64,000 bases of DNA from an uncultured virus (IMG/VR IMGVR_UViG_3300049846_002026) (Duplodnaviria > Heunggongvirae > Uroviricota > Caudoviricetes), in IMG/VR virus record IMGVR_UViG_3300049846_002026, one strand, 5' to 3'. A program made the position numbers and the translations under genes. The notes under the pieces are model-generated. The model searched no databases and was not told where the DNA came from. It worked only from the letters and a program-made list of their open reading frames with translations. Positions 1 to 64,000 of this stretch are shown here, piece after piece (position 1 is the first letter of the stretch; every line of letters starts with the position of its first letter).

Positions 1-198
1 GCTGTGCAACGTCTGGAGTGCCCGCATGTGCCCACCCTGGACATGCTGTACACGGAGCAGTTGGACGAGCTGGACCGGCTCGAACTGGTGATGGCGCTGG
101 AAACCGAGTTTCGTGTGGAGATTCCGGACGACATCGCAGCTGCCTGGACGTGCGGCAATGACGCCGCCACGTACATCAACACCATCCTTCCGCCCTGA
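1..198 (+). CDS. acyl carrier protein-like protein, probably 5'-truncated; Ser at the phosphopantetheine site replaced by Glu
   Basis: DELDRLELVMALETEFRVEIPDD aligns with ACP [23 protein letters not shown]; frame open from base 1. Confidence 0.75.
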   Translation, partial: AVQRLECPHVPTLDMLYTEQLDELDRLELVMALETEFRVEIPDDIAAAWTCGNDAATYINTILPP

Positions 199-205
199 GG
201 GGCCC

Positions 206-778
206 ATGGCTGACTTCGTACAGTTCCTCATCAATATGTTCGTGATCTGGGTGTTCATCAGCACCGCCGCGCGCCAGGTCATGGAAGTGCGCATGTTCAC
301 CGAAGTGACCAAGACCCCGATCGATCGTGGGTATGTCTGGTTCCTGCGTTTGACCTGTGCGTTCGCCTGCATCGGCATGCTCGCCATGATCCATTCGTTC
401 CGACACGAACGGTACGAACAGGTGTTCAATTTCGGATTCAGTGCGCTCCCCATGTTGTTCATCACCGCGGGCAATGCGCATCGGATCCACCAACTGAAGA
501 CCATGACCGCGCTGTTCGACTATCTGGAAGTCCCCATCCAGGTATACGGCGCCCTGGCCTGGTTCAATGAGTTCGGCACGCGGCAAGGCAAGGTCTGGCT
601 CGAACGTGCGGACACCGACCACAACAATCAACCGCTCAAGGAACCGCAGTGGTTCTGTGGTGGGCCAGGGTTCGCCGGCAACCACACGAGTGGGGGCAAC
701 GCACTGAGCGCCATCCTGGCTGCGAAGACCATCGACGACATGCTGAACCAACCTCCCAAGGCCCCGGAGGCCTCATGA
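206..778 (+). CDS. hypothetical membrane protein
   Basis: ATG 206 after GAGGGG; three hydrophobic segments in N-half. Confidence 0.65.
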   Translation: MADFVQFLINMFVIWVFISTAARQVMEVRMFTEVTKTPIDRGYVWFLRLTCAFACIGMLAMIHSFRHERYEQVFNFGFSALPMLFITAGNAHRIHQLKTMTALFDYLEVPIQVYGALAWFNEFGTRQGKVWLERADTDHNNQPLKEPQWFCGGPGFAGNHTSGGNALSAILAAKTIDDMLNQPPKAPEAS

Positions 779-1125
779 GCACCGCCATGGCAATCTACCT
801 GATCCTGGGTGTACTGACGAGCTACCTGCTCGAACGGTACATGCCGGAGCTCTTCCAGCCACGGATGGTCAAGAGGCCGTTCCACACGGGACAGGTCGTT
901 GGAGTCATCCTGCTCTGGTGGATGGTCGCCATGCTGGTTGGTACGCTCTGGGTGATCCAGCGGGTGCTGCGGCGTACGGACGAACCACCCCCTGTGGCCA
1001 AGGCGCCGAAGCTCGAAGCAGTGGCCAAGGCGCACATGCAGATCGTGCCCACGTATGATCCCATCCGACATCCGCATCGAGACGCACAGCCGATGCGTAT
1101 GACCGGCGATCACACAGGTCCTTGA
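775..1125 (+). CDS. hypothetical membrane protein
   Basis: ATGA overlap with upstream stop; two hydrophobic segments. Confidence 0.6.
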   Translation: MSTAMAIYLILGVLTSYLLERYMPELFQPRMVKRPFHTGQVVGVILLWWMVAMLVGTLWVIQRVLRRTDEPPPVAKAPKLEAVAKAHMQIVPTYDPIRHPHRDAQPMRMTGDHTGP

Positions 1126-2636
1126 TGCTCACCATCCACAATGTGCGACTGGGGCATGCCAATAACTCCAGCTCTTCGCATTCTATCCTGTTGCTGCCCC
1201 CTGGGCAGATCGCAGCAGACCTGCTACAGGATGATCTGCCCGAAGAGTATGGGTTCGGCTGGAGCGAGTTCATCGTTGCCAGTCCCAAAGGCAAGATGTT
1301 CTATCTTGTCGGCATGTTCTACTACAAGCTGGTCAAGGCAGTTGGCGCAAAGTACGCCTACTTGATCTTGAACAGCCTGTTCAATCTGGAAGAACATGGC
1401 GTGACCGAGAAGATGTTCTTGAACGAGGACAAGTTCAGTCCCTACGTGGATCATCAGTCGGCCATCACCATCCCCAGCGAGTTCAAGAATCCGGAAATGC
1501 CGAACCTGGACTTCATCGCAGAACTACACGCCTGGCTGCAACATGAGCGCGTGTATATCCAGGGCGGCAACGACAATGAAGACAAGCCAGAGCCACCGTT
1601 GTCAGGTACGGAGCTGTTGCATCCACTACGGGACTACGCCGGCTTTGGCGAAGTCGTGGCACGTAAAGACCCGCAGGGGTTCTGGACGGTGTACAACAAG
1701 CGCACTGGTGCCAAGCTGCGGTTCAGCTTCGGTGCACCACAGTCGGACGCTACCAAGTCCAGCGTGCCTGAACTGATCGACCTGAAGATCACGAACAAGT
1801 GCCCATTCGGTTGTGCCTATTGCTACCAGGAATCCACGTCAACTGGTGCAACAGCAGCCGAGGGCAAGCCGTTCCTCGTGCATCAGATCTTGACCCAACT
1901 CGCACAGATGGAAGTGTTCGAGGTCGCCATCGGTGGGGGTGAGCCCACCTTGGATGCGCAGTTTCCTAACATCCTCGAAACGCTGAGTGAAAAGGGTGTG
2001 ACCTGCAACTTCACGACCAGGTCAACGCATTGGATAAAGCACCCGGTGTTGTTCGAGCGCATCAGTAAGTTCGCTCGAAGCTTCGCATTCAGCGTGGACA
2101 ATATGGCCAGTCTGCAGAGCTTCCTCGAACACTGGGCGGAGGTGACCAAGGCATACGAGCACATGCATCGGAGCGTCAAGCTGATCCCAGCTGTCCAGTT
2201 GGTGCTGGGCACTTTCCATCCAGACGAGTTCAAACCCATGCTGATCGCCGCAGCGGACGCGAAGGTCCGTGTGACCTTGCTGGGGTTCAAGAACATCGGA
2301 TTCGGGGCCAAGGGTCAACCACATCTGTACCCAGAGTGGCTGCAGGTCATCAAGGACGTACAGAGCACACACTTTGGGCTCGACGTCAGCATCGACACCG
2401 CACTGGCCGCACAGTATGAGGCCGAACTGAAGGAAGCCAAGGTGAGTCCGTGGACGTTCCACATCACGGAGGGTGGCCATTCCTGCTACATCGATCTGGT
2501 CACTGCATCGCTCGGTCCGTCCAGCTACTCGCCACCGGCGGACATGCAGAAGATCTTCTCTCCGCACAACCTGGCGAATCAGTTCGCCAGCATCGCTCCC
2601 ACGGTCCCAGTGACCGCCTATCTCTACAACCCCTGA
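1122..2636 (+). CDS. radical SAM protein with extra N-terminal domain
   Basis: CPFGCAYC (CxxxCxxC) and GGGEPT motifs. Confidence 0.9.
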   Translation: MMLTIHNVRLGHANNSSSSHSILLLPPGQIAADLLQDDLPEEYGFGWSEFIVASPKGKMFYLVGMFYYKLVKAVGAKYAYLILNSLFNLEEHGVTEKMFLNEDKFSPYVDHQSAITIPSEFKNPEMPNLDFIAELHAWLQHERVYIQGGNDNEDKPEPPLSGTELLHPLRDYAGFGEVVARKDPQGFWTVYNKRTGAKLRFSFGAPQSDATKSSVPELIDLKITNKCPFGCAYCYQESTSTGATAAEGKPFLVHQILTQLAQMEVFEVAIGGGEPTLDAQFPNILETLSEKGVTCNFTTRSTHWIKHPVLFERISKFARSFAFSVDNMASLQSFLEHWAEVTKAYEHMHRSVKLIPAVQLVLGTFHPDEFKPMLIAAADAKVRVTLLGFKNIGFGAKGQPHLYPEWLQVIKDVQSTHFGLDVSIDTALAAQYEAELKEAKVSPWTFHITEGGHSCYIDLVTASLGPSSYSPPADMQKIFSPHNLANQFASIAPTVPVTAYLYNP

Positions 2637-2647
2637 GGTATCCAACC

Positions 2648-2959
2648 ATGTTCGTCCGCATCACGACCCCCGACAGCAAGTCCAAGCTCCTCAACGTCAG
2701 CCACATCCGCACCCTGCGCGGCGACAAGTTCATCGTCGACACCGAGAACGGCCAGGTCGATGAGTACGACCCGGAGCTCTACGAAGCCCAGGACGGCGAC
2801 GAGCCGATCGAGGAGCTCAGCGAGAACCAGGTGCTCGTCGTCGGCACGGTCATCGAGACCAGCACCGAGGGCGTGAACATCTACGCCATGGAGCCGGAAC
2901 ACGTGCTCACCGCGGCGATCGTCCAGCTGCGCCCGCTCGTGTTCAGCGTCGCCAACTGA
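2648..2959 (+). CDS. hypothetical protein
   Basis: ATG 2648 after GAGGT; strong G/C third-position bias. Confidence 0.7.
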   Translation: MFVRITTPDSKSKLLNVSHIRTLRGDKFIVDTENGQVDEYDPELYEAQDGDEPIEELSENQVLVVGTVIETSTEGVNIYAMEPEHVLTAAIVQLRPLVFSVAN

Positions 2960-2974
2960 TCGGAACGCGCCTCC

Positions 2975-3007
2975 GCCCCTACGCTGCCCCCGGGGCAGCG
3001 TAGGGGC
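2975..3007. repeat. perfect 16-bp inverted repeat
   Basis: GCCCCTACGCTGCCCC-C-GGGGCAGCGTAGGGGC, intergenic, no U-tract. Confidence 0.9.
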
Positions 3008-3027
3008 TCGGCGACCTCCCTTCCACA

Positions 3028-3411
3028 ATGATCATCCACGCACTGAGTCGGGCAACGATCAACCGCACGCTGCCGAGTGCGCAGCACGTGGTGATCAGTC
3101 TCTACACCCCTGGAGACAAACCGGTTGATCTGCCCGAAGGCTGGGCATTGACTGGTGCTATCGCCGTGGAGGACTCGGACAAGGGGTTTACCGAGTCGGA
3201 CATGAGCAACATCCACATGATGGTGGAGTACGCACGGCAGCGGGACCTGGACCTCATCGTGCAGTGTGACATGGGCGTCAGTCGGTCCGTTGGCGTGGCC
3301 AGGGCCATCAGCGACAGCTATCAGGGGGAGTTCAGGCACCTCTCGCCCGGCAACACGCAACTTCGTACCCAGCTCACGCGCTACTTCATGCGCATGCAAG
3401 GAGTGCTGTAA
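3028..3411 (+). CDS. protein tyrosine/dual-specificity phosphatase-like protein
   Basis: CX5R loop QCDMGVSRS. Confidence 0.75.
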   Translation: MIIHALSRATINRTLPSAQHVVISLYTPGDKPVDLPEGWALTGAIAVEDSDKGFTESDMSNIHMMVEYARQRDLDLIVQCDMGVSRSVGVARAISDSYQGEFRHLSPGNTQLRTQLTRYFMRMQGVL

Positions 3412-3941
3412 TGTCAGCCGAATCGATCCTCATCACCCAGGCACATCCGCTGCATCCCATGTACGAGCAGCACTTCCCGCTGAAGAACAAGACTGCCGGT
3501 ATCGACCTCAGCTATCGGTGCGTCGAGAGTGCGTTCTTGGCCATCTGCTTCAAGAGCACGGACATGCAGCGGACCTTCCAGACGCTGTCTGGCATGGAAG
3601 CACGTGAGACCTACGAGAAAATCGTCACGGGTGATGCTGCCTGGAGCGCAGGCCCAATGGGCTTGCGGGACGATCTCACGGTCACCTCACCCAGTGGGCT
3701 GAATGCCCAGGCTGTTCTCCTGCTCAGGCTCACCAGGCTCAAGGCGGCCCGTGACAGCACGTTCCGTAGCCTGCTCATGGCAGGGAACACGTGCATCTAT
3801 CGGATGGAACCCACCCAGAAGAAGCTGCGCCCATGGCCCAGCGACATGTGGTGGCCGTACTGTCTCGTGGATGTGCGTCTCAAGGCGAACACCGGCGAGC
3901 TCACATTCCCTCCCCTTGACGGTGTCGCCGCCGCACCCTAG
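3411..3941 (+). CDS. divergent NADAR(YbiA)-like protein
   Basis: CVESAFLAICF...EARE...RLKAARDSTFRSLLMAGN resembles the NADAR pattern; weak. Confidence 0.4.
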   Translation: MSAESILITQAHPLHPMYEQHFPLKNKTAGIDLSYRCVESAFLAICFKSTDMQRTFQTLSGMEARETYEKIVTGDAAWSAGPMGLRDDLTVTSPSGLNAQAVLLLRLTRLKAARDSTFRSLLMAGNTCIYRMEPTQKKLRPWPSDMWWPYCLVDVRLKANTGELTFPPLDGVAAAP

Positions 3942-4005
3942 GGTGCGCGGCGGCGCCACCGCCGCGGGGGAGGACTCACCACTCACCCAGGAAGGAGAAC
4001 ACAGC

Positions 4006-4326
4006 ATGATCCTGAGCCGGAAGCAGTTCAAGCAGCTCATGGACCTCAAGGAGGTCGACTGGTCCACGGTGGATGACAACATCCGTCGTGCGTGCCAGGT
4101 GAAGTGCGAGCTGGTGTTGGACAAGCTGCCGAGCATCACGGCCGTGGAAGGCGTGAAGAACGTGCTTGGAGCCAAGTACCTGATCGAGCAGCGCGTGCTG
4201 GAAACCCTCGAAGCGCTGGGCCAGACGATCACCGACGCCCGTCGGGATGAGCTCCTGGTCAGCCGGTTCCTCGAAGGTGACCAGTTCCCGACTGCCCCCA
4301 AGATCGCCGCAACGCTCCACTACTAA
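4006..4326 (+). CDS. hypothetical protein
   Basis: AAGGAG RBS before ATG 4006. Confidence 0.7.
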   Translation: MILSRKQFKQLMDLKEVDWSTVDDNIRRACQVKCELVLDKLPSITAVEGVKNVLGAKYLIEQRVLETLEALGQTITDARRDELLVSRFLEGDQFPTAPKIAATLHY

Positions 4327-4338
4327 CCGGGGATCGCC

Positions 4339-5358
4339 GTGGAAAAAGCCGAAATCGCCGCGTACGTCCGTACCATCCTGACGGAGAAGGCGCGCGACAT
4401 CTACCTGCGCAACCACGAGTTCGATTACTACGGCTGGGTGGCCAAGGCTGTGCCACCTGACCAACAGCACCTGCCGCATGTGGACCGGGGCCATTGGCTC
4501 GGTGCCACGCAGGAAGCTGAAGCACGGCAGTTGGTGGCCGATGCCGAAGACGCCATGGAGAAGGCCCGGGCCGAGCTGGCCGGCCTCAAGCCAGGCGATA
4601 CCACGTACGACGCAGCCAAAGCACTCGTGCAGTGGGCTGCGGACCAGGTCAAGGCCGCGCAGGACCACCTGGGCATCACCCTGGACACGATCCAGAAGGC
4701 CATCGAACGTCGTCGGCAGTTCCGTCTTGACAAGCTGGTGAGTAAGCTGTTCCTTCGCTACTATCACCGCGCCCGTCACATGGAATGGGAGCTGTTCGAC
4801 ACTCGCTTGCCCGCGCAACTCCGGAACTATCTGATGCTGCAGTTCCGTGGGCAGAAGCTGAGCCCCACCGCCATGGTGTTCCTGTGGCTGGTGGTCGAAG
4901 AGAACTTGGATCATGGTGGTGTGTTCCAAGTCAAGGGTCTCGGAGCAACGGACTACCTGGCCCAGCACGCCTTGGCCACATCGTCCCTGGATACGGATGC
5001 TCCGGAAGATCGGCCCACCCGGATGGAAGAAGACTACATCCGCGAACTCCAGCGCCCGGATGCGGTTCCGACCCACGAGAACCTCGATCCGCGCAGCACG
5101 GAGAATGATCACACGTACGATGGTCTCCCGTCCTTGGGTGCCTTGGACGGTAAGCTCGTCGACAAGCACACGTGTCCCACCTGCGGTACGCAGGTTCGCG
5201 ATCGTATCGTCAGCCTTCGTGGTCGGTACTACGGGATCGAGGGCTGCGACAACTACGCCACGAAGTGCCGGTACGAACCGATCACATCGGGCTTCACCAC
5301 CAGGAAGGCCGCCGTTGAGCACCTCGAAATACTCCATGCCCTCGAACGTGCCGGCTGA
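4339..5358 (+). CDS. hypothetical protein, possible C-terminal Zn ribbon
   Basis: 339-aa ORF in gene string; CPTC...C...C. Confidence 0.7.
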   Translation: MEKAEIAAYVRTILTEKARDIYLRNHEFDYYGWVAKAVPPDQQHLPHVDRGHWLGATQEAEARQLVADAEDAMEKARAELAGLKPGDTTYDAAKALVQWAADQVKAAQDHLGITLDTIQKAIERRRQFRLDKLVSKLFLRYYHRARHMEWELFDTRLPAQLRNYLMLQFRGQKLSPTAMVFLWLVVEENLDHGGVFQVKGLGATDYLAQHALATSSLDTDAPEDRPTRMEEDYIRELQRPDAVPTHENLDPRSTENDHTYDGLPSLGALDGKLVDKHTCPTCGTQVRDRIVSLRGRYYGIEGCDNYATKCRYEPITSGFTTRKAAVEHLEILHALERAG

Positions 5359-5650
5359 AGTGGCAGGGCTGCTTGCCGAGATGGAAACGGAGCTGAGCAT
5401 GCTTCGTGGCGTCATCCAAGGCATCGGCATGGAGCTGATGGACATGACGGGGAAGGATCAACGGCTCTTCCACCGGGGCCACCTGGTCTACTACGATATC
5501 GTTCGACAGAGCTACGTGGTGGACCACACCATCCCCATGACTTTCCAGGAGACTTGCGCATTCCTGGAGCTGTCGCCTGACAGTCGGGTTGCAACGCTGA
5601 TCACTCAGCTTCGGCCCATCGCGCCGCCAGCTCTCCAGCTGGTCAAATAG
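5336..5650 (+). CDS. hypothetical protein
   Basis: ORF overlapping upstream stop; start uncertain. Confidence 0.55.
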   Translation: MPSNVPAEVAGLLAEMETELSMLRGVIQGIGMELMDMTGKDQRLFHRGHLVYYDIVRQSYVVDHTIPMTFQETCAFLELSPDSRVATLITQLRPIAPPALQLVK

Positions 5651-5654
5651 TCCC

Positions 5655-5875
5655 TCGTTACGGCAGTCACCGGGCCCAACGGAAGTGCGGGTACTGACTT
5701 GCAGGCATGAACATGCTACCTGTGACGTAACACAGGTGCTCTTCGGAGCTGGACATCAGTATGCTGCGAGGTCAATCGGAATCTGACCTAGGCCAATGTG
5801 ATCCGGCGGCACATCCAGTGTCGTGAGCACCACTAGCAGGCTTTTGCGGTTGGGCCTGACCAAAACCAACCGCCC
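5655..5875 (+). ncRNA. unclassified structured RNA candidate
   Basis: nested helices GCATG/CATGC, ACCTGTG/CACAGGT, GCTC-TTCG-GAGC, GTACTGA/TCAGTAT, AGGTCA/TGACCT, GGCCCAAC/GTTGGGCC. Confidence 0.55.
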
Positions 5876-5898
5876 ACTTGTTCGATGAGTTCGTCAGA

Positions 5899-6021
5899 GG
5901 GCTCTTTACCGCAATCCTCTTCCAAACCGATGGATCGTGGGTTCGAATCCCACCGGGCGTTAGGGTAGTTTGAAACGCACGTAGCCAAGTGGTACGGCAA
6001 TCGACTAGACAAGCGGAGCCC
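5899..6021 (+). ncRNA. Y RNA-like (YrlA-type) RNA with circularly permuted tRNA domain (motif copy 1)
   Basis: terminal helix GGGCTCT/GGAGCCC, TACCGCAA, T-arm GTGGG-TTCGAAT-CCCAC preceding closed acceptor and D-arm TAGCCAAGTGGTACGGC. Confidence 0.75.
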
Positions 6022-6047
6022 GGACGTTCTCATCTCTTTCACTCACC

Positions 6048-6551
6048 ATGACCAGACCAACACCGTTCATCGTAAGCGACACGCACTTCGGTCATAAGCT
6101 GTTGGCTGACAACGTGTTACGCCCATGGTCGGACGTCGACAGCATGAATGAAGCGCTGATCGAACGCTGGAACGCAGTGGTACCACCGACGGCTCGTGTG
6201 TACCACCTCGGCGATGTGGTGATAAACCGCCGCTTCCTCGCACTGCTGCCGCGACTGCATGGCCGTAAGGTGCTCATCAAGGGCAACCACGACATCTTCA
6301 AGCTGTCGGATTACACGGCGCACTTCGACGACATCCGTGCCTACCACATCCTGGGCAACGCGTGGTTGAGCCACGTTCCCTTGCATCCGGCCCACTGTCG
6401 GATGCCGTTCAATGTTCACGGGCATCTGCACGACAAGCTCGTGCTGTTGCCGGACGGGTCACCTGACCCGCGGTACATCAACGTGTGCGTGGAGCACACC
6501 AACTATCGTCCCCTGAGTTGGGACGAGCTGGAGGTTCGGTTACGCGTATGA
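6048..6551 (+). CDS. calcineurin-like metallophosphoesterase
   Basis: SDTHFGH, LGD, KGNHD, HGHLH motifs. Confidence 0.9.
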   Translation: MTRPTPFIVSDTHFGHKLLADNVLRPWSDVDSMNEALIERWNAVVPPTARVYHLGDVVINRRFLALLPRLHGRKVLIKGNHDIFKLSDYTAHFDDIRAYHILGNAWLSHVPLHPAHCRMPFNVHGHLHDKLVLLPDGSPDPRYINVCVEHTNYRPLSWDELEVRLRV

Positions 6552-6997
6552 ACATCTATCTGCTGTCCCACGAGCTCGTCGGTCCGCAGCTCTGGCTGCC
6601 CAACGTGTTCAGCCTGCTCTTCGCCTGCGGCATCGCGTTCGTCTGGTACGAATACCTGTGGGCCGAGGAGTCGGACTACGAAGCGAAGAAGCTGTACAGC
6701 TTCGTCGTCACGGTCACGCTGATCGGCCTGGCCGTCGGGTTCCTGCATCCCCAGGCCACACTGATCTTCGGTGGCCTCGGGCTGACCATCGCGGCCGGCG
6801 CTGTCGGCTTCAACCTGCGCAAGTACACCCAGCGCGTCAAGGGCCGACTGCGGAGCGTGAAGCAGGAGATCACCAGGATCCAGAATGAGCAACGACTCCT
6901 CGCGCAGCGAACCAGCGGGAACATCATCGTGCCGGACGAGAGCCAGTTCAACTGGCGCTGGCGTCTGAAGTACCTGCTCACCACCCCGCTGGACTGA
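6548..6997 (+). CDS. hypothetical membrane protein
   Basis: ATGA overlap; three hydrophobic segments. Confidence 0.65.
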   Translation: MNIYLLSHELVGPQLWLPNVFSLLFACGIAFVWYEYLWAEESDYEAKKLYSFVVTVTLIGLAVGFLHPQATLIFGGLGLTIAAGAVGFNLRKYTQRVKGRLRSVKQEITRIQNEQRLLAQRTSGNIIVPDESQFNWRWRLKYLLTTPLD

Positions 6998-7005
6998 TCA
7001 ACGCA

Positions 7006-7060
7006 GGACTGCATACAGCAACCCTACTTGACTCTGAAAATCAAACCAACTGCAGTCCGT
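7006..7060 (+). ncRNA. ACAGCAA-motif RNA, copy 2
   Basis: GGACTGCA-TACAGCAA...TGCAGTCC-GT. Confidence 0.7.
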
Positions 7061-7072
7061 CCCGCTGTTCTA

Positions 7073-7137
7073 AGGTTACCGTCAGCAACAACGCCAAAGG
7101 GATGTACGGTGATGGGTCCGCAACCCTGGTAGCCTGT
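7073..7137 (+). ncRNA. ACAGCAA-motif RNA, copy 3
   Basis: AGGTTACC-GTCAGCAA...GGTAGCCT-GT. Confidence 0.65.
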
Positions 7138-7171
7138 TCCCAGCAGTTTCAATCCTTCTCTAGGAGTTTAC

Positions 7172-8587
7172 GTGCATCCGTTCGCGAAGGCAATGACCGT
7201 CCAGGCAGCGGTCACGGAGAACGGCATGGTCACCCATGCCGGCTCCGGACATCCGGTACTCGACTTCTTCTTCAAGATGGGTGGAGGTCGTGGCCAGCAG
7301 GACATGGTGTTGCAGGCGTTCCAGCAGGCGTACGCGTACGACAAGCTGCTCGCACTCAAGGCGCTGTTCCATCTGCGCGATGTGCGGGAAGGCATGGGCG
7401 AGCGCCAGCTGTTCCGCACCTGTTTCGCCTGGCTCGCGCAGTACGATCCGGCGATCGCAGCCCACAACCTCGACAACGTCCCGGAGTTCGGTCGGTACGA
7501 TGATCTCATGGCCACCACCGGCACGCCGATCGAAGCCCAGGCGCTGACCAAGTGGACGCAGGCCATCATCAAGGACGACGCCCTGGCGGCCAAGTGGGCG
7601 CCGCGCGAGGGTAAGGAGCACCACGAGTGGGCGCTCAAGCTGCGTCAGGCGCTTCGGATCAACTGGAAGAGCTACCGGCAGCTGCTCGTGTCGGCCAGCC
7701 AGACCGTCGAACAGATCATGTGCGCGGGGAACTGGACCGCCGTGAACTACAACCACGTGCCGAGCCAGGCTGCACTGCGTTACCGCAAGGCGTTCTTCAA
7801 GCGCGACAAGGACCGCTACCTGGAGTACATCAACTCCTTGGCGAGCGGCAAGACCAAGATCAACGCAGCGGCCGTGCACCCGCACGAGATCGCGGCACGC
7901 ATCGCCCTGTACAACCTCAACATCGGCGAAGCGGAGCTCTTGGAGGCGCAGTGGAAGGCGCTGCCCGACCTGGTCAAGAGCGGCGAGAGCTTCCTGCCAA
8001 TCGTGGATGTCAGCGGCTCGATGGCTGGCCAGCCGATGGAAGTGGCGATCGCCCTGGGCATCTACCTCAGCGAGCGTAATCGTGGGGAGTTCAAGAACCA
8101 GATCATCACGTTCAGCGAGCAGCCGCGCTTCTTCCAGCTGGCGGGCGGGCTGCGTGACAAGGTGCTCGCGCTGCGCAGCGCCCCCTGGGGGTACAACACG
8201 AACGTCCAGGCGGTGTTCGACCTGATCCTTCGGCAGGCCCAGATCCATAGCCTGAAGCCCGAAGACATGCCGAACAACCTCATCATCCTGAGCGACATGC
8301 AGTTCGACCAGGCCTGTCCGGACTACAGCCTGACGGCGATGGAGCTCATCCGCCAGAAGTACGCAGCGGTGGGCTATCAGGTTCCCACGATCGTGTTCTG
8401 GAACCTGCGGACCAGCCTGGGCGTGCCAGCCCAGTCCGACGAGTGCAACACACAGCTCGTGAGCGGATTCTCGCCCAACGCCATGAAGGCCGTCCTGGCC
8501 AAGCAGGAGCTGCCGGTGGTCACGCCCATCGACAGCATGCTGGCTGTCCTGCTCAGTCCGCGGTACGAGTCCGTGAGGGTCGAATGA
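7172..8587 (+). CDS. DUF2828 family protein (TROVE/Ro60-like helical domain + vWA)
   Basis: TENG, LRDVREGMGER, FGRYDDL, AAKWAPRE; vWA MIDAS DVSGSM, SDMQFD, FWNL, VSGFSP; AGGAG RBS. Confidence 0.85.
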   Translation: MHPFAKAMTVQAAVTENGMVTHAGSGHPVLDFFFKMGGGRGQQDMVLQAFQQAYAYDKLLALKALFHLRDVREGMGERQLFRTCFAWLAQYDPAIAAHNLDNVPEFGRYDDLMATTGTPIEAQALTKWTQAIIKDDALAAKWAPREGKEHHEWALKLRQALRINWKSYRQLLVSASQTVEQIMCAGNWTAVNYNHVPSQAALRYRKAFFKRDKDRYLEYINSLASGKTKINAAAVHPHEIAARIALYNLNIGEAELLEAQWKALPDLVKSGESFLPIVDVSGSMAGQPMEVAIALGIYLSERNRGEFKNQIITFSEQPRFFQLAGGLRDKVLALRSAPWGYNTNVQAVFDLILRQAQIHSLKPEDMPNNLIILSDMQFDQACPDYSLTAMELIRQKYAAVGYQVPTIVFWNLRTSLGVPAQSDECNTQLVSGFSPNAMKAVLAKQELPVVTPIDSMLAVLLSPRYESVRVE

Positions 8588-8979
8588 GCGACGTCGCCCT
8601 CGCTTTCCTGCAGCCCGAGCCCAAGGAACCGCTGTTGGCGCAGCAGTCGCCCTCGGTTCGGCCTCCGGGCACCCCATTCCGCGCCTGGGTCTTCTACGGT
8701 AAGACCCAGAGCACGGAGCATGCCACCCTGAGCGATGACGATCTCGCGCTGGCGATGTCGGACTTCCCCAAGTTCGTGGCCACCAAGAAGCTCTACGGCG
8801 GTGAGCGGTACATCAAGCTGCCGGGCGGTGGTAGGTTCTGCGTCAAGGTCGACGACTTCCACGGCTGCTTGAGCTCCCCCCACGGCGAGTCCAAGACCGC
8901 GGCGGACTTCAACAGCCTGTTCGGCCCATGGCGTCTGGAGACCATCGTGATCTCGGTGCCCATCCGGGTGAGCAAATGA
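8584..8979 (+). CDS. hypothetical protein
   Basis: ATGA overlap with DUF2828 stop. Confidence 0.6.
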   Translation: MSDVALAFLQPEPKEPLLAQQSPSVRPPGTPFRAWVFYGKTQSTEHATLSDDDLALAMSDFPKFVATKKLYGGERYIKLPGGGRFCVKVDDFHGCLSSPHGESKTAADFNSLFGPWRLETIVISVPIRVSK

Positions 8980-9428
8980 CCGAGCCGATCAACCTTCGTG
9001 AGAAGTACCCCGAGCTCTTCAAGGAGTGCTTCGATCTCAGCATCGGTCCTGGCTGGGTGCCCATCGTCGATATGGCCCTGGGCGTGATCATGGGCCATCG
9101 TCGGTATCTCCAGCAGACCATCGAGACCGCCAAGCAGTACCTGGACGGTCCGTACTGGACGGAAGAGAAGCTCAAGGCAGCGGAGCAGGCGCTCGTGGAA
9201 TACGAGGCCACGCTGCCCCAGATCCATCAGATCAAGGAGAAGTTCGGGCAGTTGCGCATCTACTACAAGGGTGCGAACAGCGTGGGCAACCAGCTCGTGT
9301 TCCGCTACGCCGAACAGCTCGCAAACCAGACGTGCGAGGACTGCGGCACCAACCAGAAGGTGAAGTTGCGCGAAGGCGGCTGGTGGCGCACCCTCTGTGA
9401 TCCCTGCGAGCTCAACCGTAAGCAGTGA
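8976..9428 (+). CDS. conserved phage protein with Zn finger
   Basis: QIKEKFGQLRIY...TCEDCG...WRTLC pattern. Confidence 0.75.
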   Translation: MTEPINLREKYPELFKECFDLSIGPGWVPIVDMALGVIMGHRRYLQQTIETAKQYLDGPYWTEEKLKAAEQALVEYEATLPQIHQIKEKFGQLRIYYKGANSVGNQLVFRYAEQLANQTCEDCGTNQKVKLREGGWWRTLCDPCELNRKQ

Positions 9429-9700
9429 AGTCACCCATGGCCACGCCGTTTCACCTCAACGACCGGGTCTTGACAGAAGACTGGCACCGCGGTATCGTGG
9501 TGCAACTCCGGGACGATCTGACCGCGCTGATCGGCACAACCTTCGTCGTCGCCAACGCGAAGTACCTGAAGGATCTCAAGTTCACTGAAGAGCTGTGGCT
9601 AGGGATTCGCAAGCTCACGCGGTCGGACGTGATCACGTGGTATCCGGCCTCTGCTCTTGTTCTCGACACGCCCGATCCGGACGACATGGTGACTGTGTAA
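9425..9700 (+). CDS. hypothetical protein
   Basis: ORF coupled to upstream stop. Confidence 0.55.
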   Translation: MKSPMATPFHLNDRVLTEDWHRGIVVQLRDDLTALIGTTFVVANAKYLKDLKFTEELWLGIRKLTRSDVITWYPASALVLDTPDPDDMVTV

Positions 9701-9841
9701 TGCTACAGTTCCATGGCATCTATCGTGACTGCGGGTGTGGACGGGAAGGACCGTCGGAGCAGACGCCGCTGAAAGACCAACCGTTCGACATCCCCCTGCA
9801 GTGTCCGCTGCATAACACGTACCTGCACACCTGGACAGAAC

Positions 9842-10219
9842 ATGTCACGCGCCCTGTACATCATCCGGGGCCTGCCGGGAAGCGGGAAGACCACCCTGGC
9901 CAAGGCCCTCGCACCTCACGCGAACGCAGCGAACGACGACTACTTCTACGGGCCGAACGGATACAAGTACGACTCGACGAGGCATTTCGACGCTCGTTCC
10001 CAATGCGCACGTCGGGTCGCTAACTTCATGCGGGACGGGCACCCGAACGTCGCGGTGCACAACACCTTCATCAAGCACAAGGCTTACGCAGAATACCTGG
10101 AGCTGGCCAAGCAGTTCGGCTACAAGGTGATCATCGTGAGCATGCAGGCCCAGCTGGGCAGCGTACACAACGTACCTCCGGACGTCATGAGGAGCATGGC
10201 TGCTGACTGGGAGCCCTAG
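9842..10219 (+). CDS. P-loop kinase (AAA_33 / polynucleotide kinase-like)
   Basis: RGLPGSGKTT Walker A, DDYF, NTF, HNVP. Confidence 0.85.
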   Translation: MSRALYIIRGLPGSGKTTLAKALAPHANAANDDYFYGPNGYKYDSTRHFDARSQCARRVANFMRDGHPNVAVHNTFIKHKAYAEYLELAKQFGYKVIIVSMQAQLGSVHNVPPDVMRSMAADWEP

Positions 10220-10233
10220 TCTCGGGAGGAGAC

Positions 10234-10920
10234 ATGTTCGGCGATAGCCTGACAACTCTCGGACTGATGACCACCCTGATCTCTGGCCTGTTCACCGGCC
10301 AAGGTGCAGCACAACAGAGGGCGTCGGTCGTTGCTCCGAAAGTGATCGAGCAAGCCCAGCGGTTTCAGGTGGATCCATTCCTGGTCGCCGCTATCGTATC
10401 GTTGGAGAATCCCCTGTTGGATCCGTACGCGGAAAGCACCGCGGGGGCCAAGGGCTTGATGCAAGTCATGCCCTTTTGGTTCAACTCTCCACTCGTGAAG
10501 GTATGCGGCGTGGATCCCCATCGGGATCGCACGAACCTGTGCCTGGGTGTCCAGGTGCTGCAGTTTCACATTCGTAGGGCACCCACCCTGCACCAGGCTC
10601 TCCTGGACTACAGTGGGTGCAAGAGGACTCCGGGTTGCGAACGGTACTCTGGCTTGGTGACCCAACGCCAGACTGCACTGCGACACGAGTTCAACGTACG
10701 TCGCTGGGGACTCCAGGCCCAGCCGCGGCGTACGCTTTTCGACACACTGGCGCGTCGCGAGACGTCAGTGGGATCCTTCACCACGCCACCGTTCATGCTG
10801 AGGAACTGTCAGGACGGACTTGCATGGAGGCGGACTCCAACTGGAGTCGCACCGTTGAGGCGGCGCACCCTTGGGTGCGCGCCGCCTCAACGGCGCGCCT
10901 CCCTCGCTAAGCCGTTCTAA
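10234..10920 (+). CDS. lytic transglycosylase (SLT domain)
   Basis: AIVSLE...AESTAGAKGLMQVMP...NLCLG; N-terminal hydrophobic segment. Confidence 0.8.
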   Translation: MFGDSLTTLGLMTTLISGLFTGQGAAQQRASVVAPKVIEQAQRFQVDPFLVAAIVSLENPLLDPYAESTAGAKGLMQVMPFWFNSPLVKVCGVDPHRDRTNLCLGVQVLQFHIRRAPTLHQALLDYSGCKRTPGCERYSGLVTQRQTALRHEFNVRRWGLQAQPRRTLFDTLARRETSVGSFTTPPFMLRNCQDGLAWRRTPTGVAPLRRRTLGCAPPQRRASLAKPF

Positions 10921-10979
10921 CAGAGCGGTGCAGTACATACGCGTAGTACCACCAACCAACCCTCTTGTAGGAGCAGTAC

Positions 10980-11486
10980 ATGAACGCGAACGACATGATC
11001 ATGGTGAACGTCAGCGGCGTCAACGGTTCGACCCGCAACACCAAGTCGGTGACCCGGTCCTTCAACGGTCTCGGTGAGCTGATCGACGACAACGGGCAGG
11101 TCGTGAAGGGCGCCGCCGAGCGCCTCCGCAACCTCCCCAGCGGTGCGGTCGCCCAGGCCCCGGAGTGGCCGGCGGTCGAGTTCGAGGCGGCCCGCAAGCT
11201 CGGCGCCGCGGGTGCCGACGCGATCCGCAAGATCCAGGTCGAGTACTCCCAGAAGTACACGGCGTGGGAGAAGTCCATCGGCGGCGGCAACGCCAAGCAG
11301 CAGATCGCGCGGTCGGTCCTCGACTACGCCAAGGAGTTCCACAACTTCCGCGAGAAGGACGAGGGCGAGTTCTTCGTGCTGAAGCCCGATGACCTCGCGG
11401 TCGTCGAGACCAAGCTCAAGGAGGACCGTGTCCTCTACACCGTCACCGGCACCGCGGTGTTCGGCGACGAGCAGGCGGCCGCGTAA
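10980..11486 (+). CDS. hypothetical protein, likely highly expressed
   Basis: AGGAG RBS; near-exclusive G/C third positions. Confidence 0.8.
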   Translation: MNANDMIMVNVSGVNGSTRNTKSVTRSFNGLGELIDDNGQVVKGAAERLRNLPSGAVAQAPEWPAVEFEAARKLGAAGADAIRKIQVEYSQKYTAWEKSIGGGNAKQQIARSVLDYAKEFHNFREKDEGEFFVLKPDDLAVVETKLKEDRVLYTVTGTAVFGDEQAAA

Positions 11487-11543
11487 GCGGTCACGCATCG
11501 TGTTAAGCGGCAGGGGGTACATTCGTGCCCCCTGCCGTTTGGC

Positions 11544-13106
11544 ATGCCATCCTCCACAGTCCATCTCATGACCACAGCCAACAAGCCTCGGTGGGTCTAT
11601 CTCCACGACATGCATGGTTCGACGACCATCATGAACCTGGAGACCAAGGAGACCCGAGAGATCCTGAGCAATCAGGTCAAGAACCAGGCTCCGAGCGGCC
11701 TGCGTCGATACATCCTCGTCGAGACGCGCGAAGGGCATTTCGAAGAGACCGGTGAGCAGGCCCAGCTCGACGTGGCGCTGTTCGACGATCTCAACGAAGC
11801 CTTCGAGAGTCCCAACAGCTGGATCTACGACTGGCCGCACCTCCAGATCGAGCAGACCACGGATGCCGACGTGCAGCGCATGCGTGAGATCCTGGAGAAG
11901 AAGATGGAGAAGTACCCCTACAAGTTCGAGATCGTCGGACTGCAGCGGCGCTTCCTCATGTACTTCAGCGATGGTGGCATCAACTCGCAGAAGTACTTCG
12001 AACGGCTCATCCCGCGTCCGAACGGCTCGCCCTACCGTCAGGACGGCACCCTTCAGGGGCGCTACGGCGCCTACTACAACTCGGCCATGCGCGATGCCCA
12101 GGTGCCGCAGAACGAGGCCATCCCGGCCCGGTATCACGGGCACAGCCGGGTTCCGTGCGTCTACACCGGCCCCGCCTGGGTCGTTCGCTTCCGTCTGAAC
12201 GGCATCGACGTGCTCCTGGAGCGCTGCCGCATGTACGTCGACGACGATGGCAACTTCATCGCCAGCGACTGGTGCCAGCGCATGGGCTACAGCACGTACG
12301 GCGGCGGCATCAACCTGCAGCTCGGGCTCTACACCTTCGAGTCCTGGATCATCGGTCCCTGCCTCCAGTACAACCGGCAGCACGGGAATGGCAAGGCGTT
12401 CAAGGAGACGACCATCTCGGACGTCCGTGAGATGAAGCTGGCACCGCCCCCGCCGACGGCGGAGGAGATCGCCAAGCAGACCAAGAAGCTCCTGGCCATG
12501 GCCGCTCCGGTCGAGGTCAGCATGCTCTACGCCGCCCGGGACGTGCCGCCCATCACCCCGGACGTGGTCGAGGCAGCCAAGGCGCAGCTCGCCAAGGACC
12601 AGCTCGCCAGCGACGCCCTCGCGGCGGTGCGCTCGCGGTGGTGCGGCGTGCGGGAGTTCGGCAGCCAGAAGCTCGACGAGATCCGGTCGATCACGGCGGG
12701 GGACGGCACGCTGTACCTGGTGCCGCAGGCGTACACGGCCCGTCAGCATCAGGGCTACCTGCAGGTGCTCTTCCTGACCAAGGTCGCCGGCCAGGCGAAC
12801 AAGTACCGGATGGACGCCGTCCTCCTGCCGATGCCCACCGTGGCCACGCCGGACGACGCGCAGAAGCAGGTCGAGGCGCTCGTGCAGTTCTACAGCATGA
12901 GCAACCTCAGCAACATGCCGGTCATCATCGTGCCGGAGAAGGGCGCCAAGCTCTTCGGCAAGCAGAACACCATCCCGGCGACCTACCAGGCCGGTGGTGA
13001 GATCGACAAGGACAACAAGGCCTACCAGGCCCTGCTCTACTTCGTCGAGCAGGTGATCAACGCGAAGCCGGCCGAAGCCGAGGCGGAAGCCCAGGTGGTG
13101 GCATGA
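11544..13106 (+). CDS. hypothetical protein
   Basis: 520-aa ORF, strong codon bias, coupled to ThiF gene. Confidence 0.8.
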   Translation: MPSSTVHLMTTANKPRWVYLHDMHGSTTIMNLETKETREILSNQVKNQAPSGLRRYILVETREGHFEETGEQAQLDVALFDDLNEAFESPNSWIYDWPHLQIEQTTDADVQRMREILEKKMEKYPYKFEIVGLQRRFLMYFSDGGINSQKYFERLIPRPNGSPYRQDGTLQGRYGAYYNSAMRDAQVPQNEAIPARYHGHSRVPCVYTGPAWVVRFRLNGIDVLLERCRMYVDDDGNFIASDWCQRMGYSTYGGGINLQLGLYTFESWIIGPCLQYNRQHGNGKAFKETTISDVREMKLAPPPPTAEEIAKQTKKLLAMAAPVEVSMLYAARDVPPITPDVVEAAKAQLAKDQLASDALAAVRSRWCGVREFGSQKLDEIRSITAGDGTLYLVPQAYTARQHQGYLQVLFLTKVAGQANKYRMDAVLLPMPTVATPDDAQKQVEALVQFYSMSNLSNMPVIIVPEKGAKLFGKQNTIPATYQAGGEIDKDNKAYQALLYFVEQVINAKPAEAEAEAQVVA

Positions 13107-13792
13107 AGATCGCGGTGGTGGGATGCGGGTTCGTGGGTTCCGTCTTCACGGACGAGTTCCTGAAGCGGTGCTTCGCAGGTAAGCTGCCGATCGACTTCGT
13201 GTTCATCGACGATGACACGGTCAGTCAGCGCAACTGCGCGAACCAGAACTTCGACTTCATGGACATGAAGAAGCCGAAGGCGGAAGTCCTCGCGGCACGT
13301 GCGCTGCGTTTCGACCGGACAGCCACGTCCGAGGTAAAGCGGCTCACGCTGGAGAACGCCGACGAGCTGCTCAAGGATGCGGAGCTGGTGATCGATGCGG
13401 TGGACAACCTGGAGACGCGCCAGCTGCTGTACGGGCATGGCATCGTGGCCAAGGTGCCGGTCCTCCACATCGGCATCAGCCCCCTGGCCACGGGGGTCGT
13501 CGAGTGGACGTATCCCGGGCACGAGACGTTCAGCCTCCGCCCTGCCCAGACGGCGGGGCGGGAGATCAAGGACCCGGAGAGCGGCGTCACGCCGCCCTGT
13601 GAGCTCGCGCGGATGCGGGGCGTGGGTCTCAACATCGGATTCGCGGCGGCTTGCGCTGCTTCGATCTACTGCGGCTTCGACGCCGAAGGACACCTCGATG
13701 GGAAGGAAGCGCAAGGGACGCTCACGGAATGGCAAGCGTCCGCCTCGGGATTCTTCCCACAGCGGGAAACGTGGGAAAATGTTCTGGGATGA
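13103..13792 (+). CDS. ThiF/MoeB/E1-like adenylyltransferase
   Basis: VVGCGFVGS, IDDDTVSQRNCANQNF, KPKAEV, IDAVDNLETR. Confidence 0.9.
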   Translation: MKIAVVGCGFVGSVFTDEFLKRCFAGKLPIDFVFIDDDTVSQRNCANQNFDFMDMKKPKAEVLAARALRFDRTATSEVKRLTLENADELLKDAELVIDAVDNLETRQLLYGHGIVAKVPVLHIGISPLATGVVEWTYPGHETFSLRPAQTAGREIKDPESGVTPPCELARMRGVGLNIGFAAACAASIYCGFDAEGHLDGKEAQGTLTEWQASASGFFPQRETWENVLG

Positions 13793-15530
13793 CCCGGACT
13801 ACGACCCCTTCATGCCCGTCAACGATCAGAGGAAGATGACACAGCCGAGCGGACGGTCCAATCACAGCCTGGTCAAGGGCGGCAGCTCGCACAGCTCCAG
13901 TGGTTCTGGGAGCTATTCGGGCGGTTATCGGAAGCGCGAGGTCCACGTCCTCTTCAAGAACGGGGCCAAGCAGGAATACACGGTCGAGTACAGCCTGATC
14001 GACTGGTTCGACTACGCACGCCTGGTGTGGCCGTTCCGCATGGAAGGCAACACCGAGATCATCGAAGTGCCCGAGGAGTTCTGCACGTTCAGCTACGGCA
14101 AGCCTCGGTTCAACCAGTGCGTCTACACGGCGTCGGGGGACTACATCGCGGCACGTTGGGGTCGGAAGCTCGACATCAGCGACAGCGACTGGCTGGCAGC
14201 ACATCCGCTCGCCACGGATGACGGTATCCCGCACGGCTACACGCCGACCTGCGTCCATGAGCTCGTCCTGCCCTATGGCATGGGCGTCGAGCGGATCCGC
14301 ATCAAGAAGGACGTCAGCGTGCTGGGCGATCACATGCTGGGCTGGATGACCTCGCTCGGTTGTAACCCGTTCGGCATGATCGACCGGGCCACCGACAACG
14401 TGGAAGCCGCCAAGCGCATGGGCATGACGATCGAGGAAGCCAACGCCCTCTGGCGGTTCGAGTTCCACTCGGATCCGCTGCCGGGCAGCATCATCGGTGA
14501 GAAGGGCTGGTCTGGCACCGGCGGGAACACGGGCGGGGTCAAGGTCGGCAACTTCGGTGGGCACTCTCGCTACCTGGCGCCGCGTGCGTCGGCCGGCGAT
14601 TGGACCATCAGCGTGCAGCTGGCACCGGACCCGACCTACATGGCCCCTCCGCCGAGCGAACCGTACGTGCCCCGCAAGGGTACGCCGAGCCTTGTGGCCA
14701 GCGCGATCCTCGATCCGGACAAGGAGCTCATCGCGGTCCGTAACAACCTGCAGAAGTGGATCCCGCAAAGCAAGCGGGTCCGCAGCATCGTCCACTGGAA
14801 GGACGAGGAGCAGGGTTCCCAGACGCCGATGACCGAGCAGAAGAGGTCCAGTGTCGGCCCCCTGGGCAACGAGAAGTACGACTGCTCCAACCCGGCGTGC
14901 CTCAAGCCGCAGCAGACGTGCACGTATGACGAGCTGCTGTGCAACGTGTGCCGGGCCGAACGCACGGGCACCAAGTCGGAGACCCCCCAGGGAAACTCCA
15001 GCGCCACCAGCCCCTCGTCGAAGGAGATGAAGAGTTCTACGGGCGCTGGTGGGGCGGGTAAGAAGAACAAGAAGGACAAGAAGGGCAAGCAGAAGGTGGA
15101 AGAGGCTGCCACGCCCATGATGGACAAGTGCGAGATGTGCAACATGACGGAGCAGGTGCAGGACTTCATCAATCCGCTCATGGGGTTCGTCTGCAATGAC
15201 TGCATCAGCGTGGCGTTCAAGACCTTCGAATGCCCACACTGCAAGGCCGATCTGAGCAAGTTCCCGCCGGAGCCGCTGGGGTTCAACGCCCCGACGGAAG
15301 GCGCGGACGAGCCGGGCACGGCCGACTGGGTGTGCACCGAGTGCAAGCAGGAGCTGGTCACGTCCGAGCCGCCCCGGAGCTTCAAGGGGCTGCACCCCTA
15401 CGACGTCGCCGAGTACATCTGGGATGCCGTCGACTGGGGCACCGATGACGACGACACCCCGCAGATCGTGGCTGAGGGGGAGCTGGAGCTGGTAACCAGG
15501 TTCCGCGAGGCCGTCGATCATGCTCAGTAG
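13779..15530 (+). CDS. hypothetical protein with multiple CxxC pairs
   Basis: MFWDDPDY start overlapping ThiF stop; CNVC, CEMC, CNDC, CPHC, CTEC. Confidence 0.75.
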   Translation: MFWDDPDYDPFMPVNDQRKMTQPSGRSNHSLVKGGSSHSSSGSGSYSGGYRKREVHVLFKNGAKQEYTVEYSLIDWFDYARLVWPFRMEGNTEIIEVPEEFCTFSYGKPRFNQCVYTASGDYIAARWGRKLDISDSDWLAAHPLATDDGIPHGYTPTCVHELVLPYGMGVERIRIKKDVSVLGDHMLGWMTSLGCNPFGMIDRATDNVEAAKRMGMTIEEANALWRFEFHSDPLPGSIIGEKGWSGTGGNTGGVKVGNFGGHSRYLAPRASAGDWTISVQLAPDPTYMAPPPSEPYVPRKGTPSLVASAILDPDKELIAVRNNLQKWIPQSKRVRSIVHWKDEEQGSQTPMTEQKRSSVGPLGNEKYDCSNPACLKPQQTCTYDELLCNVCRAERTGTKSETPQGNSSATSPSSKEMKSSTGAGGAGKKNKKDKKGKQKVEEAATPMMDKCEMCNMTEQVQDFINPLMGFVCNDCISVAFKTFECPHCKADLSKFPPEPLGFNAPTEGADEPGTADWVCTECKQELVTSEPPRSFKGLHPYDVAEYIWDAVDWGTDDDDTPQIVAEGELELVTRFREAVDHAQ

Positions 15531-16077
15531 CATCGACTACAAGATCGTGGACACCCTGACTCGGCCATACCAGCCGAATCAGGTGTTGTTCCCGGATAGC
15601 ACCATCAAGCAGGTCACCCTGGATCAGCACAAGACGGCCACCCTGGCTAGCTTGGACGTGACCCAGGGCAGCCTGGTGTTGGGCTTCAGCCACAACTACC
15701 TGCCGAGCTGGCACCATCGGGTTTCACTCATCGTGCCGCCGAAGGCGGTCTACCAAAGCGGGTGGGTGCATCAGCTTCTGCTGATCGATCCACTCGTCAC
15801 TGCCATGTTCGGAGACAAGGCCAAGGAGCGTCTTGAGGGCCTTCTCTCCTTCAACGTACCTCAGCCATGGGCTGAGCATCTTTCGCGCGTGCCCCTCGGT
15901 GCAGCGTTCAAGGACTTCAAGATCCTGCAGATCGTGCGTATCGCACAAGTCACGGATTTCCTGGCCTGGGCTCCGGCGTCTTCGGATGCCTACCAGCGTA
16001 TCAGGGAAACGGACGGGTACGATGGGTACGACGACGACGGGTACGACGAGTACGACGATTCGTACGACGACGACTAG
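15520..16077 (+). CDS. hypothetical protein with acidic D/Y tail
   Basis: ORF overlapping upstream stop. Confidence 0.65.
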   Translation: MLSSIDYKIVDTLTRPYQPNQVLFPDSTIKQVTLDQHKTATLASLDVTQGSLVLGFSHNYLPSWHHRVSLIVPPKAVYQSGWVHQLLLIDPLVTAMFGDKAKERLEGLLSFNVPQPWAEHLSRVPLGAAFKDFKILQIVRIAQVTDFLAWAPASSDAYQRIRETDGYDGYDDDGYDEYDDSYDDD

Positions 16078-16089
16078 GAGTAGTCGCTC

Positions 16090-16476
16090 ATGAGTGGTAC
16101 CGACACACAGCTGGCCAATCTGCTTTACGTCATCAATGATCTGCTTCGGAAGCCGGAGAAGGTTCGTATTCGTGTTCGCCAGTCCTATCCAGCACATGTC
16201 TGGGGGAAGGTGGGACAGGAGTACGAGACCGACATCCTGGCTGTGGTCGTGGCGTCAGGCGTCAACCCGGACGTGATGCGCGTGTCCGAACCCACGATCT
16301 ACATCAGTGGAACTGGGTGGGGCAAGGTGACCGTCACTCCGATTCGGGTCAAGGAGATCGTCAACATTCGTCGGCTGACGCGTGCGGGCGGGCAGGTGCT
16401 CTGGTCCGAATCCACTCCGGCCACAACGGCGGAACGGAAGCTGGCGCTGACCGATCTTCTGGCTCTGACTCCCTAG
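16090..16476 (+). CDS. hypothetical protein
   Basis: AGGAG RBS. Confidence 0.65.
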   Translation: MSGTDTQLANLLYVINDLLRKPEKVRIRVRQSYPAHVWGKVGQEYETDILAVVVASGVNPDVMRVSEPTIYISGTGWGKVTVTPIRVKEIVNIRRLTRAGGQVLWSESTPATTAERKLALTDLLALTP

Positions 16477-16479
16477 CCT

Positions 16480-16686
16480 ATGGCGATGAAGCCGCAGGTT
16501 GATGATGTCATCGCCGGCGCGCTTTTCGACTTCGTGGGACACTTGGCATGTCTGCCTGAACTGGCACCACATGTCACCCTGTTGCGTCACGAGCTCGATC
16601 AGTGGGCACAGGAACGTTCGTTGGAGCTGTTGGATGCAGATGTCCTCACCTGGGAACTCCAGCGCCAGGGGTTGAAGCAGCCATGA
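16480..16686 (+). CDS. hypothetical protein
   Basis: ATGA coupled to next gene. Confidence 0.5.
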   Translation: MAMKPQVDDVIAGALFDFVGHLACLPELAPHVTLLRHELDQWAQERSLELLDADVLTWELQRQGLKQP

Positions 16687-16961
16687 AGTTCCATCGTACG
16701 CTCAAAAAGCATCTGCCTAAGCTCGGTTCGCTGGAGCAAGCCGCGCTGACCAAGGCGATCCAGAAGTTCGAATCCACTCCTGCAAAAGACCAGCGGGCAT
16801 TGCTTCAACCGGTCCACTCGAACCGGTTTCAGGCGAGCAGTGCCCGTTGGACCTTGCGGGCAAGCCACAAATACCGTATCTTGATCGGTGAAGAAGCGGG
16901 CGAGTATGTCGCCATTGACTTCGTAAGTCGTGGTGATCACCGCTACTACCGGAAGGAGTAA
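16683..16961 (+). CDS. RelE/ParE-like toxin-fold protein
   Basis: 92 aa, basic; FHRTLKKHLPKL...WTLRASHKYRILI...DFVSRGDHRYY. Confidence 0.55.
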   Translation: MKFHRTLKKHLPKLGSLEQAALTKAIQKFESTPAKDQRALLQPVHSNRFQASSARWTLRASHKYRILIGEEAGEYVAIDFVSRGDHRYYRKE

Positions 16962-16975
16962 GCAATGCGGCGTAC

Positions 16976-17374
16976 GTGAGGGCTTCATGCCCTAGCCTGT
17001 CACTAGGCAGGTTGAACACCGACCATTGGAACCAATGTATGGCCGGACTGAACGATAACGAGCTCGACGCTATTCTGCGTAGTCCTCGTCCTCCTGGGAT
17101 GGTGAGTATGTTGAACCCCCTTGAGGTCTATGTGCCGAAGCGTTGGCTGCAGCATGCCTGTCGGCGCAGCTTGCATCACATGCAGCAGCGGTTGGCGTCG
17201 GAGAATCCTACGACGGCACAACGGTACGCTGCACAGGTGGGAATCCAGCAACGGATTGATCTGCTGGCGTGGTTGCATAATCATCCGGAGGAACACGTGT
17301 ACATCAGCTTGTATCCTACCGACCTGGACGGAACGGATGACCTGGAAGTCAATCCCAACTGGTTCAACTCCTAG
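16976..17374 (+). CDS. hypothetical protein
   Basis: ORF in gene string; start uncertain. Confidence 0.5.
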   Translation: MRASCPSLSLGRLNTDHWNQCMAGLNDNELDAILRSPRPPGMVSMLNPLEVYVPKRWLQHACRRSLHHMQQRLASENPTTAQRYAAQVGIQQRIDLLAWLHNHPEEHVYISLYPTDLDGTDDLEVNPNWFNS

Positions 17375-17386
17375 GAGTACTCAACC

Positions 17387-18739
17387 GTGAGTGAGGCCCT
17401 TGTAGGTGTCAGTTTGCTGGTCTGTGTGGTACTGTGGCTGTCACGGCCACGTGCCCCGAAAGTCAAGACGATGCAGATGTCAGCACCTACCAGGGCTCCT
17501 GCGGTAGATCTGTATAGCCATCGCCCCCGTCGTGTACGGTTGGCAGCTGAACTTCGGCTGCTGCGGCTGATGGAACTGCTCGACCAGGGAATCCGGAGGA
17601 ACGGGTTTCCTACCTCTGCTTTGCGGCCACTGCGAAATCTTCGTGTCGCGTGGTTGCGTACGATGCGCAGGCACCCACTGTTGCATCTGTTGGAAGAGCC
17701 TCTTGAAGCGCAAAGTCTGCCCATGATCACACCAAGCTTTGTGCACTTCAAGCCGGAAGAACCGCAGACGCTGGATGCCTATGTAGGTCAGTTGCATATC
17801 AAGAAAACGTTGCAGATCGCTTTGGGAGCATTGGAGCCCACGAACGTTCTGCTGCGTCATCGTCTGTTGACGGGCTTGCCAGGCTTTGGTAAGACCCTGC
17901 TGGCCAAGATCTTGGCCAAAGCTCTGCAGGACCGTGCCCAAGTCATGGGGTTGGGTACAGTTGGTTTCGTTGAGACCTACGGAGCAAACTTGAACAGCGT
18001 GGAAGCGATGGATCAGGCTGTAGCGCAGACGCAACAGTATAGCGCTGCAGTCTGGTTCATCGACGAAATCCACGTCTTGAATCGCGAACTCGCCACGAAG
18101 TTGTACTTGCTGCTGGAAGAACAGCGGTACCCATTCAATGGGTCGGCGAATCCTACCGCTCTGAAGCCTTTGATGGTGATCGGAGCTACCACTGATTACG
18201 GCAATCTGCATCCTGCGTTGAAGCGCCGGTTCGGCGAACCGCTGATGATGCAAGGCTTGAATCTCGTTGAACTGATGGAACTGGCCAGGGGGCTCTTGCC
18301 GCAAGCAACGGAAGCGGCATTGCGTCTGCTGGCCAGTCGGTGTGTGCATAGCGGCGCTCCATATGAGCTGAAGTTGCTGGCCGACTCCATGCGGGAGTAT
18401 GCCATTTTCAGCGGAGTGAGTCAGATTGACACACATCATGTGCAAGAGATGTTCGAGGTGTGGCAAATCGATGAGCTGGGGCTGCGGCCTACGGATCGTC
18501 GGGTGATTCACGCCATGCTGGATCGGCCGCGGCATCGGGGGCGCGATGGTGCGTTCTTGGGCTACGGCGGCAGCGAAGCCGACATCTGTGCAGTTGCTGG
18601 CATCGATCGGGCGGAGTTTCAGCAAGTCGTGCGACCGAAGTTGCTGTCGCGTCGGTTGCTGGAAGTACGGCCTGGTATTGGCCTGGTGCTCACTGAGAAG
18701 GCTGTTCTCGCCTATCACACCTTGGAACCGAGTACATGA
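17387..18739 (+). CDS. ruvB: RuvB-like AAA+ ATPase with N-terminal extension
   Basis: YVGQ, LLTGLPGFGKT, FIDEIH, IGATT, LKRRFG, IDELGL. Confidence 0.8.
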   Translation: MSEALVGVSLLVCVVLWLSRPRAPKVKTMQMSAPTRAPAVDLYSHRPRRVRLAAELRLLRLMELLDQGIRRNGFPTSALRPLRNLRVAWLRTMRRHPLLHLLEEPLEAQSLPMITPSFVHFKPEEPQTLDAYVGQLHIKKTLQIALGALEPTNVLLRHRLLTGLPGFGKTLLAKILAKALQDRAQVMGLGTVGFVETYGANLNSVEAMDQAVAQTQQYSAAVWFIDEIHVLNRELATKLYLLLEEQRYPFNGSANPTALKPLMVIGATTDYGNLHPALKRRFGEPLMMQGLNLVELMELARGLLPQATEAALRLLASRCVHSGAPYELKLLADSMREYAIFSGVSQIDTHHVQEMFEVWQIDELGLRPTDRRVIHAMLDRPRHRGRDGAFLGYGGSEADICAVAGIDRAEFQQVVRPKLLSRRLLEVRPGIGLVLTEKAVLAYHTLEPST

Positions 18740-18954
18740 CGAAGATCGTCGTGTTGAACTACGTGGATGAGCACGGGAACCAGCATCGTGCGAGCCTGCC
18801 GGGCTTTGACCTGGAGACCGCGCAACAGTTGGTCGATCACATGCTGCGCGAAGAGCTGCCGTTTCAGGCGTTCATCGACGGCAAACCTCAACTTCTCTCA
18901 CCGATTGGCTGGAAAGGCTGTTCGGTAACGGTGGAACCGGTCAATGACACTTGA
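18736..18954 (+). CDS. hypothetical protein
   Basis: ATGA overlap. Confidence 0.55.
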   Translation: MTKIVVLNYVDEHGNQHRASLPGFDLETAQQLVDHMLREELPFQAFIDGKPQLLSPIGWKGCSVTVEPVNDT

Positions 18955-19405
18955 ACTTGACCCCGCATTGGATATGCCGTGGTTGCCGGCAGTGCCGGTG
19001 ATGGAAGATCCGGTGCCGGAAGAGCCGATCTTTCTGGGACGTGTGTATGCTGCCATGGGTGGCCAGGTTCGGATCGACGATCGCAGACGAAACACCTGGT
19101 ATCAGCTCTGGTTGGCGAAAGACACCCGGGAACCTGGAGGTCCCGCGTATCATGTACTGATCGAACGGGATTCGAAGCTGTCGACGGTGCCCAACAGGTA
19201 CAACTCGCTGTTTGACTTGCAGGCCCATCACTGGGGGTATCCCTATGTGATCACGCCAACGCCGGAACACTGGCTGCAGGGCGCCATGCCGCTGCAAGTC
19301 GTAGTGGCGCTGTTGGCGGCCATGCGACAGCATAGCCCAAACATGTACGCCAGGTTCACGGAAACTCCGGAACAGGTCGAACGGTATTTTCCGGTGCTCC
19401 GCTAA
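18944..19405 (+). CDS. hypothetical protein
   Basis: coupled ORF. Confidence 0.6.
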   Translation: MTLELDPALDMPWLPAVPVMEDPVPEEPIFLGRVYAAMGGQVRIDDRRRNTWYQLWLAKDTREPGGPAYHVLIERDSKLSTVPNRYNSLFDLQAHHWGYPYVITPTPEHWLQGAMPLQVVVALLAAMRQHSPNMYARFTETPEQVERYFPVLR

Positions 19406-19860
19406 TGGCCAACGCCTTCCATCACGCCGTGAGCTCTGCTCGTCGGTTCGGCGGCACGCCGGAAGACTACCTGCCAATCCACGAGCTCATGGACAGCTCG
19501 AAGAGCGCCTGGGCAGACCAACGGCATCGTGTAGTACTCCATACCAGCTTCGGCATCTCCTTGGTGGGCCGCATGATCGGCCTGGAGGAGCAAGTGCGCA
19601 TGTACGAAGCGCGAGTGCGGTGGATGCCCAGGTGGCTGAAGCGGTTGCTCCGCTTGCCGCAAGTCACCCCCAACACCATTCGTCTGAGCAACGGGCGGCG
19701 GATCCCGATTCGGTTCGTGACGGAACAGCATTGCCTGGAGGACTTCGGGTTTGTGCCATCGCTCGAACAATACATGAAGGGTCTGCCCAAGGAGCCGTGG
19801 ATGAGCCGCGGCACCACCAAGATCGAAGTCACCGACAAGGAGAGCACAGCTCATGGCTGA
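19405..19860 (+). CDS. DUF6915-like protein
   Basis: HAVSSARRFGGTPEDYLPIH..MDSSK...HR...H, EQHCLEDFGFVPS. Confidence 0.7.
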   Translation: MANAFHHAVSSARRFGGTPEDYLPIHELMDSSKSAWADQRHRVVLHTSFGISLVGRMIGLEEQVRMYEARVRWMPRWLKRLLRLPQVTPNTIRLSNGRRIPIRFVTEQHCLEDFGFVPSLEQYMKGLPKEPWMSRGTTKIEVTDKESTAHG

Positions 19861-20437
19861 GCTTCTGAACGCCAGGAAGGCTTGCCTGGCACGTGGGATT
19901 CGTACCATCGGCTGGACCTTCTGGGGCGGCGGGGATGATGGCAGTCTCCAGGAGATGTGCATCCCGGAACATGCCGCGCTGTCGTTGGCGGACTGCATCG
20001 AACAGGATGGGAACGCTCGGCAATGGGATGCGCAATACCCACACCAGCTCAAGGGAATCGTACTTCCGCCGATCGGACAGTTGGTCGGTTCGCAGGAGAA
20101 GGCCGCCTTTATCCTGAACTTGCCCAGTGCACAGTATCAGGCGCTGGAGGCATTGATCTACAAGATCCTGGATCATTTTCCGGGTGACTGGGTCAACAAC
20201 GAAGGTGGCGGTGGTGCCGTCGGTGTGGACCTGCTCACGCTCGCATGGAACATCGATGGCTATCAGAACGTGCAGAGCACTGAAGACGTTGCCACGTCGG
20301 GCGACATGGGCGAGGATACGGATCCAGGTGATGAGGAAGATGATTACGTGATCCTCAGTGGCGAGATCACCCCGGTTGACGTGGCGGTTGCGCCGTTGGA
20401 CATGGCGGCGTTGATCGCCAAGGAACTGGAGGCCTAG
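19853..20437 (+). CDS. DUF6878-like protein
   Basis: GGGDDG...DWVNNEGGGG. Confidence 0.65.
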   Translation: MAELLNARKACLARGIRTIGWTFWGGGDDGSLQEMCIPEHAALSLADCIEQDGNARQWDAQYPHQLKGIVLPPIGQLVGSQEKAAFILNLPSAQYQALEALIYKILDHFPGDWVNNEGGGGAVGVDLLTLAWNIDGYQNVQSTEDVATSGDMGEDTDPGDEEDDYVILSGEITPVDVAVAPLDMAALIAKELEA

Positions 20438-20961
20438 TGATCAAAGGCCAGAAAGTTCCGAACGAGCTGGGATCTGTCTTTGCCGACTTGCACAAGCTGC
20501 CCGTACGTTATGTGGGCCTGTCATTCGATGGTAGGCATGACGAGATGGACTTCGGCGTCTTCTACTACCACAGGACGATCATGGACATCTTCGTGGGTGC
20601 GCTGCTCGAAAGCACCAAGGATGTAGTGCCTGGCGCGTATTCCATGACGGTTCGAGACGATCAGCAGCCACTGTTCACGCTCATGAAGAAGCCGTCCGCG
20701 ACCAAGGACGGCTTTAGCACCAGGGCGGTGTTGCGGTCGTTCTTGCGTGATCTGATCTACGCGCGTGTGCCGTATGACGATGAAGGTTCCAGCGGCACGT
20801 TCTGGTTCGACACCATGACGGGCAAGTACTGGGTCGTGGGACATCGGCGTTACATTGCGGAGACCCCCCTGGAAATGGAGGGGCAGTTGGAAGGCGTAAC
20901 TGTGCAAGAGGTGGCGATGGACATTGTCATCTCGCAGGTACTCTCCCATGGCACTCAGTGA
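20437..20961 (+). CDS. hypothetical protein, possible paralogue of upstream gene
   Basis: FDGRHDEM...DDEGSSGTFWFD. Confidence 0.55.
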   Translation: MIKGQKVPNELGSVFADLHKLPVRYVGLSFDGRHDEMDFGVFYYHRTIMDIFVGALLESTKDVVPGAYSMTVRDDQQPLFTLMKKPSATKDGFSTRAVLRSFLRDLIYARVPYDDEGSSGTFWFDTMTGKYWVVGHRRYIAETPLEMEGQLEGVTVQEVAMDIVISQVLSHGTQ

Positions 20962-21156
20962 GTTTGATGAAGTCGTCAAAGCAGTACTGCACAACACGCC
21001 AGTACCTGCTGTGGTGAAGCTGGGGGTTAAAAAACCTGGCATTACCATCACGGAACAACCACCCACGCTACCGGAACCGCTGTCGTACAGCACCTACATT
21101 TCGATGTGGTCTGTGTACAGCAGCAGTACCACTAGCACCTACTTCAAATACTGATC

Positions 21157-21411
21157 ATGATCAAGATCGACGAGAACGTTCCCATCCCGCCCCGTGTGGG
21201 CAATCCTGCCAATCTGCAGCCTCGTGCCAGGAAGTACCCCTGGTTGGAGATGAAGGTCGGGCAGAGCTTCTTCGTGCCGTTGCCACTCGGCCGTACATTC
21301 AGCGCGCACAGCTGTTGGCTCAAGAACAACAAGAAGACCAAGCTCAAGTTCGAGACTCGCAGGGTGGTCGAGGACGGGAACCATGGTGTTCGGATCTGGA
21401 GGACCAAGTAG
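21157..21411 (+). CDS. small phage protein (possible DNA-binding)
   Basis: IDENVPIP...KYPWLEMKVGQSFFV...GVRIWR pattern. Confidence 0.65.
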   Translation: MIKIDENVPIPPRVGNPANLQPRARKYPWLEMKVGQSFFVPLPLGRTFSAHSCWLKNNKKTKLKFETRRVVEDGNHGVRIWRTK

Positions 21412-21412
21412 C

Positions 21413-21667
21413 ATGTTCCAGCTCCTCGAAGAGGAAGGCGTGATCACTCCGAAGATGCCCCGAGTGGGCAGCTCCCTGGTGATCGACGCACAGAAGTTCA
21501 CCGTTGTCGAACGGCTGAAGGAACCGACGGACGCGCTCAAGTATTTCCTGGTGGTGGACCCCAATGGGGAGCTCCAGGTTCTTCGAGCTACGTTCCTCAA
21601 TCGTGGTAAGGGTTGCTGGTACCAGCGACTGGCGGAAGCCAAGGAACGCGAACGGGCACTCGCATGA
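21413..21667 (+). CDS. hypothetical protein
   Basis: GGAGG RBS. Confidence 0.55.
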   Translation: MFQLLEEEGVITPKMPRVGSSLVIDAQKFTVVERLKEPTDALKYFLVVDPNGELQVLRATFLNRGKGCWYQRLAEAKERERALA

Positions 21668-21852
21668 CAACGGCTGCGTTTGCCCGGGAGGTGGATCGAC
21701 TCATGGTCCAGCAGTTCGGCATCACCTGGGCAGATGCAGGGCGCGATGTCGAAGAGCTGCGTACGTTCCAGAAGAAAGACCGCTGGACACCGATTCAGGT
21801 CGTTCAGTGGCTCGGCAAAAAGTACGATCTCATCCCTCTCGAAGAGTTCTAG
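21664..21852 (+). CDS. hypothetical protein
   Basis: ATGA overlap. Confidence 0.55.
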   Translation: MTTAAFAREVDRLMVQQFGITWADAGRDVEELRTFQKKDRWTPIQVVQWLGKKYDLIPLEEF

Positions 21853-21863
21853 GAGACTACGGC

Positions 21864-22217
21864 ATGCTGACCATGCCCCAACAGATGGTACTTGTCGCAC
21901 TCAAGAAGCTTTTCGACGCGAAGAGCTACTTCGATGTGTGTCAAGTCGATGCCTTGCTGGTGGTGACGCGAGGCCGCATGTCGGACTACACACGGAATGA
22001 ACTCCGGTTGGTGCATTGCGTGCACTACAAAGACATGCCTGATGGCATGCGTGAACACCTGGCTCAGGTAGTTGTGGCTGCGCTCAAGACAGGTATGCCG
22101 GACCTGGAGTTTTCCATCAAGGTACCGGTACAGCCTGTGGTTGTGCATGATCCACCGACTCCGTCTGAGGCACGGTCCAACCTGTTTCGTAGGCTGCTGG
22201 GCTCGGGAAAGTCCTAA
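21864..22217 (+). CDS. hypothetical protein
   Basis: AGGAG RBS. Confidence 0.6.
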   Translation: MLTMPQQMVLVALKKLFDAKSYFDVCQVDALLVVTRGRMSDYTRNELRLVHCVHYKDMPDGMREHLAQVVVAALKTGMPDLEFSIKVPVQPVVVHDPPTPSEARSNLFRRLLGSGKS

Positions 22218-22762
22218 TGGCAACGGAAACGGGTATTCCTCCGGATGGGCTGTTGCTGAGCGATGGCACTTTCCAGTTGCCGAACGGCTTGATTCTCAAG
22301 TACGTGCATCGGCCTGATACTTGCAAGGGGCCAAACTGCGTTATCCACAATCCGTCAGACCATCCACTGCGCCAGTTTCCCCTGCATTGGCGGGGTGATA
22401 TTGGGTTGATGGAACGGATTTGCACACACGGAGTTGGCCACCCGGACCCGGACCACTTGGCATGGGATCCTCGGGAAGGGATGGGCATCCATGGCTGCTG
22501 TGGCTGTTGTGCACCGAAGCAGCGTAAGCGGGTAATGGTGCTTCTTGAAGTGGAGCTGGACATTCCGCATGACTGGATGCCCACTCCTCATGGATCATTC
22601 TACACTCCGGGTGGTCCTGAGTACATTCCTGTGATTGGTCTTTTGAACACACACACTGACATCATTGCTGCTGCTGAGCATGATATCGAAGCACAAGGTG
22701 TGCGTATTCAGGAGTATCATTCCACCACGATTCAGCCGGTAGACCCTGTTCATGGCACGTAA
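22217..22762 (+). CDS. Cys/His-rich phage protein
   Basis: CVIHNPSDH...MERICTHGVGHPDPD...HGCCGCC. Confidence 0.7.
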   Translation: MATETGIPPDGLLLSDGTFQLPNGLILKYVHRPDTCKGPNCVIHNPSDHPLRQFPLHWRGDIGLMERICTHGVGHPDPDHLAWDPREGMGIHGCCGCCAPKQRKRVMVLLEVELDIPHDWMPTPHGSFYTPGGPEYIPVIGLLNTHTDIIAAAEHDIEAQGVRIQEYHSTTIQPVDPVHGT

Positions 22763-23174
22763 CCCCATGGATTTCGCTGCATTGATCGAAAAGCACTTGG
22801 CAGGAACAGCTGATCTGCCGATCGTGCTGCTGTGCAATACGACCCCTGGCCAGTGTGTGTTTTCCAAACGTGTGATTCACACCCTGTCTGAACTGTCTGC
22901 TGCGTCACTTGGCTCACAGTGTTTGAACATCTACGTGGATGAGTTCAAACAGTCTTGGGGCATCTGGATCAGTTGGGAGGAGGATGAGCAACGGTTCACG
23001 GTGCGTCATGGTCCTCGGAGCTTGCAAACACACGCAGTGAACATGGGCTTGGGTTGGAAAACCATGCCTTATGAAGTTCCTGAGATGTTTCAGCAAGATG
23101 TCATCAAGCTGAGTGAAGAGTTTCGGCTGCATCATCCTGACCTGTACGAACAGATCATGCGGGAGAACCCATGA
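22752..23174 (+). CDS. hypothetical protein
   Basis: coupled ORF. Confidence 0.55.
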   Translation: MARNPMDFAALIEKHLAGTADLPIVLLCNTTPGQCVFSKRVIHTLSELSAASLGSQCLNIYVDEFKQSWGIWISWEEDEQRFTVRHGPRSLQTHAVNMGLGWKTMPYEVPEMFQQDVIKLSEEFRLHHPDLYEQIMRENP

Positions 23175-23398
23175 GCGAGCTCACACCCCAACAGGCCCAA
23201 GAGGCGGAAGTACTTCGGGTAGCACAGAACCTGGCTGTGTCAGAAGGACACGACTGGCGTCTGTTGTTTGCCATGGAGCGCATGCAGTATCGTGAGCGGG
23301 CCAGGGTGATCTTGGCTGCCACACAAGACAGTGACGAAATGCCGTAGTTCGTCACGACTTACTTAGATGTCGAGGGGCAATACCGTTACGTGAGCCCC

Positions 23399-23427
23399 TT
23401 GACTTCTAAGTGCTGGTGTAGTACGTT
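23399..23427 (+). promoter_or_regulatory. sigma70-like promoter for tmRNA
   Basis: TTGACT-N17-TACGTT, 7 nt before tmRNA 5' end. Confidence 0.7.
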
Positions 23428-23434
23428 GTACCTC

Positions 23435-23782
23435 GGGGCCGATCTGGTTTCGATTGGTTAGTAGAGGGATTGCGGCGCGTAAGAGTGCTCCTAGCTTAAC
23501 GGAGCAAAACGTCAACTGCGAAGAACATCTTCGGCGGTCAGCCTGCCCTGATGGCTGCGTAAGCAGCCTCGGGTAGACCCAGGTCTGCAGAGTACCTGGC
23601 AAACCCAAACTCATGCAACTATACGTACCGGTCGGTAAAACGGCGTTCCTGGACGTACACCAGGTGGTGGAGGGTAATCGCAAGGTTGCCCCTAGCAGGA
23701 CGTTGGCCAACGTACATGGCACACACGCGTAGATGCAATCAGGAAGCTCGCCAAGACGAGGGTTCGATCCCCTCCGGCTCCA
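23435..23782 (+). ncRNA. ssrA: tmRNA; tag peptide AKNIFGGQPALMAA* at 23518-23562
   Basis: 5' GGGGCCGATCTGGTTTCGA; 3' GACGAGGGTTCGATCCCCTCCGGCTCCA; G3:U pair; tag ending AA. Confidence 0.95.
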
Positions 23783-23855
23783 CTCCAAGTTCAGTATCCG
23801 CCTGCACCCGGCGCTGCGAACGCAGCGCCGGGTTCGGCTTTTGAACTCTATCACA

Positions 23856-24077
23856 ATGCGTAAAGCCAAGCAGCCCATCATCGAAGCCGTCACCTGGCCG
23901 ATCGCCAAGCGCTATGGCGGCTGGCGCGATAGCAAAACGCACCTAACCGAAAAGGACACCGTGCTTTGCACCGGCTACAAGCTGAGCGGCTACTTCATGA
24001 AGCGGCAAGTTCCCGTAGCTGGTGCCTGTAAGAACTGCATGCGCATCCTCAACAAGCGACTCAGTCAATGCCAATGA
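23856..24077 (+). CDS. hypothetical protein
   Basis: short ORF with H..C..CKNC. Confidence 0.5.
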   Translation: MRKAKQPIIEAVTWPIAKRYGGWRDSKTHLTEKDTVLCTGYKLSGYFMKRQVPVAGACKNCMRILNKRLSQCQ

Positions 24078-24227
24078 CACGTAGGAATCACCGGTGGTAC
24101 ACCACTGGAATAACCCGGGGCATGGGCATGATGTCCATCATACTGGCTCCACCCACACAGCTGTGGGTGATCGGGCTGGGCATCGGGTTGATGTTTCTGA
24201 GCTTGTTCCTTGAGCCGGAAGGAGATC

Positions 24228-24755
24228 ATGCCTAACCATGTGGATCACGATTGTTTCATCAGTGGTCCCACTGAAGACGTAACCAAGCTGCTGGAAACCT
24301 GTCTGAAAGATGACGGCTCTCTGGACGCCAATGTGCTGATTCCCTACCCGCGAAGGTTTCGGGAGATGGATGATGCCTACAAAGCCTGGGAGGAAGAGCA
24401 GCGGGAAAAAGAAGGTCCGATGCCATGGGATCAGGCGCCAAAGAACGGATACAACAGCGGCGGCTACGAGTGGTGCATCGACAACTGGGGTACCAAGTGG
24501 GGCACGTACGATGGGAACGGCGTGGAAGAACTGCCGTCCAAACGACGTGGTCGTCGGCGGGTGCAACTGGGGTTCTACACGGCGTGGAGCCCCGCACTTC
24601 CGCTGTACGCAGCCCTTGCGAAACGCTTCCCCACCTGCGATATTCGCATCATGTACTACGAAAGCGGCATGGCGTTCAAGGGAAAACTTGTCTATAAGAA
24701 CGGCAAGTGCACGCTCAACACCAGCAGCAACTATCGGGGCAGCCGTGGCGGCTGA
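24228..24755 (+). CDS. DUF1281 / Api92-like ferredoxin-fold protein
   Basis: MPN start, YEWCIDNWGTKW, FYTAWSP, YYESG; AAGGAG RBS. Confidence 0.8.
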   Translation: MPNHVDHDCFISGPTEDVTKLLETCLKDDGSLDANVLIPYPRRFREMDDAYKAWEEEQREKEGPMPWDQAPKNGYNSGGYEWCIDNWGTKWGTYDGNGVEELPSKRRGRRRVQLGFYTAWSPALPLYAALAKRFPTCDIRIMYYESGMAFKGKLVYKNGKCTLNTSSNYRGSRGG

Positions 24756-24845
24756 TCCTGGCGTCAAGCATGGGCTGATGACTGGCATCATCCTGGCAGT
24801 GCTCATCTTCGTGCCGTGGTGGCTACTACTCCGGAGACTGGACAA

Positions 24846-25148
24846 ATGATCCCACACGTAGGCTGGTATCTTCGTCGTCGACTGCGGTCTGGTTGGGGCC
24901 CGTGGCAGTTTGACGCTGCGCCCAATGCGCCGGAGATCTGGCAGGAGCTCTGGGGTGCTGACAAAGTTCAGGTTCAGCGGCTGCACTCAACAGCAGCTGT
25001 TGTGCAGCACCTGCAGGAAGCAGTCAAGCAGTTAAAGTATCCGATGCCAGGATGGCCGTACCCAAACGACATCCAACGAGAGAAGGGCTTTCAGGAAGCC
25101 CAAATCAAAATCGCGGAGCTGCTCAATGAGCTACACACCACATCGTAA
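24846..25148 (+). CDS. hypothetical protein
   Basis: ATGA-coupled ORF. Confidence 0.5.
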   Translation: MIPHVGWYLRRRLRSGWGPWQFDAAPNAPEIWQELWGADKVQVQRLHSTAAVVQHLQEAVKQLKYPMPGWPYPNDIQREKGFQEAQIKIAELLNELHTTS

Positions 25149-25347
25149 CCGTGGTAAGGCCCAGTGGGAAGCCTGGACCCGTGACCTCAAGCGCACCACG
25201 CAGACGTACGGCCCGGAAGGACGTCAAGCTGCCCGTAGCATCGTTCGCAGTCTCAAGAAAGCCACCCACCGGGCGGAGCGGTTGCTGAGCAAGCATATCC
25301 TTCGTCGCGACATCCAAGAGTTCGAGGCAGAACAGCAATGCGACTGA
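25126..25347 (+). CDS. small basic protein
   Basis: ORF in gene string. Confidence 0.5.
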   Translation: MSYTPHRNRGKAQWEAWTRDLKRTTQTYGPEGRQAARSIVRSLKKATHRAERLLSKHILRRDIQEFEAEQQCD

Positions 25348-26180
25348 GCTACCGTGTGGTCGCCCTGGCCAGGGGCGACATGGTCTGGGGCGAAGAGGTG
25401 GAGTTCGTGTTCCCGGACGAGAAGCGGCAGAACCTGTTTGCCGACCTCTGCAAAACCGGCAAAGCCCCCTGGTTCCTGGCGTACCGGTACAGCAAACTGG
25501 TCGAGAACGACTACTTCGATAAGCCGGACTACGTCATCCCCGCTCTTCCATCTCTGAACAGGTAATCTCATGATCCCCAGGTTCATCCGCGAGTGGTACG
25601 CCCGCTGGGAGTGCTCCAGGAAGGGACATCTCTGGCAACGCCTGGCTTTCACCAGTGCGCCGTACGAACGCTGCACTCGGTGCAAGGAACAGCGGCCCCT
25701 GCGTACGAAGCCGCGGAGCCGCGAGGCCCGGCAGTGATCAACCACGCAGAAGCACGAGCTCGGGCTGAAAACATCCTGCAGCTGGGCTCCAAGACCTACA
25801 ACTGGATCGAGCAGATGCTGGCAGCAGCCTATCTTGATCTGTGCAAGCAAGCATGCCCACGGTGCCAGGAACTGGGTCGAGCCTGCCCCGCATGCATTGC
25901 TGCTCGACTCAAATCACAAACCCCTCCAACGCCATGAACACCGTCAAGACGTACACGCTGGTGGATGAATGCATGGGAGTGCACATCCCCCTGGCCGAAG
26001 GTATCACCGATCTGAAGAAGGCCCGTAAGGAAGCCAAGCGACTGGACGTCTTCGCGCGCGGCAAGGTAGCCATCTTCAAGGTCAAGATCACGCGAGTCAA
26101 GGAGAAGAAGTGAAGCGTTTCTGGTCAGCTATCATCTTCTGGACGTTCACCGTCACCGTCTGGATCCTGGTACTCTAACC

Positions 26181-26372
26181 ATGTTCAGGCTCACTGAGCA
26201 GCAGGAGGCCAAGTTGAAGCTATGGTTGCAGGATTTGCCATACGCTCCGACCGGTGCTGCTGGCGGACGATTCACTTACCTGTTCACTCCGACCTCGCTC
26301 GGCGTCATACTGGAAGTTCGGGACAATGCCTTGGGCAAGAGCCTGAATCTCACCGATTATGACTCGTGGTAA
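26181..26372 (+). CDS. conserved small phage protein
   Basis: GAAGGRFTYLFTPTSLG...LTDYDSW pattern. Confidence 0.7.
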   Translation: MFRLTEQQEAKLKLWLQDLPYAPTGAAGGRFTYLFTPTSLGVILEVRDNALGKSLNLTDYDSW

Positions 26373-26682
26373 CGGCGTGGACACACCGGATCGCTGGCTC
26401 GTCGTCACGATCATCACGCCTGAAGGCCCCTTGGACAAGGTGCTTATGGGCTGGTGGGGTGGTTACCTGGGTAGTGATTCCTGGCGGTTGAACTCCGGTG
26501 TCACCGAAGTGCTGGATGAAGGAGATGCCTTCGTGTTCGTAGGGTTGAGCGGCAGCCAATACCGTTGTTACAAAGCGGCGTATGGCACAACTAGAATGAC
26601 CAGTCATGTGCTACATGATTGGCTTCAACGCGCTGAACCCAACACAGTGATAGTCCGTGATCGTTACCCCTACACAGCGTAA
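26359..26682 (+). CDS. conserved phage protein
   Basis: PDRW...KVLMGWWGGYLGSDSWRLNSG...GLSGSQYRC pattern. Confidence 0.7.
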   Translation: MTRGNGVDTPDRWLVVTIITPEGPLDKVLMGWWGGYLGSDSWRLNSGVTEVLDEGDAFVFVGLSGSQYRCYKAAYGTTRMTSHVLHDWLQRAEPNTVIVRDRYPYTA

Positions 26683-27328
26683 CCAAATGCGCGCATATCG
26701 CAGTCGAGACATCGTACAGGCTTTCCAGTGGCATAGTGGTGCACGTACCACCAAGCTGGACGAGACTTTGCTGGTGACTCCAGGGCACTTCAAGGAACCA
26801 GATCTCCGTGGCTGTGGCGTGGTACGTAATCCGCACAGCATCGGGGATGGCGCCATCGTACATCATGGAGACTGGGTGTGCGTACGCAATGTCACCTGGA
26901 CGGATGGTACGACCAGCAGAATCGTAACGGTTCTGGACGAAGATTCGTTCAAGGCCGGGTTCGAGCCAATCGATCAGGCAGTTCTGGAAGAACCACGAAT
27001 CGAACGGACGGTCACGGAGGACATGGTGGAACGGGCGGCGGTGGCGTACACGGGGGACAGTCCCAAGGCGTGGGCGGCGGCACCGGAGGGACAGCGCGAC
27101 ACGGTGCGCCGTCATGTTCGTCGCATCCTCAACGCGGCCAGCGACACCCCCGCGTCGGAGGTCACGGACAAGGTTGCGAAAGCCGCCGCGCAAGTGCAGA
27201 AGGCGATGGACCGGCTGCTGACGCACGGCCCGATCACGGTGCATCACGGCGGCGCACTCGCGGCCCAAATCCGCATCCTGACCGCCGCCCTCGGCTCCGC
27301 GACCCCCGACGCCGAGGGGGGACGATGA
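26657..27328 (+). CDS. hypothetical protein
   Basis: ORF in gene string. Confidence 0.6.
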   Translation: MIVTPTQRNQMRAYRSRDIVQAFQWHSGARTTKLDETLLVTPGHFKEPDLRGCGVVRNPHSIGDGAIVHHGDWVCVRNVTWTDGTTSRIVTVLDEDSFKAGFEPIDQAVLEEPRIERTVTEDMVERAAVAYTGDSPKAWAAAPEGQRDTVRRHVRRILNAASDTPASEVTDKVAKAAAQVQKAMDRLLTHGPITVHHGGALAAQIRILTAALGSATPDAEGGR

Positions 27329-27738
27329 CGCCGACGCCTAACTACGCATCGCCTTCAAGGTGCCCGCAATGCGGGCTACATCACTTCAACCATTTCGAGC
27401 GAGGGAGTTGCGAAAGGATGACCCCGCCTGATCGCGCGGCCCTTGCGGACGCGCTCGCCACCGCCACGCCGGAGATGCTGCGCGCTGACGCCGAGTGGCT
27501 GGATGGACTCATCAAGTCGTACCGGCACTCAGACAACAACGGCGCGGTGCCAGCGTGGTCCCGCCTTGCCGCGCTCGCGCTCGCCTGCGCGGACCTTGAG
27601 GAGAACGGGCGCTCCGTCGCGTTCTTCGGCAAACCCGTGCGGTGGGACCGCGTGGAGATTGACGGCGATGATGTCGACTGCGCCGCACAAGGTCCGACCC
27701 TCGCCGCCGCGCTCGCCGCGCTGATCCGAAAGGGATGA
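27325..27738 (+). CDS. hypothetical protein
   Basis: GAGGGG RBS, ATGA overlap. Confidence 0.55.
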   Translation: MTPTPNYASPSRCPQCGLHHFNHFERGSCERMTPPDRAALADALATATPEMLRADAEWLDGLIKSYRHSDNNGAVPAWSRLAALALACADLEENGRSVAFFGKPVRWDRVEIDGDDVDCAAQGPTLAAALAALIRKG

Positions 27739-27873
27739 TGAGCGTCCCTGACCGATACCAGCCATGAATCCTGGCGTGAAGCACGGCCTACTCACAGGGA
27801 TTGTACTTGCCCTTGTGATTGGCGTGCCTTGGTTGCTACTATCGAACGTAAGGGCAATGATATCCACGCGGCC

Positions 27874-27902
27874 TTGACTTCGGACGGCTAACCAGTTAGA
27901 TT
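27874..27902 (+). promoter_or_regulatory. sigma70-like promoter
   Basis: TTGACT-N17-TAGATT. Confidence 0.7.
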
Positions 27903-27925
27903 GCATCCTCTTAACGGAGGTGCAA

Positions 27926-28918
27926 ATGCCGCTCAAGGGGTACGTGTGTCCGCCTGGGGGAGAGAAGCCCGGACGAGCCAATGCTGTCGAGTACTGCCTG
28001 AGCGAGTGCGTCAGGCCGTGTGTGACCCCGCCGCTGCTTGCGGCGATGTGGAAGAGCGATACTGAGAACTACCATTCGGGCGACTACATCAGCGCCTCAA
28101 TGCTCGCCGGTACTAACTGTATGCGGCAGACGTTCTTGGAGCGCTTCCACGACTTCCACGACGTACCGACAAAGCGGTACTGGCCGTTTCGTGGAACCCA
28201 CGCGCACAAGATTGTGGAAGAGGCTGCGGATATCCTAGCCCCCTACGGGTGGTTGCAGGAAATCCGAATGAGCACCACGCTTGTGTACCCCGACTTGCCA
28301 GCCCCACGATACACAGAAACGGGCGAGTTCGATGGGACCTTCGACTTCGATAAACCACTCCAGGTAGTGGTTCGTGGTACTTGCGACGCTTACAATCCGT
28401 TCCGACGCGACCTGGTCGACTGCAAGAGCATGGCAGACACCAAGGTTGAGATGATGATCGAAGGGTCCAGTCCGGGCACGTACAGCCGGAACCTGCAAGA
28501 CAACTGGATCACCCAGCTCAACATCTACCGCTGGCTCATTAGCCACACGCCTATCCCTGATCATGTTAGGGACGCGTTGCTCGCCCATGGTCTGCCTGCT
28601 CTGCCCGAGGGTAACTACCCGGCCCCTGAGCGGCTGTACATCCAAGGTATCGCGATGATGAGCCACCCGGTCAGTGGCAGTAAGCATGCCCACAAGATCA
28701 AGGGCAAGGGCGTCAAGGTCTATGAGATTGACGCGGTACCGGTCTGGACCTTGGAGGACATCGAAGCGTACGTACGGCCGTTGGCGCTGAAGTGGTACAA
28801 GGCGCTGAACATGCGCCGGATGCCAAAGGCGGTGACCGAGGACCGGAAGTGGATGTGTAAGAGCTGTGCCTTCTACGGGAGCCCCTGCCAGCCAGAAAAA
28901 GAGTGGGCCAAGCGCTAG
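27926..28918 (+). CDS. Cas4-like PD-(D/E)XK exonuclease
   Basis: ISASML..C..Q, RGTHAH, GTCD, LVDCKS, QLNIY, C-terminal CKSC...C; GGAGG RBS. Confidence 0.8.
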   Translation: MPLKGYVCPPGGEKPGRANAVEYCLSECVRPCVTPPLLAAMWKSDTENYHSGDYISASMLAGTNCMRQTFLERFHDFHDVPTKRYWPFRGTHAHKIVEEAADILAPYGWLQEIRMSTTLVYPDLPAPRYTETGEFDGTFDFDKPLQVVVRGTCDAYNPFRRDLVDCKSMADTKVEMMIEGSSPGTYSRNLQDNWITQLNIYRWLISHTPIPDHVRDALLAHGLPALPEGNYPAPERLYIQGIAMMSHPVSGSKHAHKIKGKGVKVYEIDAVPVWTLEDIEAYVRPLALKWYKALNMRRMPKAVTEDRKWMCKSCAFYGSPCQPEKEWAKR

Positions 28919-28987
28919 CCCGTAGTGCGCCCAGTTCCAGCTAAATCGAGCCGGGTCAGCAGCCCCCACGCAGGGTCCAGGTGGGGG

Positions 28988-29016
28988 TTGCGTTTGTTCG
29001 AGGAATGTATTAGGTT
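28988..29016 (+). promoter_or_regulatory. sigma70-like promoter
   Basis: TTGCGT-N17-TAGGTT after a hairpin. Confidence 0.55.
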
Positions 29017-29036
29017 GGTGGCAGTAACTTCACCCA

Positions 29037-29597
29037 TTGGGAGGCCGCGTGGATTTCGCGGAAGTAATGAAGCAGGCCCTGGACGACCAACCGGTTGAGC
29101 GGCCTATGGCCTTTCATCCGGCTTTTGGCGCGCCCTATGGCCAGTCGCTGATCGAAGAGTTCAAGAAGCAACCGCCGCCCCAGCTGGTCAAGGGCCTGAG
29201 CGACGCCATCGATAAGTACATTCAGGACCAGATCGAAGCGGAACTGGCGCAGAAGGGCGTAACCTTCCAGTGGAAGCCCACTGCGCATCAGGTGTTCGCT
29301 GTGGACCATGCGTACGGCCTTGACTCCAGTGTGGTGTTTAAGTACACTGGGCCTAAGGACCTCAAGATGAGCGATGTAATCTCTGTGCCTTCCATGGGTT
29401 CGGGTCAGCTGATCGTGACATCAAGCACGGTCTATCAGCCCCCTGATCAGTACGTATACATCAATGCTGGGGGCAGCTTTGGTGCTGCACCAGCGCCGAA
29501 TCCGCTGCCCTTGACAGCTGGAACGGTGGTCGTTAACTTCAAGGATATTGAGACCGCGGTGGTCTCAGACTTCTTTAAAGACAAGGGAGAAGAATAA
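29037..29597 (+). CDS. hypothetical protein
   Basis: ORF coupled to next gene. Confidence 0.6.
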   Translation: MGGRVDFAEVMKQALDDQPVERPMAFHPAFGAPYGQSLIEEFKKQPPPQLVKGLSDAIDKYIQDQIEAELAQKGVTFQWKPTAHQVFAVDHAYGLDSSVVFKYTGPKDLKMSDVISVPSMGSGQLIVTSSTVYQPPDQYVYINAGGSFGAAPAPNPLPLTAGTVVVNFKDIETAVVSDFFKDKGEE

Positions 29598-30112
29598 TGG
29601 CAAAGGATCTGAGTTTCCGGGTCATCAACGTTCGTGCAGGTGGTGAGTACTCCGTGATGGGCTGCGACGTAGCCGTCGGGTACACCACGGGTGACGAGTT
29701 CGTTGGACTGTTGACCCTGCGCGGCCTCTGGCTCCGCAAGAAGAAGGAAGGCGACGGGTACATGATTCAGTGGCCCGCGAAGCCCCGTATGCGCAACGGC
29801 GAAGCCGTGAAGGATGCGAAGGGCTACGACAAGTACGACAACTTCATCGACCTCTACGGGGAGATGGGCGCTGCCGGCGATCCGGAGAAGTACGCGATCA
29901 CCGAGATGGCCTGGAAGTTCAAGGACAAGCTCATCAAGATGATGCTGGAGGCGGCCGAGTCCGCCCCGAAGGCGGCTGCCAAGCCGGCCTCGAAGCCTGC
30001 TGGCAAGTCCAGCGCCCCCGCCGCTCGCGCCACGGCCGCTCGGCCGACGCGTTCCACGGCCCCGGTAGCGGTGGCTGAGGAAGCGGACGAGGACGACGAC
30101 CTGCCGTTCTAA
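29597..30112 (+). CDS. single-stranded DNA-binding protein-like
   Basis: A/K/P-rich linker and acidic tail DEDDDLPF. Confidence 0.65.
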   Translation: MAKDLSFRVINVRAGGEYSVMGCDVAVGYTTGDEFVGLLTLRGLWLRKKKEGDGYMIQWPAKPRMRNGEAVKDAKGYDKYDNFIDLYGEMGAAGDPEKYAITEMAWKFKDKLIKMMLEAAESAPKAAAKPASKPAGKSSAPAARATAARPTRSTAPVAVAEEADEDDDLPF

Positions 30113-30441
30113 TGCAGTGGACTGGGAGTGGGGCCGGGTTCGCCCTGGCCCTCCGCCTGAGCCAACTGCGGAGCGCTATCCGCGTGGGCTTGGCCCTCGC
30201 TGAGAAGTTCCCGACTGAAGACTCCTGGGAGGCCGCAATGGCCTCTCCGGAGTTTCAGGAGACCGCTAGCGCCCTGGCGGAGGTTCTCCAAGATGTGCAG
30301 GGCGATCTGGATGTCGCGCCACCCGACCAGGTGGTCGAAACCGTACTCAAGCACCACGAACGTGGCCTCGAAACCCTTGAACTCTTCGCAGAACAACTGG
30401 AGGTCTCCGCGGACGACATTCTCGTCGTCCTGTCGGGCTGA
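30112..30441 (+). CDS. hypothetical protein
   Basis: TAATG coupling. Confidence 0.55.
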   Translation: MQWTGSGAGFALALRLSQLRSAIRVGLALAEKFPTEDSWEAAMASPEFQETASALAEVLQDVQGDLDVAPPDQVVETVLKHHERGLETLELFAEQLEVSADDILVVLSG

Positions 30442-30479
30442 AAGCTACGAAGCGCAGTGCCCCTCAGGCAGCGACTTAT

Positions 30480-32153
30480 ATGTCCAATCACTTTCAGCAG
30501 AGGGCGCACATGGCATTTCGTAACTCCTTTGGCGAGAATATCTTCCGCCACAAGTACGGGCAAGACAGGTTCGACCGTTGGGACCAGCTGGCCAGGGTTC
30601 TGGTCGATGACGTCTGTGGAACCCGTGGTGGCACCCTGCCCCCGATTCTGAGCAAGGAACTGCGTGACGAGCTCACGCAAATCATTGCCAGCATGCAGTT
30701 TATCCCGGGTGGACGGTACCTGTACTACGCAGGACGTGGGCTCCACGCCTACAATAACTGCTTCCTTCTCCGGGCCGAAGAGGACACCCGCGAGGAATGG
30801 GCAGAACTCATGAATCGCTCGATGCGCTGCCTGATGCTGGGCGGCGGAATCGGGACCGACTATTCACGGCTTCGGGAAGAGGGCGCCCCGCTAAAGCGGA
30901 CCGGCGGCACGGCCAGTGGGCCGATTCCCCTCATGTACGCGGTGAACGAGGTCGGGCGGAACGTCAAGCAGGGCGGGTCTAGGCGGTCTGCTATCTACGC
31001 CAGTCTGAACTGGCGGCACCCAGATGCTCGCAAGTTCTTGGTCGCCAAGAACTGGGACGAGATCTTCATTGGGTCGTCTGGCATGACGCTGTGGGACGCC
31101 AAGCAGCAGGACTTCAACTACCCAGCCCCGCTGGACATGACCAACGTGTCGCTCAACTACGACGACGCTTGGTTGAACATGCCCAATCGGGAGCTTGATG
31201 AAACGTTCCTCAAGAACGTTGAGCAGGCGCTTCGGACCGGCGAGCCCGGGTTCAGCTTCAACTTCGGCAACAAGCAGAACGAGACCCTTCGTAATGCCTG
31301 CACCGAGGTAACGTCCGAGGACGACTCTGACGTCTGCAATCTCGGCTCGGTCAATCTCAGTCGGATTGAGAACGTGGCCCAGCTTCGGCGCGTCACGTAT
31401 CTGGCCGGCATGTTCTTGGTGTGCGGTACCCTTCGCGCTGACCTGCCGTACGAGAAGGTCAAGCTGGTCCGCGAGAAGAATCGTCGTCTGGGTCTGGGCT
31501 TCATGGGAGCGCACGAGTGGCTCTTGAAGCGTGGGTACCGGTACGAAGTCACTCCGGAACTGCACACGTGGTTGCAGGCGTGGAAGGAAGAGAGTGAGCT
31601 GGGAGCCAACGAGCTCTGCGACCGCCTGGGCATCAATCGTCCAGTGGCGTATCGTGCCATCGCTCCGACTGGGACGATCGGAACGCTCGCTGGTACAACC
31701 ACAGGCATCGAGCCTCTGTATGCGGTTGCGTACAAGCGTCGCTATCTGGTGGGCACGACCTGGAAGTACGAGTACGTGGTGGATGCCATCGCCGAAACAC
31801 TGGTGCGGGAAGGTATCGACCCGGATTCGATTGAAACTGCGAATGATCTGGCACTCGACTACGAGCGGCGCTTGGCTTTCCAAGCCGATGTGCAGGACTA
31901 TGTCGACCAGGCCATCAGCAGTACGATCAACATGCCTGGCTGGGGCACAGCAGGAAATAACTCCGACCAGGTTCGTGACTTCGCGCGGGTTCTGGCGAAG
32001 TACGCGCCACGCCTTCGTGGCTTTACCGTCTACCCTGACGGCTCACGTGGTGGTCAGCCACTGGTACAGGTGCCTTATGCCGAAGCCGCGTATTCCCGCG
32101 GAGTTGTCTTTGAAGAAAACGACTCCTGTGTTGGCGGTGTCTGCGGCATCTAA
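30480..32153 (+). CDS. nrdJ: ribonucleotide reductase, class II (B12-dependent)
   Basis: FIPGGR, NNCF, RNACTE, CNLGSVNL, IAPTGT, QAISST, C-terminal CVGGVCG; no small subunit gene nearby. Confidence 0.85.
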   Translation: MSNHFQQRAHMAFRNSFGENIFRHKYGQDRFDRWDQLARVLVDDVCGTRGGTLPPILSKELRDELTQIIASMQFIPGGRYLYYAGRGLHAYNNCFLLRAEEDTREEWAELMNRSMRCLMLGGGIGTDYSRLREEGAPLKRTGGTASGPIPLMYAVNEVGRNVKQGGSRRSAIYASLNWRHPDARKFLVAKNWDEIFIGSSGMTLWDAKQQDFNYPAPLDMTNVSLNYDDAWLNMPNRELDETFLKNVEQALRTGEPGFSFNFGNKQNETLRNACTEVTSEDDSDVCNLGSVNLSRIENVAQLRRVTYLAGMFLVCGTLRADLPYEKVKLVREKNRRLGLGFMGAHEWLLKRGYRYEVTPELHTWLQAWKEESELGANELCDRLGINRPVAYRAIAPTGTIGTLAGTTTGIEPLYAVAYKRRYLVGTTWKYEYVVDAIAETLVREGIDPDSIETANDLALDYERRLAFQADVQDYVDQAISSTINMPGWGTAGNNSDQVRDFARVLAKYAPRLRGFTVYPDGSRGGQPLVQVPYAEAAYSRGVVFEENDSCVGGVCGI

Positions 32154-32408
32154 GCGGGCAGTCGTCATCGTGCATCCTCGCGATAACGGGGGCCTTGGGC
32201 CGTTCAAGCGGTGGCTTGAGCAGCTCGGGGTCCCCGTTGTTGTGCTGCCTGCCACAGATCCTGAAGCCGACCACTTGATTTCTGCCGCCAATGTGCTTAG
32301 TTTGCCAGCACTCGTGCTGATCGTGCGCAAACGTGCCGTATGCACACTGCACGACTGGGACATGACCAGCAAGAAAACCCTCAACGCCGCATTGGAGAAG
32401 TTTACCAC

Positions 32409-32666
32409 ATGCAAGTGATCTTCCTGCACGACAAGGATCAAACCCTGACGGCCATGCGGCTGATGGGCAAGGTCAACAAGCAGTATCCCAAGGCTAGTTG
32501 CGTAGCCATGCCGCTGAACGTGCCGCAAGCTGCGGACGTCTGCGCCTGGTTGCAGGTGGCCCAGGTTCCGCAGATCGTGATTCGCGTGAGCGACACGGTT
32601 CGCACGGTGCTGCCGATGACTGAGGAAGTCGATTTCGGCCTGACGCTCGCTGGAGCGATCGCATGA
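32409..32666 (+). CDS. hypothetical protein
   Basis: ORF coupled to next gene. Confidence 0.5.
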   Translation: MQVIFLHDKDQTLTAMRLMGKVNKQYPKASCVAMPLNVPQAADVCAWLQVAQVPQIVIRVSDTVRTVLPMTEEVDFGLTLAGAIA

Positions 32667-33316
32667 CCAAGCCACGCATCTACATCGCGGGGCCGATGAC
32701 CGGATTGCCCGAGTTCAACTACCCGGCGTTTAACGCGGCTGCGGCAGCGTGGCGCGCCGACGGCTGGGACGTTGTGAATCCCGCGGAGGAGCACGACGGT
32801 AAGACCGACCTGCCGTACGAAGAATACGTGAAGGTCGACATTCCGCAGATCGCCAGCTGCGACGCGCTGGCCGTGCTGCCGGGCTGGAACGGCAAGGGAG
32901 CTAGGGGTTCCGTCTGGGAGCGGTACATCGCGGAGTACATCTACAAGATCCCGATCTTCGCGGCCAACACGCCGTTCCCAGCGGTGGATTTCCAGCCGAA
33001 GAAGGAGGAGACGGCGCTGGAGGAGGCGCACCGCATCGTCAATGGCGCTAGGCAAAAAGCGTACGGGCACCCCCTGGACGACTTCAGCAAGACGGCGAAG
33101 ATGTGGGAAGGCATCATCGGAGTACCGATCACACCGGAGCAGATCGCGCTCTGCATGATCGCGGTCAAGATCAGTCGTCTGCGCAACACGCCGGATCACC
33201 GGGACTCCATCGTGGACATTGCTGGCTACACGGCAACGTACGAGATGGTGCAGACCGAGCGTAAGCGGCGTGGTGATCGTCGGGACCACGACCGGCACGG
33301 GTTCAATCCAGTATGA
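32663..33316 (+). CDS. DUF4406 + DUF6378 fusion protein
   Basis: IYIAGPMTGLPEFNYPAF...VVNPA...LPGW; RQKAYGHP..F...KISR...DSIVDIAGY. Confidence 0.8.
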   Translation: MTKPRIYIAGPMTGLPEFNYPAFNAAAAAWRADGWDVVNPAEEHDGKTDLPYEEYVKVDIPQIASCDALAVLPGWNGKGARGSVWERYIAEYIYKIPIFAANTPFPAVDFQPKKEETALEEAHRIVNGARQKAYGHPLDDFSKTAKMWEGIIGVPITPEQIALCMIAVKISRLRNTPDHRDSIVDIAGYTATYEMVQTERKRRGDRRDHDRHGFNPV

Positions 33317-33582
33317 GCAAGCCGAGTGACCCAGCAGACAAGGAACTGGCCAAAGCAGACGGCTTGTTCCAACCGAATCATCGTTCCGGCTACGGCACTG
33401 TGGAAGCTCGCACTGCGTGGGTCATTGACTGGGTCACGCGGCATCCGCACTGCACGTTGGCTGGTGGCGAAGGCGCACTCCTGGTGAAGCGCATTCGTGA
33501 CCTGGAAGCCGCACTAGAACACACAGAGGCCTTGCACGAAGGTCGTGTGCTGCGCGATGGTACTATCACGAGGACCCCATGA
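33313..33582 (+). CDS. hypothetical protein
   Basis: ATGA overlap. Confidence 0.55.
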   Translation: MSKPSDPADKELAKADGLFQPNHRSGYGTVEARTAWVIDWVTRHPHCTLAGGEGALLVKRIRDLEAALEHTEALHEGRVLRDGTITRTP

Positions 33583-33791
33583 AGTCAAAGATCTGTATTC
33601 AGTGCGCCAAGACCTTCGAGAACGAGGCCTGGCGGGCGGCATGTGACCGCTGTGGGGATCATGTGTTCGACGTTGATGATCCTCGGGCAGTGGGTGCAGT
33701 CGACAGGGCGTACCTGAGCGGCTGGACTGCTGGTGCCACAGCACGTAACCAGCCGCTGGCACGTCGGCGTCAGGCGAAGCGGGGGCTCTAG
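33579..33791 (+). CDS. small Zn-ribbon protein
   Basis: CIQC...CDRC. Confidence 0.55.
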   Translation: MKSKICIQCAKTFENEAWRAACDRCGDHVFDVDDPRAVGAVDRAYLSGWTAGATARNQPLARRRQAKRGL

Positions 33792-34594
33792 TGCATTATC
33801 AGATGGAGTTCGGCGGCGGTTTGGGCGATGTGTACTACCAGCTGTACGCGAAGAACGTCTACAACGTGCTGTGGAACCTGGGACCGCACGACACCGCGAC
33901 GGTGTGGTTGGTGTGCTTGAACCCGTATGCGGCAGAGTTGTTTACCTCGCTGCCAACCGCCGATCGGATTGATCTGCGCGTCATCGACTACGGCGCCATG
34001 GTGGCGGATCCAGGGCTTCGTAAGCGGCTGGGCATGCCACCGCACGGCATTACAGGACAGATCCCTGCAGTGCCCGGACCGATTCGGTTCCCGGTTACGC
34101 CGCAAGACACGGCGGTACTGGACCCTCTGACTCCCGGTTACGTGGTGCTGGCCGCTGGCGCGGGTACTCCAGATCGCACGATTGACGGCGCATTGTTCAA
34201 GCGTGTGATTGGGGACTTCTTGCTACAAGCACCCGGACGACAACTGGTGTTGGTGGGCCGCAACTTTGCCCGAGAAGGCCGCGAAGAGCCGAGCCTGCCG
34301 ACGCATGCACGACTGGTGAACCTGGTCGATCAGCTAACGGCAGCCGGTTCAGCCCAGGTGGTGCAGAAGAGCGCGGGGTTGATCACGGCGCACAGTGCAT
34401 TGAACCTGCTAGGCTGGTTGGAGCACAAGCCTCAGCTGTTGCTCTACCCACAAGCAGTACTGGATCGTCACGCCCGCAATGGGCGGTACGACCAGTGGAT
34501 GTTCGGTGCAGACAGGCAGACGACTGTGCACGGCCTGTTTGAGCGGTATGATACTTCATGGATGCTCCAGTTCCTCCAACACCTACCAACATGA
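33791..34594 (+). CDS. glycosyltransferase family 9-like protein
   Basis: GGLGD N-terminus; NLVDQLT...ITAHSALNLL. Confidence 0.6.
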   Translation: MHYQMEFGGGLGDVYYQLYAKNVYNVLWNLGPHDTATVWLVCLNPYAAELFTSLPTADRIDLRVIDYGAMVADPGLRKRLGMPPHGITGQIPAVPGPIRFPVTPQDTAVLDPLTPGYVVLAAGAGTPDRTIDGALFKRVIGDFLLQAPGRQLVLVGRNFAREGREEPSLPTHARLVNLVDQLTAAGSAQVVQKSAGLITAHSALNLLGWLEHKPQLLLYPQAVLDRHARNGRYDQWMFGADRQTTVHGLFERYDTSWMLQFLQHLPT

Positions 34595-35199
34595 TCAAGT
34601 ACGGCATCTGCATGGACGGCAACGAACCGGCATTTGAGCGGGCGCTCTTCTTGGCCTTGCGTAATGGCGGGTTTCGCTCGCGTCCGTTTTACGTGGTCGA
34701 GATTGGTACCGCTGCGGCGGAGACCACTGCCGGCATGGCGAAGTTCATCCACGGCGTGACCCCGCACTTCGAGATTGACACGTTCGACATTCCGAATGGT
34801 TGGTCGCTCGTACGCGAGGCGGTTGCGCAGGTCTGCGCCAACGAACCTCGTATCCGGCCGTTGCTGAGCGAACGTGGCGCACAAAGCCTGCTGGAACCAG
34901 ACGCCGACTGGCCCACGCCGATCGACTTCGCGTTCATTGATGGCTGCCACGGGGCACCGTGCGCGACCACAGACTTCTTGGTCGTAGAGAAATACGCCGT
35001 GAAGGGCACTGTGGTGGTGTTCCACGACACGAGCACCAGCTGTCAGGGCATTCACCTGCAACCACATTGCCAGACTGGAATCGATGTGCGCCGCGCACTG
35101 ATCGACATGGGCTTGTTGAACAACACGCGTCCAGGATGGCGGTTGGTCGAAGAAACAAACACTCCACACGGCATCGCCGTCTTCGAGAGGATCGTATGA
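34591..35199 (+). CDS. class I SAM methyltransferase (Methyltransf_24-like)
   Basis: VVEIGT, DFAFIDGCH, VVFHD. Confidence 0.8.
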   Translation: MIKYGICMDGNEPAFERALFLALRNGGFRSRPFYVVEIGTAAAETTAGMAKFIHGVTPHFEIDTFDIPNGWSLVREAVAQVCANEPRIRPLLSERGAQSLLEPDADWPTPIDFAFIDGCHGAPCATTDFLVVEKYAVKGTVVVFHDTSTSCQGIHLQPHCQTGIDVRRALIDMGLLNNTRPGWRLVEETNTPHGIAVFERIV

Positions 35200-35804
35200 A
35201 CTCCGTCCCGTACCCAACGGCTGCGCACGACATCGTGCTGAGCCCCTTCACCCAGCGCTGGACCCCCGATCACGACACCAAGGTCGTGTGTGCACTGGCG
35301 CATAGTGTCCAGGGTGACATTCTGGAGATCGGTTGCAACAACGGTACCACCACCCGGGAACTGGCCCTGCAGTTTCCGGAGCGTACCATCGTCGGCTTGG
35401 ACTTCGTGAGCAAGACTCCGACCATGGTGAAGGAGCAGCACTACGAGATCCCATGGGGCGAGTTCGGCAAGCATGTGGTCGGCATGCGCAACGTCGAGCT
35501 GCTGAACCAGAACTCGCGCACGTTCGACTACAGCAAGTACCCGAACATTCGGATCGTGTTCATCGACGGCGACCATTCCTACGCAGGGGTCAAGGCGGAC
35601 ACCGAACTGGCCCTCGACGCATTCGATGACCGGGACCGGGAGTTCCCGTACGCAGGACCCCGCCTGATCATGTGGCATGACGTTCACCCGTCGTTGCCGG
35701 ACTGGTGCCAGGTCTGGGAGTACCTGGAGACGGAAATCGCTCCCAGGTACCCGCAGCTGGAGTGGTACGAGGGGAGCCACGTAGCCGCCCTCCTGCTCAA
35801 GTAG
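35196..35804 (+). CDS. class I SAM methyltransferase (Methyltransf_24-like)
   Basis: ILEIGCNNG, VFIDGDHSY, MWHD. Confidence 0.85.
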   Translation: MNSVPYPTAAHDIVLSPFTQRWTPDHDTKVVCALAHSVQGDILEIGCNNGTTTRELALQFPERTIVGLDFVSKTPTMVKEQHYEIPWGEFGKHVVGMRNVELLNQNSRTFDYSKYPNIRIVFIDGDHSYAGVKADTELALDAFDDRDREFPYAGPRLIMWHDVHPSLPDWCQVWEYLETEIAPRYPQLEWYEGSHVAALLLK

Positions 35805-35813
35805 GGCAGGGGG

Positions 35814-35842
35814 TTGACACAGCCCCCGGCTCTGCTTACCTT
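35814..35842 (+). promoter_or_regulatory. sigma70-like promoter
   Basis: TTGACA-N17-TACCTT. Confidence 0.7.
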
Positions 35843-35847
35843 TCGGG

Positions 35848-36118
35848 GGTAGGTTTGCGGTTTGGCCCCCTAGGGCACGACCTATTTGTTAAGAGCCGTC
35901 CCCTAGACTTTCCGGAGCTTCAATGCAATATTGCCTATCCCACAATCCTATCGCTACACAGCGCCCGACGTTCGATCGGTCGCTGGTGATTGGGAACTGG
36001 GAAAGCAAGGCAGGTAGTCGGTCCGGGGGAGCACTGATTTAGGGGTACACCACACGTACACGCCCTGAACGACGCGCCCCACGCTTCCCGGACCTAGGAA
36101 GAGTGGGGTTTCCGTTTT
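35848..36118 (+). ncRNA. long rod-like structured RNA candidate ending in terminator
   Basis: seven nested helices with internal bubbles; hairpin CCCCAC..GTGGGG + TTTCCGTTTT. Confidence 0.6.
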
Positions 36119-36128
36119 GGAGGATACC

Positions 36129-36674
36129 ATGAGCTGTCTCGTACTGAACGCCACATACCAGCCGATGCGCCCCATCGGCACTAAACGCGCCATCCGGCTT
36201 GTACTCCAGGGAAAGGCGGACATCGTCGAAAGCTCATCGGAACAGACGTTCCGGTCGGCCAACACGGAGATCCCCACCCCACTGGTCATCCGGCTGCGCA
36301 AGACCGTCAAGGTCCCGGACCGTTTCCGGCAGAGCGTAACCAACACGTTCCTGTTCGCTCGCGACGGCTACACCTGTCAGTACTGCGGACGGCACGATCG
36401 GGACTTGAAGGAGAGGGAGGGGCTGACCCGTGATCACGTTCAGCCGGTAAGTCGCGGGGGTGGGAACGTCTGGACTAACGTCGTAACGGCCTGCTCGACC
36501 TGCAACATGAAGAAGGCCGACCGCACACCCGAGGAAGCAGGACTCGTGCTCCGCAAGGTTCCAAAGGAGCCGAAGTTCGTGAACCTCAGGTGGCAGATCA
36601 GGAAGCTCACTCCGATTCAGCTGAAGTACGTCAAGATGTTCTACGGCGAGGAGTGGCTGGAGAGTGTAGAGTAA
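36129..36674 (+). CDS. HNH endonuclease with PLMP-like N-terminus (IshB-like architecture)
   Basis: LVLNATYQPMRP..KRAIRLVLQGKA; RDGYTCQYC, TRDHVQP.SRGG, NVVTACSTCN. Confidence 0.9.
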   Translation: MSCLVLNATYQPMRPIGTKRAIRLVLQGKADIVESSSEQTFRSANTEIPTPLVIRLRKTVKVPDRFRQSVTNTFLFARDGYTCQYCGRHDRDLKEREGLTRDHVQPVSRGGGNVWTNVVTACSTCNMKKADRTPEEAGLVLRKVPKEPKFVNLRWQIRKLTPIQLKYVKMFYGEEWLESVE

Positions 36675-36731
36675 GGCTTGCGGGGCGGCCTTTAGCGCCG
36701 ATGGCAGCATCGGTTAGCAGCCCCGCAATAC

Positions 36732-36804
36732 GGCCCTATCGTCTAGTGGACTAGGACAACACCCTCTCAAGGTGTGAACGGCGGTTCGAATCCGCTTAGG
36801 GCTA
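36732..36804 (+). tRNA. tRNA-Glu(CTC)
   Basis: cloverleaf; ACACC-CT CTC AA-GGTGT. Confidence 0.93.
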
Positions 36805-36805
36805 T

Positions 36806-36883
36806 GGGTCTTCAGCACATCGTCATAACGTGCACCCGCATTACAGCGGGCGGGTGGGTATCTACGAATCCCCACGAAGACCC
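36806..36883 (+). ncRNA. non-canonical cloverleaf RNA
   Basis: GGGTCTTC/GAAGACCC closing three hairpins; tRNA consensus bases absent. Confidence 0.55.
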
Positions 36884-36887
36884 GTAC

Positions 36888-36960
36888 GCCGCGTTCGTCT
36901 ATCGGTATAGGACGCTAGCCTTTCAAGCTGGAGAGACCAGTTCGATTCTGGTACGCGGTA
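36888..36960 (+). tRNA. tRNA-Glu(TTC)
   Basis: CTAGC-CT TTC AA-GCTGG. Confidence 0.93.
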
Positions 36961-36992
36961 TGCAGCAAAAAGCCCCCTTGCGGGGGCTGTAT

Positions 36993-37065
36993 TCACCGGT
37001 AGCTCAACTGGCAGAGCGGCACCCTGTTAAGGTGAAGGTTGTGGGATCGTCCCCCACCCGGTGAG
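36993..37065 (+). tRNA. tRNA-Asn(GTT)
   Basis: CACC-CT GTT AA-GGTG; atypical T-loop ATCGTCC. Confidence 0.85.
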
Positions 37066-37485
37066 CTAAGGTCGGTCTGGCGGAGTGACCAGCGGGGCGG
37101 CGGCACTGGCTGCAGCAGCGACGTCTGGCGTGATGGCTCGACCGATCAGTAGGTTGCGTTCCTGGCAGGCGTTCAGCAGGCCTTGACGGGCAAGCATCTC
37201 CAGGTTATTCTCCAAGCACTCGCCCCGCAACTGGGCCTCGTTGATCAAGGCTTCGGCCTGCTGGTTTGCTTCGATGCGCTTGAGCACATTCAGGATTTCG
37301 ACCTGAACAGAATCCGAACGCGCGATTTGGGCTGAGTGAATGTCGTCACGACTGATAATCGTACGACCGCTCCACTGCAGGAGTGTAGCAATGGCTCCCA
37401 GACCGGCTACCAGCACGACCGGGAAGGTCAGGAAGTCCTTGATGGTGAACTTGGGCATGCTCATACTCACTGTTGGTCGATTCAT
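37066..37485 (-). CDS. hypothetical membrane protein, antisense to tRNA array
   Basis: GGAGG RBS; one TM segment. Confidence 0.65.
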   Translation of the reverse strand: MNRPTVSMSMPKFTIKDFLTFPVVLVAGLGAIATLLQWSGRTIISRDDIHSAQIARSDSVQVEILNVLKRIEANQQAEALINEAQLRGECLENNLEMLARQGLLNACQERNLLIGRAITPDVAAAASAAAPLVTPPDRP

Positions 37486-37535
37486 GGGGCCTCCGGGGCA
37501 GTCAAATAAGTCGTAAGTGCAGGCGCAGGACCGAA

Positions 37536-37610
37536 GGACTAGTAGCTTAGCTGGCCTAAAGCGCCACCCTGTCACGGTGGAGAGCGTGGGTTCGAACCCC
37601 ATCTAGTCCG
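37536..37610 (+). tRNA. tRNA-Asp(GTC)
   Basis: CCACC-CT GTC AC-GGTGG. Confidence 0.93.
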
Positions 37611-37613
37611 TAC

Positions 37614-37696
37614 GCACTCGTGGTGGAATCGGCAGACACACCATCTTGAGGGGGTGGCGGCTTCGGCCAGTCCGGGTTCGACTCCCGGCGAGTGCA
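37614..37696 (+). tRNA. tRNA-Leu(GAG)
   Basis: CCATC-TT GAG GG-GGTGG; long variable arm. Confidence 0.93.
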
Positions 37697-37721
37697 TGTT
37701 TCACCCAACCAAGGAGTACGC

Positions 37722-37862
37722 ATGGAAAAGCTTTTCACATGGCAGACGGCGGTAGTGCTGGTGCTGTTCATCGCGTTCTTCCGGCCGGTAAGCCGCTGGG
37801 TCCTCAAGCAGCTGCCCACGCCCCGGAAGCAGCCACCGTCTGACCCCGGCGCCCCGGTTTAA
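37722..37862 (+). CDS. small membrane protein (46 aa)
   Basis: AAGGAG RBS; MEKLFTWQTAVVLVLFIAFF. Confidence 0.6.
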   Translation: MEKLFTWQTAVVLVLFIAFFRPVSRWVLKQLPTPRKQPPSDPGAPV

Positions 37863-37874
37863 CCGGGGCCCCAT

Positions 37875-37948
37875 GGTAGCCGTAGCTCAATCGGCAGAGC
37901 ACCGGAGTGTGGATCCGGGGGTTGCGAGTTCAAGCCTCGTCGGTTACC
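37875..37948 (+). tRNA. tRNA-His(GTG)
   Basis: CCGGA-GT GTG GA-TCCGG; G-1:C73. Confidence 0.92.
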
Positions 37949-37964
37949 CTTCAGTACCCCTAAC

Positions 37965-38492
37965 GTGGAGCTCGTTGTGATTCACTCCGGCGGAGTACCA
38001 CTGCCCGAGACTTCATTGATCGCAAGCCTGCAGGGCTTGAAGACTGTGTTTCATCTGACAGGATCGCGCTACATTGGTGGATGGCACGATGGTTCAGACT
38101 GGGACTTCATGACGGCGCACTCGCACTACATCGACACACTGTTGTCGGCGATCGGCTTCAAGGAAAGCAAGGCGTTCAAGGAGCATCAGGGCGAGTACTG
38201 GGACGAGAGCAGCCCGTCTAGCGATGGCTTCACGAACATGGTGTGGGAGCTCATCGAGGACAGCGTGAAGTATCAGGTCCAGGTGGTATCGAATCTGGAC
38301 GCGAAGTTGTACGCGAGGGACCGGATCAAGGACGACCTCTTCACAGTGCACTACGTAAGTGGTACGGCCGTACGAATCCAGCTGTGGAACAAGCTGTGCA
38401 ATGAGTTCGTCGGACTCGGCGCAGTCAAGCCGGTGGCAGCCACCACGTTGGAGTTCGGTAGTCCGGAGTACATGAAGTTGTTGTTTCAGTAG
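37965..38492 (+). CDS. nucleotidyltransferase (Pol beta superfamily)-like protein
   Basis: LTGSR...SDWDF motif. Confidence 0.7.
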   Translation: MELVVIHSGGVPLPETSLIASLQGLKTVFHLTGSRYIGGWHDGSDWDFMTAHSHYIDTLLSAIGFKESKAFKEHQGEYWDESSPSSDGFTNMVWELIEDSVKYQVQVVSNLDAKLYARDRIKDDLFTVHYVSGTAVRIQLWNKLCNEFVGLGAVKPVAATTLEFGSPEYMKLLFQ

Positions 38493-38496
38493 ATAT

Positions 38497-38571
38497 GGTG
38501 CGGTGGCCAAACTGGTGAAGGCACCCGGCTGATATCCGGGAAATGTGTGAGTTCAAATCTCACTCGCACCA
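38497..38571 (+). tRNA. tRNA-Ile(GAT)
   Basis: CCCGG-CT GAT AT-CCGGG. Confidence 0.9.
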
Positions 38572-38574
38572 CTT

Positions 38575-38650
38575 GGGGTGGTAGCTCAGCGTTAGAGTCC
38601 GGTCATAGACGATCGGGGGTCGGAGGGTTCGAGTCCTTCCCCACCCACCA
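38575..38650 (+). tRNA. non-canonical tRNA-like gene, anticodon undetermined
   Basis: TAGCTC D-arm, GGTTCGAGTCC T-arm, encoded CCA; anticodon arm CCGGTC-ATAGAC-GATCGG. Confidence 0.65.
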
Positions 38651-38709
38651 AAAGGGCGGCTTGAAAGTACACGACCTGCGTGTACGCCTCGCAAGAGGTA
38701 GCCGGTGCG

Positions 38710-38781
38710 GGGCCCTAAGCATACGTGGCGATGCAGGAGACTCTTAATCTTCAGAACTCGGTTCGATTCCGTGAGGGCTCA
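38710..38781 (+). tRNA. tRNA-Lys(CTT)
   Basis: GGAGA-CT CTT AA-TCTTC. Confidence 0.85.
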
Positions 38782-38782
38782 T

Positions 38783-39214
38783 ATGAAATCGTGCAGTACC
38801 TGCCATAAATCCAAACCGTACACGGATTTTTACAAGAACGCACGGAGTACGGACGGTCTAGGTAATCGCTGCAAACGCTGTATGCAGGCCTATGGCAAAC
38901 TGTGGTATAAGCGTAACGCCGCCGCGCATAAAGCAGCCACACACAAAGGCAAGCAGATACAGCGAGAGGTAGTTCGTATGTGGCTTTTGTGGTACTTGCT
39001 AGAACACCCCTGCGTTGACTGTAGTGAAGCGGATCCTGTGGTGTTGGATTTTGATCATGTTCGCGGCCGCAAGACCTACAACATCGCTGCACTAGCGCAA
39101 CAAGGAGCATCGTTGTCTCGTGTAGTAGCGGAGATTATGAAATGTGACGTTCGCTGTGCGAACTGCCACCGCCGTGCAACCGCTAGTCGACGCGGGACCG
39201 ATAGAAAGCTGTAA
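38783..39214 (+). CDS. HNH endonuclease
   Basis: CSTC, CKRC, CVDC...LDFDHV...CDVRCANCHR. Confidence 0.85.
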   Translation: MKSCSTCHKSKPYTDFYKNARSTDGLGNRCKRCMQAYGKLWYKRNAAAHKAATHKGKQIQREVVRMWLLWYLLEHPCVDCSEADPVVLDFDHVRGRKTYNIAALAQQGASLSRVVAEIMKCDVRCANCHRRATASRRGTDRKL

Positions 39215-39215
39215 C

Positions 39216-39288
39216 GCATCCATAACTCAACTGGTAGAGTAGTCGCCTTTTAAGCGATAAGTTGAGAGTTCGAGTCTCTCTGGATGCA
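39216..39288 (+). tRNA. tRNA-Lys(TTT)
   Basis: GTCGC-CT TTT AA-GCGAT. Confidence 0.93.
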
Positions 39289-39308
39289 CTGACTCCCTCC
39301 CGGTCCAT

Positions 39309-39560
39309 ATGCGTATCTCAGCTGATCTGACCTCTCCATACAATCATCCAGCGGCATACCGGGTCACGGTGTATGTCGGCAAGGAACCGATGCACTCCGT
39401 GGTAGAAGCCTGCGAAGAGACCAACCGCATCTGGGTGCGCGTCCCCGGCACCGCGATGGTGGAGGAGCGCCAACCGTGTGAACGGGTGCACCTGGAGTTT
39501 GTCGACGCGTTCGACCGTCCGATGACACGGGAGCAGGCTGTAGAACGGTATCGTTTGTAA
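39309..39560 (+). CDS. hypothetical protein
   Basis: ORF filling inter-tRNA gap. Confidence 0.6.
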   Translation: MRISADLTSPYNHPAAYRVTVYVGKEPMHSVVEACEETNRIWVRVPGTAMVEERQPCERVHLEFVDAFDRPMTREQAVERYRL

Positions 39561-39564
39561 CCAT

Positions 39565-39635
39565 TGGCCCATCGTCCAACGGCAGGACACCTGACTTTGG
39601 ATCAGGGAATGGTGGTTCGAATCCACCTGGGCTAG
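39565..39635 (+). tRNA. tRNA-Gln(TTG)
   Basis: CCTGA-CT TTG GA-TCAGG. Confidence 0.93.
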
Positions 39636-39681
39636 TAGACCTTGCATTACTGCCGGCAGTGATGTAGATTTCAAGCACAAC

Positions 39682-39754
39682 GGGCGCTTAGCTCATTTGG
39701 GAGAGCAGCCGCTTTGCAAGCGGCAGGTGGCGGGTTCGAATCCCGCAGCGTCCA
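39682..39754 (+). tRNA. tRNA-Ala(TGC)
   Basis: GCCGC-TT TGC AA-GCGGC; G3:U70. Confidence 0.94.
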
Positions 39755-39761
39755 TGGTGAA

Positions 39762-39830
39762 AGGTTTCGCACTGCAACCCAACTTTCTGCCAGCAACATT
39801 TGGGGAAGAGAAGCCCCTAACGAAACCTGT
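39762..39830 (+). ncRNA. ACAGCAA-motif RNA, copy 4
   Basis: AGGTTTCG-CACTGCAA...CGAAACCT-GT. Confidence 0.65.
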
Positions 39831-39835
39831 ACCGA

Positions 39836-39909
39836 TGCCCTCTAGCTCAATCTGGCAGAGCGCCTGACTCTGGATCAGGAGGTTGGTGGTTCGATCCCAC
39901 CGAGGGCAA
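39836..39909 (+). tRNA. tRNA-Gln(CTG)
   Basis: CCTGA-CT CTG GA-TCAGG. Confidence 0.93.
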
Positions 39910-39910
39910 T

Positions 39911-40171
39911 ATGACAACGAAAACATGGGTCATGCCGACAGAAGGATACGTACGGCATCTCTACGTACTTGAAGCAAACGGCTTGGTGCTTGCGGAACTC
40001 CATCCGGCGCCGAACAGCATCATGGCGTACGGCGGCGACACGAATGAGCAAATCGTGTGGTCTGTGGAGTGGCCTCTCGGCGGCAAGCTCTGCGATGTGT
40101 ACGGCCTCAGCAACGCCAAGCGGTACGTTGAAGAGTACTACGCGCGCAATCAGGAACATACGGGTCTGTAG
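39911..40171 (+). CDS. hypothetical protein
   Basis: ORF from tRNA 3' end into next tRNA. Confidence 0.6.
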   Translation: MTTKTWVMPTEGYVRHLYVLEANGLVLAELHPAPNSIMAYGGDTNEQIVWSVEWPLGGKLCDVYGLSNAKRYVEEYYARNQEHTGL

Positions 40172-40234
40172 CTCATTTGGGAGAGCGCTGCAATCGCACT
40201 GCAGAGGTGGTGGGTTCGAATCCCATCAGATCCA
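40162..40234 (+). tRNA. tRNA-Ala(CGC)
   Basis: CTGCA-AT CGC AC-TGCAG. Confidence 0.93.
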
Positions 40235-40237
40235 TAG

Positions 40238-40313
40238 GCTCATTGGGCAGGCGTGGTCGCATTTGCACTGGTCTGAAAAGCCAGACAGCTCGGTTCGATT
40301 CCGAGAGTGAGCA
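40238..40313 (+). tRNA. tRNA-Phe(GAA)
   Basis: CTGGT-CT GAA AA-GCCAG; atypical D-arm. Confidence 0.85.
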
Positions 40314-40342
40314 TTGTACAACTAACCAAGGGGTGTACCAGC

Positions 40343-40600
40343 ATGATGCGGGCTAAGTTCGTTGTGGTGAAGGTAGCGAAGTGTGTCGGCTACAACGGCG
40401 AGCCGATCGGCTCTGTTGAGCTGACGCTCCAAGCGGTTAGTGATGCGCATAACGGCCCGAACGGCGAGCGCGAGGACAGTACCTTCGCACTCTACACACC
40501 GTTCGCCAATCTCAACATGACGATCACGAACCCGGTGTTCTTCGACACGTTCAAGCCTGGAATGAAGTTGTACGCAGACTTCACCGAGGCAGCAAAGTAA
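40343..40600 (+). CDS. conserved phage protein
   Basis: MRAKF...F..YTP..NL.MTITNP...F.PG..YADFT pattern. Confidence 0.7.
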   Translation: MMRAKFVVVKVAKCVGYNGEPIGSVELTLQAVSDAHNGPNGEREDSTFALYTPFANLNMTITNPVFFDTFKPGMKLYADFTEAAK

Positions 40601-40719
40601 GACTTCGCACAGCAATCCAACTTCGACTACGGATCGAGAGATACAGGTTCAAATCCTGTCGACGAAGCTCAGCTTCGTTGTGGTGCAACTGGGTAGCACG
40701 CTATCAAAACGAAGTCTGT
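40600..40719 (+). ncRNA. Y RNA-like (YrlA-type) RNA with circularly permuted tRNA domain (motif copy 5)
   Basis: AGACTTCG-CACAGCAA; ACG anticodon-like hairpin; T-arm; acceptor closed by TCA loop; D-arm; CGAAGTCT-GT. Confidence 0.8.
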
Positions 40720-40724
40720 TTGGC

Positions 40725-40797
<73 letters not shown>

Positions 40798-40799
40798 TA

Positions 40800-40854
40800 A
40801 GATTGCGCACAGCAAAAACCCTGACTTGCACTCAGAGCAAAAACCGCAGTCTGT
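40800..40854 (+). ncRNA. ACAGCAA-motif RNA, copy 6
   Basis: AGATTGCG-CACAGCAA...CTGA-CTTGCAC-TCAG...CGCAGTCT-GT. Confidence 0.7.
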
Positions 40855-40859
40855 TCTAT

Positions 40860-40933
40860 AGGTCGGACGCTCACCGGGCGAGCAGCGGTCTCCAAAACCG
40901 CCATCTAGACGGGTTCGATTCCCTCCCGGCCTG
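40860..40933 (+). tRNA. tRNA-Trp(CCA)
   Basis: GCGGT-CT CCA AA-ACCGC. Confidence 0.85.
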
Positions 40934-40959
40934 TTGCACTTCAACCCAGGGGTACACAC

Positions 40960-41310
40960 GTGGCACAGTTCTCAGAGATCATTCGGCACGCTAACCCGCC
41001 TCGTTTGGAGATCTTCGACCAGGAGATCGTGTGGGTACCGTCACGGATGGAGTTTCACTCGCGGTTCAAGGATGAACCGGCATGGGTCGTGATGGACCTT
41101 GACGACTGGATCCATGTGTGGTACCTTCAGGACCCGGTCGTGTACAAGGAGACCCTGGAGTTTCTGGAAGCGCTTCGGTGGCTGCAGAAGCGGACTACCG
41201 AGTTGCTGAGTCCGGAACAGGCCGATGCCATGCGGACGATCTTCGGTGACGCGGAAGTTGAAGTGAGCCAGATCCGCCTGGCCCCACTTGTTGGTCCGGA
41301 CGAGGACTAA
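40960..41310 (+). CDS. hypothetical protein
   Basis: AGGGG RBS, GTG start. Confidence 0.6.
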   Translation: MAQFSEIIRHANPPRLEIFDQEIVWVPSRMEFHSRFKDEPAWVVMDLDDWIHVWYLQDPVVYKETLEFLEALRWLQKRTTELLSPEQADAMRTIFGDAEVEVSQIRLAPLVGPDED

Positions 41311-41428
41311 GCCATGTGGCATGAGATCGTACAGATTGTCCAGCCGTTTGTGATCATCATCGTGGTACTGGCCCTCATGGGCGTAGTCGCCAAGGTGTTC
41401 GACTGGGCAACGAAGCTGTAGAAGGACC

Positions 41429-41500
41429 GCCTCCGTAGCTGAGTGGCAAAGCACCTCCTTGGTAAGGAGGCGATCACCAGTTCGATTCTGGTCGGGGGCT
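41429..41500 (+). tRNA. tRNA-Thr(GGT)
   Basis: CCTCC-TT GGT AA-GGAGG. Confidence 0.93.
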
Positions 41501-41503
41501 CTT

Positions 41504-41722
41504 ATGTGTAAGTGCATCGAGTGGGGCTGTTTTCGGAAGCTTTGGGTGGACCACGCAACTGGCCGCTACAGCTTCACTGAGGCGGAAGCCGCGGAGCACC
41601 CAGGGTCTGTAGCATATTGGGTGCCGAAGGCGTGTAGCTTCCATGAGAATCGTAGTGACGCGTGTCCATTTGACACGCAGAATATCTGGTACACGAACGA
41701 TCAGTTCAAGCCAGTAAAGTAG
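41504..41722 (+). CDS. hypothetical protein
   Basis: ORF filling inter-tRNA gap. Confidence 0.55.
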   Translation: MCKCIEWGCFRKLWVDHATGRYSFTEAEAAEHPGSVAYWVPKACSFHENRSDACPFDTQNIWYTNDQFKPVK

Positions 41723-41723
41723 C

Positions 41724-41806
41724 GCACCTGTGGTGGAATCGGCAGACACACGACGTTCAGGGCGTCGCGGCTTCGGCCAGTCCGAGTTCGAGTCTCGGCA
41801 GGTGCA
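41724..41806 (+). tRNA. tRNA-Leu(CAG)
   Basis: CGACG-TT CAG GG-CGTCG. Confidence 0.93.
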
Positions 41807-41880
41807 TGCGGGACGGGTGGGGAATGGCTGATGCGTCGCTGCAGCGACCACTGGACCGAAGTACCCATCCGTCCCCTTAT

Positions 41881-41953
41881 CGGAAACTAGCTCAGTTGGG
41901 AGAGCACTCGCTTTGGGAGCGAGGGGTCGCCGGTTCGAGCCCGGCGTTTCCGA
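41881..41953 (+). tRNA. tRNA-Pro(TGG)
   Basis: CTCGC-TT TGG GA-GCGAG. Confidence 0.94.
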
Positions 41954-41956
41954 CTT

Positions 41957-42226
41957 ATGACTACTCAACATGTGCACGTGTACGGCTTGGAGCCACAGAA
42001 CGGCGAAGCGCGCTTCGTGTGTGCGTGTGGCCATCGCAAGGATCTTCAAACCCGGGGCTCGAAAGAGCGGCAACGCATTTGGAGCCTGATCAGCGAGTCG
42101 GCGGAAAGCATCGAAGAGTTGCGGGATGCATTGATTACCGCCGGCAATGACCCGCAAGCGCTTGAGCAGGTGTACTTCGATTACGTCATGCACCCGATCA
42201 GCGAGCGTCTCGTACCATGGGAGTAA
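41957..42226 (+). CDS. hypothetical protein
   Basis: ORF after tRNA. Confidence 0.55.
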   Translation: MTTQHVHVYGLEPQNGEARFVCACGHRKDLQTRGSKERQRIWSLISESAESIEELRDALITAGNDPQALEQVYFDYVMHPISERLVPWE

Positions 42227-42229
42227 CGC

Positions 42230-42358
42230 ATGAGCACGAAGAAGAAGGGATTGCTCACAACCAGCGGGGAGTGGGCCAAGCATCTTCGGAAGTGGGGAAA
42301 GCGGGTCTTCTGGAAGAAGGAGCGCAAGGCAGCAAAGAAGGAGCTGACCAAGGAATGA
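42230..42358 (+). CDS. small basic protein (42 aa)
   Basis: GGAG RBS; MSTKKKGLLTTSGEWAKHLRKWGKRVFWKKER. Confidence 0.6.
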   Translation: MSTKKKGLLTTSGEWAKHLRKWGKRVFWKKERKAAKKELTKE

Positions 42359-42622
42359 TCAAGCTGCGCATCGAGCGGACGCCCTACCACGACGGCTCCA
42401 TGGGGCTGATGGTGCAGGACCTGGACACGGGGAACCTCGTGTTTCGTCGACTCGACCCGAGCGAGTCCGTTCATCAGGCCACGGAAGTGGCTATTGCGGA
42501 ACTGCAGGCACGTCGTTATACTCTCCCCTAGGGCGTTCCTCAAGAGGGTTGGCCCAAAGGAAGAGTCACCTGGAGCCTACGCTGCGGCTTATGAGACCGT
42601 GGCCCTCGCGGGCTCCAGGCCT

Positions 42623-42707
42623 GGACAGATGGCTGAGCGGGTTAAGGCAGCGGTCTTGAAAACCGTCGTACCGAAAGGTGCCGTGGGTTCGAATCCCACT
42701 CTGTCCG
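42623..42707 (+). tRNA. tRNA-Ser(TGA)
   Basis: GCGGT-CT TGA AA-ACCGT; long variable arm. Confidence 0.94.
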
Positions 42708-42732
42708 TGCACTTACCACCACAGAGGATCCT

Positions 42733-43011
42733 GTGATCGTAGTAATGGAGAAGGAGATCCCCGAACTGTTCGCCACCGCAGTGCTGCCGGACTTCCCCGG
42801 CTGCGCACTGGCCGGCTCCAGCTTCGGGAACCACATCGAAGTCCTGATCGAGATTCCTGGCGATCCGATCAAGGCAGTGCTCATGATCGACCGGCCGCAA
42901 GACGGTCTGGTGCCCCTGATGGACTCGCTGGAGAGCATGGAGGCTCAGCTGAATCTCTATCTCGACCACAAGGGTCTGATCCTGGGGGATGGCAACAAGG
43001 ATTGGAACTAA
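42733..43011 (+). CDS. hypothetical protein
   Basis: GAGG RBS. Confidence 0.6.
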   Translation: MIVVMEKEIPELFATAVLPDFPGCALAGSSFGNHIEVLIEIPGDPIKAVLMIDRPQDGLVPLMDSLESMEAQLNLYLDHKGLILGDGNKDWN

Positions 43012-43097
43012 GGAGAGTTGGCAGAACGGCTATTGCAACGGTCTCGAAAACCGTCGCGCTGAAAAGGCGCATCAGGGTTCGAATCCCTGGCTCTCCG
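43012..43097 (+). tRNA. tRNA-Ser(CGA)
   Basis: ACGGT-CT CGA AA-ACCGT. Confidence 0.93.
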
Positions 43098-43392
43098 TTG
43101 ACTTAGACCAGGGGGTGCCGAATGACGGTACCGGTGCTACGGCGCACGTTTCGGTGGATTCCAACCCGGGTACTGCAACACAACGGGCACGTAAAGCTCG
43201 TGTGGCTTGACTACGCCTGGCGGGTCGATTACATTAAGGACAGTCGGTTGCGGCACTCGCCGTGGCTGGCTGATGAGCGGATGGCGAAAGGGTACCTTTT
43301 TCACATTCGTCTCAGACTGCGCCGCGAGGCGCAGCGGCAGTAGGGGCTGTAAGCGCAGGGAACTGGTACACAAGACTGCGCACCTACATTAC

Positions 43393-43465
43393 GCACACGT
43401 AGCTCAATCGGCAGAGCGCGATCCTTCCAAGTTCGAGGCCCCGGGTTCGATTCCCGGCGTGTGCT
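43393..43465 (+). tRNA. tRNA-Gly(TCC)
   Basis: CGATC-CT TCC AA-GTTCG. Confidence 0.9.
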
Positions 43466-43589
43466 CTGGCCAGTGCGATCCTCCGAGATCGCAACCGTAA
43501 CCGCGACATCGCGTAGTAGGCGGCGCCGCTGAAAAGCTAGACGGTTACAATGGTATGGGTTGAAACACCCTGCTGGGCACCAATGTTCT

Positions 43590-43662
43590 GCACGTGTAAC
43601 TCAGTTGGTAGAGTGTCACCTTGCCAAGGTGAATGCCACGGGTTCGAATCCCGTCACGTGCT
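43590..43662 (+). tRNA. tRNA-Gly(GCC)
   Basis: TCACC-TT GCC AA-GGTGA. Confidence 0.94.
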
Positions 43663-43771
43663 TACTCAGTAGTCCCATGCGGCGGATCAGCGCAGGTCGC
43701 ACCTGCGCCCGCAGTAAGTCTACGAGCCGCCACGGTCCAGGCGGAAAGCGCAGCGCTGCGTAGGACCATAA

Positions 43772-43854
43772 GGTACGGTGGGGGAATGGCTTAACCCAGC
43801 TGACTGTAAATCAGCCGCCTTCGGGCTTTGCAGGTTCGAATCCTGCCCGGACCA
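43772..43854 (+). tRNA. tRNA-Tyr(GTA)
   Basis: GCTGA-CT GTA AA-TCAGC. Confidence 0.92.
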
Positions 43855-43855
43855 T

Positions 43856-44425
43856 ATGAATACTATCCTGCATCTCGGCGGTCGTTTCGATCGCGTTCGC
43901 ACCACTGTCAACCTGGCCAGTGACCCTATCACGCGCCCCTGGACCATCATCAGCACCGAGTACGCACCGGCAGAGATTGCCCGGCTCTTTGCTGAGGCCA
44001 AGGTACCAGGGCTGATCACGTTCCACTACTGGGCCTGGGACACCCTGACCAACTTCACGCTCACGCGGAAGCTGATTCGGTCCCGCGGCACCAAGCACCT
44101 GTTCGTGGTGACGGATCAGTACCACATGCGCCGGGCCATGGTGATCGCCAAGATCGTGTACGCCTTCACTGGGGTGACGGTGCATGCCGCCACGCACAAG
44201 ACCGCGGAGCCGGGTCGGGTAGAGCCGCTGTTTCAGGTCATCAAGGACGGGGCTCGGGCGGTGGTGTGGAAGCTCTTCAAGCTCACGCTCTACGATCCGT
44301 TCATCAAGCGGAAGCGCATGCCGGAGATTGGCCGCCTGGCCAAGGAAGCAGCGGCATTGCAGACGGTGCGGTTCGGGACCGAGGATCCGTTCAAGGCGCC
44401 TCTTGACAACCCAAACATGACGTAG
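43856..44425 (+). CDS. DUF218 (YdcF/ElyC-like) protein
   Basis: HLGG, DTLTN, VVTDQYHMRRA. Confidence 0.75.
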   Translation: MNTILHLGGRFDRVRTTVNLASDPITRPWTIISTEYAPAEIARLFAEAKVPGLITFHYWAWDTLTNFTLTRKLIRSRGTKHLFVVTDQYHMRRAMVIAKIVYAFTGVTVHAATHKTAEPGRVEPLFQVIKDGARAVVWKLFKLTLYDPFIKRKRMPEIGRLAKEAAALQTVRFGTEDPFKAPLDNPNMT

Positions 44426-44431
44426 TACCTT

Positions 44432-44505
44432 ACCCTCGTAGCTCAACTGGATAGAGCATCTGACTACGGATCAGAAGGTTGGGGGTTCGAATCCCTCCGA
44501 GGGTG
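44432..44505 (+). tRNA. tRNA-Arg(ACG)
   Basis: TCTGA-CT ACG GA-TCAGA. Confidence 0.94.
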
Positions 44506-44819
44506 TGCTCACCATCTACCACAGGAATCAAACCGTGTACACTGAACTGCCGGACTACAACGCAACACCGGAAACCGCCACCATCGACTTCGTCGTGAGC
44601 TGTGCACAGATGGCGGAAGAGTTCGCGAACGACCTGGAGTTCCTCGAAGAGCAGCTGAGCGACGAAGGCACGTTCATGCTGTTCAACTTCCCTAGCGCCG
44701 GTGAACAGCCGTCGGACGAAGCTGTGGCAGAGCGCTACGAAGAGGTGCTGGAGCTCTGGGTGGACTGCGGCGGAGCGCTGGACACCGTAGGTAGTCTCAT
44801 GGCTTCGGCGCTCGCCTAA
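44505..44819 (+). CDS. hypothetical acidic protein
   Basis: ORF between tRNAs; start uncertain. Confidence 0.55.
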   Translation: MLTIYHRNQTVYTELPDYNATPETATIDFVVSCAQMAEEFANDLEFLEEQLSDEGTFMLFNFPSAGEQPSDEAVAERYEEVLELWVDCGGALDTVGSLMASALA

Positions 44820-44826
44820 GCCAGCT

Positions 44827-44910
44827 GCGATCGTGGTCGGAACTGGCAGACACGGCGGACTCAAAATCCGCTTCCCGCTGGGAGTGTGGGTTCGAGTCCC
44901 ACCGATCGCA
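44827..44910 (+). tRNA. tRNA-Leu(CAA)
   Basis: GCGGA-CT CAA AA-TCCGC. Confidence 0.93.
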
Positions 44911-44933
44911 CTTCTCTTCCAACATGAGGTGGT

Positions 44934-45959
44934 ATGAGCAAGAAGGAGAAGGAGCCGGGCACACCGAAGTCCAAGGGCGCCGCACTAGAAGCGGCGATTG
45001 CCGACATCGAGAAGGCTTTCGGCAAGGGCACGGTGATGCGGAGCAACACGGTCATTGAAGTTCCCGTCATCCCGACCGGTGCGCTCAATCTTGATGTTGC
45101 ACTAGGCGCTGGTGGCATTCCGAAGGGCCGTATCACTGAGGTGTTCGGCCCTGAGTCATCTGGGAAGACCACCATCTGCTTGCACCTGATCGCGAACGTG
45201 CAGAAGGAAGGCGGTGTGGCGGCGATCATTGATGCCGAGCATGCCCTCGACCTGGGCTACGCCGAGAAGCTGGGCGTCAACATCGACCAGCTGCTGGTTA
45301 GCCAGCCGGAATGCGGTGAAGAGGCGCTCAGCGTGGCAGAGAAGCTGATTCAGAGCGGTGCGGTGGACATTGTGGTCGTCGACTCGGTCGCGGCTTTGGT
45401 TCCCCGGGCTGAGCTGGAAGGCGAGATGGGCGCGGCGCACATGGGTCTGCAGGCTCGCATGATGGGTCAGGCTCTGCGCAAGCTGACCGGCATGGTCAGT
45501 CGCACCAACTGCGCGTTGGTGTTTGTGAACCAGCTGCGCGAAAAGGTCGGCGTGATCTTCGGTAGCCCCGAAGTGACTCCTGGGGGCAAGGCGCTCAAGT
45601 TCTACGCCTCGGTTCGTCTCGACGTCCGGGGTAAGAAGCTCAAGGAAGATGACGAGGCGGTGGGCGTCAAGGTCACCGTCAAGGTGGTGAAGAACAAGGT
45701 CGGTCCGCCGTTCAAGCAGGCGGAGTTCGACATGCTCTACGGCACTGGCATCGACACCGCGGGCATTCTGCTGAACGCCGCGGTAGACATGGACATCATC
45801 ACCAAGTCCGGCTCGTGGTATCAGCACAACGGCAAGAACATCGGCCAGGGGTCTGACAACGCCAAGGCCTATCTGCTGGAGAACCCGCAGCTGATGGAAG
45901 ACATCGAGAACCAGTACTGGGCCAATCACTACGAGGCCCCGCTGGCGGAGATCGAATGA
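44934..45959 (+). CDS. recA: RecA recombinase
   Basis: [53 protein letters not shown]. Confidence 0.98.
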
Positions 45960-46189
45960 GCGACTCGGTCAACGGTCCAAAGCACTACGATGGCGATGCC
46001 TGCATGGTCGCCATCGAACGCACCCTGGGGCACGACGGCGCGATCGGATTCTGCCTGGGCAACGCCATCAAGTACATGTGGCGCGCCGGCAAGAAGGATC
46101 CTGCCAAGGAAGCCGAGGATAAGCAGAAGGCGTTGTGGTACATGGATCGCGCAGTAAAGATCATGCGCGAGCGTGGTGAAACTGGATAG
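45956..46189 (+). CDS. DUF3310 protein
   Basis: VNGPKHY...[17 protein letters not shown]...ED..KALWY. Confidence 0.85.
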
Positions 46190-46249
46190 ACACGCGGGCC
46201 TTAGGAGCCCGTGCCGCAAGGCATGAGGGTTCGAGTCCCTCCGCTCGTA
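46167..46249 (+). tRNA. tRNA-Leu(TAG)
   Basis: CGGGC-CT TAG GA-GCCCG. Confidence 0.93.
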
Positions 46250-46266
46250 TCAACTAGGAAATCGCA

Positions 46267-46497
46267 ATGAGCACCAAAGTCGCTGAACCTTGCCCTTGCT
46301 GTGGCACAAGCACAACCCCGACGGACAAGCCCTTGACTGTGGACATCCGCGGTGGTATGATCCCGGTACGCATGTGGCGGTACGTTTGTGCCAACAGCGA
46401 GTGCGGGTGGGTCTGGAGCAATGTCGCACAGCGCGAACACAACGCACAGGTCTACAAGGTCGCACGGAAGTTGGAGTACGCCGGATACTACGGCTAA
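46267..46497 (+). CDS. small Zn-ribbon protein
   Basis: CPCC...CANSEC. Confidence 0.6.
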   Translation: MSTKVAEPCPCCGTSTTPTDKPLTVDIRGGMIPVRMWRYVCANSECGWVWSNVAQREHNAQVYKVARKLEYAGYYG

Positions 46498-46502
46498 TCG
46501 TT

Positions 46503-46576
46503 GCCCGTATAGCTCAACTGGATAGAGCGCAGCCCTCCGGAGGCTGAGGTTGGGGGTTCGAATCCCTCTATGGGCG
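46503..46576 (+). tRNA. tRNA-Arg(CCG)
   Basis: CAGCC-CT CCG GA-GGCTG. Confidence 0.94.
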
Positions 46577-46584
46577 CTTGCAGG

Positions 46585-46659
46585 GCCTTCGTAGCTCAAC
46601 TGGAACAGAGCAGCACCCTTCTAAGGTGTGGGTTGCGAGTTCGAGTCTCGCCGGGGGCA
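46585..46659 (+). tRNA. tRNA-Arg(TCT)
   Basis: GCACC-CT TCT AA-GGTGT. Confidence 0.93.
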
Positions 46660-46671
46660 TGTAGTTCGTGA

Positions 46672-46743
46672 CGCGGGGTAGCGCAGTGGTAGCGCACTGG
46701 CCTCATAATCCAGAGGACGTGAGTTCGATTCTCACCCCCGCCA
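46672..46743 (+). tRNA. tRNA-Met(CAT), initiator-like
   Basis: CGCGGGG acceptor with C1xC72 mismatch; CT CAT AA loop. Confidence 0.88.
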
Positions 46744-46844
46744 TAGCTGGTCACACTCGATCGCAGAACATGAACTGCAGGCCGGTCAAGAATCGAGAAG
46801 TGCGTCATAAATGGTGAGCACCCATTCCAGTGAAGTGCTCGTAC

Positions 46845-46916
46845 GCCCTTGTAGCTCAACGGTAGAGCAGCCCACTCCTAAGGGGCAGGTTGCTGGTTCA
46901 AGTCCAGTCAGGGGCA
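46845..46916 (+). tRNA. tRNA-Arg(CCT)
   Basis: GCCCA-CT CCT AA-GGGGC. Confidence 0.9.
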
Positions 46917-46933
46917 TCTTCAACGGAGTACGT

Positions 46934-47179
46934 ATGGCAAAGCTGAAATGGGTTGCGGACGAGCGCAAACAGCGGCTGGTTGACACGGACACCGGAAAGG
47001 TCGTAGGCGACATTGTGCTCGTCGCTGTGCATACCTACGGTGCCAAGCTGAGGGAGCCGGTCGAATGGTGGCAGGCCTACCAGAACGGTTACCTGGGCGA
47101 GTACATGGGCCTTGACGCAGCACGTAAGGCTGTAGTACGTTCCTACACGCAGCCAGGTGAACCAAAGCGTTGGTGGTAA
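46934..47179 (+). CDS. hypothetical protein
   Basis: GGAG RBS. Confidence 0.6.
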   Translation: MAKLKWVADERKQRLVDTDTGKVVGDIVLVAVHTYGAKLREPVEWWQAYQNGYLGEYMGLDAARKAVVRSYTQPGEPKRWW

Positions 47180-47182
47180 GTC

Positions 47183-47254
47183 GTACCAGTGGCCAAGTGG
47201 AAAGGCGGCAGATTGCAACCCTGCTACGCGTCGGTTCGATTCCGACCTGGTACT
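47183..47254 (+). tRNA. tRNA-Cys(GCA)
   Basis: GCAGA-TT GCA AC-CCTGC; U73. Confidence 0.9.
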
Positions 47255-47255
47255 T

Positions 47256-47477
47256 ATGAAGATCACACGTAGCGCCGTGCTGTTTCGGCTCTCTGCAGGC
47301 TCCATCACGAGCGACTGGGTTGAGAGCTTCGACGCGGCAATCACGCTTAAGAAGAAAGGGAAGTGGCCGGCCGAGACCAAGATCCAGCGCCTGGACACTA
47401 CCGAAACGCTCACAGAAGTACTAGAGCTCCCTGCAGAGCCCGCTACTGCAGTCGTTGTTGGTGAGTCGCGAGGGTAG
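47256..47477 (+). CDS. hypothetical protein
   Basis: ATG right after tRNA. Confidence 0.55.
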   Translation: MKITRSAVLFRLSAGSITSDWVESFDAAITLKKKGKWPAETKIQRLDTTETLTEVLELPAEPATAVVVGESRG

Positions 47478-47642
47478 CCCATCGTGCGGGGTCCTCGAAA
47501 AAATAGCGCACGGACCGGGACTGGAGCTACTCTTCGTGGCAGTCAGGGGACCTTTGGAAGAGCAGCAGTGATGGGGCAGGTGGCACAATGCAGATGTCAT
47601 CTGGCTGGTGGAGCCTTCGACAAGCCCATGAACCCATCCGTC

Positions 47643-47715
47643 GCACCCATAGCTCAGCGGCAAGAGCGTTCGCTTGACATGCGAAAGGTCACTGGTTCAA
47701 ATCCAGTTGGGTGCA
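47643..47715 (+). tRNA. tRNA-Val(GAC)
   Basis: TTCGC-TT GAC AT-GCGAA. Confidence 0.93.
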
Positions 47716-47716
47716 T

Positions 47717-47944
47717 ATGACTCCGATCTTGCCTGACAACTTCTGGAAGAAGCGCGAACGGTGCTGGGCCTGCAAGCGGGTAGTCAGCTTGGCGGCGTGG
47801 CGGCGTGGCGAAGTGGAAGAGCTGGACATCAGTACCGCTGCGCACGACGAGCCCTATGTGGTGGTAGTGCACAGGGTAGACGGGTGCGAAAGCAAGACCC
47901 TCAAACAGATCAGGGCAGAACTTGCGGCCCAGGAGACGGTGTGA
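47717..47944 (+). CDS. hypothetical protein
   Basis: ATG right after tRNA; GTGA coupling to next gene. Confidence 0.55.
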   Translation: MTPILPDNFWKKRERCWACKRVVSLAAWRRGEVEELDISTAAHDEPYVVVVHRVDGCESKTLKQIRAELAAQETV

Positions 47945-48975
47945 CATTCAGCTTTAGCAAGCTTCTGCATCGGGTCACCGCGGCTCACCCAGCGGACACG
48001 CTGGACCTCGAACTATCAAGTGGTCTGGCAAAGGCAGGCGCCAGCGTCCACTTCGCGCCACTGGACGCCATGGTGGGCGTACGGTCTGGTGACGACAAGA
48101 GCACGATCGTGCTGACGGCGCACCGCGATCAGATCGGCTTCCGCATTTCGCAGTACGACGAGAACGGCTTTGCCTTGTTCGTGCCGGTTGGTGGTTGGGA
48201 TCCGCAGATTCTCGTAGGTCAGCCGGTGGTGGTTGGACGGCACTATCAGCCTGGTGTGATCGGGCGCAAGGCCATCCACCTGCTCAAGGACGGCGACGAG
48301 AAGCAGGTCGTGAAGCTGGAGAACATGTGGATCGACTTCGGCTTCAAGTCGGCGGAAGAGGGCAAGCAGAAGCTGCCGATCGGGAGCTTCGGTGTGGTCG
48401 ACCGCGGACCTAGCACCCTGGCCAACGATCGGTTCAGCTCGCGCGCCCTGGACGACCTGGCCGGCTGTGTGGTCGCGATCGAAGCCATGGGACGGTGCAC
48501 GGTAACGCCAAACGCACCCACCCTGGTCACGGTGCTGACCAAGCACGAAGAGACCATTTGGCTGGGTGTGAGCGGCAACTACGTGGCGGAGGTCGTGCGG
48601 CCGATGTGCATCATCGCGCTCGACGTCACGTTCGCTGAGGACCCGGACACCGTCGCGAAGGACAACAACGGCGTAAAGCTGGGTGGCGGTCCCGTGATCT
48701 ACCACGGTGGTATGTTGGACGAGCAGCTGACCCAGCGGATCGTCGCTCTGGCGCAAGAGCGGAAGATCCCATACCAGGAAGCCGTGATCGGCGGACACAG
48801 CAGCACCGACGCGGACGGCATGGCCCTGGGCGGCACTGGACAGCGGACCCTGCTCATCAGCATTCCCCTCCGCTACATGCACTCTCCGGTCGAGCTGGTG
48901 GACTTGCAGGACTTGGAGCACACGATCCAACTGCTCCAGGCAATCCACGAAACAGCCGCAAAGCGGGACCTGTAG
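47941..48975 (+). CDS. M42 family metallo-aminopeptidase
   Basis: AHRDQIGF, VGGWD, MWIDFG, RALDDLAG, HEE, IALDVT, KLGGGP, PLRYMHSPVE. Confidence 0.9.
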   Translation: MTFSFSKLLHRVTAAHPADTLDLELSSGLAKAGASVHFAPLDAMVGVRSGDDKSTIVLTAHRDQIGFRISQYDENGFALFVPVGGWDPQILVGQPVVVGRHYQPGVIGRKAIHLLKDGDEKQVVKLENMWIDFGFKSAEEGKQKLPIGSFGVVDRGPSTLANDRFSSRALDDLAGCVVAIEAMGRCTVTPNAPTLVTVLTKHEETIWLGVSGNYVAEVVRPMCIIALDVTFAEDPDTVAKDNNGVKLGGGPVIYHGGMLDEQLTQRIVALAQERKIPYQEAVIGGHSSTDADGMALGGTGQRTLLISIPLRYMHSPVELVDLQDLEHTIQLLQAIHETAAKRDL

Positions 48976-48978
48976 GCC

Positions 48979-49007
48979 TTGACATGTACGAGGTAACCCA
49001 CTAGGTT
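48979..49007 (+). promoter_or_regulatory. sigma70-like promoter overlapped by inverted repeat
   Basis: TTGACA-N17-TAGGTT; AGGTAACC-N5-GGTTACCT over the -10. Confidence 0.7.
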
Positions 49008-49015
49008 ACCTCCAC

Positions 49016-49088
49016 GCCACCATAGCTCAGCTGGAAGAGCACCTGATTTGTAATCAGGCGGTCGTCGGTTCGATCCCGACTGGTGGCT
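49016..49088 (+). tRNA. tRNA-Thr(TGT)
   Basis: CCTGA-TT TGT AA-TCAGG. Confidence 0.94.
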
Positions 49089-49281
49089 CTAGGTGGGTCA
49101 ATCCAATAGTCCCTGGACGGGCGAGTCGCGTAAGCGCCGCTATGAGCTGTGCACAGCGCGCCGGGGTGCGGATTGGCGGGGTTCCTTACCGAGTTACCCT
49201 AGCACCAGGGCCTGGAAACCCAAACGCTAAAACTCCGACGCCGGTGACCACGTAGGCAACTACGGCGATAGGTCACCACCA

Positions 49282-49354
49282 GGACGATTAGCTCAGCGGT
49301 GAGAGCAGCTGCCTTACACGCAGCGGGTCGGGGGTTCGAATCCCTCATCGTCCA
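49282..49354 (+). tRNA. tRNA-Val(TAC)
   Basis: GCTGC-CT TAC AC-GCAGC. Confidence 0.94.
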
Positions 49355-49355
49355 T

Positions 49356-49685
49356 ATGCCTATCAAACAAGAAGGTTGGATCGGTTTCGATTTCGACGGC
49401 ACGATCGCTACGCACTACCCGGGTCAGTACGGCCTGGGTGATCCGATTCCGTCCATGATCGAGCTCCTGAAGCAGTACCTGGCCCAGGGCTACGAGGTGC
49501 GCATCGTGACGGCACGGGCGGCAAGCCCTGGCGCTGTGGCGGCGATTCGTGGTTGGTGCCACGAGTACATCGGGCAGATGCTTGACGTTACCGACCGCAA
49601 GGATTACGACATGCTGTTGCTCTACGATGACCGCGCGATCGCAGTAGAATCCAACACCGGCCGCACGAGCGGCTTCCGTACCTAG
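49356..49685 (+). CDS. small HAD-superfamily protein
   Basis: FDFDGTI, VTAR, K, YDDRA. Confidence 0.8.
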   Translation: MPIKQEGWIGFDFDGTIATHYPGQYGLGDPIPSMIELLKQYLAQGYEVRIVTARAASPGAVAAIRGWCHEYIGQMLDVTDRKDYDMLLLYDDRAIAVESNTGRTSGFRT

Positions 49686-49693
49686 GAGGTAGT

Positions 49694-49945
49694 ATGGAAC
49701 GTCGGGGTTTCCTTGCGGCACTGCCGCTCGCATTTGCAGGTGCCGTGACGGGTCGGTTCTCGACCAAGCAGCCAAACCAGGCGGGTCTGCCCTTCGTCGC
49801 ACAGGATCGCGATGGGCAGCTGTACGCCGCGGTGATGGAGCCGATCGACAGCTTGCCGGCTGGATCGAAGGTCGGAATCGTGGTGAACGAGAGTGGGATG
49901 GTGGACGTACACGGAAAGGACCTGGTTCTTCGGCCGCTCGCGTAG
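49694..49945 (+). CDS. small protein with twin-arginine-like N-terminus
   Basis: AGGAGG RBS; MERRGFLAALPLAFAGAV. Confidence 0.65.
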   Translation: MERRGFLAALPLAFAGAVTGRFSTKQPNQAGLPFVAQDRDGQLYAAVMEPIDSLPAGSKVGIVVNESGMVDVHGKDLVLRPLA

Positions 49946-49953
49946 CGGCCAAC

Positions 49954-50026
49954 GCCCCTGTAGCTCAACTGGCAGAGTATCGCATTCGTAATGCGGCGGT
50001 TAGCGGTTCGACTCCGCTCAGGGGCT
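49954..50026 (+). tRNA. tRNA-Thr(CGT)
   Basis: TCGCA-TT CGT AA-TGCGG. Confidence 0.92.
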
Positions 50027-50048
50027 CTTCTTCAACTGGAGTACACGC

Positions 50049-50324
50049 GTGAACGAGAAAGCAGTCGCGATCGAGATTCTGAAGATCACACTCTTCGTCG
50101 CTACCAGCCTTGGGCTGTTCATCTGGATCAGCAACCTCTACGATCGGTTGGAGGACACGAAGCGCTCACTGGAGTACGAGCGCAAGGAAACCGAACGCCT
50201 CCGGGAAGAGGTGACGCAGTTCCGGCGCGGTGCTGCGATTCTGCATTCGGAGCATGGCCTGGAACTGACCTTCCAGCCCGCGGCCTGGGCGCCGAAGCCC
50301 GTCAAGAAGGGGAAGGGAGCGTAA
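50049..50324 (+). CDS. membrane-anchored coiled-coil protein
   Basis: N-terminal TM then heptad-rich segment. Confidence 0.6.
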   Translation: MNEKAVAIEILKITLFVATSLGLFIWISNLYDRLEDTKRSLEYERKETERLREEVTQFRRGAAILHSEHGLELTFQPAAWAPKPVKKGKGA

Positions 50325-50325
50325 C

Positions 50326-50862
50326 GTGGCGCACGTGATGTTGGATCTGGAGACACTGGGGCGTAGCGCAGGCTGTGTGGTGCTGAGCATCGGCGCGGTG
50401 CGCTTCGACATGGAGAAGGGCCTGCAGGAAGAGTTCTATCGGGTGATCGATCTGGACACCAGCCTCGCGGCAGGCCTGAAGGTCGAGCCAGAGACCGTAG
50501 CGTGGTGGTTCCAGCAGGAGCCCGAGGCACGGAAGGTGCTGCTGGAGGCCATGAACGGCACAGCGTGTGGGCTTCGGACAGCTCTTCAGGACCTGCAGGA
50601 GTTTCTCAAGCCTGACGATCTGATCTGGGGCAACGGTGCCACCTTCGACAACGCGATTGTGGTGGCGGCGGCGGAAGCAGTCAACCTGCCGCGGCCGTGG
50701 AGCTACCGGAACGATCGGTGCTTCCGGACCCTGCGGTCGCTGTACCCCGATGTGAACTGGCCGCAGACGACAGGTATTCTGCACCATGCGCTGGACGACG
50801 CCAAGACGCAGGCCCAACTGGCCGTGAAGATCATGCTGGAACATCGGTATAACGTGGTGTAG
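50326..50862 (+). CDS. DEDDh 3'-5' exonuclease/exoribonuclease
   Basis: MLDLETLG, SIGAV, WGNGATFD, HHALDDA. Confidence 0.9.
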   Translation: MAHVMLDLETLGRSAGCVVLSIGAVRFDMEKGLQEEFYRVIDLDTSLAAGLKVEPETVAWWFQQEPEARKVLLEAMNGTACGLRTALQDLQEFLKPDDLIWGNGATFDNAIVVAAAEAVNLPRPWSYRNDRCFRTLRSLYPDVNWPQTTGILHHALDDAKTQAQLAVKIMLEHRYNVV

Positions 50863-50925
50863 CTCAAATGGTAGAGCACCGTCTTCGGGAGACGGGGGTT
50901 GCTGGTCCGAGTCCAGTCACCGCGA
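50853..50925 (+). tRNA. tRNA-Pro(CGG)
   Basis: CCGTC-TT CGG GA-GACGG; T-loop TCCGAGT. Confidence 0.88.
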
Positions 50926-50947
50926 CTTCACTCTCAACTCACTAGGT

Positions 50948-51262
50948 ATGCTGTACACTCAGCCGCTTCGGATGTTTGGCTTTCACGAGATGGATGTGCT
51001 CGCGGAAGCACTGGACGAGAACAACGAAGTGATCTTCGATCTGCCGCAGCTCTCACTGTACAAGGGCGCGAATGGTAACAGCTCTGATGTTACGTGGGTG
51101 GCGCCTCGTCCAATGACGATCGGCGCCGTTCGTTTGCTTTTCAAACAGCACCCGTCGCAGCCCTTCCTGCTGTTCAAGCCAGCTCCGGTAGTGGATGTTT
51201 TGACTGCCGAGTCGGTCACGATTGAGATTCCGCTCATTAACTACAGCGACCGCGAGCCGTAA
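50948..51262 (+). CDS. hypothetical protein
   Basis: ORF between tRNAs. Confidence 0.55.
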   Translation: MLYTQPLRMFGFHEMDVLAEALDENNEVIFDLPQLSLYKGANGNSSDVTWVAPRPMTIGAVRLLFKQHPSQPFLLFKPAPVVDVLTAESVTIEIPLINYSDREP

Positions 51263-51488
51263 AGTGGCCCTCTACACTGTGCAGTATCTGGACAGCCAGT
51301 CCAAGTGGCACTACTTGGAGAATGAGATTAGCCGGTCCGCGAAGTGGTTCTTGACGGAAGAAGCTGCCGTGCGGTACCTGCTGAATAGGGACCCAGCCAA
51401 CGACCCGTGGAAGCACACCGGACGGTACAGGGTCTTGCGGGGCGGAGCCGTCGTGCTTACATTGGCACGTGGTCCTGCGTAACAAGCT

Positions 51489-51578
51489 GGAAACGTGGGT
51501 GAGAGGCTAAAACCAGCGGTTTGCTAAACCGCCGAACGACTTATGGTTGTTCCGAGGGTTCGAATCCCTCCGTTTCCG
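51489..51578 (+). tRNA. tRNA-Ser(GCT)
   Basis: GCGGT-TT GCT AA-ACCGC. Confidence 0.94.
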
Positions 51579-51589
51579 TGTGAGGTCCA

Positions 51590-52021
51590 ATGCGAACGAC
51601 TTACTGGGTAGTGGCAGGGATCTCGCTACTAGCTGTGCTGCTCTGGTTGGGGCGGCGCAAACTTCTCTCACTCTTGCTTCGGCTAGGGAGGTACGTAATG
51701 GTTACCGTATTGTTTGGGGCGGCGCTGCCCCACGTCGCTCGGGTGTGCGCTGCGTTGCTTGGCCCCACCCTGCGCACCTTGGCGCTTGACCGCGTCATGC
51801 TGCGCACCACTCTCGACAAGGTCGCTGACGCCCTCCAGGGCCAGGCCGTGACCTACGCCGCCATGGGCAGCTACACGGCGGCTGAGCAGCAGGATCTGGT
51901 CGAGGGCATTCGTGACGGCATCCAGGCCGTCCTCACCGAGAAGAACGTGACCGTTCCGGCATCGGACGTCGGTCGCCTTCTCGACGCCATCGTCGCCCGG
52001 GCCTTCCCGGCAGGAGCCTAA
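51590..52021 (+). CDS. hypothetical membrane protein
   Basis: GAGG RBS; alternative start near 51698. Confidence 0.6.
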   Translation: MRTTYWVVAGISLLAVLLWLGRRKLLSLLLRLGRYVMVTVLFGAALPHVARVCAALLGPTLRTLALDRVMLRTTLDKVADALQGQAVTYAAMGSYTAAEQQDLVEGIRDGIQAVLTEKNVTVPASDVGRLLDAIVARAFPAGA

Positions 52022-52024
52022 CCA

Positions 52025-52528
52025 GTGGCACAGATCGAGCCGCACAAGTCCGTCCAGATCCTGCATTCGCTTCGGCAGGAGCTGGCCGGCCTCCAGGGTA
52101 ACCTGGCAATCGCCCAGGACGCCTTCGAGCAGACCGTCATGACCCTCCGCAACCGGATCTCTGAGCTCAAGGAGCAGATCGGGTTCGCGGAAGAGGTGAT
52201 CGAGGCCCAGGCGCTCGACACCTACACCAAGACCCAGGACAAGAAGCCCCTTCCCGGCGTGACCGTGAAGATCTTCAAGGGCCTCAAGTACGACGAGCAG
52301 AAGGCCTTGGCCTGGGCCGCAGAAAAGAAGATGTGCATCAGCCTCGACAAGAAGGCGTTCGAGAAGGTAGCTTCGGCTGCCAACCTGGACTTCGTCGAGC
52401 AGATCGAAGAGCCGCGGGTGCAGGTCAGTAAGGACCTGGCCGAAGCCCTGGAGCCCTATCGGGACCAGCCAATGATCCCGGCAGATCTGGCGGCGACCTT
52501 CGAGCAGACCGGACTTACGCCTGAGTAG
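52025..52528 (+). CDS. coiled-coil phage protein
   Basis: GGAG RBS, strong codon bias. Confidence 0.7.
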   Translation: MAQIEPHKSVQILHSLRQELAGLQGNLAIAQDAFEQTVMTLRNRISELKEQIGFAEEVIEAQALDTYTKTQDKKPLPGVTVKIFKGLKYDEQKALAWAAEKKMCISLDKKAFEKVASAANLDFVEQIEEPRVQVSKDLAEALEPYRDQPMIPADLAATFEQTGLTPE

Positions 52529-52594
52529 CTTAGCGGCCAAAGCCGCAGAATCATAATCTGCCGATCGTCGGTTCGAGTCCGACCTCAGGTACCA
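52519..52594 (+). tRNA. tRNA with CAT anticodon (elongator Met or Ile2)
   Basis: GCAGA-AT CAT AA-TCTGC; encoded CCA. Confidence 0.9.
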
Positions 52595-52632
52595 AAAAGA
52601 AACCCCCCAGGCTCATCGCTTGGGGGGTTTCG
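52594..52632. terminator. bidirectional intrinsic terminator at strand convergence
   Basis: AAAAAGAAACCCCCCA...TGGGGGGTTTC. Confidence 0.8.
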
Positions 52633-52647
52633 TCTTGCCGCTAGTTG

Positions 52648-53142
52648 TTACGCCTTGCCAGTCGAACCGAAGCCGCCTGCCCGTTCCGTGGTCCGGTCTA
52701 CGGTGCCCGCGCACCACTCGATCGGGGGCTCGACCTTGGCGATCACGATCTGGGCGATCCGATCCCCATGCCGGACGGTGAAGTCCTCTTCACTGAGGTT
52801 GATCAGACCCACCATCCACTCGTCCGGGTAGTCACAGTCAATCGTGCCCGGGCTGTTGGCCACGGTGATGCCCTTCTTGATGGCCAGTCCGCTCCGGGGC
52901 CGAACCTGCGCCTCGTAGCCGGCAGGCAGCTGCGCCTTGAACCCCAACGGAATGAGGGCCCGGTCCCCTGGCATAAGCACCAGCTCGCCCGTCAGCTTCC
53001 ATTCCACACCGTGCCGCCAGATCTTGGCCACCGAGGGGTCGTTGAGGCAGGCAAACACGTCGTAGCCGGCGCTGCCCGCGGTCATGGCCTGGGGCAAACT
53101 GGCCGTGACATTCGTCAGTTCGTAGATGATCTGGGGCATCAA
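52648..53142 (-). CDS. dut: dUTPase (trimeric)
   Basis: SAGYD, RPRSGLA, NSPGTIDCDY, GDRIAQ, RAGGFGSTG. Confidence 0.96.
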   Translation of the reverse strand: MMPQIIYELTNVTASLPQAMTAGSAGYDVFACLNDPSVAKIWRHGVEWKLTGELVLMPGDRALIPLGFKAQLPAGYEAQVRPRSGLAIKKGITVANSPGTIDCDYPDEWMVGLINLSEEDFTVRHGDRIAQIVIAKVEPPIEWCAGTVDRTTERAGGFGSTGKA

Positions 53143-53393
53143 ATCGAGGCCTTGAGCACCCGGGCTCCGAAGTAGGCGCCCAGCAGGCTGACGTAGGTCA
53201 TGCCCGGAAGGGGAAGCTTGCCCAGGGTGACGAGCGCCGTGTTCACACCCAGCCAGATCAGCGCGGTACCCACGATCACGCCAACCACCCGTCCTGCCAC
53301 CATCAGGCCCACCATCCGCCCGATGTCCCGCTTGAACTTCGCTACTGCGGCCTCCCGCTCAGCGGCGGTCGGCTGTCCCGTCTTGTCGTTCAC
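53139..53393 (-). CDS. small membrane protein
   Basis: two TM segments; GGAG RBS. Confidence 0.6.
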   Translation of the reverse strand: MNDKTGQPTAAEREAAVAKFKRDIGRMVGLMVAGRVVGVIVGTALIWLGVNTALVTLGKLPLPGMTYVSLLGAYFGARVLKASI

Positions 53394-53404
53394 GTTGTTC
53401 TCCG

Positions 53405-54010
53405 TTACGGGGCGGCTTGCCCCAGGAAGAAGCTGCCAATGATGGCCAAGATGACCCCCACAGTGACGGCCACCTTCTTTACCCGCTCCCCAAATGTAGG
53501 CGGGGGCTCCGGTGCTGTCAAGATCTCCAGGACCCGGGTATTGAGGCTATCCACGCTCTGGGTCAGGTCCTTGATCCGGGTGCTGTCTTGCTCCGTCCGG
53601 GTGGTCAGGGTGGCAATCTCGGCTGCAGCCGCGGCTTTGGCCAGGTCGCAGGCGTTCAGGGCTTCCCGGCAGGCGTTCTGGACTGCCGGCAGCAGGGCCG
53701 CGGAGTCCTGGGTAGTAAGGGGGATGGAGTCGGCTAGGACCAGGGCACTGTCGCGTTTTGCGACATAGAGGGTGTCCCGCTTGGCCCGTACCTTCCGGAG
53801 CGAGTCCGTCAACTGCCTCAGCTTTGCGTTATCCGCCTCGTAGACGGCCTTTTCGGCCCTAGCCTGGTTCAGGGCCTCAACCGTGGCTAGAATCTCGTCC
53901 TGGGCCCCGCTGAGGGCCGTCTTGCCCCCGTTAAAGGTCCAAACGGCCAGCAGGGTGGCCACAACCGCAGCCACCCAGCCCCAAGCCCACTTCGGTACGC
54001 CTGTGCGCAT
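53405..54010 (-). CDS. membrane-anchored coiled-coil protein (spanin-like)
   Basis: N- and C-terminal hydrophobic segments around a coiled coil; follows tail genes. Confidence 0.55.
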   Translation of the reverse strand: MRTGVPKWAWGWVAAVVATLLAVWTFNGGKTALSGAQDEILATVEALNQARAEKAVYEADNAKLRQLTDSLRKVRAKRDTLYVAKRDSALVLADSIPLTTQDSAALLPAVQNACREALNACDLAKAAAAAEIATLTTRTEQDSTRIKDLTQSVDSLNTRVLEILTAPEPPPTFGERVKKVAVTVGVILAIIGSFFLGQAAP

Positions 54011-54011
54011 A

Positions 54012-54347
54012 CTAGAACTCCTGGTCGTGGTCTGTTTCGCCTACCCTGTGGCCTGGCGCTAGCCGGCCTTCGATTCTGGCGACCCGTACACGAACTTCCG
54101 TTAGGGTGTCGATCATGTGGGCAAGCGACTGCCTGAGCAGTCTAAGCTCTTCGTCGTTCTTCTCGGTGGCCTTCTTGAACATCCCCCAGGTCACCAGTCC
54201 GGTAGCCATCATGGCCAGCACGGTGCTGATTGCCACTTCGCTCAACGGAATGTTCATACTGGCCCCCTGTGTAGCAACGGCGCCGCCGGCCAGCATGGCC
54301 ATGGCGCCTACGATAGTCGTGTCAGTCATGCGGCGAACCTCGGCCAT
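54012..54347 (-). CDS. holin-like membrane protein
   Basis: two hydrophobic segments then VARIEGRL coiled tail; AGGAG RBS. Confidence 0.5.
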   Translation of the reverse strand: MAEVRRMTDTTIVGAMAMLAGGAVATQGASMNIPLSEVAISTVLAMMATGLVTWGMFKKATEKNDEELRLLRQSLAHMIDTLTEVRVRVARIEGRLAPGHRVGETDHDQEF

Positions 54348-54562
54348 AGTAGGACTCCTAGTCGGCGGTCTCTCCGCCCGTTTGCCCAAGTAAGTCGGTT
54401 CTAATCTTCGCCTTACGCAAAACACCGGCTAGCTGCACCAGCTGTTCGGCGATCGCTGTCCAGTTGGTGCCTGGCGGCAGATCGTCAGGGTCAAGTGCAA
54501 CGAGCTCATGGAGTACTTGGCCGGCGCTTTCGAGGGCTACGATGCAGCGCTGGCAGGCCATA

Positions 54563-54754
54563 CTAGAAGTAGCGCTTGGTGGGCGGCTGTGGCCCATCCA
54601 AGTCCCCGGGCAGGTCCGGGCCGGGGGACGCGCTGGGGGTATCCGCCGGATCCTGCTTCGTGCACCGTACCCGGCAGAAGTACCAGGCGACGGCCGCGCC
54701 GAACGCGATCGACGTCACAATCAACAGCACGTGTGTGGCAACCATCTTGTCCAT
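54563..54754 (-). CDS. small membrane protein
   Basis: single TM; AGGAGG upstream. Confidence 0.55.
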   Translation of the reverse strand: MDKMVATHVLLIVTSIAFGAAVAWYFCRVRCTKQDPADTPSASPGPDLPGDLDGPQPPTKRYF

Positions 54755-54783
54755 CCTAGCCTCCTAGAAAGTGGAATTGCTGC

Positions 54784-54812
54784 AATCTAACTGGTTGTAC
54801 GGAAAAGCGCAA
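54784..54812 (-). promoter_or_regulatory. sigma70-like promoter
   Basis: TTGCGC-N17-TAGATT on - strand; shares AACCAGTTAGATTGCA with the 27874 promoter. Confidence 0.65.
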
Positions 54813-54814
54813 GC

Positions 54815-55315
54815 TTAGGTCGGGAAAGCCCCGTCACCGATCGACTCCGTGTCCAGCAACACGTTACCTGAGCTGTAGAGCTTCACCGTCACACTGCCCG
54901 TAGCGCCAGCGCCTAGGCCGATGTTGTACTGCGCGGGCGACGCAGTGTACCCAGTCGACGGACCGAAGGGACCTGTGGTTGTGCCCGTGCCGCCACCACT
55001 GACGTTGCCTTCGATGGTAATGTACTCTCCACCTTGCGCACCACTGATCGCCCACACGATTTCGATGTACCCGCCGCCATCCCCGGGAGTGGAGCACGCA
55101 CCGTAGGTCATGGTCGTGAACGCAATCCCATGACTATAGCTGTACCACTCGCTCAAGGCGTGCGGGGTGGTGTTGTTGGGGTGCGTGCCGCCCGTATTGA
55201 TCGTCCCATAGCTGCCGGCCACCGCGGACGCGAAGCTGAAGCTGGCATTCGACGCCCGCCCCAGCTCCGTGTTGATCGCGCTTACGGCAAGGGTTCCGGA
55301 ACTTGTGATGGTCAT
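54815..55315 (-). CDS. tail fibre-associated protein
   Basis: SSGTLAVSAINTELG...LSEWYSY N-terminus, coupled to tail fibre stop. Confidence 0.65.
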   Translation of the reverse strand: MTITSSGTLAVSAINTELGRASNASFSFASAVAGSYGTINTGGTHPNNTTPHALSEWYSYSHGIAFTTMTYGACSTPGDGGGYIEIVWAISGAQGGEYITIEGNVSGGGTGTTTGPFGPSTGYTASPAQYNIGLGAGATGSVTVKLYSSGNVLLDTESIGDGAFPT

Positions 55316-58300
55316 TTGAGAGTCCCCCGCAGTGTGCTCAGCTCCTGCTCCAACGCGTCAATCCGCTCTTCGAGCTCGCGCACCTTGGTGTGAATGGTAC
55401 CGATCAGACGGTACCCTTCCTGCTGGCCCGCCACCAGCAGCGGCACAACCTTCTCGTACTGCACCGTCAAGTAGTGCTCACCGCTGATCGATCGATCGTA
55501 GCCGTCGTTGTCGAACGGCGCCAGCTTGACAGCTTCTGGCAATACCGCCTGCACTTCCTGCGCGAAGAGCCCCACGTAGCGGGCTGTCGTGTTGAAGCCA
55601 GCGACCGCGGCTGCCCGCGCATTCCAGTTGTACGTCATGGCGGTCAAGCTCATGATTTTGGCCATGGCCTGCGTGATCGGCTCCACCGCAGTCTTCAGTC
55701 GCTGGTCTGAGCTGAAGGCCACAATGTCGTCGCTCGCGTCGATACGACCGTCAGTGGCATTTGGAGCCACATTCACACCCAAGGATGCCGAGTTGATCTG
55801 CAGGCCGTTCGCCACCCCGGTCATGAACGTGGTGCTGTTGCGCTGGAACGTCAGGTCGTTCGCAGCGGTGGTGCGAATCGTCATCGCCCCCGCCTGGGTC
55901 AGGATCGGGGTCGTCACACTCGTGCTGAACGAACCGGTCGTCGCTCCGCTCAGCGCACCAGTCATGCTCAGGTCTGTCACACTGCCCAGGGTGCCGGCGA
56001 TCGTGCTGTTGCCGGTGATCGTGATACCACCGGTGCTCACGGTCAGGTTGCCCGACATCGTGTCCCCTTCACGCCGGAGCAGTGAACGGGTCGTGGTGCC
56101 GTCGTGGTACGTGAACCGATCGGTGGTGGTGTTGTAGGTGAAATCGCCTTCCAACGACAGCGTTCCGTTGGTCGGCACCAGGTTGACCGTGTGGGCTTCG
56201 CGACCGTGCGTGCCTGGGGTCGCACTCTTCATCGACTGCCAGTTCGTGCCGTCGAAGAAGTAGGGAAGTGTGGTGGAAGGGGTACCACCGTCGATCATGA
56301 TGATGTCGCCACGAATGGCCAGGGAGGTCGACGGCAGCGCACCGAGCGGCTCCAAGGTCAGGTTCGGGGCGTAGCTCACCGCCGAGTTGTTGTGGAGGTT
56401 AGCGGTCGGCCATAGACGCAGGCTGCGGCGAGTGACCGTCACACCAGAGGTCGTTTTCTGGTAGCTGACGTGCACACCGGTGCCATAGGTGGTTGCACCA
56501 GTACCACTAGCCGTAAACGTGTTGGCGTACTCCGTTTCCGTGACAACCCGGATCCAGAGCGTGCTCGTAACACCCGTGATAGTAAAGGTGTCGGTGTACT
56601 CTGTCGTTCCGGTGTCGTAACCGACTTCACCAGCCGGAATGGTGATAGTCGAGGTCTTAACGACCAGGTCAGTCCAACCGGTGGTCGGCGGGGTGCCACT
56701 GTCCACACTGTACTGAACCTTAGTGCGGCCGTAAATCCGCATGCTGCCGGTGTTGCAAGTCACACCCGAAGCATCGCACCGGTGCTTGTAGCGAATGGTG
56801 TACTGATTACCGTTGGCCGGAAGCGAACTGGCAGCTTCCAACCGATTGTTTCGAGCGGTGGCCGTAGTCGTACCAACGGTGAAGCTGGTGCGCTGGGCGG
56901 ACGACGTGGCGTCGTCCCACGTACCCGCTGCGCCGTCACCACCGCTGTATACGGTGTCGTCCAGGTACGCGACCAGAGTTCCTCCCACGGTCGCCGTGTA
57001 GTTACCCCACAAACCGTTGACCACACCACGGATCTGATACACGGATCCACTTGCCGGCGTACCGTTGGCCCAGCCGCCGACGATGGTGATCGCCGTAGCC
57101 GTGTTGGAAGCGATCTGATACCACTCAGCTCCACTACCGGTACCACTGACGATCTTGATTTCGCACGGCTGACTGTCACGCGCACCCGCCCACTGATTGA
57201 GCGCCCAGGCGGCACCACTGTCCGAGATCGTTCCTGGCGGGCCGGCCGTTGCGCTGGTTGCCGTTCCGTCGTAGGTCCGGTCGTAGATCTCTAGGTTGTC
57301 AGACTTCACCGCTACGCCACGTACGGCCAGGTCGCGGACCAGGGCGTCGGTGAGCGTGCCCGTAGACTGCATGAGCATCGACCGCGCTGCCGCAGGTACG
57401 TTGAGAATAGCCTGGTCGGATACCAGGGTTCCCGAACCCACGAACAGACCGGCCGACGCAGTGACCGCGGTACCCGTCAGTGCGCCCGCAAAGGTGGCCG
57501 AACCGTCCGTGTACACGCGCAGCGCCGAGCCGAGGTGCAGGTACTGCGAATCGCTTGCGCCACCGGTGGCGGCGAAATCCATGTAGTAGGCGGAAGTCGG
57601 GTTTCCCGTCCATCCGCTTGGAAGTGAATAGCCGCTGCTGAACCGGATACCCGTGCGGGTGGCCGAGTCAGACGAGTTGTTCTGGATGATGCCCGTGCCG
57701 GTAATGCGGCCCAGGTTCGCCGTGATGGCACTGAGGTTGGCCACCGCGATCTCACCTGCGATGATCGATCCGAAGGCTGCTGTTTCCGAGCTCCGGGACG
57801 CGGTAGCCGAGGTAGGTGTGGAAACCGTGTTTGCCGAGAACGATCCCGGAGTACCTGACGTGGCCCCCTGCGCAGCAACACGGTAGTAGTAGGTGGTACC
57901 GTTGACCAGGCGGGAGTGCACGAACTTACGACTCGTCGTGTAGACCGAGATTTCCTCGCCAGCGAAGGCTCCGGTAGTCGAGTACTGCACACGGTACCGA
58001 TGTGTGGCTACGTCAAACGTAGTCGTGGTCGACCAGTCAAGGGTGTTGCTTAGGTGGCCCGGCGTCAGTGTGACCGTGCCAGGTGCCGCCGGTGTTGTGC
58101 CGTTGCCGGCTCGTCCAGTTTCGTAGACGTACGAGTACGCTGTACTGTCCGCACCAAGTCCCACCACGGTGTCCGACGACGTGTAGCTGAGCTGGACGTT
58201 TACGCCCTTCCACTTGGAGTCGTTCGACAGATTGTATGCCATGAACATACCTGTCGACGGAGCCGTGGCCGAGTCAAACACGCCCAAGGAACCGATCGTT

Positions 58301-61300
58301 ACATCGCCTGAGAAGTTGCCAAGTACGGAATACACATTGGACCAGCGCTGTGCCGATGCACCGCTGGTGGCAATGTTGTTGCTTACACTTCGCACAGCTG
58401 TGATTGTGCTGCCGAACAGGGCAGTGGCCGTGCTCAACCCGAAGTACCGATTCGCGTCGTCACCCACGATCATGTAGCCGTCGCTGGCACTGCGCCGGAG
58501 CGCAATGTCACCCGCGTTACCCTGGGTGCTGCCGTTCAGACGAAGCGCGGTGTTGTACGCGATCGTCATCATTTCGGTCATGGTCACATCGGTGCCAGCC
58601 GTAACTGACTGGGCCGCTGCTCCATGCCAGTAGTGCTGGCTTCCAGAGATCGTGTAGGCGCCACGAGCCAGGCTGGTGGTGCTCACTCCGCTCACAAACT
58701 CCAGGCCGGTGCCTGATGTCTTCGGAGTCAGGGCATACGCCATGACCGGCCCGCCTGACGAGTAGGCCGTACCCCACATGGCAATGTCCCCGCTGCTATA
58801 GCGAGCACTCAGGACCACTCCGCCGCTGGTCGCGCTGGACGCTGTTCCAGCGTTGATGCGCTCATTCACGGTCAGAATGCCCGTGATGCTGGAATCACCA
58901 GTGATCGCCGCACCGCTCGCACTCACCGTCAGGCCACCGCTGGCGATGGTAACTGCACCGCCGAAACGTACCAAGCCGGCGTTGGTGTACAGCGCGTAGT
59001 TGGTCGCAGCGCCAGTGATACTGCTGATGTAGAGGCCGTGCGCCGTCGTGCCTGTAAAGCCACCGATGGTGAAGGCCGGGGTGACCATCAAGCCCGTGAG
59101 CACATCGTTGTTCGCCGCCGCAGTCAGTACAGTGGTGATATACTGCGCACGAGCCACACCGCCAGTGGCGGTCAGGGTGGCATTGAAGAGCACTCCAGCG
59201 GAACCTTCCGCCGAAAGTGGCGTGAACGTACCGCCAACACGCAGTGTACCTGCGTCGAGACGAACGCCGCCCCCAAGAGTGTAAATCGCGTAGTTGTTGG
59301 TCGTGCCGCCGCTGACCGCCGCCACAAGAATGCCGTAGTGGTTCGCACCGTTGGCACTGTAGGTCTGTGCCACGCGTAGGTTTGCGTAGGTTAGCCCCGT
59401 GAAGCCGCTAGCGTTCGTGTAAGTCGGTGCGATATCGACACCGTACAAAGTGTCGTTGTTGGCCAGGGGGTTGAGCGTGGACTCCACGCGCATACCGCGG
59501 GCTGTGCCGCTAGACGTGTTGTAGGAACCACGCACGAAAAGGCCCGCCACTGCGGCAAACGCGGCAGCGCCGGAGTTGATCTGCACCATACGACCGCCGC
59601 CGCCAAACGACATAGTGCCGTTGGCCGCACGTGTGAACACAAGCGGGTCGTCAATGGCAGCACCAGCATCAGTACGCGCCAACAGCCGGAACGTAGAGCC
59701 GGCATCGCTGCCCGATTCCGCAGTATTGTCCGCACGAATGATCCAGCGCGAGCTACTGCCTGTTTGGAACTCGATGGTACGCAGCTGCCCAGCGGCACCA
59801 CGGATTGCCAACATCGACTGACCGGAACCCGAGCCTGTGCCAATGTTCACCTGCCCGGTCGTTGCACTTTGCGCTAGATTCGCTGTGCCGGTATTGGTGA
59901 AATCCACAACGGAGCTCAGATTGCCTGCGATCGTACTGTTGCCCGTAACCGCAATACCGCCCGTGCTGACCGTGACGGCTCCCGCAAACGTAGCCGTTTG
60001 GGTCGCGCTGATGGTCAGGGCGGTCGTACCGTTGGTCTGCAGTAGAATGGTGTTTGCACCAGTCGCCGCAAGCGTGAGTGTGCCCGCAGTTGCCGTCACA
60101 CTCATGGCCGCAGTACCCGTGAGGTTTCCCAGCAGCGTCAAACCACCAGAACGCCCAAGGGTGAGCACGGTGTTCTGTGTCGTGTTCGCATCCGACACAC
60201 TGCGAAGATCGAGCGAACCTGACACAATACGGAAAGACCATTCACGTGCGTCAACCGTACCAGAAGAATCACGAAGGTTCAATACTCGGGATGAACCAGT
60301 GGAGGCGTACACATTCGCTGCCACATTCGCTTGGAACGTGCCGTCCGTTAGGAACTGCCCGCCCAAGATACTGTTCATGGTGAACTGCACACCAAAGGCA
60401 CCAGTCGCCACCAACGACAGTACACCTGAGGTCGCGGTTAGCGCCATTGCGCCAGAACCGGTAATGTCACCAACCGAGGTCAGGCTGCCTGTGACATTAG
60501 CACTGCCATTGAAGTTCTGGCCCCACAGGGTACGTGTCGTGGTCAAGGTGGCCGCACTTCCGCTGATGCTGATGCCCCAGGTGCCGGTCGCGCCAGTTCC
60601 GGTCGTCGGTACCATAGTACCGGCAACCAGCGTGGTGTCTCCATCCGCCAGAGTGACCGTACGGCTGGCGCTCAGCGTGGTCGGCGTCAGCGTTACTACG
60701 AAGCTGCCTGTACCACCTGCACGGCCCTGCAGGCGCACGGCGTCCTGCGTTGCCGCGGCAAGAGCAGTGACCGTGCCGGTTACCGACGCATTACCCGTCA
60801 GGGTCAGACCAGCGAAGGTCGGCGTCGCGCCGGTGTGAATGTTCTGCGGTAGACTGAGTGTCCAGGTGCGATCAGCGCTCAGGTCCTGCGCACCAGCCGA
60901 GCTCGTGATCTGGTTCGTCGTACCGTTGATTGTGATCGAGCGGGTCGTAGCCACCATCGTACCCGCAGTCAGAATCGTATTGGCGTCGGCCAGCGTCAGC
61001 GTACGATCAGCGGTAAGCGTCGTTGGGCTGATCGTGACGTCGTAGCTTAGAGTGCCGCCAGCACGTCCCGCGATAATCACACCGTCCTGTGTTGCAGCCG
61101 CGCGCACCGTGATGGTGTTGCCAGTCAGCGCCAGCGCACCGGTCATGGTGATATCCGTCACACTGCTCAAGGCACCGGTGACGTTCGCGCTACCGTTGAA
61201 GTTCTGACCCCAGATGGTTCTGGTGGTGGTCAGGGTGGCAGCACTGCCGGTGGTGTTCTGATTCAGGGTCGGGATATCCCCCGCAACAATCGCCCGCCAG

Positions 61301-61977
61301 CTGGGCGCACCCGCACCAGACGTCGGTCCCGCAAAGAAGAAGTTCTGGGACGTGCTGCTCAGTCCAGTACCGCCATTGGCAATCGGGAGCAACCCAGTCA
61401 CTGCACTCGCGTTGGCCAGGTCCAGGGCCCCAAACGCCGCCGCCGTCGCGCTAGTGGCTCGCAACACCTGCCCCGTAGTCAGCCCACTGTAGGTCAGATC
61501 CGTGTAGGCGTGCGTGTGCCCCACGGTCGAGTAGCTCGCCGTGTCCAGGGTCCAGGTGTTTGCCGCGGTCTTGCGTAGAAGGCCCGAGGTGCCGGCCAGG
61601 GCTGCGATCGCGCTAAGATCGGCGTCCAGGGTGAGCACCGACCCGCTCATGCTGAGACCGCTGCCTAGCGTGATGTCACCGGTCACACTCCCAAGACTAG
61701 TTACACCCGCCGTCCCAGTTGTTTGGATGGCGCCACTGCCGTCGAAGCCGAGACCCGTGCCCAGCTTGACGCTGAGCCGGCTCACGTCAAGCGTGTGCGG
61801 GCCCACCGTTTCGCCGGTATCGTCAGTCCAAAGCAAGCCATTGCCAATCAGCGGCTCCACCCGAATGTGAGGGATACCGTTACTGACCTGCTGAATCGTG
61901 ATGCCCGTCATGAGCACCGCCTGCCCCACAGCCTCGCGAATCTCGGCGGCTGTGCCGCTAAACCCCTGGATCTTCAT
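55312..61977 (-). CDS. long tail fibre protein with FN3-like region and C-terminal peptidase S74 chaperone
   Basis: 2221 aa G/T/S/A-rich; GTTYYYRVAA; FSSDQRLK...GLFAQEVQAVLPEAV...LTVQYEKVVPLLV + coiled coil. Confidence 0.88.
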   Translation of the reverse strand: MKIQGFSGTAAEIREAVGQAVLMTGITIQQVSNGIPHIRVEPLIGNGLLWTDDTGETVGPHTLDVSRLSVKLGTGLGFDGSGAIQTTGTAGVTSLGSVTGDITLGSGLSMSGSVLTLDADLSAIAALAGTSGLLRKTAANTWTLDTASYSTVGHTHAYTDLTYSGLTTGQVLRATSATAAAFGALDLANASAVTGLLPIANGGTGLSSTSQNFFFAGPTSGAGAPSWRAIVAGDIPTLNQNTTGSAATLTTTRTIWGQNFNGSANVTGALSSVTDITMTGALALTGNTITVRAAATQDGVIIAGRAGGTLSYDVTISPTTLTADRTLTLADANTILTAGTMVATTRSITINGTTNQITSSAGAQDLSADRTWTLSLPQNIHTGATPTFAGLTLTGNASVTGTVTALAAATQDAVRLQGRAGGTGSFVVTLTPTTLSASRTVTLADGDTTLVAGTMVPTTGTGATGTWGISISGSAATLTTTRTLWGQNFNGSANVTGSLTSVGDITGSGAMALTATSGVLSLVATGAFGVQFTMNSILGGQFLTDGTFQANVAANVYASTGSSRVLNLRDSSGTVDAREWSFRIVSGSLDLRSVSDANTTQNTVLTLGRSGGLTLLGNLTGTAAMSVTATAGTLTLAATGANTILLQTNGTTALTISATQTATFAGAVTVSTGGIAVTGNSTIAGNLSSVVDFTNTGTANLAQSATTGQVNIGTGSGSGQSMLAIRGAAGQLRTIEFQTGSSSRWIIRADNTAESGSDAGSTFRLLARTDAGAAIDDPLVFTRAANGTMSFGGGGRMVQINSGAAAFAAVAGLFVRGSYNTSSGTARGMRVESTLNPLANNDTLYGVDIAPTYTNASGFTGLTYANLRVAQTYSANGANHYGILVAAVSGGTTNNYAIYTLGGGVRLDAGTLRVGGTFTPLSAEGSAGVLFNATLTATGGVARAQYITTVLTAAANNDVLTGLMVTPAFTIGGFTGTTAHGLYISSITGAATNYALYTNAGLVRFGGAVTIASGGLTVSASGAAITGDSSITGILTVNERINAGTASSATSGGVVLSARYSSGDIAMWGTAYSSGGPVMAYALTPKTSGTGLEFVSGVSTTSLARGAYTISGSQHYWHGAAAQSVTAGTDVTMTEMMTIAYNTALRLNGSTQGNAGDIALRRSASDGYMIVGDDANRYFGLSTATALFGSTITAVRSVSNNIATSGASAQRWSNVYSVLGNFSGDVTIGSLGVFDSATAPSTGMFMAYNLSNDSKWKGVNVQLSYTSSDTVVGLGADSTAYSYVYETGRAGNGTTPAAPGTVTLTPGHLSNTLDWSTTTTFDVATHRYRVQYSTTGAFAGEEISVYTTSRKFVHSRLVNGTTYYYRVAAQGATSGTPGSFSANTVSTPTSATASRSSETAAFGSIIAGEIAVANLSAITANLGRITGTGIIQNNSSDSATRTGIRFSSGYSLPSGWTGNPTSAYYMDFAATGGASDSQYLHLGSALRVYTDGSATFAGALTGTAVTASAGLFVGSGTLVSDQAILNVPAAARSMLMQSTGTLTDALVRDLAVRGVAVKSDNLEIYDRTYDGTATSATAGPPGTISDSGAAWALNQWAGARDSQPCEIKIVSGTGSGAEWYQIASNTATAITIVGGWANGTPASGSVYQIRGVVNGLWGNYTATVGGTLVAYLDDTVYSGGDGAAGTWDDATSSAQRTSFTVGTTTATARNNRLEAASSLPANGNQYTIRYKHRCDASGVTCNTGSMRIYGRTKVQYSVDSGTPPTTGWTDLVVKTSTITIPAGEVGYDTGTTEYTDTFTITGVTSTLWIRVVTETEYANTFTASGTGATTYGTGVHVSYQKTTSGVTVTRRSLRLWPTANLHNNSAVSYAPNLTLEPLGALPSTSLAIRGDIIMIDGGTPSTTLPYFFDGTNWQSMKSATPGTHGREAHTVNLVPTNGTLSLEGDFTYNTTTDRFTYHDGTTTRSLLRREGDTMSGNLTVSTGGITITGNSTIAGTLGSVTDLSMTGALSGATTGSFSTSVTTPILTQAGAMTIRTTAANDLTFQRNSTTFMTGVANGLQINSASLGVNVAPNATDGRIDASDDIVAFSSDQRLKTAVEPITQAMAKIMSLTAMTYNWNARAAAVAGFNTTARYVGLFAQEVQAVLPEAVKLAPFDNDGYDRSISGEHYLTVQYEKVVPLLVAGQQEGYRLIGTIHTKVRELEERIDALEQELSTLRGTLK

Positions 61978-64000
61978 TAGAACGCGTTGCCTCCCTCAGA
62001 GCACCACGCCAAGTTGGCACTCTCTTGAGTGATCGTCACCGGACCGGCCACCAGGGTCCCTGACGAGTTGTACGCCCGCAGCTGGTACTTGAAGTACGTT
62101 GCGTCACCACCACTCACCGGTACATACCGACATGGAAGCTGGTGGTAGTACTGGCCATCCGCTGCATTGATGCCGCTGACGAGCGATGTGTAGCTGCTAC
62201 CGCCGCTGTCCGCGGCGTACGTGATGTCGACTGTGTACCCTTGTGCGTACGTCACGTTGACGGAATCGACCGTGACCGTCCAGGTGATGCGCCGCTCATA
62301 CGGGTAACTGGCCAGGCTGTAGCAGTAGTTGTTGTCGCAAGCACCCAGGTTGGTCACCGACTGCGCATAGGCGCTGAACGCCACCGTAGCGGTAGCCGGC
62401 TGCGATCGTACCTGGATTTGCTTCGTGATGGTGTTGTAGCTGTTCAGCGTTACCGCAATCTCCCAGGTCCGTAGCGTGCCACCTGAGGTCACCAACTCCT
62501 CACCCGTCAGCGCCGGCACATCGAACAAATGCGGCTGCGACGCGCCAACGGTCGTGTTGATGGTGGACGTGATCGCGGGATTGTCCATACGCTTTGCCAC
62601 GATCGTCACGTTCATGCCGCTCGTCGCCGACGGATTCCCTGTGAACGCCACAGTCAAGTCATCGGTGGTGGTGTTTGCACCAAGAGTGGTGGTGAGCAAC
62701 AGGGGTGCTGGCGTGTAGGTGCCCAGGTCGATCGTGTCAGTGTACAGCGGTCCCGGTTGGCCGAACGAGTTCTTGACTACCACGACCAAGTACCATTCGC
62801 CCGTGGCGTTACCGACCACGCTCCGGGTGAACCGGTTGATCTCCACCGGTCCGGACCAGCGCAAGAAGCTGGGGTCCAGGTCCGCGATCGTCTGAGCGGG
62901 GGCCCCCGTCAAGGTGGGCCAGTGGTTGGTGCCGGCCCCGCTGACGCGCCGCTCGTAGACCTCCCAATAAGTCGCATCGTCATCGGCCGCATTGAACAAA
63001 ACCGACAAAGAATCCGCGGTGTCGTCGAAATCGTAGGTCACCCCGGTCAGGGACGGCAGGGAATCCGCATCCACGACGATCGATCGCGGGGTTTCCGGGA
63101 TGCACCCGCTCTTGACCGCATAGAAGTCGTAGGTAAAGGCGGTGGTCCGACTCCGCACATCGGTGCCGGGGGTCGGCAGATACCCCTGGGTGGTACTGGT
63201 TCGGATCAGTACCGCCCCATCCAGCAGCTGATAACTGACCCCGTTTTCGGTCCGCGAGACCTTGTCCACCAAGGTGAGTGCCCCACTGGTGTTCGAGAGC
63301 ACTCGGCGCACCTCCACCATCCCGTCCGCAAACGTGACCTTGGCGAACGTCGCCTTGTGGTTGCCGTTGGTCCACTGGTCTGTCGACCAGGCCGGACTGC
63401 CGGTGTCCGTCAGCACATCGCGTGTCGAGTTGATGTTTGCCGTACGGGTCGTGAGCCCGCCCGCAATGACCTGGGCCGCAGGGGCCGGGGCCATGGTGAA
63501 CGTCGAGGTCACGTTGGTCGCGCTCCGATCGCCGGCCGAGTCCTTACTGTCAATGTTGACAAAAGACTTCGGGGTTCGCACTAGGCTCCGGGACAGCATC
63601 TCTCCGGAATCCGTGGGTGAGCCCCCGTTCCAGTATCGGTACGGAATGACTTCCAGGAACTTCTGCTGCCCTGGCGCAAGGGCGATGTTGGGAAGGTTCG
63701 GGCTCTTGACGGTGGTCGTGTTGATGTAGGTCAGAGACCCGCTGTCAATCCGCCAACCGATCGCCTCCGTGTCATCATCGACGATGGCCGTCACACTGGC
63801 CACATTCGTGGTGCTGCTGATAATGGTTTCCAACGAGGTGATCGATGGCCGATCGTCCACGTCGATGACGACGGTCACGCGATCGCTCTCGTAGCCCTGG
63901 CTGTTTTCCGCCCACAGCTCGACTCGTCCGGTGCTGCGCGCCACCGCGATGTACCGGGACCGGGTCCCGGCTGGCACATCGACCGCGGTCGCCGTGCTCA
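61977..64000 (-). CDS. tail/baseplate structural protein, 5' end outside window
   Basis: beta-rich T/S-rich ORF open to window edge, TAATG-coupled to tail fibre. Confidence 0.7.
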   Translation of the reverse strand, partial: STATAVDVPAGTRSRYIAVARSTGRVELWAENSQGYESDRVTVVIDVDDRPSITSLETIISSTTNVASVTAIVDDDTEAIGWRIDSGSLTYINTTTVKSPNLPNIALAPGQQKFLEVIPYRYWNGGSPTDSGEMLSRSLVRTPKSFVNIDSKDSAGDRSATNVTSTFTMAPAPAAQVIAGGLTTRTANINSTRDVLTDTGSPAWSTDQWTNGNHKATFAKVTFADGMVEVRRVLSNTSGALTLVDKVSRTENGVSYQLLDGAVLIRTSTTQGYLPTPGTDVRSRTTAFTYDFYAVKSGCIPETPRSIVVDADSLPSLTGVTYDFDDTADSLSVLFNAADDDATYWEVYERRVSGAGTNHWPTLTGAPAQTIADLDPSFLRWSGPVEINRFTRSVVGNATGEWYLVVVVKNSFGQPGPLYTDTIDLGTYTPAPLLLTTTLGANTTTDDLTVAFTGNPSATSGMNVTIVAKRMDNPAITSTINTTVGASQPHLFDVPALTGEELVTSGGTLRTWEIAVTLNSYNTITKQIQVRSQPATATVAFSAYAQSVTNLGACDNNYCYSLASYPYERRITWTVTVDSVNVTYAQGYTVDITYAADSGGSSYTSLVSGINAADGQYYHQLPCRYVPVSGGDATYFKYQLRAYNSSGTLVAGPVTITQESANLAWCSEGGNAF

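Follow-up and report, generated by a model that had tools for sequence, protein, structure and literature searches.

What is the 123-nt stretch at positions 5899-6021 of this uncultured virus? We analysed a window of 64,000 nt, that is, the whole stretch of DNA available. It is phage-like, has 60% G+C, and contains 40 tRNA genes (36.7-52.6 kb) and a tmRNA (23435-23783). A first-pass annotation had described 5899-6021 as a permuted, Gly-like tRNA mimic, with the 3' half of a tRNA placed before the 5' half, and had suggested that the nearby DUF2828 gene might be involved.

All of the segments that it had named are present in the sequence (Table 1). As it had proposed, AUCG pairs back with CGAU, in a 4-bp helix, and both halves are enclosed by a 7-bp helix. 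The strands of the acceptor stem pair at 7 of 8 positions, with one G.A, and are joined by a 12-nt loop (5962-5973). This stem is closed by its loop, and no CCA is encoded. The nucleotides that identify a tRNA are all readable: U8, A14, G15:C48, G18 and G19 and, in the T loop, U54-U55-C56, A58, and G53-C61. In other words, 5899-6021 is a small RNA shaped like an inside-out tRNA (a circularly permuted tRNA body).

Table 1. Features of the 5899-6021 element, its siblings in the window, and the neighbouring genes. R1 is the covariance model described in the text.
Feature	Position	Strand	Sequence or structure	Annotation or evidence
tRNA-shaped, Y RNA-like RNA gene, permuted topology	5899-6021	+	123 nt	sequence; Rfam YrlA; ARAGORN on the circle; descriptor against shuffles
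Terminal helix	5899-5905 / 6015-6021		GGGCUCU / GGAGCCC; 7 bp, one G-U	
CCGCAAU motif	5909-5915	+	within the 22-nt 5' internal strand	
Anticodon-stem remnant	5928-5931 / 6000-6003		CGAU / AUCG; 4 bp	
Variable region	5932-5936		5 nt	
T arm	5937-5953		GUGGG-UUCGAAU-CCCAC	
Acceptor hairpin	5954-5981		strands CGGGCGUU (5954-5961) and AACGCACG (5974-5981)	
U8 A9	5982-5983		UA	
D arm	5984-5998		GCCA-AGUGGUA-CGGC, then a single A before AUCG	
3' internal strand	6004-6014		11 nt	
Phosphoesterase gene, between 5899-6021 and DUF2828	6048-6551	+		phrog_547, E 1.1e-46
Small RNA, no tRNA body	7006-7058	+	53 nt; GGACUGCA-UA-CAGCAA...UGCAGUCC	R1 15.5 bits, but a training row
Second small RNA	7073-7135	+	63 nt; AGGUUACC-GU-CAGCAA...GGUAGCCU	helix and motif
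DUF2828/DUF7788/vWA protein, proposed partner	7172-8587	+	471 aa	Pfam DUF7788, DUF2828, weak VWA_2; phrog_850 "RNA-binding protein"
P-loop kinase, polynucleotide-kinase type	9842-10219			
Other tRNA-shaped copy	40600-40717	+	AGACUUCG-CA-CAGCAAUCC ... T arm 40643-40659, 9-bp acceptor hairpin, D arm ... CGAAGUCU	
Small RNA directly after tRNA-Ala	40800-40852	+	AGAUUGCG-CA-CAGCAA...CGCAGUCU	R1 17.5 bits, but a training row

Is this RNA a tRNA? In linear order, neither ARAGORN nor the Rfam tRNA model finds a contiguous cloverleaf at 5899-6021, and with RF00005 the T arm alone matches (15 bits). The first-pass annotation had suggested re-joining the halves, and this check succeeded: if the 123 nt are treated as a circle with an insert in the anticodon loop, then ARAGORN reports a cloverleaf at its default threshold, with a 38-nt "intron." (The copy near 40600, as a circle, gives a cloverleaf at a lowered threshold only.) This cloverleaf is what would be expected from a genuine permuted tRNA gene, whose two halves, once joined or working in trans, would yield a tRNA that decodes glycine or tryptophan codons; permuted tRNA genes do occur in some algae. 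But joining the ends puts the 7-bp helix and CCGCAAU at the anticodon position instead of a 7-nt loop. Also, the choice of anticodon is arbitrary: "Gly-like" came from reading UCC within CUUCCAA (5919-5925), while ARAGORN on the circle chooses CCA. No stem encloses CUUCCAA, which rules it out as an anticodon loop. A related contig from an RNA library (run X13) counts against "Gly-like" as well: it is alike up to 5918, diverges over the CUUCCAA stretch, and resumes at ...CGAUG-AUCGUGG. Further arguments against a decoding tRNA are the loop-closed acceptor stem with no encoded CCA, the presence of tRNA-Gly (UCC, GCC) and tRNA-Trp elsewhere in the window, and the unpermuted relatives described below, which likewise have no anticodon loop. 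We consider a decoding tRNA very improbable. The idea that the permutation arose from a particular tRNA was not supported either, as no tRNA in the window stands out as the donor (the best local scores, 18/34 and 12/30, are mostly due to the T arm).

Could the arrangement be due to chance, or be the decayed remains of two adjacent tRNA genes? Tandem tRNAs do yield false matches to the Rfam model for YrlA, a tRNA-like bacterial RNA that we discuss below: the RF02553 matches in IMG/VR tRNA arrays were tandem-tRNA dimers in all of the cases that we inspected, and we dropped them. The minimum-free-energy fold of 5899-6021 is unremarkable (z -0.75) and does not recover the tRNA-like arms. On the other side, decayed halves would not be expected to be complementary to each other in the acceptor stem and to be enclosed by two further helices. 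We also searched the 64 kb, with true tRNAs excluded, for a T arm followed by an acceptor hairpin of at least 7 bp, 2 nt, and a D arm with GG. This descriptor matches in two places only (5937-5998 and 40643-40699), as compared to a mean of 0.1 and a maximum of 1 in 40 mononucleotide shuffles of the window. Finally, the helix and the motif are common to 139 distinct relatives (see below). A chance or decayed arrangement is hard to credit. With the arms in place, the cloverleaf from the circle, and the rarity of descriptor matches in shuffled sequence, the description of a permuted tRNA mimic stands.

Ro60, which is an autoantigen in humans, forms a conserved particle for RNA quality control together with Y RNAs. 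Among the bacterial Y RNAs, YrlA is bound by Ro60 (Rsr) in cells and is modified by TruB and DusA. YrlA is tRNA-like, with its ends on the anticodon side and an acceptor stem that is closed by a loop, according to the parts of Chen et al. (2014; PMC4201824) that we draw on. YrlA is also the best Rfam family for 5899-6021: positions 5929-6005 align to positions 23-88 of RF02553, with 24.3 bits and E = 0.009 in a 701-nt search. However, the gathering score, 69, is much higher, and a search of the whole window at the gathering thresholds gave no YrlA match at 5899-6021. The match is local and covers only the tRNA-like core; the Ro60-binding stem of the model is unmatched.

As compared to YrlA as presented in those parts of PMC4201824, 5899-6021 has the same series of elements: a terminal helix with a (putative) protein-binding motif, then a T arm, a closed acceptor stem, and a D arm. 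It has the tertiary nucleotides of a tRNA, including 15:48, which covaries; it is encoded on the same strand as a gene for a predicted ring-plus-vWA protein and less than 4 kb from it; and it is accompanied by smaller siblings with no tRNA body, as YrlB accompanies YrlA. (The first-pass annotation overlooked that this architecture is the known YrlA design.) There are also differences from the YrlA described there. The likely Ro60 contact in YrlA is GNCGAA (GNCGAAN0-1G, near the 5' end). There is none in 5880-5930; in its place is C(A/C)GCAAU, in the form of CCGCAAU. And the neighbouring gene is a DUF2828/phrog_850 gene, which is not TROVE by sequence; among the 61 ORFs of the window that we scanned, there is no TROVE gene within about 4 kb.

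The DUF2828 gene begins 1.15 kb downstream of 5899-6021, with two ORFs between. By its predicted fold, the DUF2828 protein is Ro60-like: the model has a helical-repeat ring with an inserted vWA domain and a MIDAS motif, as in Ro60/TROVE proteins. A caveat is that the model is of middling confidence (pLDDT 74; TM 0.32-0.43; rmsd 8-10 A). Neither Pfam (TROVE, PF05731) nor sequence profiles link the protein to TROVE/Ro60; phmmer and profile searches of the PDB sequences that started from it did not find Ro60; and a profile from the DUF2828 alignment did not match the Ro60 entry 9KOP at E up to 10. Genome records for mycobacteriophages label DUF2828 homologues as "Ro-like RNA binding protein." Of 50,697 phage records, 711 contain a homologue according to tblastn. 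The hosts include Listeria, Staphylococcus, Campylobacter, and Salmonella/E. coli (Felix O1 type), and T4-like phages have homologues as well.

The neighbourhood of the DUF2828 gene fits a role in RNA end-healing or repair. Besides the P-loop kinase, there is the putative phosphoesterase at 6048-6551, whose match to Pfam Metallophos_2 is weak (E = 0.0097) and falls below that family's cut-off. In other phages, we found a phosphoesterase near DUF2828 in Enterococcus phage VRE9_2, and genes for an RtcB-type ligase, an HD protein, and a NADAR protein in Listeria phage WIL-1. Scans for promoters and terminators across 5400-7300 found nothing.

Could 5899-6021 be an ordinary YrlA whose partner is a canonical TROVE-type Ro60, encoded by the host or by the phage beyond these 64 kb, with DUF2828 as a bystander? 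YrlA is the best Rfam family, the phage has been seen over 64 kb only, and phages with both TROVE Ro60 and YrlA are known: cluster C mycobacteriophages, Bacillus phage G, and CcrColossus are listed in Table S2 of PMC4201824 (the part of that source used here). But the match is limited to the core of the model, and GNCGAA, the Ro60 signature in PMC4201824 (its equivalent in the portion of PMC12135203 that covers it is CGAA), is missing from 5880-5930. Pfam TROVE has no match among the 61 ORFs of the window that we scanned, and the TROVE protein of CcrColossus gives a best tblastn E of 0.97 against the window. Moreover, the CNGCAAU module tracks DUF2828 genes in many phages, and the TROVE-linked RNAs of CcrColossus are framed differently, by GGGUGGCGUAG...GUUCCCCC instead of CNGCAAU. 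(R1, our model of the CAGCAA elements, is silent in CcrColossus and Bxz1.) An ordinary YrlA with a TROVE partner seems unlikely.

CcrColossus is otherwise similar to our virus: it is a large tRNA-rich phage with tandem T-arm or tRNA-like RNAs upstream of a ring-plus-vWA protein of about 470 aa (gp139). But gp139 matches Pfam TROVE (1.2e-17), and by BLASTP it aligns to the window's protein in the DVSGSM patch of the vWA domain alone (E = 0.074). Another phage system is Thermus phage phiLo, whose Yrl1 and Yrl2 RNAs, found via the CGAA motif, occur with Ro60 (Hu et al. 2025, PMC12135203; PDB 9KOP and 9L5Y). The phiLo RNAs differ in that they are not called tRNA-like (the term occurs 0 times). tmRNA and other tRNA mimics likewise do without an anticodon while using a T arm and an acceptor stem; in tmRNA, though, the acceptor end is open and can be charged, and part of the molecule is coding. 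The window has its own tmRNA.

The first-pass annotation had called 5899-6021 a second element of the kind at 40600, yet also unlike that copy in sequence. The first of these descriptions is correct. The two copies align with 76 identical positions in 137 columns and a score of 10.5, which none of 200 shuffles reached (mean -7.1, sd 4.6, maximum 6.5). They have in common helix-NN-C(A/C)GCAAUCC-N-CUUC and GGAUCG, and both match the descriptor. Position 15:48 is G15:C48 in the 5899 copy as against A15:U48 in the 40600 copy. The helix and motif occur in five places in the window; the version in 5899-6021 is GGGCUCU-UUA-CCGCAAUCC...GGAGCCC. Two of the small RNAs lie inside the 174-nt gap just before the DUF2828 gene, with 7006-7058 ending 114 nt upstream of the gene and 7073-7135 ending 37 nt upstream.

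How widespread is this module? We searched for T arms outside of tRNAs around DUF2828 genes, and at most loci this revealed arrays of small elements adjacent to the gene, with CAGCAAU just inside a helix. We define the family's module as a helix, 1-4 nt, CAGCAA(U), and an A-rich opposite strand; the family is our own proposed grouping and does not correspond to a curated one. It frames small RNAs that flank DUF2828/phrog_850 genes in phages of Mycobacterium, Listeria, Staphylococcus, Bacillus, Salmonella, and Campylobacter, and in many uncultured phages. The family of DUF2828-linked RNAs is widespread in phages, and in many loci the small relatives are just 10-110 nt from the gene.

To quantify the linkage, we used two samples of loci. 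The first sample has 28 loci: the first 14 kb of the window, 15 loci from reference phages, and 12 of 21 loci from IMG/VR. (The other 9 IMG/VR loci were omitted as seeming duplicates or truncated copies, as judged by match statistics alone.) In these loci, the helix with CAGCAA occurs 87 times on the strand of the gene, 11 times on the other strand, and 4.6 times in shuffled sequence; 24 of the 28 loci have an element within about 1.1 kb of the DUF2828 gene. In the second sample, of 66 metagenome loci, the counts are 129 (gene strand), 20 (other strand), and 7 (shuffles), and 37 loci have an element within 1 kb. Many of the loci without an element are short contigs or have the most distant homologues. 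When the samples are pooled (93 loci, 548,777 nt), the helix accompanies 214 of the 406 CAGCAA hexamers on the gene strand, as against 31 of the 254 on the opposite strand and 16 of the 103 in shuffled sequence; for two control hexamers, the figures are 13 of 96 and 12 of 79. The suspicion that had fallen on the DUF2828 locus as a partner of this RNA is supported by the linkage across phages. Among the reference phages with DUF2828, Stenotrophomonas phage DLP6, Vibrio phage D527, and Aeromonas phage avDM12 have no CAGCAA element within 3 kb.

The element at 5899-6021 fits the family in that it has a terminal helix of at least 7 bp, then 1-4 nt, and then C-N-G-C-A-A-(U), and in that it lies on the same strand as a DUF2828/phrog_850 gene and near it. 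However, its motif is CCGCAA rather than the commoner CAGCAA. CCGCAA with a helix is not enriched in the pooled loci (9 of 95 on the gene strand versus 9 of 96 on the other strand), so the membership of 5899-6021 rests on its architecture, its likeness to the 40600 copy, and a few matching examples. The rare CCGCAA form, with a UUUA spacer as in 5899-6021, is seen again at another locus (L015) and in the tRNA-shaped RNAs of a phage with DUF2828, Aeromonas phage avDM12.

Across the family, there are 139 distinct elements, with a median length of 59 nt and the consensus aAGAUnnn-CAGCAAUU ... A-rich ... AUCUU-G. In an alignment of 53 elements (A3), eight helix pairs covary, with 86 two-sided changes as compared to 28.6 in shuffled alignments (0 of 500 reach 86), but because our detector demands a helix, these statistics are partly circular: they demonstrate free variation in the sequence of the helix rather than the existence of the helix. 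The covariance model that we built from the 53-element alignment (R1, for the small elements) performs poorly. Its matches in the window score 11.6-17.5 bits (E 0.12-3.7), and it did not report 7073-7135, a row that MAFFT had misaligned in A3. In whole genomes, some of its matches from outside of the training set do lie beside the gene, namely the best match in Mycobacterium phage Jubie (24.7 bits) and the second and third best in Staphylococcus phage BE02; in Salmonella phage SapYZU01 and Campylobacter phage PC14, the best matches are away from the gene. As for phages without DUF2828, R1 finds nothing in T5, Bxz1, or CcrColossus and has four matches at background level in T4 (15.6-17.6 bits). 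We also tried a covariance model of the permuted tRNA-shaped group and abandoned it because MAFFT leaves the acceptor hairpins, which vary in length, out of register.

Another possibility is that 5899-6021 is a tRNA mimic that has nothing to do with DUF2828: it could act as a decoy or sponge, binding host enzymes or toxins that would normally recognise a tRNA by its elbow or acceptor end, or else be a processing signal of the RNase P type in a polycistronic transcript. The location of the 40600 copy, within the tRNA array and 32 kb from the DUF2828 gene, would suit such a role. But an independent mimic does not explain why the helix and CNGCAAU are shared with small relatives that have no tRNA body, or why those relatives are placed so tightly beside DUF2828 genes. 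We think that independence from DUF2828 is rather unlikely.

What do the other members of the family look like? In most, the helix and the motif are combined with a small hairpin and a return strand rich in A, and some have a lone T arm. A permuted whole tRNA body is found in the two copies in the window and, with CAGCAA, in members from four mycobacteriophages, Salmonella phage SapYZU01, Bacillus phage FADO, and Cronobacter phage S13. Directly downstream of DUF2828 genes, the Rfam YrlA model matches in Mycobacterium phages Jubie (39.3 bits) and Silverleaf (39.8 bits).

Other members, from T4-like uncultured phages and from S13, have their parts in the ordinary order of a tRNA. These unpermuted RNAs have an open acceptor end, and where a tRNA would have its anticodon arm, they have a 4-bp stem, an A-rich strand, a closed distal hairpin, and then CAGCAAU. 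Those beside DUF2828 genes score 37-57 bits with the Rfam tRNA model over 110-121 nt. Two of them are listed in the S13 record as tRNA-Ser (121 nt) and tRNA-OTHER (113 nt). If 5899-6021 is read from 6015 round to 5915, then its parts are in the order of the unpermuted members, so the two forms are circular permutations of one design. This is another difference from YrlA, for which we did not find the opposite permutation (an open acceptor end and a closed distal helix) described in the sections of the sources that we cite. Among the tRNA-shaped members (9 permuted and 16 unpermuted), all 25 have A14, and 20 have G:C or A:U at 15:48 (8 of 9 permuted and 12 of 16 unpermuted); the rest are two G:U and three others.

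Is the RNA expressed? Contigs from RNA libraries cover 5731-5963 (X12) and 5661-5918 (X13), which is a weak hint of transcription, as such libraries can include DNA. Within 5600-7300, the two runs have no cover past 5963, which is not evidence either way. (Other RNA-library pieces at 5920-5958 proved to be the T arms of unrelated tRNAs.) As for close relatives of 5899-6021, blastn of 5850-6050 against the 50,697 phage records gave no match, an exact 19-mer of the element had no match in IMG/VR, and the identity to DUF2828 homologues from IMG/VR and metagenomes does not exceed 39-46%. A close relative of the phage was not found, so there is no orthologous covariation for this element.

Overall, 5899-6021 is a real RNA on the Y RNA/Ro60 theme; its binding and function we infer. 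Quite likely, it is a non-coding RNA of the Y RNA kind whose partner is most likely the Ro60-like ring protein of the DUF2828/phrog_850 family. One end of the RNA would bind the protein: this is the terminal helix with its asymmetric internal loop, whose 5' strand carries CCGCAAU (a variant of CAGCAAU). By analogy to Ro60 and Y RNAs, the DUF2828 ring may grip the helix and CNGCAAU as a handle, with CNGCAAU as the putative contact. The other end has a full tRNA body (the elbow and the acceptor stem) without an anticodon loop, and the RNA ends where the anticodon arm would be. This body could be a cargo that docks enzymes of tRNA handling or RNA decay, or competes for them, during infection by a tRNA-rich phage; such enzymes might be PNPase, RNase P, the CCA-adding enzyme, and those of RNA repair. 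This mechanism of handle and cargo rests on the genomic linkage, the fold of the protein model, and the example set by Ro60/Y RNA/PNPase particles, which the relevant parts of PMC4201824 and PMC12135203 report from bacteria and from Thermus phage phiLo.

Some of this was already known: YrlA RNAs, phage Ro60 RNPs, and, in some genome records, the Ro-likeness of the DUF2828 protein. To our knowledge, every bacterial Ro60 system described so far pairs a TROVE-type protein with GNCGAA or CGAA RNAs. In open-access articles in PMC and in bioRxiv, we did not find the RNA family, the CNGCAAU signature, its link to DUF2828, or the coexistence of both permutations, nor a relevant description of an RNA partner for DUF2828 proteins; subscription papers may bear on this. 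One candidate precedent for a phage RNA with CAGCAAU (bioRxiv 10.1101/2023.03.07.531596) was rejected, as the heptamer occurs only inside a listed coding sequence. The small elements have no match in Rfam 15.

More broadly, we lean towards the view that DUF2828/phrog_850 proteins and the RNAs with the helix and CAGCAAU are a second, virus-specific branch of the Ro60/Y RNA system. This branch would have one binding module and interchangeable cargoes (a hairpin, a T arm, or a tRNA body in either permutation), often in tandem on both sides of the gene, and it may give tRNA-rich phages a platform for RNA surveillance or repair, or a means to capture the host's tRNA enzymes. If so, proteins that are labelled merely as "RNA-binding," "vWFA," or "hypothetical," with homologues in hundreds of phage records, would gain defined RNA partners. 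It would also explain some oddly long "tRNA" annotations, such as those in Cronobacter phage S13. And the two circular permutations would be a natural experiment, in which the three-dimensional shape matters and the position of the ends does not.

Two tRNA genes annotated in Cronobacter phage S13 (NC_028773.1; see the table) look like anticodon-less mimics of the DUF2828-linked RNA family, not tRNAs. In Aeromonas phage avDM12, a single RNA appears to carry two successive T arms, CCGGUUCGAUUCCG and then CUGGUUCGAAUCCAG, with both apparently enclosed by one acceptor-like helix (GUUGUCGCGA/UCGCGACAAC). In CcrColossus (JX100810.1), seven tandem units lie upstream of the TROVE gene gp139. Each of the seven starts with (G)GGUGGCG(U/C)AG and ends with GUUCCCCC, and one is annotated as tRNA-Gln. 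(Table S2 of Chen 2014, PMC4201824, gives three YrlA candidates upstream of gp139.)

In uncultured phages that carry DUF2828, a permuted tmRNA of the cyanobacterial type adjoins the DUF2828 gene, and wcaG RNA motifs lie a few kb from it. In the window, the tmRNA gene is preceded, at a distance of about 300 nt, by a candidate small element of the family (GAGAUGUU-UCAGCAA ... AUCAUCCU). This element scored 14.1 bits (E = 0.86) with R1, a weak covariance model built from small helix-plus-CAGCAA elements. The window's tRNA array is broken up by protein genes, all on the plus strand. Directly 3' of a tRNA-Ile lies a "tRNA-???" call from ARAGORN whose anticodon has two bases (ag); the call is absent from the Rfam tRNA matches at the gathering score.

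Coordinates of features in the window and in the compared DUF2828 or TROVE loci (L numbers)
Feature	Location	Strand	Remark
Candidate small element	window 23079-23140	+	
"tRNA-???"	window 38576-38650	+	
RecA	window 44934-45959	+	within tRNA array
M42 aminopeptidase	window 47761-48975	+	within tRNA array
Rv2179c-like 3'-5' exoribonuclease	window 50326-50862	+	within tRNA array
Seven tandem units	CcrColossus (L033), about 4500-5620	minus (of locus)	
"tRNA-Ser", 121 nt	S13 (L035) 4857-4977		just downstream of DUF2828 gene
"tRNA-OTHER", 113 nt	S13 (L035) 4987-5099		just downstream of DUF2828 gene
Apparent double-T-arm RNA	avDM12 (L047) 6520-6660		
Permuted tmRNA/wcaG motif sites	L007 4522-4773; L011 10566-10668; L002 8198-8307		near DUF2828, uncultured phages
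Phosphoesterase genes; in WIL-1, HD, RtcB-type ligase and NADAR genes	window 6048-6551; L043 5172-5714; L032 26-835; L036 6354-7013; L041 5069-7449		near DUF2828

We also considered the protein-coding neighbors. Phosphoesterase genes are repeatedly found a few kb or less from DUF2828 genes: the window and Enterococcus phage VRE9_2 have a phrog_547 phosphoesterase, and other DUF2828 loci have metallophosphoesterases. In Listeria phage WIL-1, genes for HD, RtcB-type ligase, and NADAR proteins are near DUF2828. Together, these genes suggest an RNA-repair neighborhood around DUF2828.

Follow-up and report, generated by a model that had tools for sequence, protein, structure and literature searches.

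A back-to-front tRNA-Arg(ACG)-like RNA in a phage tRNA array, a candidate YrlA-class partner of a DUF2828 Ro60-fold protein

A 64-kb stretch of phage DNA (hereafter the window) contains, at positions 40600-40717, an 8-bp terminal helix that encloses a circularly permuted tRNA. On comparative sequence grounds, we give a probability of about three in four to this element being a YrlA-class Y RNA and one RNA partner of the phage's DUF2828 Ro60-fold protein (7172-8587). The proposed binding site for that protein is ACAGCAAUCC, a sequence adjoining the helix.

RESULTS

Architecture of the element

The window comes from an uncultured freshwater phage, and the RNA gene is located within a cluster of tRNA genes. 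The permuted module runs in the order anticodon arm, 4-nt variable region, T arm, 9-bp acceptor sealed by UCA, U8-G9, D arm and G26. All the parts named in the original prediction, which had been made from the sequence alone, were found, none more than one base from where it placed them. Its description of ACAGCAA as a helix was wrong, since this is a conserved motif in a single-stranded stretch just 3′ of the helix 5′ strand. The features of the element and its 3′ neighbour are the following:

40600-40607, + strand: 5′ strand of the terminal helix, AGACTTCG (equivalent to AGACUUCG), paired with 40710-40717 in the MFE and centroid folds
40608-40615, + strand: motif CACAGCAA, from the window sequence
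40608-40621, + strand: 5′ linker, single-stranded, carrying the motif ACAGCAAUCC at 40609-40618
40622-40638, + strand: anticodon-type arm with a 5-bp stem UUCGA/UCGAG (one G-U), 7-nt loop CUACGGA and anticodon ACG
40639-40642, + strand: 4-nt variable region AGAU, from the ARAGORN cloverleaf; its last U can Levitt-pair with A15
40643-40659, + strand: T arm ACAGG UUCAAAU CCUGU, from a partial Rfam tRNA match (model positions 43-63, 15.5 bits) and covariation
40660-40668 / 40672-40680, + strand: closed 9-bp acceptor with a UCA loop; 7 bp are positions 1-7 / 66-72, plus 2 bp
40681-40682, + strand: U8-G9, from ARAGORN on the re-permuted sequence and covariation
40683-40699, + strand: D arm GUGC AACUGGGUA GCAC, on the same two grounds
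40700, + strand: G26, on the same two grounds
40701-40709, + strand: 3′ linker CUAUCAAAA, where TROVE-linked homologues have G-CUAAAA in a flank comparison
40710-40717, + strand: 3′ strand of the terminal helix, CGAAGTCT (equivalent to CGAAGUCU), from the fold
through 40724, + strand: 7-nt tail GUUUGGC, abutting tRNA-Ala
40725-40797, + strand: tRNA-Ala(GGC), called by ARAGORN and Rfam

The element's copy of the DUF2828-associated motif, CACAGCAAUCC, sits after the helix 5′ strand, and the string GACGAAG is also present, although within an acceptor strand. The CUGUU motif at the 3′ end is common to a paralogue (at 40845-40858) and to TROVE-linked elements when the flanks are compared. Outside annotated tRNA and tmRNA genes, + strand T arms were found in the window at 40643, 5937 and, weakly, 15277. 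A scan of 39900-41500 for promoters and terminators returned nothing on the + strand; the element's 3′ end would be set by the 5′ processing site of tRNA-Ala. The helix 5′ strand shares its first base, 40600, with the stop codon of an ORF (40307-40600), of which it is the last base.

The re-permuted sequence is called as tRNA-Arg(ACG)

In the native order, ARAGORN called no tRNA at the element. When 40674-40700 was rejoined to 40622-40667, which closes the chain at 26/27, the same program returned a 73-nt tRNA-Arg(ACG); the prediction of a circularly permuted tRNA-Arg-like domain was thus borne out, and the rejoined sequence has the tRNA score whose absence had been named as grounds for abandoning it. 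In this re-permuted form U8, A14, A15/U48, G18 G19, G53-C61, T54, A58 and G26/A44, which we take to be the nucleotides of the tRNA tertiary contacts, are all intact. The linear tRNA-Arg(ACG) gene of the phage (44431-44506) has, as had been noticed, exactly the loop CTACGGA found in the element, the two sequences being 66% identical overall. A free 5′ end and a 3′ CCA on a 7-bp acceptor, as expected of a functional tRNA-Arg, were not found, and no CCA is encoded. Contigs from three additional runs, belonging to other studies, contain the element without change except for one low-depth difference in the D loop; this comparison speaks to presence only.

The 127-nt fold (-37.2 kcal/mol, z -2.06, with 5 of 200 shuffles equally good) gave a modest signal, and the CTTCG/CGAAG repeats permit alternative pairings in the element. 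Covariation was assessed separately. Among four sequences, 84 of 84 cells were paired and 15 of the 21 pairs were altered on both sides, including six of the seven acceptor pairs in the homologues. Eighteen sequences from outside the window gave 95.8% paired cells with 18 of 21 pairs altered on both sides; with the partners slid, this alignment gave 35-48% (a MAFFT alignment with flanks was structurally poor and was left out of the results). Compensatory changes in homologues, the lack of which was to have counted against the prediction, were therefore present in all four arms. The stem of the anticodon-type arm is among those that covary, and its sequence is also found in phages Tabio and CcrColossus.

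A covariance model, R2, was trained on 18 elements from other phages only, with none from the window. Searched against the 64-kb window, it placed the element first of 25 matches (72.9 bits, E 6e-15; its training set includes three ACG look-alikes found with a pattern derived from the element), the best junction between adjoining tRNA genes reaching 49.1 bits. Because R2 ranks it first, the element resembles those of Ro60-linked phages more than the rest of the window does.

A DUF2828 protein with a Ro60 fold is encoded in the same window

The candidate protein partner is encoded 32 kb away on the same strand:

7172-8587, + strand: DUF2828/DUF7788/vWA protein, candidate partner, from Pfam and an AlphaFold2 model

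This was the only Ro60-fold gene among the scanned ORFs of the window, and Pfam assigns it to DUF2828, not TROVE. An AlphaFold2 model built with 45 sequences had a pLDDT of 82.9, and the top 13 matches in a Foldseek comparison of this model with the PDB were all Ro60; a single-sequence model (pLDDT 39) was unusable. Neither phmmer nor the 45-sequence profile found Ro60 among PDB sequences, so that only the comparison of folds gave it. An ESM Atlas search with the protein returned DUF2828 clusters only, and NCBIfam and PHROGs provided no name for it. By tblastn, DUF2828 proteins were found in 711 phage records, including Felix O1-like, Listeria, Staphylococcus, Campylobacter and mycobacterial phages.

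The motif tracks the protein family and recurs in other Y-like RNAs of the phage

Further Y-like RNAs were recognised in the window:

40798-40858, + strand: small paralogous Y-like RNA, YrlB-like, with the same helix and CACAGCAA and no tRNA module
5884-6036, + strand: second tRNA-like Y RNA, with T arm, closed acceptor, D arm, long terminal stem and the motif CCGCAAUCC
7003-7145 (approximate), + strand: two candidate small Y-like RNAs, with ACAGCAAC at 7015 and UCAGCAAC at 7083

The 18 nt that end in the motif are identical at 16 positions between the element (40598-40615) and the paralogue (40798-40815). The paralogue's helix (40800-40807 / 40845-40852) keeps its pairing through a double change of U-A to G-C and a change of C-G to U-G. 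This small RNA is placed between tRNA-Ala and tRNA-Trp. The distance from the second tRNA-like RNA to the Ro-like gene downstream of it is 1.1 kb, within the 4 kb used for YrlA; its segment 5929-6005 scored 24.3 bits with the Rfam YrlA model (E 0.0039) and 41.4 bits with R2. The two small candidates are directly upstream of the Ro-like gene, and their fold z-score was not significant.

Beyond the window, the pattern [CT][AC]GCAA was found 26-36 nt before the T arm in six of seven DUF2828-linked elements (five of six when the element studied here is left out) and in none of 16 TROVE-linked ones. TROVE-linked RNAs carry GNCGAA-like motifs where those adjoining DUF2828 genes have the ACAGCAA type. 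At 44 DUF2828 loci of IMG/VR, 57 of 112 motif matches fell in a 1-kb zone around and just behind the end of the gene. The motif adjoins the DUF2828 gene in phages Rumpelstiltskin, BUCT-ZZ01 and phiM12; in wV8 it lies ∼0.9-1 kb downstream of it, within a tRNA array. A tRNA-like module was detected within 4 kb (E <= 1e-5) at only three of 80 DUF2828 loci of IMG/VR, which implies that most DUF2828 genes are accompanied by small motif RNAs alone, or by none that were detected. We propose that the DUF2828-associated ACAGCAA RNAs form a group, to which the element would belong by its motif. The literature search found no description of ACAGCAA RNAs; the supplementary phage YrlA tables of Chen et al. 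2014 may include elements of the CcrColossus type.

Relatives in other phages

A pattern derived from the element, including its ACG, matched 51 IMG/VR loci. Of the 13 that were checked with ARAGORN, most were ordinary adjoining tRNA genes and three shared the element's build. In all three of these viral contigs the look-alike adjoins a Ro60-type gene, in agreement with the predicted YrlA topology of T arm, closed acceptor and D arm: in G001 four elements lie just upstream of a weak TROVE match (18.4 bits); in G002 a DUF2828 gene is followed, after ∼400 nt, by one element of the same orientation; and in G003 one element precedes, by 368 nt and in the same orientation, a gene with a strong TROVE match (39.1 bits). 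Their Rfam YrlA scores (28.7, 38.1 and 24.3 bits) are all below the gathering threshold of 69.

Relatives were also obtained with a second covariance model, R1, which matched upstream of the Ro60 genes of CcrColossus (five matches), Tabio (three) and RHph_TM21B (six). Several of these elements have 5-bp/7-nt anticodon-type arms, two of them with the stem UUCGA/UCGAG. When re-permuted, eight of nine elements were called as tRNAs, compared with two of nine in native order. Ro60-linked relatives found without requiring ACG had GUU, CUG, GCU or UCC loops, or no such arm. The tRNA array of phage wV8, which also has a DUF2828 gene, contains an element resembling the one studied here (5398-5530 of locus L262), and Mycobacterium phage Rumpelstiltskin carries one of the same build (4480-4610 of locus L263). 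We set aside a special status of ACG within the class; the ACG cases had been selected by the search pattern, so they carry no information on the frequency of ACG.

Other searches returned little. With 40300-41000 as query, the tRNA-Ala next to the element was all that megablast and blastn matched in phage records. No relatives of the upstream ORF, of the M42 peptidase or of an exact 26-mer were found in IMG/VR; tblastn searches of phage records with the ORF and the peptidase yielded distant matches only, and RecA gave 80 loci at 48-58% identity, uninformative for close relatives. A strict T-loop-to-D-loop pattern matched no IMG/VR locus and 39 loci in JGI metagenome contigs, none with a sealed acceptor; these looked like ordinary adjoining tRNAs or chance matches.

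Comparison with YrlA and other known systems

As described in the YrlA literature (RF02553; PMC4201824; 10.1101/312249), YrlA and the element both have a terminal stem made from the 5′ and 3′ ends, followed by T arm, closed acceptor-like stem and D arm in that order, with conserved tRNA tertiary nucleotides. YrlA also has an optional ‘V’ stem-loop before the T arm, and associates with Ro60-type proteins, in phages among others; pseudouridine 55 and dihydrouridine are further marks of the class. The anticodon loop that the original prediction considered to be kept is indeed there, and its 5-bp/7-nt arm is the ‘V’ stem-loop of the YrlA papers. The Rfam YrlA model aligned to the element from end to end, weakly (19.9 bits, E 0.034 in a 140-nt search, against a gathering threshold of 69), and an Rfam search of the whole window gave no YrlA match at this position. 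The YrlA consensus contains CUAcg, which may be linked to tRNA-Arg positions 32-36; the model did not align them.

The element departs from published YrlA in three respects. First, it has a full anticodon arm, while published YrlA ‘lacks the anticodon loop’; this canonical arm is what leads ARAGORN to call the re-permuted RNA a tRNA. Second, its protein-binding motif is different: the YrlA motif GNCGAAN0-1G (Chen et al. 2014) is absent from the 5′ part, the ACAGCAA-type sequence taking its place, and the likely partner is a DUF2828 protein, that of YrlA being a Pfam TROVE protein. Third, it lies inside a tRNA array, 32 kb from the Ro-like gene; Chen et al. had required a distance of up to 4 kb on the same strand.

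Other Y RNAs share single features with the element. In Mycobacterium smegmatis, YrlA has a 7-bp acceptor core, as here (the stem of the element being 2 bp longer), and is co-processed with a small YrlB from one precursor, which recalls the small paralogue next door in the window (PMC4201824). The same source describes for Deinococcus radiodurans a precursor containing Yrn2, tRNA-Asp and Yrn1, resembling the position of the element amid tRNA genes; Yrn1 can be drawn with an anticodon-like arm, although with a 6-nt loop and a doubtful D arm, and its T/D arm order is unlike that of YrlA. Thermus phage phiLo has its own phiRo60 with Yrl1 and Yrl2 adjoining the gene, and a hijack of host PNPase has been proposed; these RNAs are stem-bulge-stem structures with a CGAA motif, and no tRNA-like module is mentioned in the passages searched (PMC12135203). 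In phage Bas63 a Ro60-like protein, gp130, is encoded directly upstream of tRNA genes and counters the Ppl defence; its authors guess that some of the ‘tRNA genes’ are Y RNAs, but identified no RNA (PMC11482910). The wV8 DUF2828 gene occupies the position corresponding to that of gp130, and the two may be homologous. Both phages are presumably of the genus Felixounavirus.

DISCUSSION

The reading we favour, that of a YrlA-class Y RNA serving the DUF2828 protein, suggests the following course. The element would be transcribed along with the + strand tRNA array, and its 3′ end made by an RNase P cut at the tRNA-Ala 5′ end, 7 nt downstream. Comparison with relatives supports the ends pairing as the 8-bp helix with the adjoining motif unpaired; motif and helix may then be bound by the Ro-like ring, as the match between motif type and protein family suggests. 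For the remainder we envisage the L shape of a tRNA, closed at the acceptor and equipped with a full anticodon arm of the tRNA-Arg(ACG) type; covariation supports the secondary structure, and the conserved tertiary-contact nucleotides suggest the L shape. By analogy with bacterial Ro60/Y RNA, the probable role of the tRNA-shaped module is not decoding but engaging a tRNA-binding factor, either to bring it in or to keep it occupied, or shielding the RNA from nucleases. By the same analogy the phage particle would probably serve RNA metabolism or counter-defence. The evidence supports the earlier interpretation of the element as a mimic and not a chargeable tRNA.

A more far-reaching version of this proposal, which we regard as tentative and on balance unlikely, is that phage Ro60-type particles carry complete back-to-front tRNAs, each with an arm (ACG, GUU, CUG, GCU) aimed at one tRNA species. 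The element would then be an arginine-specific adaptor. In one form of this idea, the ring would deliver or withhold something that recognises the anticodon arm of tRNA-Arg(ACG), for instance an anticodon nuclease of a defence system; in the other, RNase P would open the RNA, which would then be CCA-tailed and charged to give a Ro-tethered two-piece arginyl-tRNA. In both forms, the ACAGCAA RNAs would supply the RNA half so far missing for the DUF2828 Ro-like proteins, which are present in more than 700 sequenced phage records and may correspond to the Bas63 protein that counters the Ppl defence.

Among the rival explanations, a stand-alone decoy of tRNA-Arg(ACG), independent of the Ro-like protein, is the least improbable, though we think there is little chance of it. 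Such an uncharged RNA would titrate a host factor that recognises the arginine anticodon arm, for instance an anticodon nuclease, ArgRS or the A34 deaminase, and so protect the phage tRNA-Arg or disturb host translation. The exact match of the loop with that of the phage's linear tRNA-Arg(ACG) and the location in the tRNA array, away from the Ro locus, would fit; so would the retention of an ACG loop in four independent phage contigs, but these ACG cases came from a pattern that required it, and the relatives found otherwise have other loops or no arm. The DUF2828-type motif and the terminal helix would, moreover, be superfluous for a free decoy. Position 20 also argues against it, being G in the element (40693) and A in three of the four linear tRNA-Arg genes of the window. 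An A20 in the D loop is an identity element for ArgRS in E. coli.

Somewhat less probable still is a two-piece chargeable tRNA, in which the acceptor is opened by RNase P and its 3′ strand trimmed and furnished with CCA, while the halves, held together by the acceptor and terminal helices, act as an arginine acceptor with or without Ro. Since it contains an exact 7-bp acceptor core beside the T arm, the stem could be opened by RNase P, as in M. smegmatis, where a YrlA with a 7-bp stem was shown to be cleaved by this enzyme in vitro and in vivo and to bear CCA (PMC4201824). This precedent weakens one part of the original prediction: the acceptor is sealed as it held, but the conclusion that charging is excluded unless the stem is opened has become less firm. 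The look-alike in G002 encodes A73-CCA right after the 3′ acceptor strand, and position 20 is A in G001, in G002 and in one low-depth variant of the element (G>A, run X5). Against this, the helix of the element continues for 2 bp into a 3-nt loop, an extension that should shift or hinder RNase P cleavage; no CCA is encoded, the phage already has a normal tRNA-Arg(ACG), and the 8-bp helix with 23 nt of linker at 26/27 would probably clash with the ribosome.

We consider it very improbable that the element is a decaying, now functionless remnant of two adjoining tRNA-Arg genes (the 3′ part of the first and the 5′ part of the second). Within the array, tRNA genes often follow one another at a distance of only a few bases, the junctions between such genes reach 49 bits with R2, and a dimeric-tRNA origin has been suggested for YrlA (bioRxiv 10.1101/312249). 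Decay is at odds, however, with 21 of 21 base pairs and every tertiary-contact nucleotide being intact, with the duplication of the terminal helix and motif with compensatory change, and with the maintenance of relatives of the same build in unrelated phages; the 66% identity to the linear tRNA-Arg(ACG) means that it is not a recent copy. Finally, there is hardly any likelihood of a genuine permuted gene of the kind known from Cyanidioschyzon and green algae, whose transcript would pass through a circular intermediate to become an ordinary tRNA-Arg: the order of 3′ half, spacer and 5′ half, the initially closed acceptor and the terminal helix do resemble algal pre-tRNAs (bioRxiv 10.1101/312249), but those genes are sole genes that use a splicing endonuclease and a ligase to yield normal mature tRNAs, none of which applies here. 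The linear gene at 44431-44506 is present, the junction shows a plain 8-bp helix with no bulge-helix-bulge motif seen, the chain is interrupted at 26/27, where linkers of 14 and 9 nt are found, and such an endonuclease is, according to the same source, not reported in bacteria.

Y RNAs that mimic tRNA were already known; this element and its relatives show that in phages the mimic can be an entire rotated tRNA whose anticodon arm is species-specific. This suggests that the module is read by anticodon-aware factors, beyond those that recognise the elbow alone, and the existence of whole rotated tRNAs in phages argues for a dimeric-tRNA origin of YrlA. A distinct RNA motif, ACAGCAA, is now tied to the Ro60-fold DUF2828 proteins. 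A Ro60-like protein of a Felix O1-like phage has been reported to counter defence, its RNA partner having only been guessed at.

A permuted tRNA-Arg-like element in the tRNA array

The element, which lies in the tRNA array at 40600-40717 (+), contains all the parts listed in the original prediction:

40600-40607 / 40710-40717 (+): terminal helix, 8 bp
Inside the terminal helix, before the anticodon-type hairpin (+): 14-nt linker carrying CACAGCAA
40622-40638 (+): anticodon-type hairpin, 5 bp with a 7-nt loop, CUACGGA
Between this hairpin and the T arm (+): variable region, 4 nt
40643-40659 (+): T arm
40660-40680 (+): 9-bp stem capped by UCA
Then (+): UG, the D arm (40683-40699), G and a 9-nt linker

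In this native order, ARAGORN made no tRNA call. When 40674-40700 and 40622-40667 were rejoined by script, a 73-nt tRNA-Arg(ACG) with a normal cloverleaf was called, in agreement with the permuted tRNA-Arg-like domain proposed earlier. The permutation break falls between tRNA positions 26 and 27, and every nucleotide that makes a tertiary contact in tRNA is present in the re-permuted sequence. The element is not a fresh duplicate of the phage's linear tRNA-Arg(ACG), since the two are only 66% identical, mostly at universally conserved positions. Its 127-nt fold was modestly better than that of shuffled sequences (z = -2.06), with three copies of CTTCG and their complements permitting alternative pairings.

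The window derives from a large, hitherto unsequenced phage; no near relative was found among 50,697 phage records or among IMG/VR and JGI metagenome contigs. It was present in contigs from freshwater and freshwater-sediment runs, and the element itself was found in contigs of three runs from other studies with 0, 0 and 1 internal differences. ARAGORN and Rfam together gave 40 tRNA genes and one tmRNA gene, all on the + strand; further genes specify RecA, a class II ribonucleotide reductase and a 2221-aa tail-fibre-like protein. Protein genes associated with the array were as follows:

36117-36674 (+): HNH endonuclease gene, upstream edge of the array
38705-39214 (+): HNH endonuclease gene, within the array
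44934-45959 (+): RecA, further into the array
47761-48975 (+): M42 peptidase, further into the array
50326-50862 (+): Rv2179c-like 3'-5' exoribonuclease, further into the array

At 38576-38650 (+), 3 nt past tRNA-Ile, ARAGORN also reported a 'tRNA-???' whose anticodon call has two bases; it was not among the Rfam matches at gathering score.

Relatives of the element adjoin Ro60-type genes

Strict sequence patterns yielded no relatives. A looser one (ACG-type loop, T loop and D loop at the permuted spacing) matched 51 IMG/VR loci, three of which were singled out by acceptor complementarity. ARAGORN, run on 13 loci, identified ten as ordinary neighbouring tRNA genes, while the other three (viral contigs G001, G002 and G003) share the architecture of the element; in native order two of these gave no tRNA call and the third an odd 68-nt call. 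The stems of the three relatives and of the element differ throughout in sequence. The compensatory changes looked for in homologues were present in the four-sequence alignment, where 84/84 cells pair and 15 of the 21 pairs are changed on both sides (40-53% pairing in a slid-partner control). Two caveats are that the relatives had been chosen for a complementary acceptor and that the arms are of a kind kept by any tRNA-derived sequence.

Ro60-type genes adjoin all three relatives, on the same strand. In G002 the element follows a 471-aa DUF2828 ORF at a distance of ~400 nt. In G003 it precedes a 547-aa TROVE ORF (PF05731, 39.1 bits) by 368 nt, and a further tRNA-like element occupies part of the interval. 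G001 carries a tandem series:

L174 10467-12163 (-): four tandem permuted tRNA-like elements, directly upstream of a Ro60-like reading frame

Two of the four bear anticodon-type loops (ACG and GCU). The Ro60-like frame is split into adjacent ORFs of 309 and 248 aa, which could reflect a frameshift or an assembly error; their joint TROVE match is weak (18.4 bits, below the cut-off). The Rfam YrlA model scored the relatives' elements at 28.7, 38.1 and 24.3 bits and aligned the whole of the window element with a score of 19.9 bits (E 0.034 in a 140-nt search), all under the gathering score of 69.

With the G003 TROVE protein as query against phage records, Ro60 loci were taken from Caulobacter phage CcrColossus, Xanthomonas phage Tabio, Rhizobium phage RHph_TM21B and crAss001. 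Covariance model R1, of permuted tRNA-like elements, gave five, three and six matches upstream of the Ro60 gene in the first three, respectively, where Rfam YrlA reached up to 52.1 bits; crAss001 gave weak matches only, none above 18.5 bits. Arms of anticodon type, with 5 bp and a 7-nt loop, are present in several of the stronger matches, and the element's stem UUCGA/UCGAG recurs in Tabio and CcrColossus with the loop CUGUUAA. Re-permutation led ARAGORN to call eight of nine elements as tRNAs (four Arg, two Asn, one Gln and one with GCU); the figure for native order was two of nine. A 68-nt 'tRNA-Gln' annotated in GenBank upstream of the CcrColossus Ro60 gene (L258 1631-1698) overlaps a permuted element whose acceptor stem is interrupted by a 32-nt insert, and looks like a tRNA-finder artefact.

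In an alignment of 18 elements, none of them from the window, pairing reached 95.8% and both partners had changed in 18 of the 21 pairs, with the caveat that this alignment had been fitted to the model, which biases it towards the structure. Model R2, built from these 18, gave the element its highest score in the window, 72.9 bits; the best-scoring junction between neighbouring tRNA genes reached 49.1 bits. The YrlA topology originally suggested is supported: the same fold is conserved in relatives beside Ro60-type genes, and the element is a YrlA-class RNA, a kind already known.

A candidate Ro60-like partner

No Pfam TROVE protein was found among the 58 window ORFs scanned. The ORF at 7172-8587 (+) matches DUF2828, DUF7788 and vWA in Pfam; searches of PDB sequences by sequence and by profile gave no Ro60 link for it. 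When its AlphaFold2 model (45 homologues, pLDDT 82.9) was submitted to Foldseek, the 13 best matches were Ro60 structures, over the full length (E 6e-8 to 1.4e-5; query TM 0.37-0.62), so that a Ro60 fold is supported for the predicted structure. Homologues were detected by tblastn in 711 phage records; those of mycobacteriophages are annotated as 'Ro-like RNA binding protein'.

The ACAGCAA motif and DUF2828

The sequence [CT][AC]GCAA occurs 26-36 nt before the T arm in six of seven DUF2828-linked tRNA-like elements (the window element, another at 5.9 kb, two in G002, and those of loci L241 and L214, the last reading CAGCAAUCCAA as in the window element); the exception, L248, has CAGCAC. None of 16 TROVE-linked elements has it there; they carry GGUGGCGUAG, GUUGCGAA or GGUGCG types, near the published GNCGAAN0-1G. 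Judged from sequence, this distribution supports a motif type that follows the protein family (DUF2828 versus TROVE), and a link through ACAGCAA between the element and the DUF2828 protein.

In Mycobacterium phage Rumpelstiltskin, the 'Ro-like RNA binding protein' (DUF2828) gene is directly followed by three elements in tandem that carry the ACAGCAA motif (L263 4420-4700); the middle one, which scores 56.5 bits with R2, has a closed acceptor between a T arm and a D arm. The motif precedes the DUF2828 gene twice in Synechococcus phage BUCT-ZZ01, once in phiM12, and twice within 174 nt in the window. Among 44 IMG/VR DUF2828 loci with full flanks, 28 have a motif site near the gene; 57 of 112 + strand motif matches fall in the 1 kb spanning the gene's end, where sites are usually paired, 55-75 nt apart. 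IMG/VR DUF2828 genes (L176, L199, L210, L239 and others) often adjoin long same-strand tRNA arrays, usually with two [AT]CAGCAA sites after them at that same spacing. A tRNA-like module lies within 4 kb (E <= 1e-5) in 3 of 80 IMG/VR DUF2828 loci; the tRNA-shaped form is therefore a minority.

Escherichia phage wV8 has a DUF2828 gene followed by a tRNA array, with the following feature:

L262 5313-5530 (NC_012749.1 about 26717-26934): two RNAs of the ACAGCAA type, both unannotated, within the Felix O1-type tRNA array

The one resembling the window element lies between tRNA-Asp and tRNA-Lys (R2 50.9 bits). Its parts are a terminal helix, UUUACAGCAAAAC, an anticodon-type and a T arm, a closed acceptor of 7 bp, and a D arm. 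Both RNAs are overlapped by a hypothetical CDS that has been annotated on the other strand. A preprint (PMC11482910) reports that the Ppl defence system is countered by the Ro60-like gp130 of phage Bas63, which is encoded directly upstream of the tRNA genes; its authors guess that some 'tRNA genes' are Y RNAs.

Other Y-like RNA candidates in the window

5884-6036 (+): second tRNA-like Y RNA, matched by the Rfam YrlA model at 24.3 bits (E 0.0039); the Ro-like gene lies 1.1 kb downstream
7003-7145 (+): two small RNA candidates immediately 5' of the Ro-like gene, with motifs ACAGCAAC and UCAGCAAC and CUGUUC-type 3' ends
40798-40858 (+): paralogue, a 60-nt RNA candidate between tRNA-Ala and tRNA-Trp, with the element's terminal helix and CACAGCAA motif

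The RNA at 5884-6036 has a T arm, a D arm, a long imperfect terminal stem and an acceptor with a 14-nt loop; of the seven acceptor positions, six are paired and one is an A-G mismatch. A canonical anticodon arm is absent. The candidates at 7003-7145 have uncertain boundaries and folded no better than shuffled sequences. The paralogue, without a tRNA module, is identical to the element at 16 of 18 positions (40798-40815 versus 40598-40615), and a U-A to G-C double change preserves pairing in its helix. The element and its small paralogue have a parallel in Salmonella and M. smegmatis, where YrlA is paired with YrlB, and the order element, tRNA-Ala, paralogue resembles that of the D. radiodurans precursor Yrn2-tRNA-Yrn1 (PMC4201824).

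Class and proposed mechanism

Four differences set the element apart from published YrlA. While the latter 'lacks the anticodon loop', the element has a canonical 5-bp/7-nt arm (loop CUACGGA), the retained loop having been correctly predicted; its motif is of the DUF2828 type rather than GNCGAAN0-1G; it sits in a tRNA array, distant from the protein gene; and it scores below the Rfam YrlA threshold. The literature yielded no description of DUF2828-associated RNAs or of anticodon-bearing phage Y RNAs, although the supplements of Chen et al. 2014 may list some TROVE-linked phage elements.

The element would be co-transcribed with the tRNA array, no promoter-like or terminator-like site having been found on the + strand in 39900-41500, and RNase P acting at tRNA-Ala would form its 3' end. 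RNase P may also open the stem of the element, as it does that of M. smegmatis YrlA (PMC4201824). The Ro-like ring would bind the motif and helix. By analogy with the bacterial Ro60/Y RNA/PNPase and phiLo phage particles (PMC4201824; PMC12135203), the tRNA-shaped module may serve to contact a tRNA-binding factor or to protect against nucleases.
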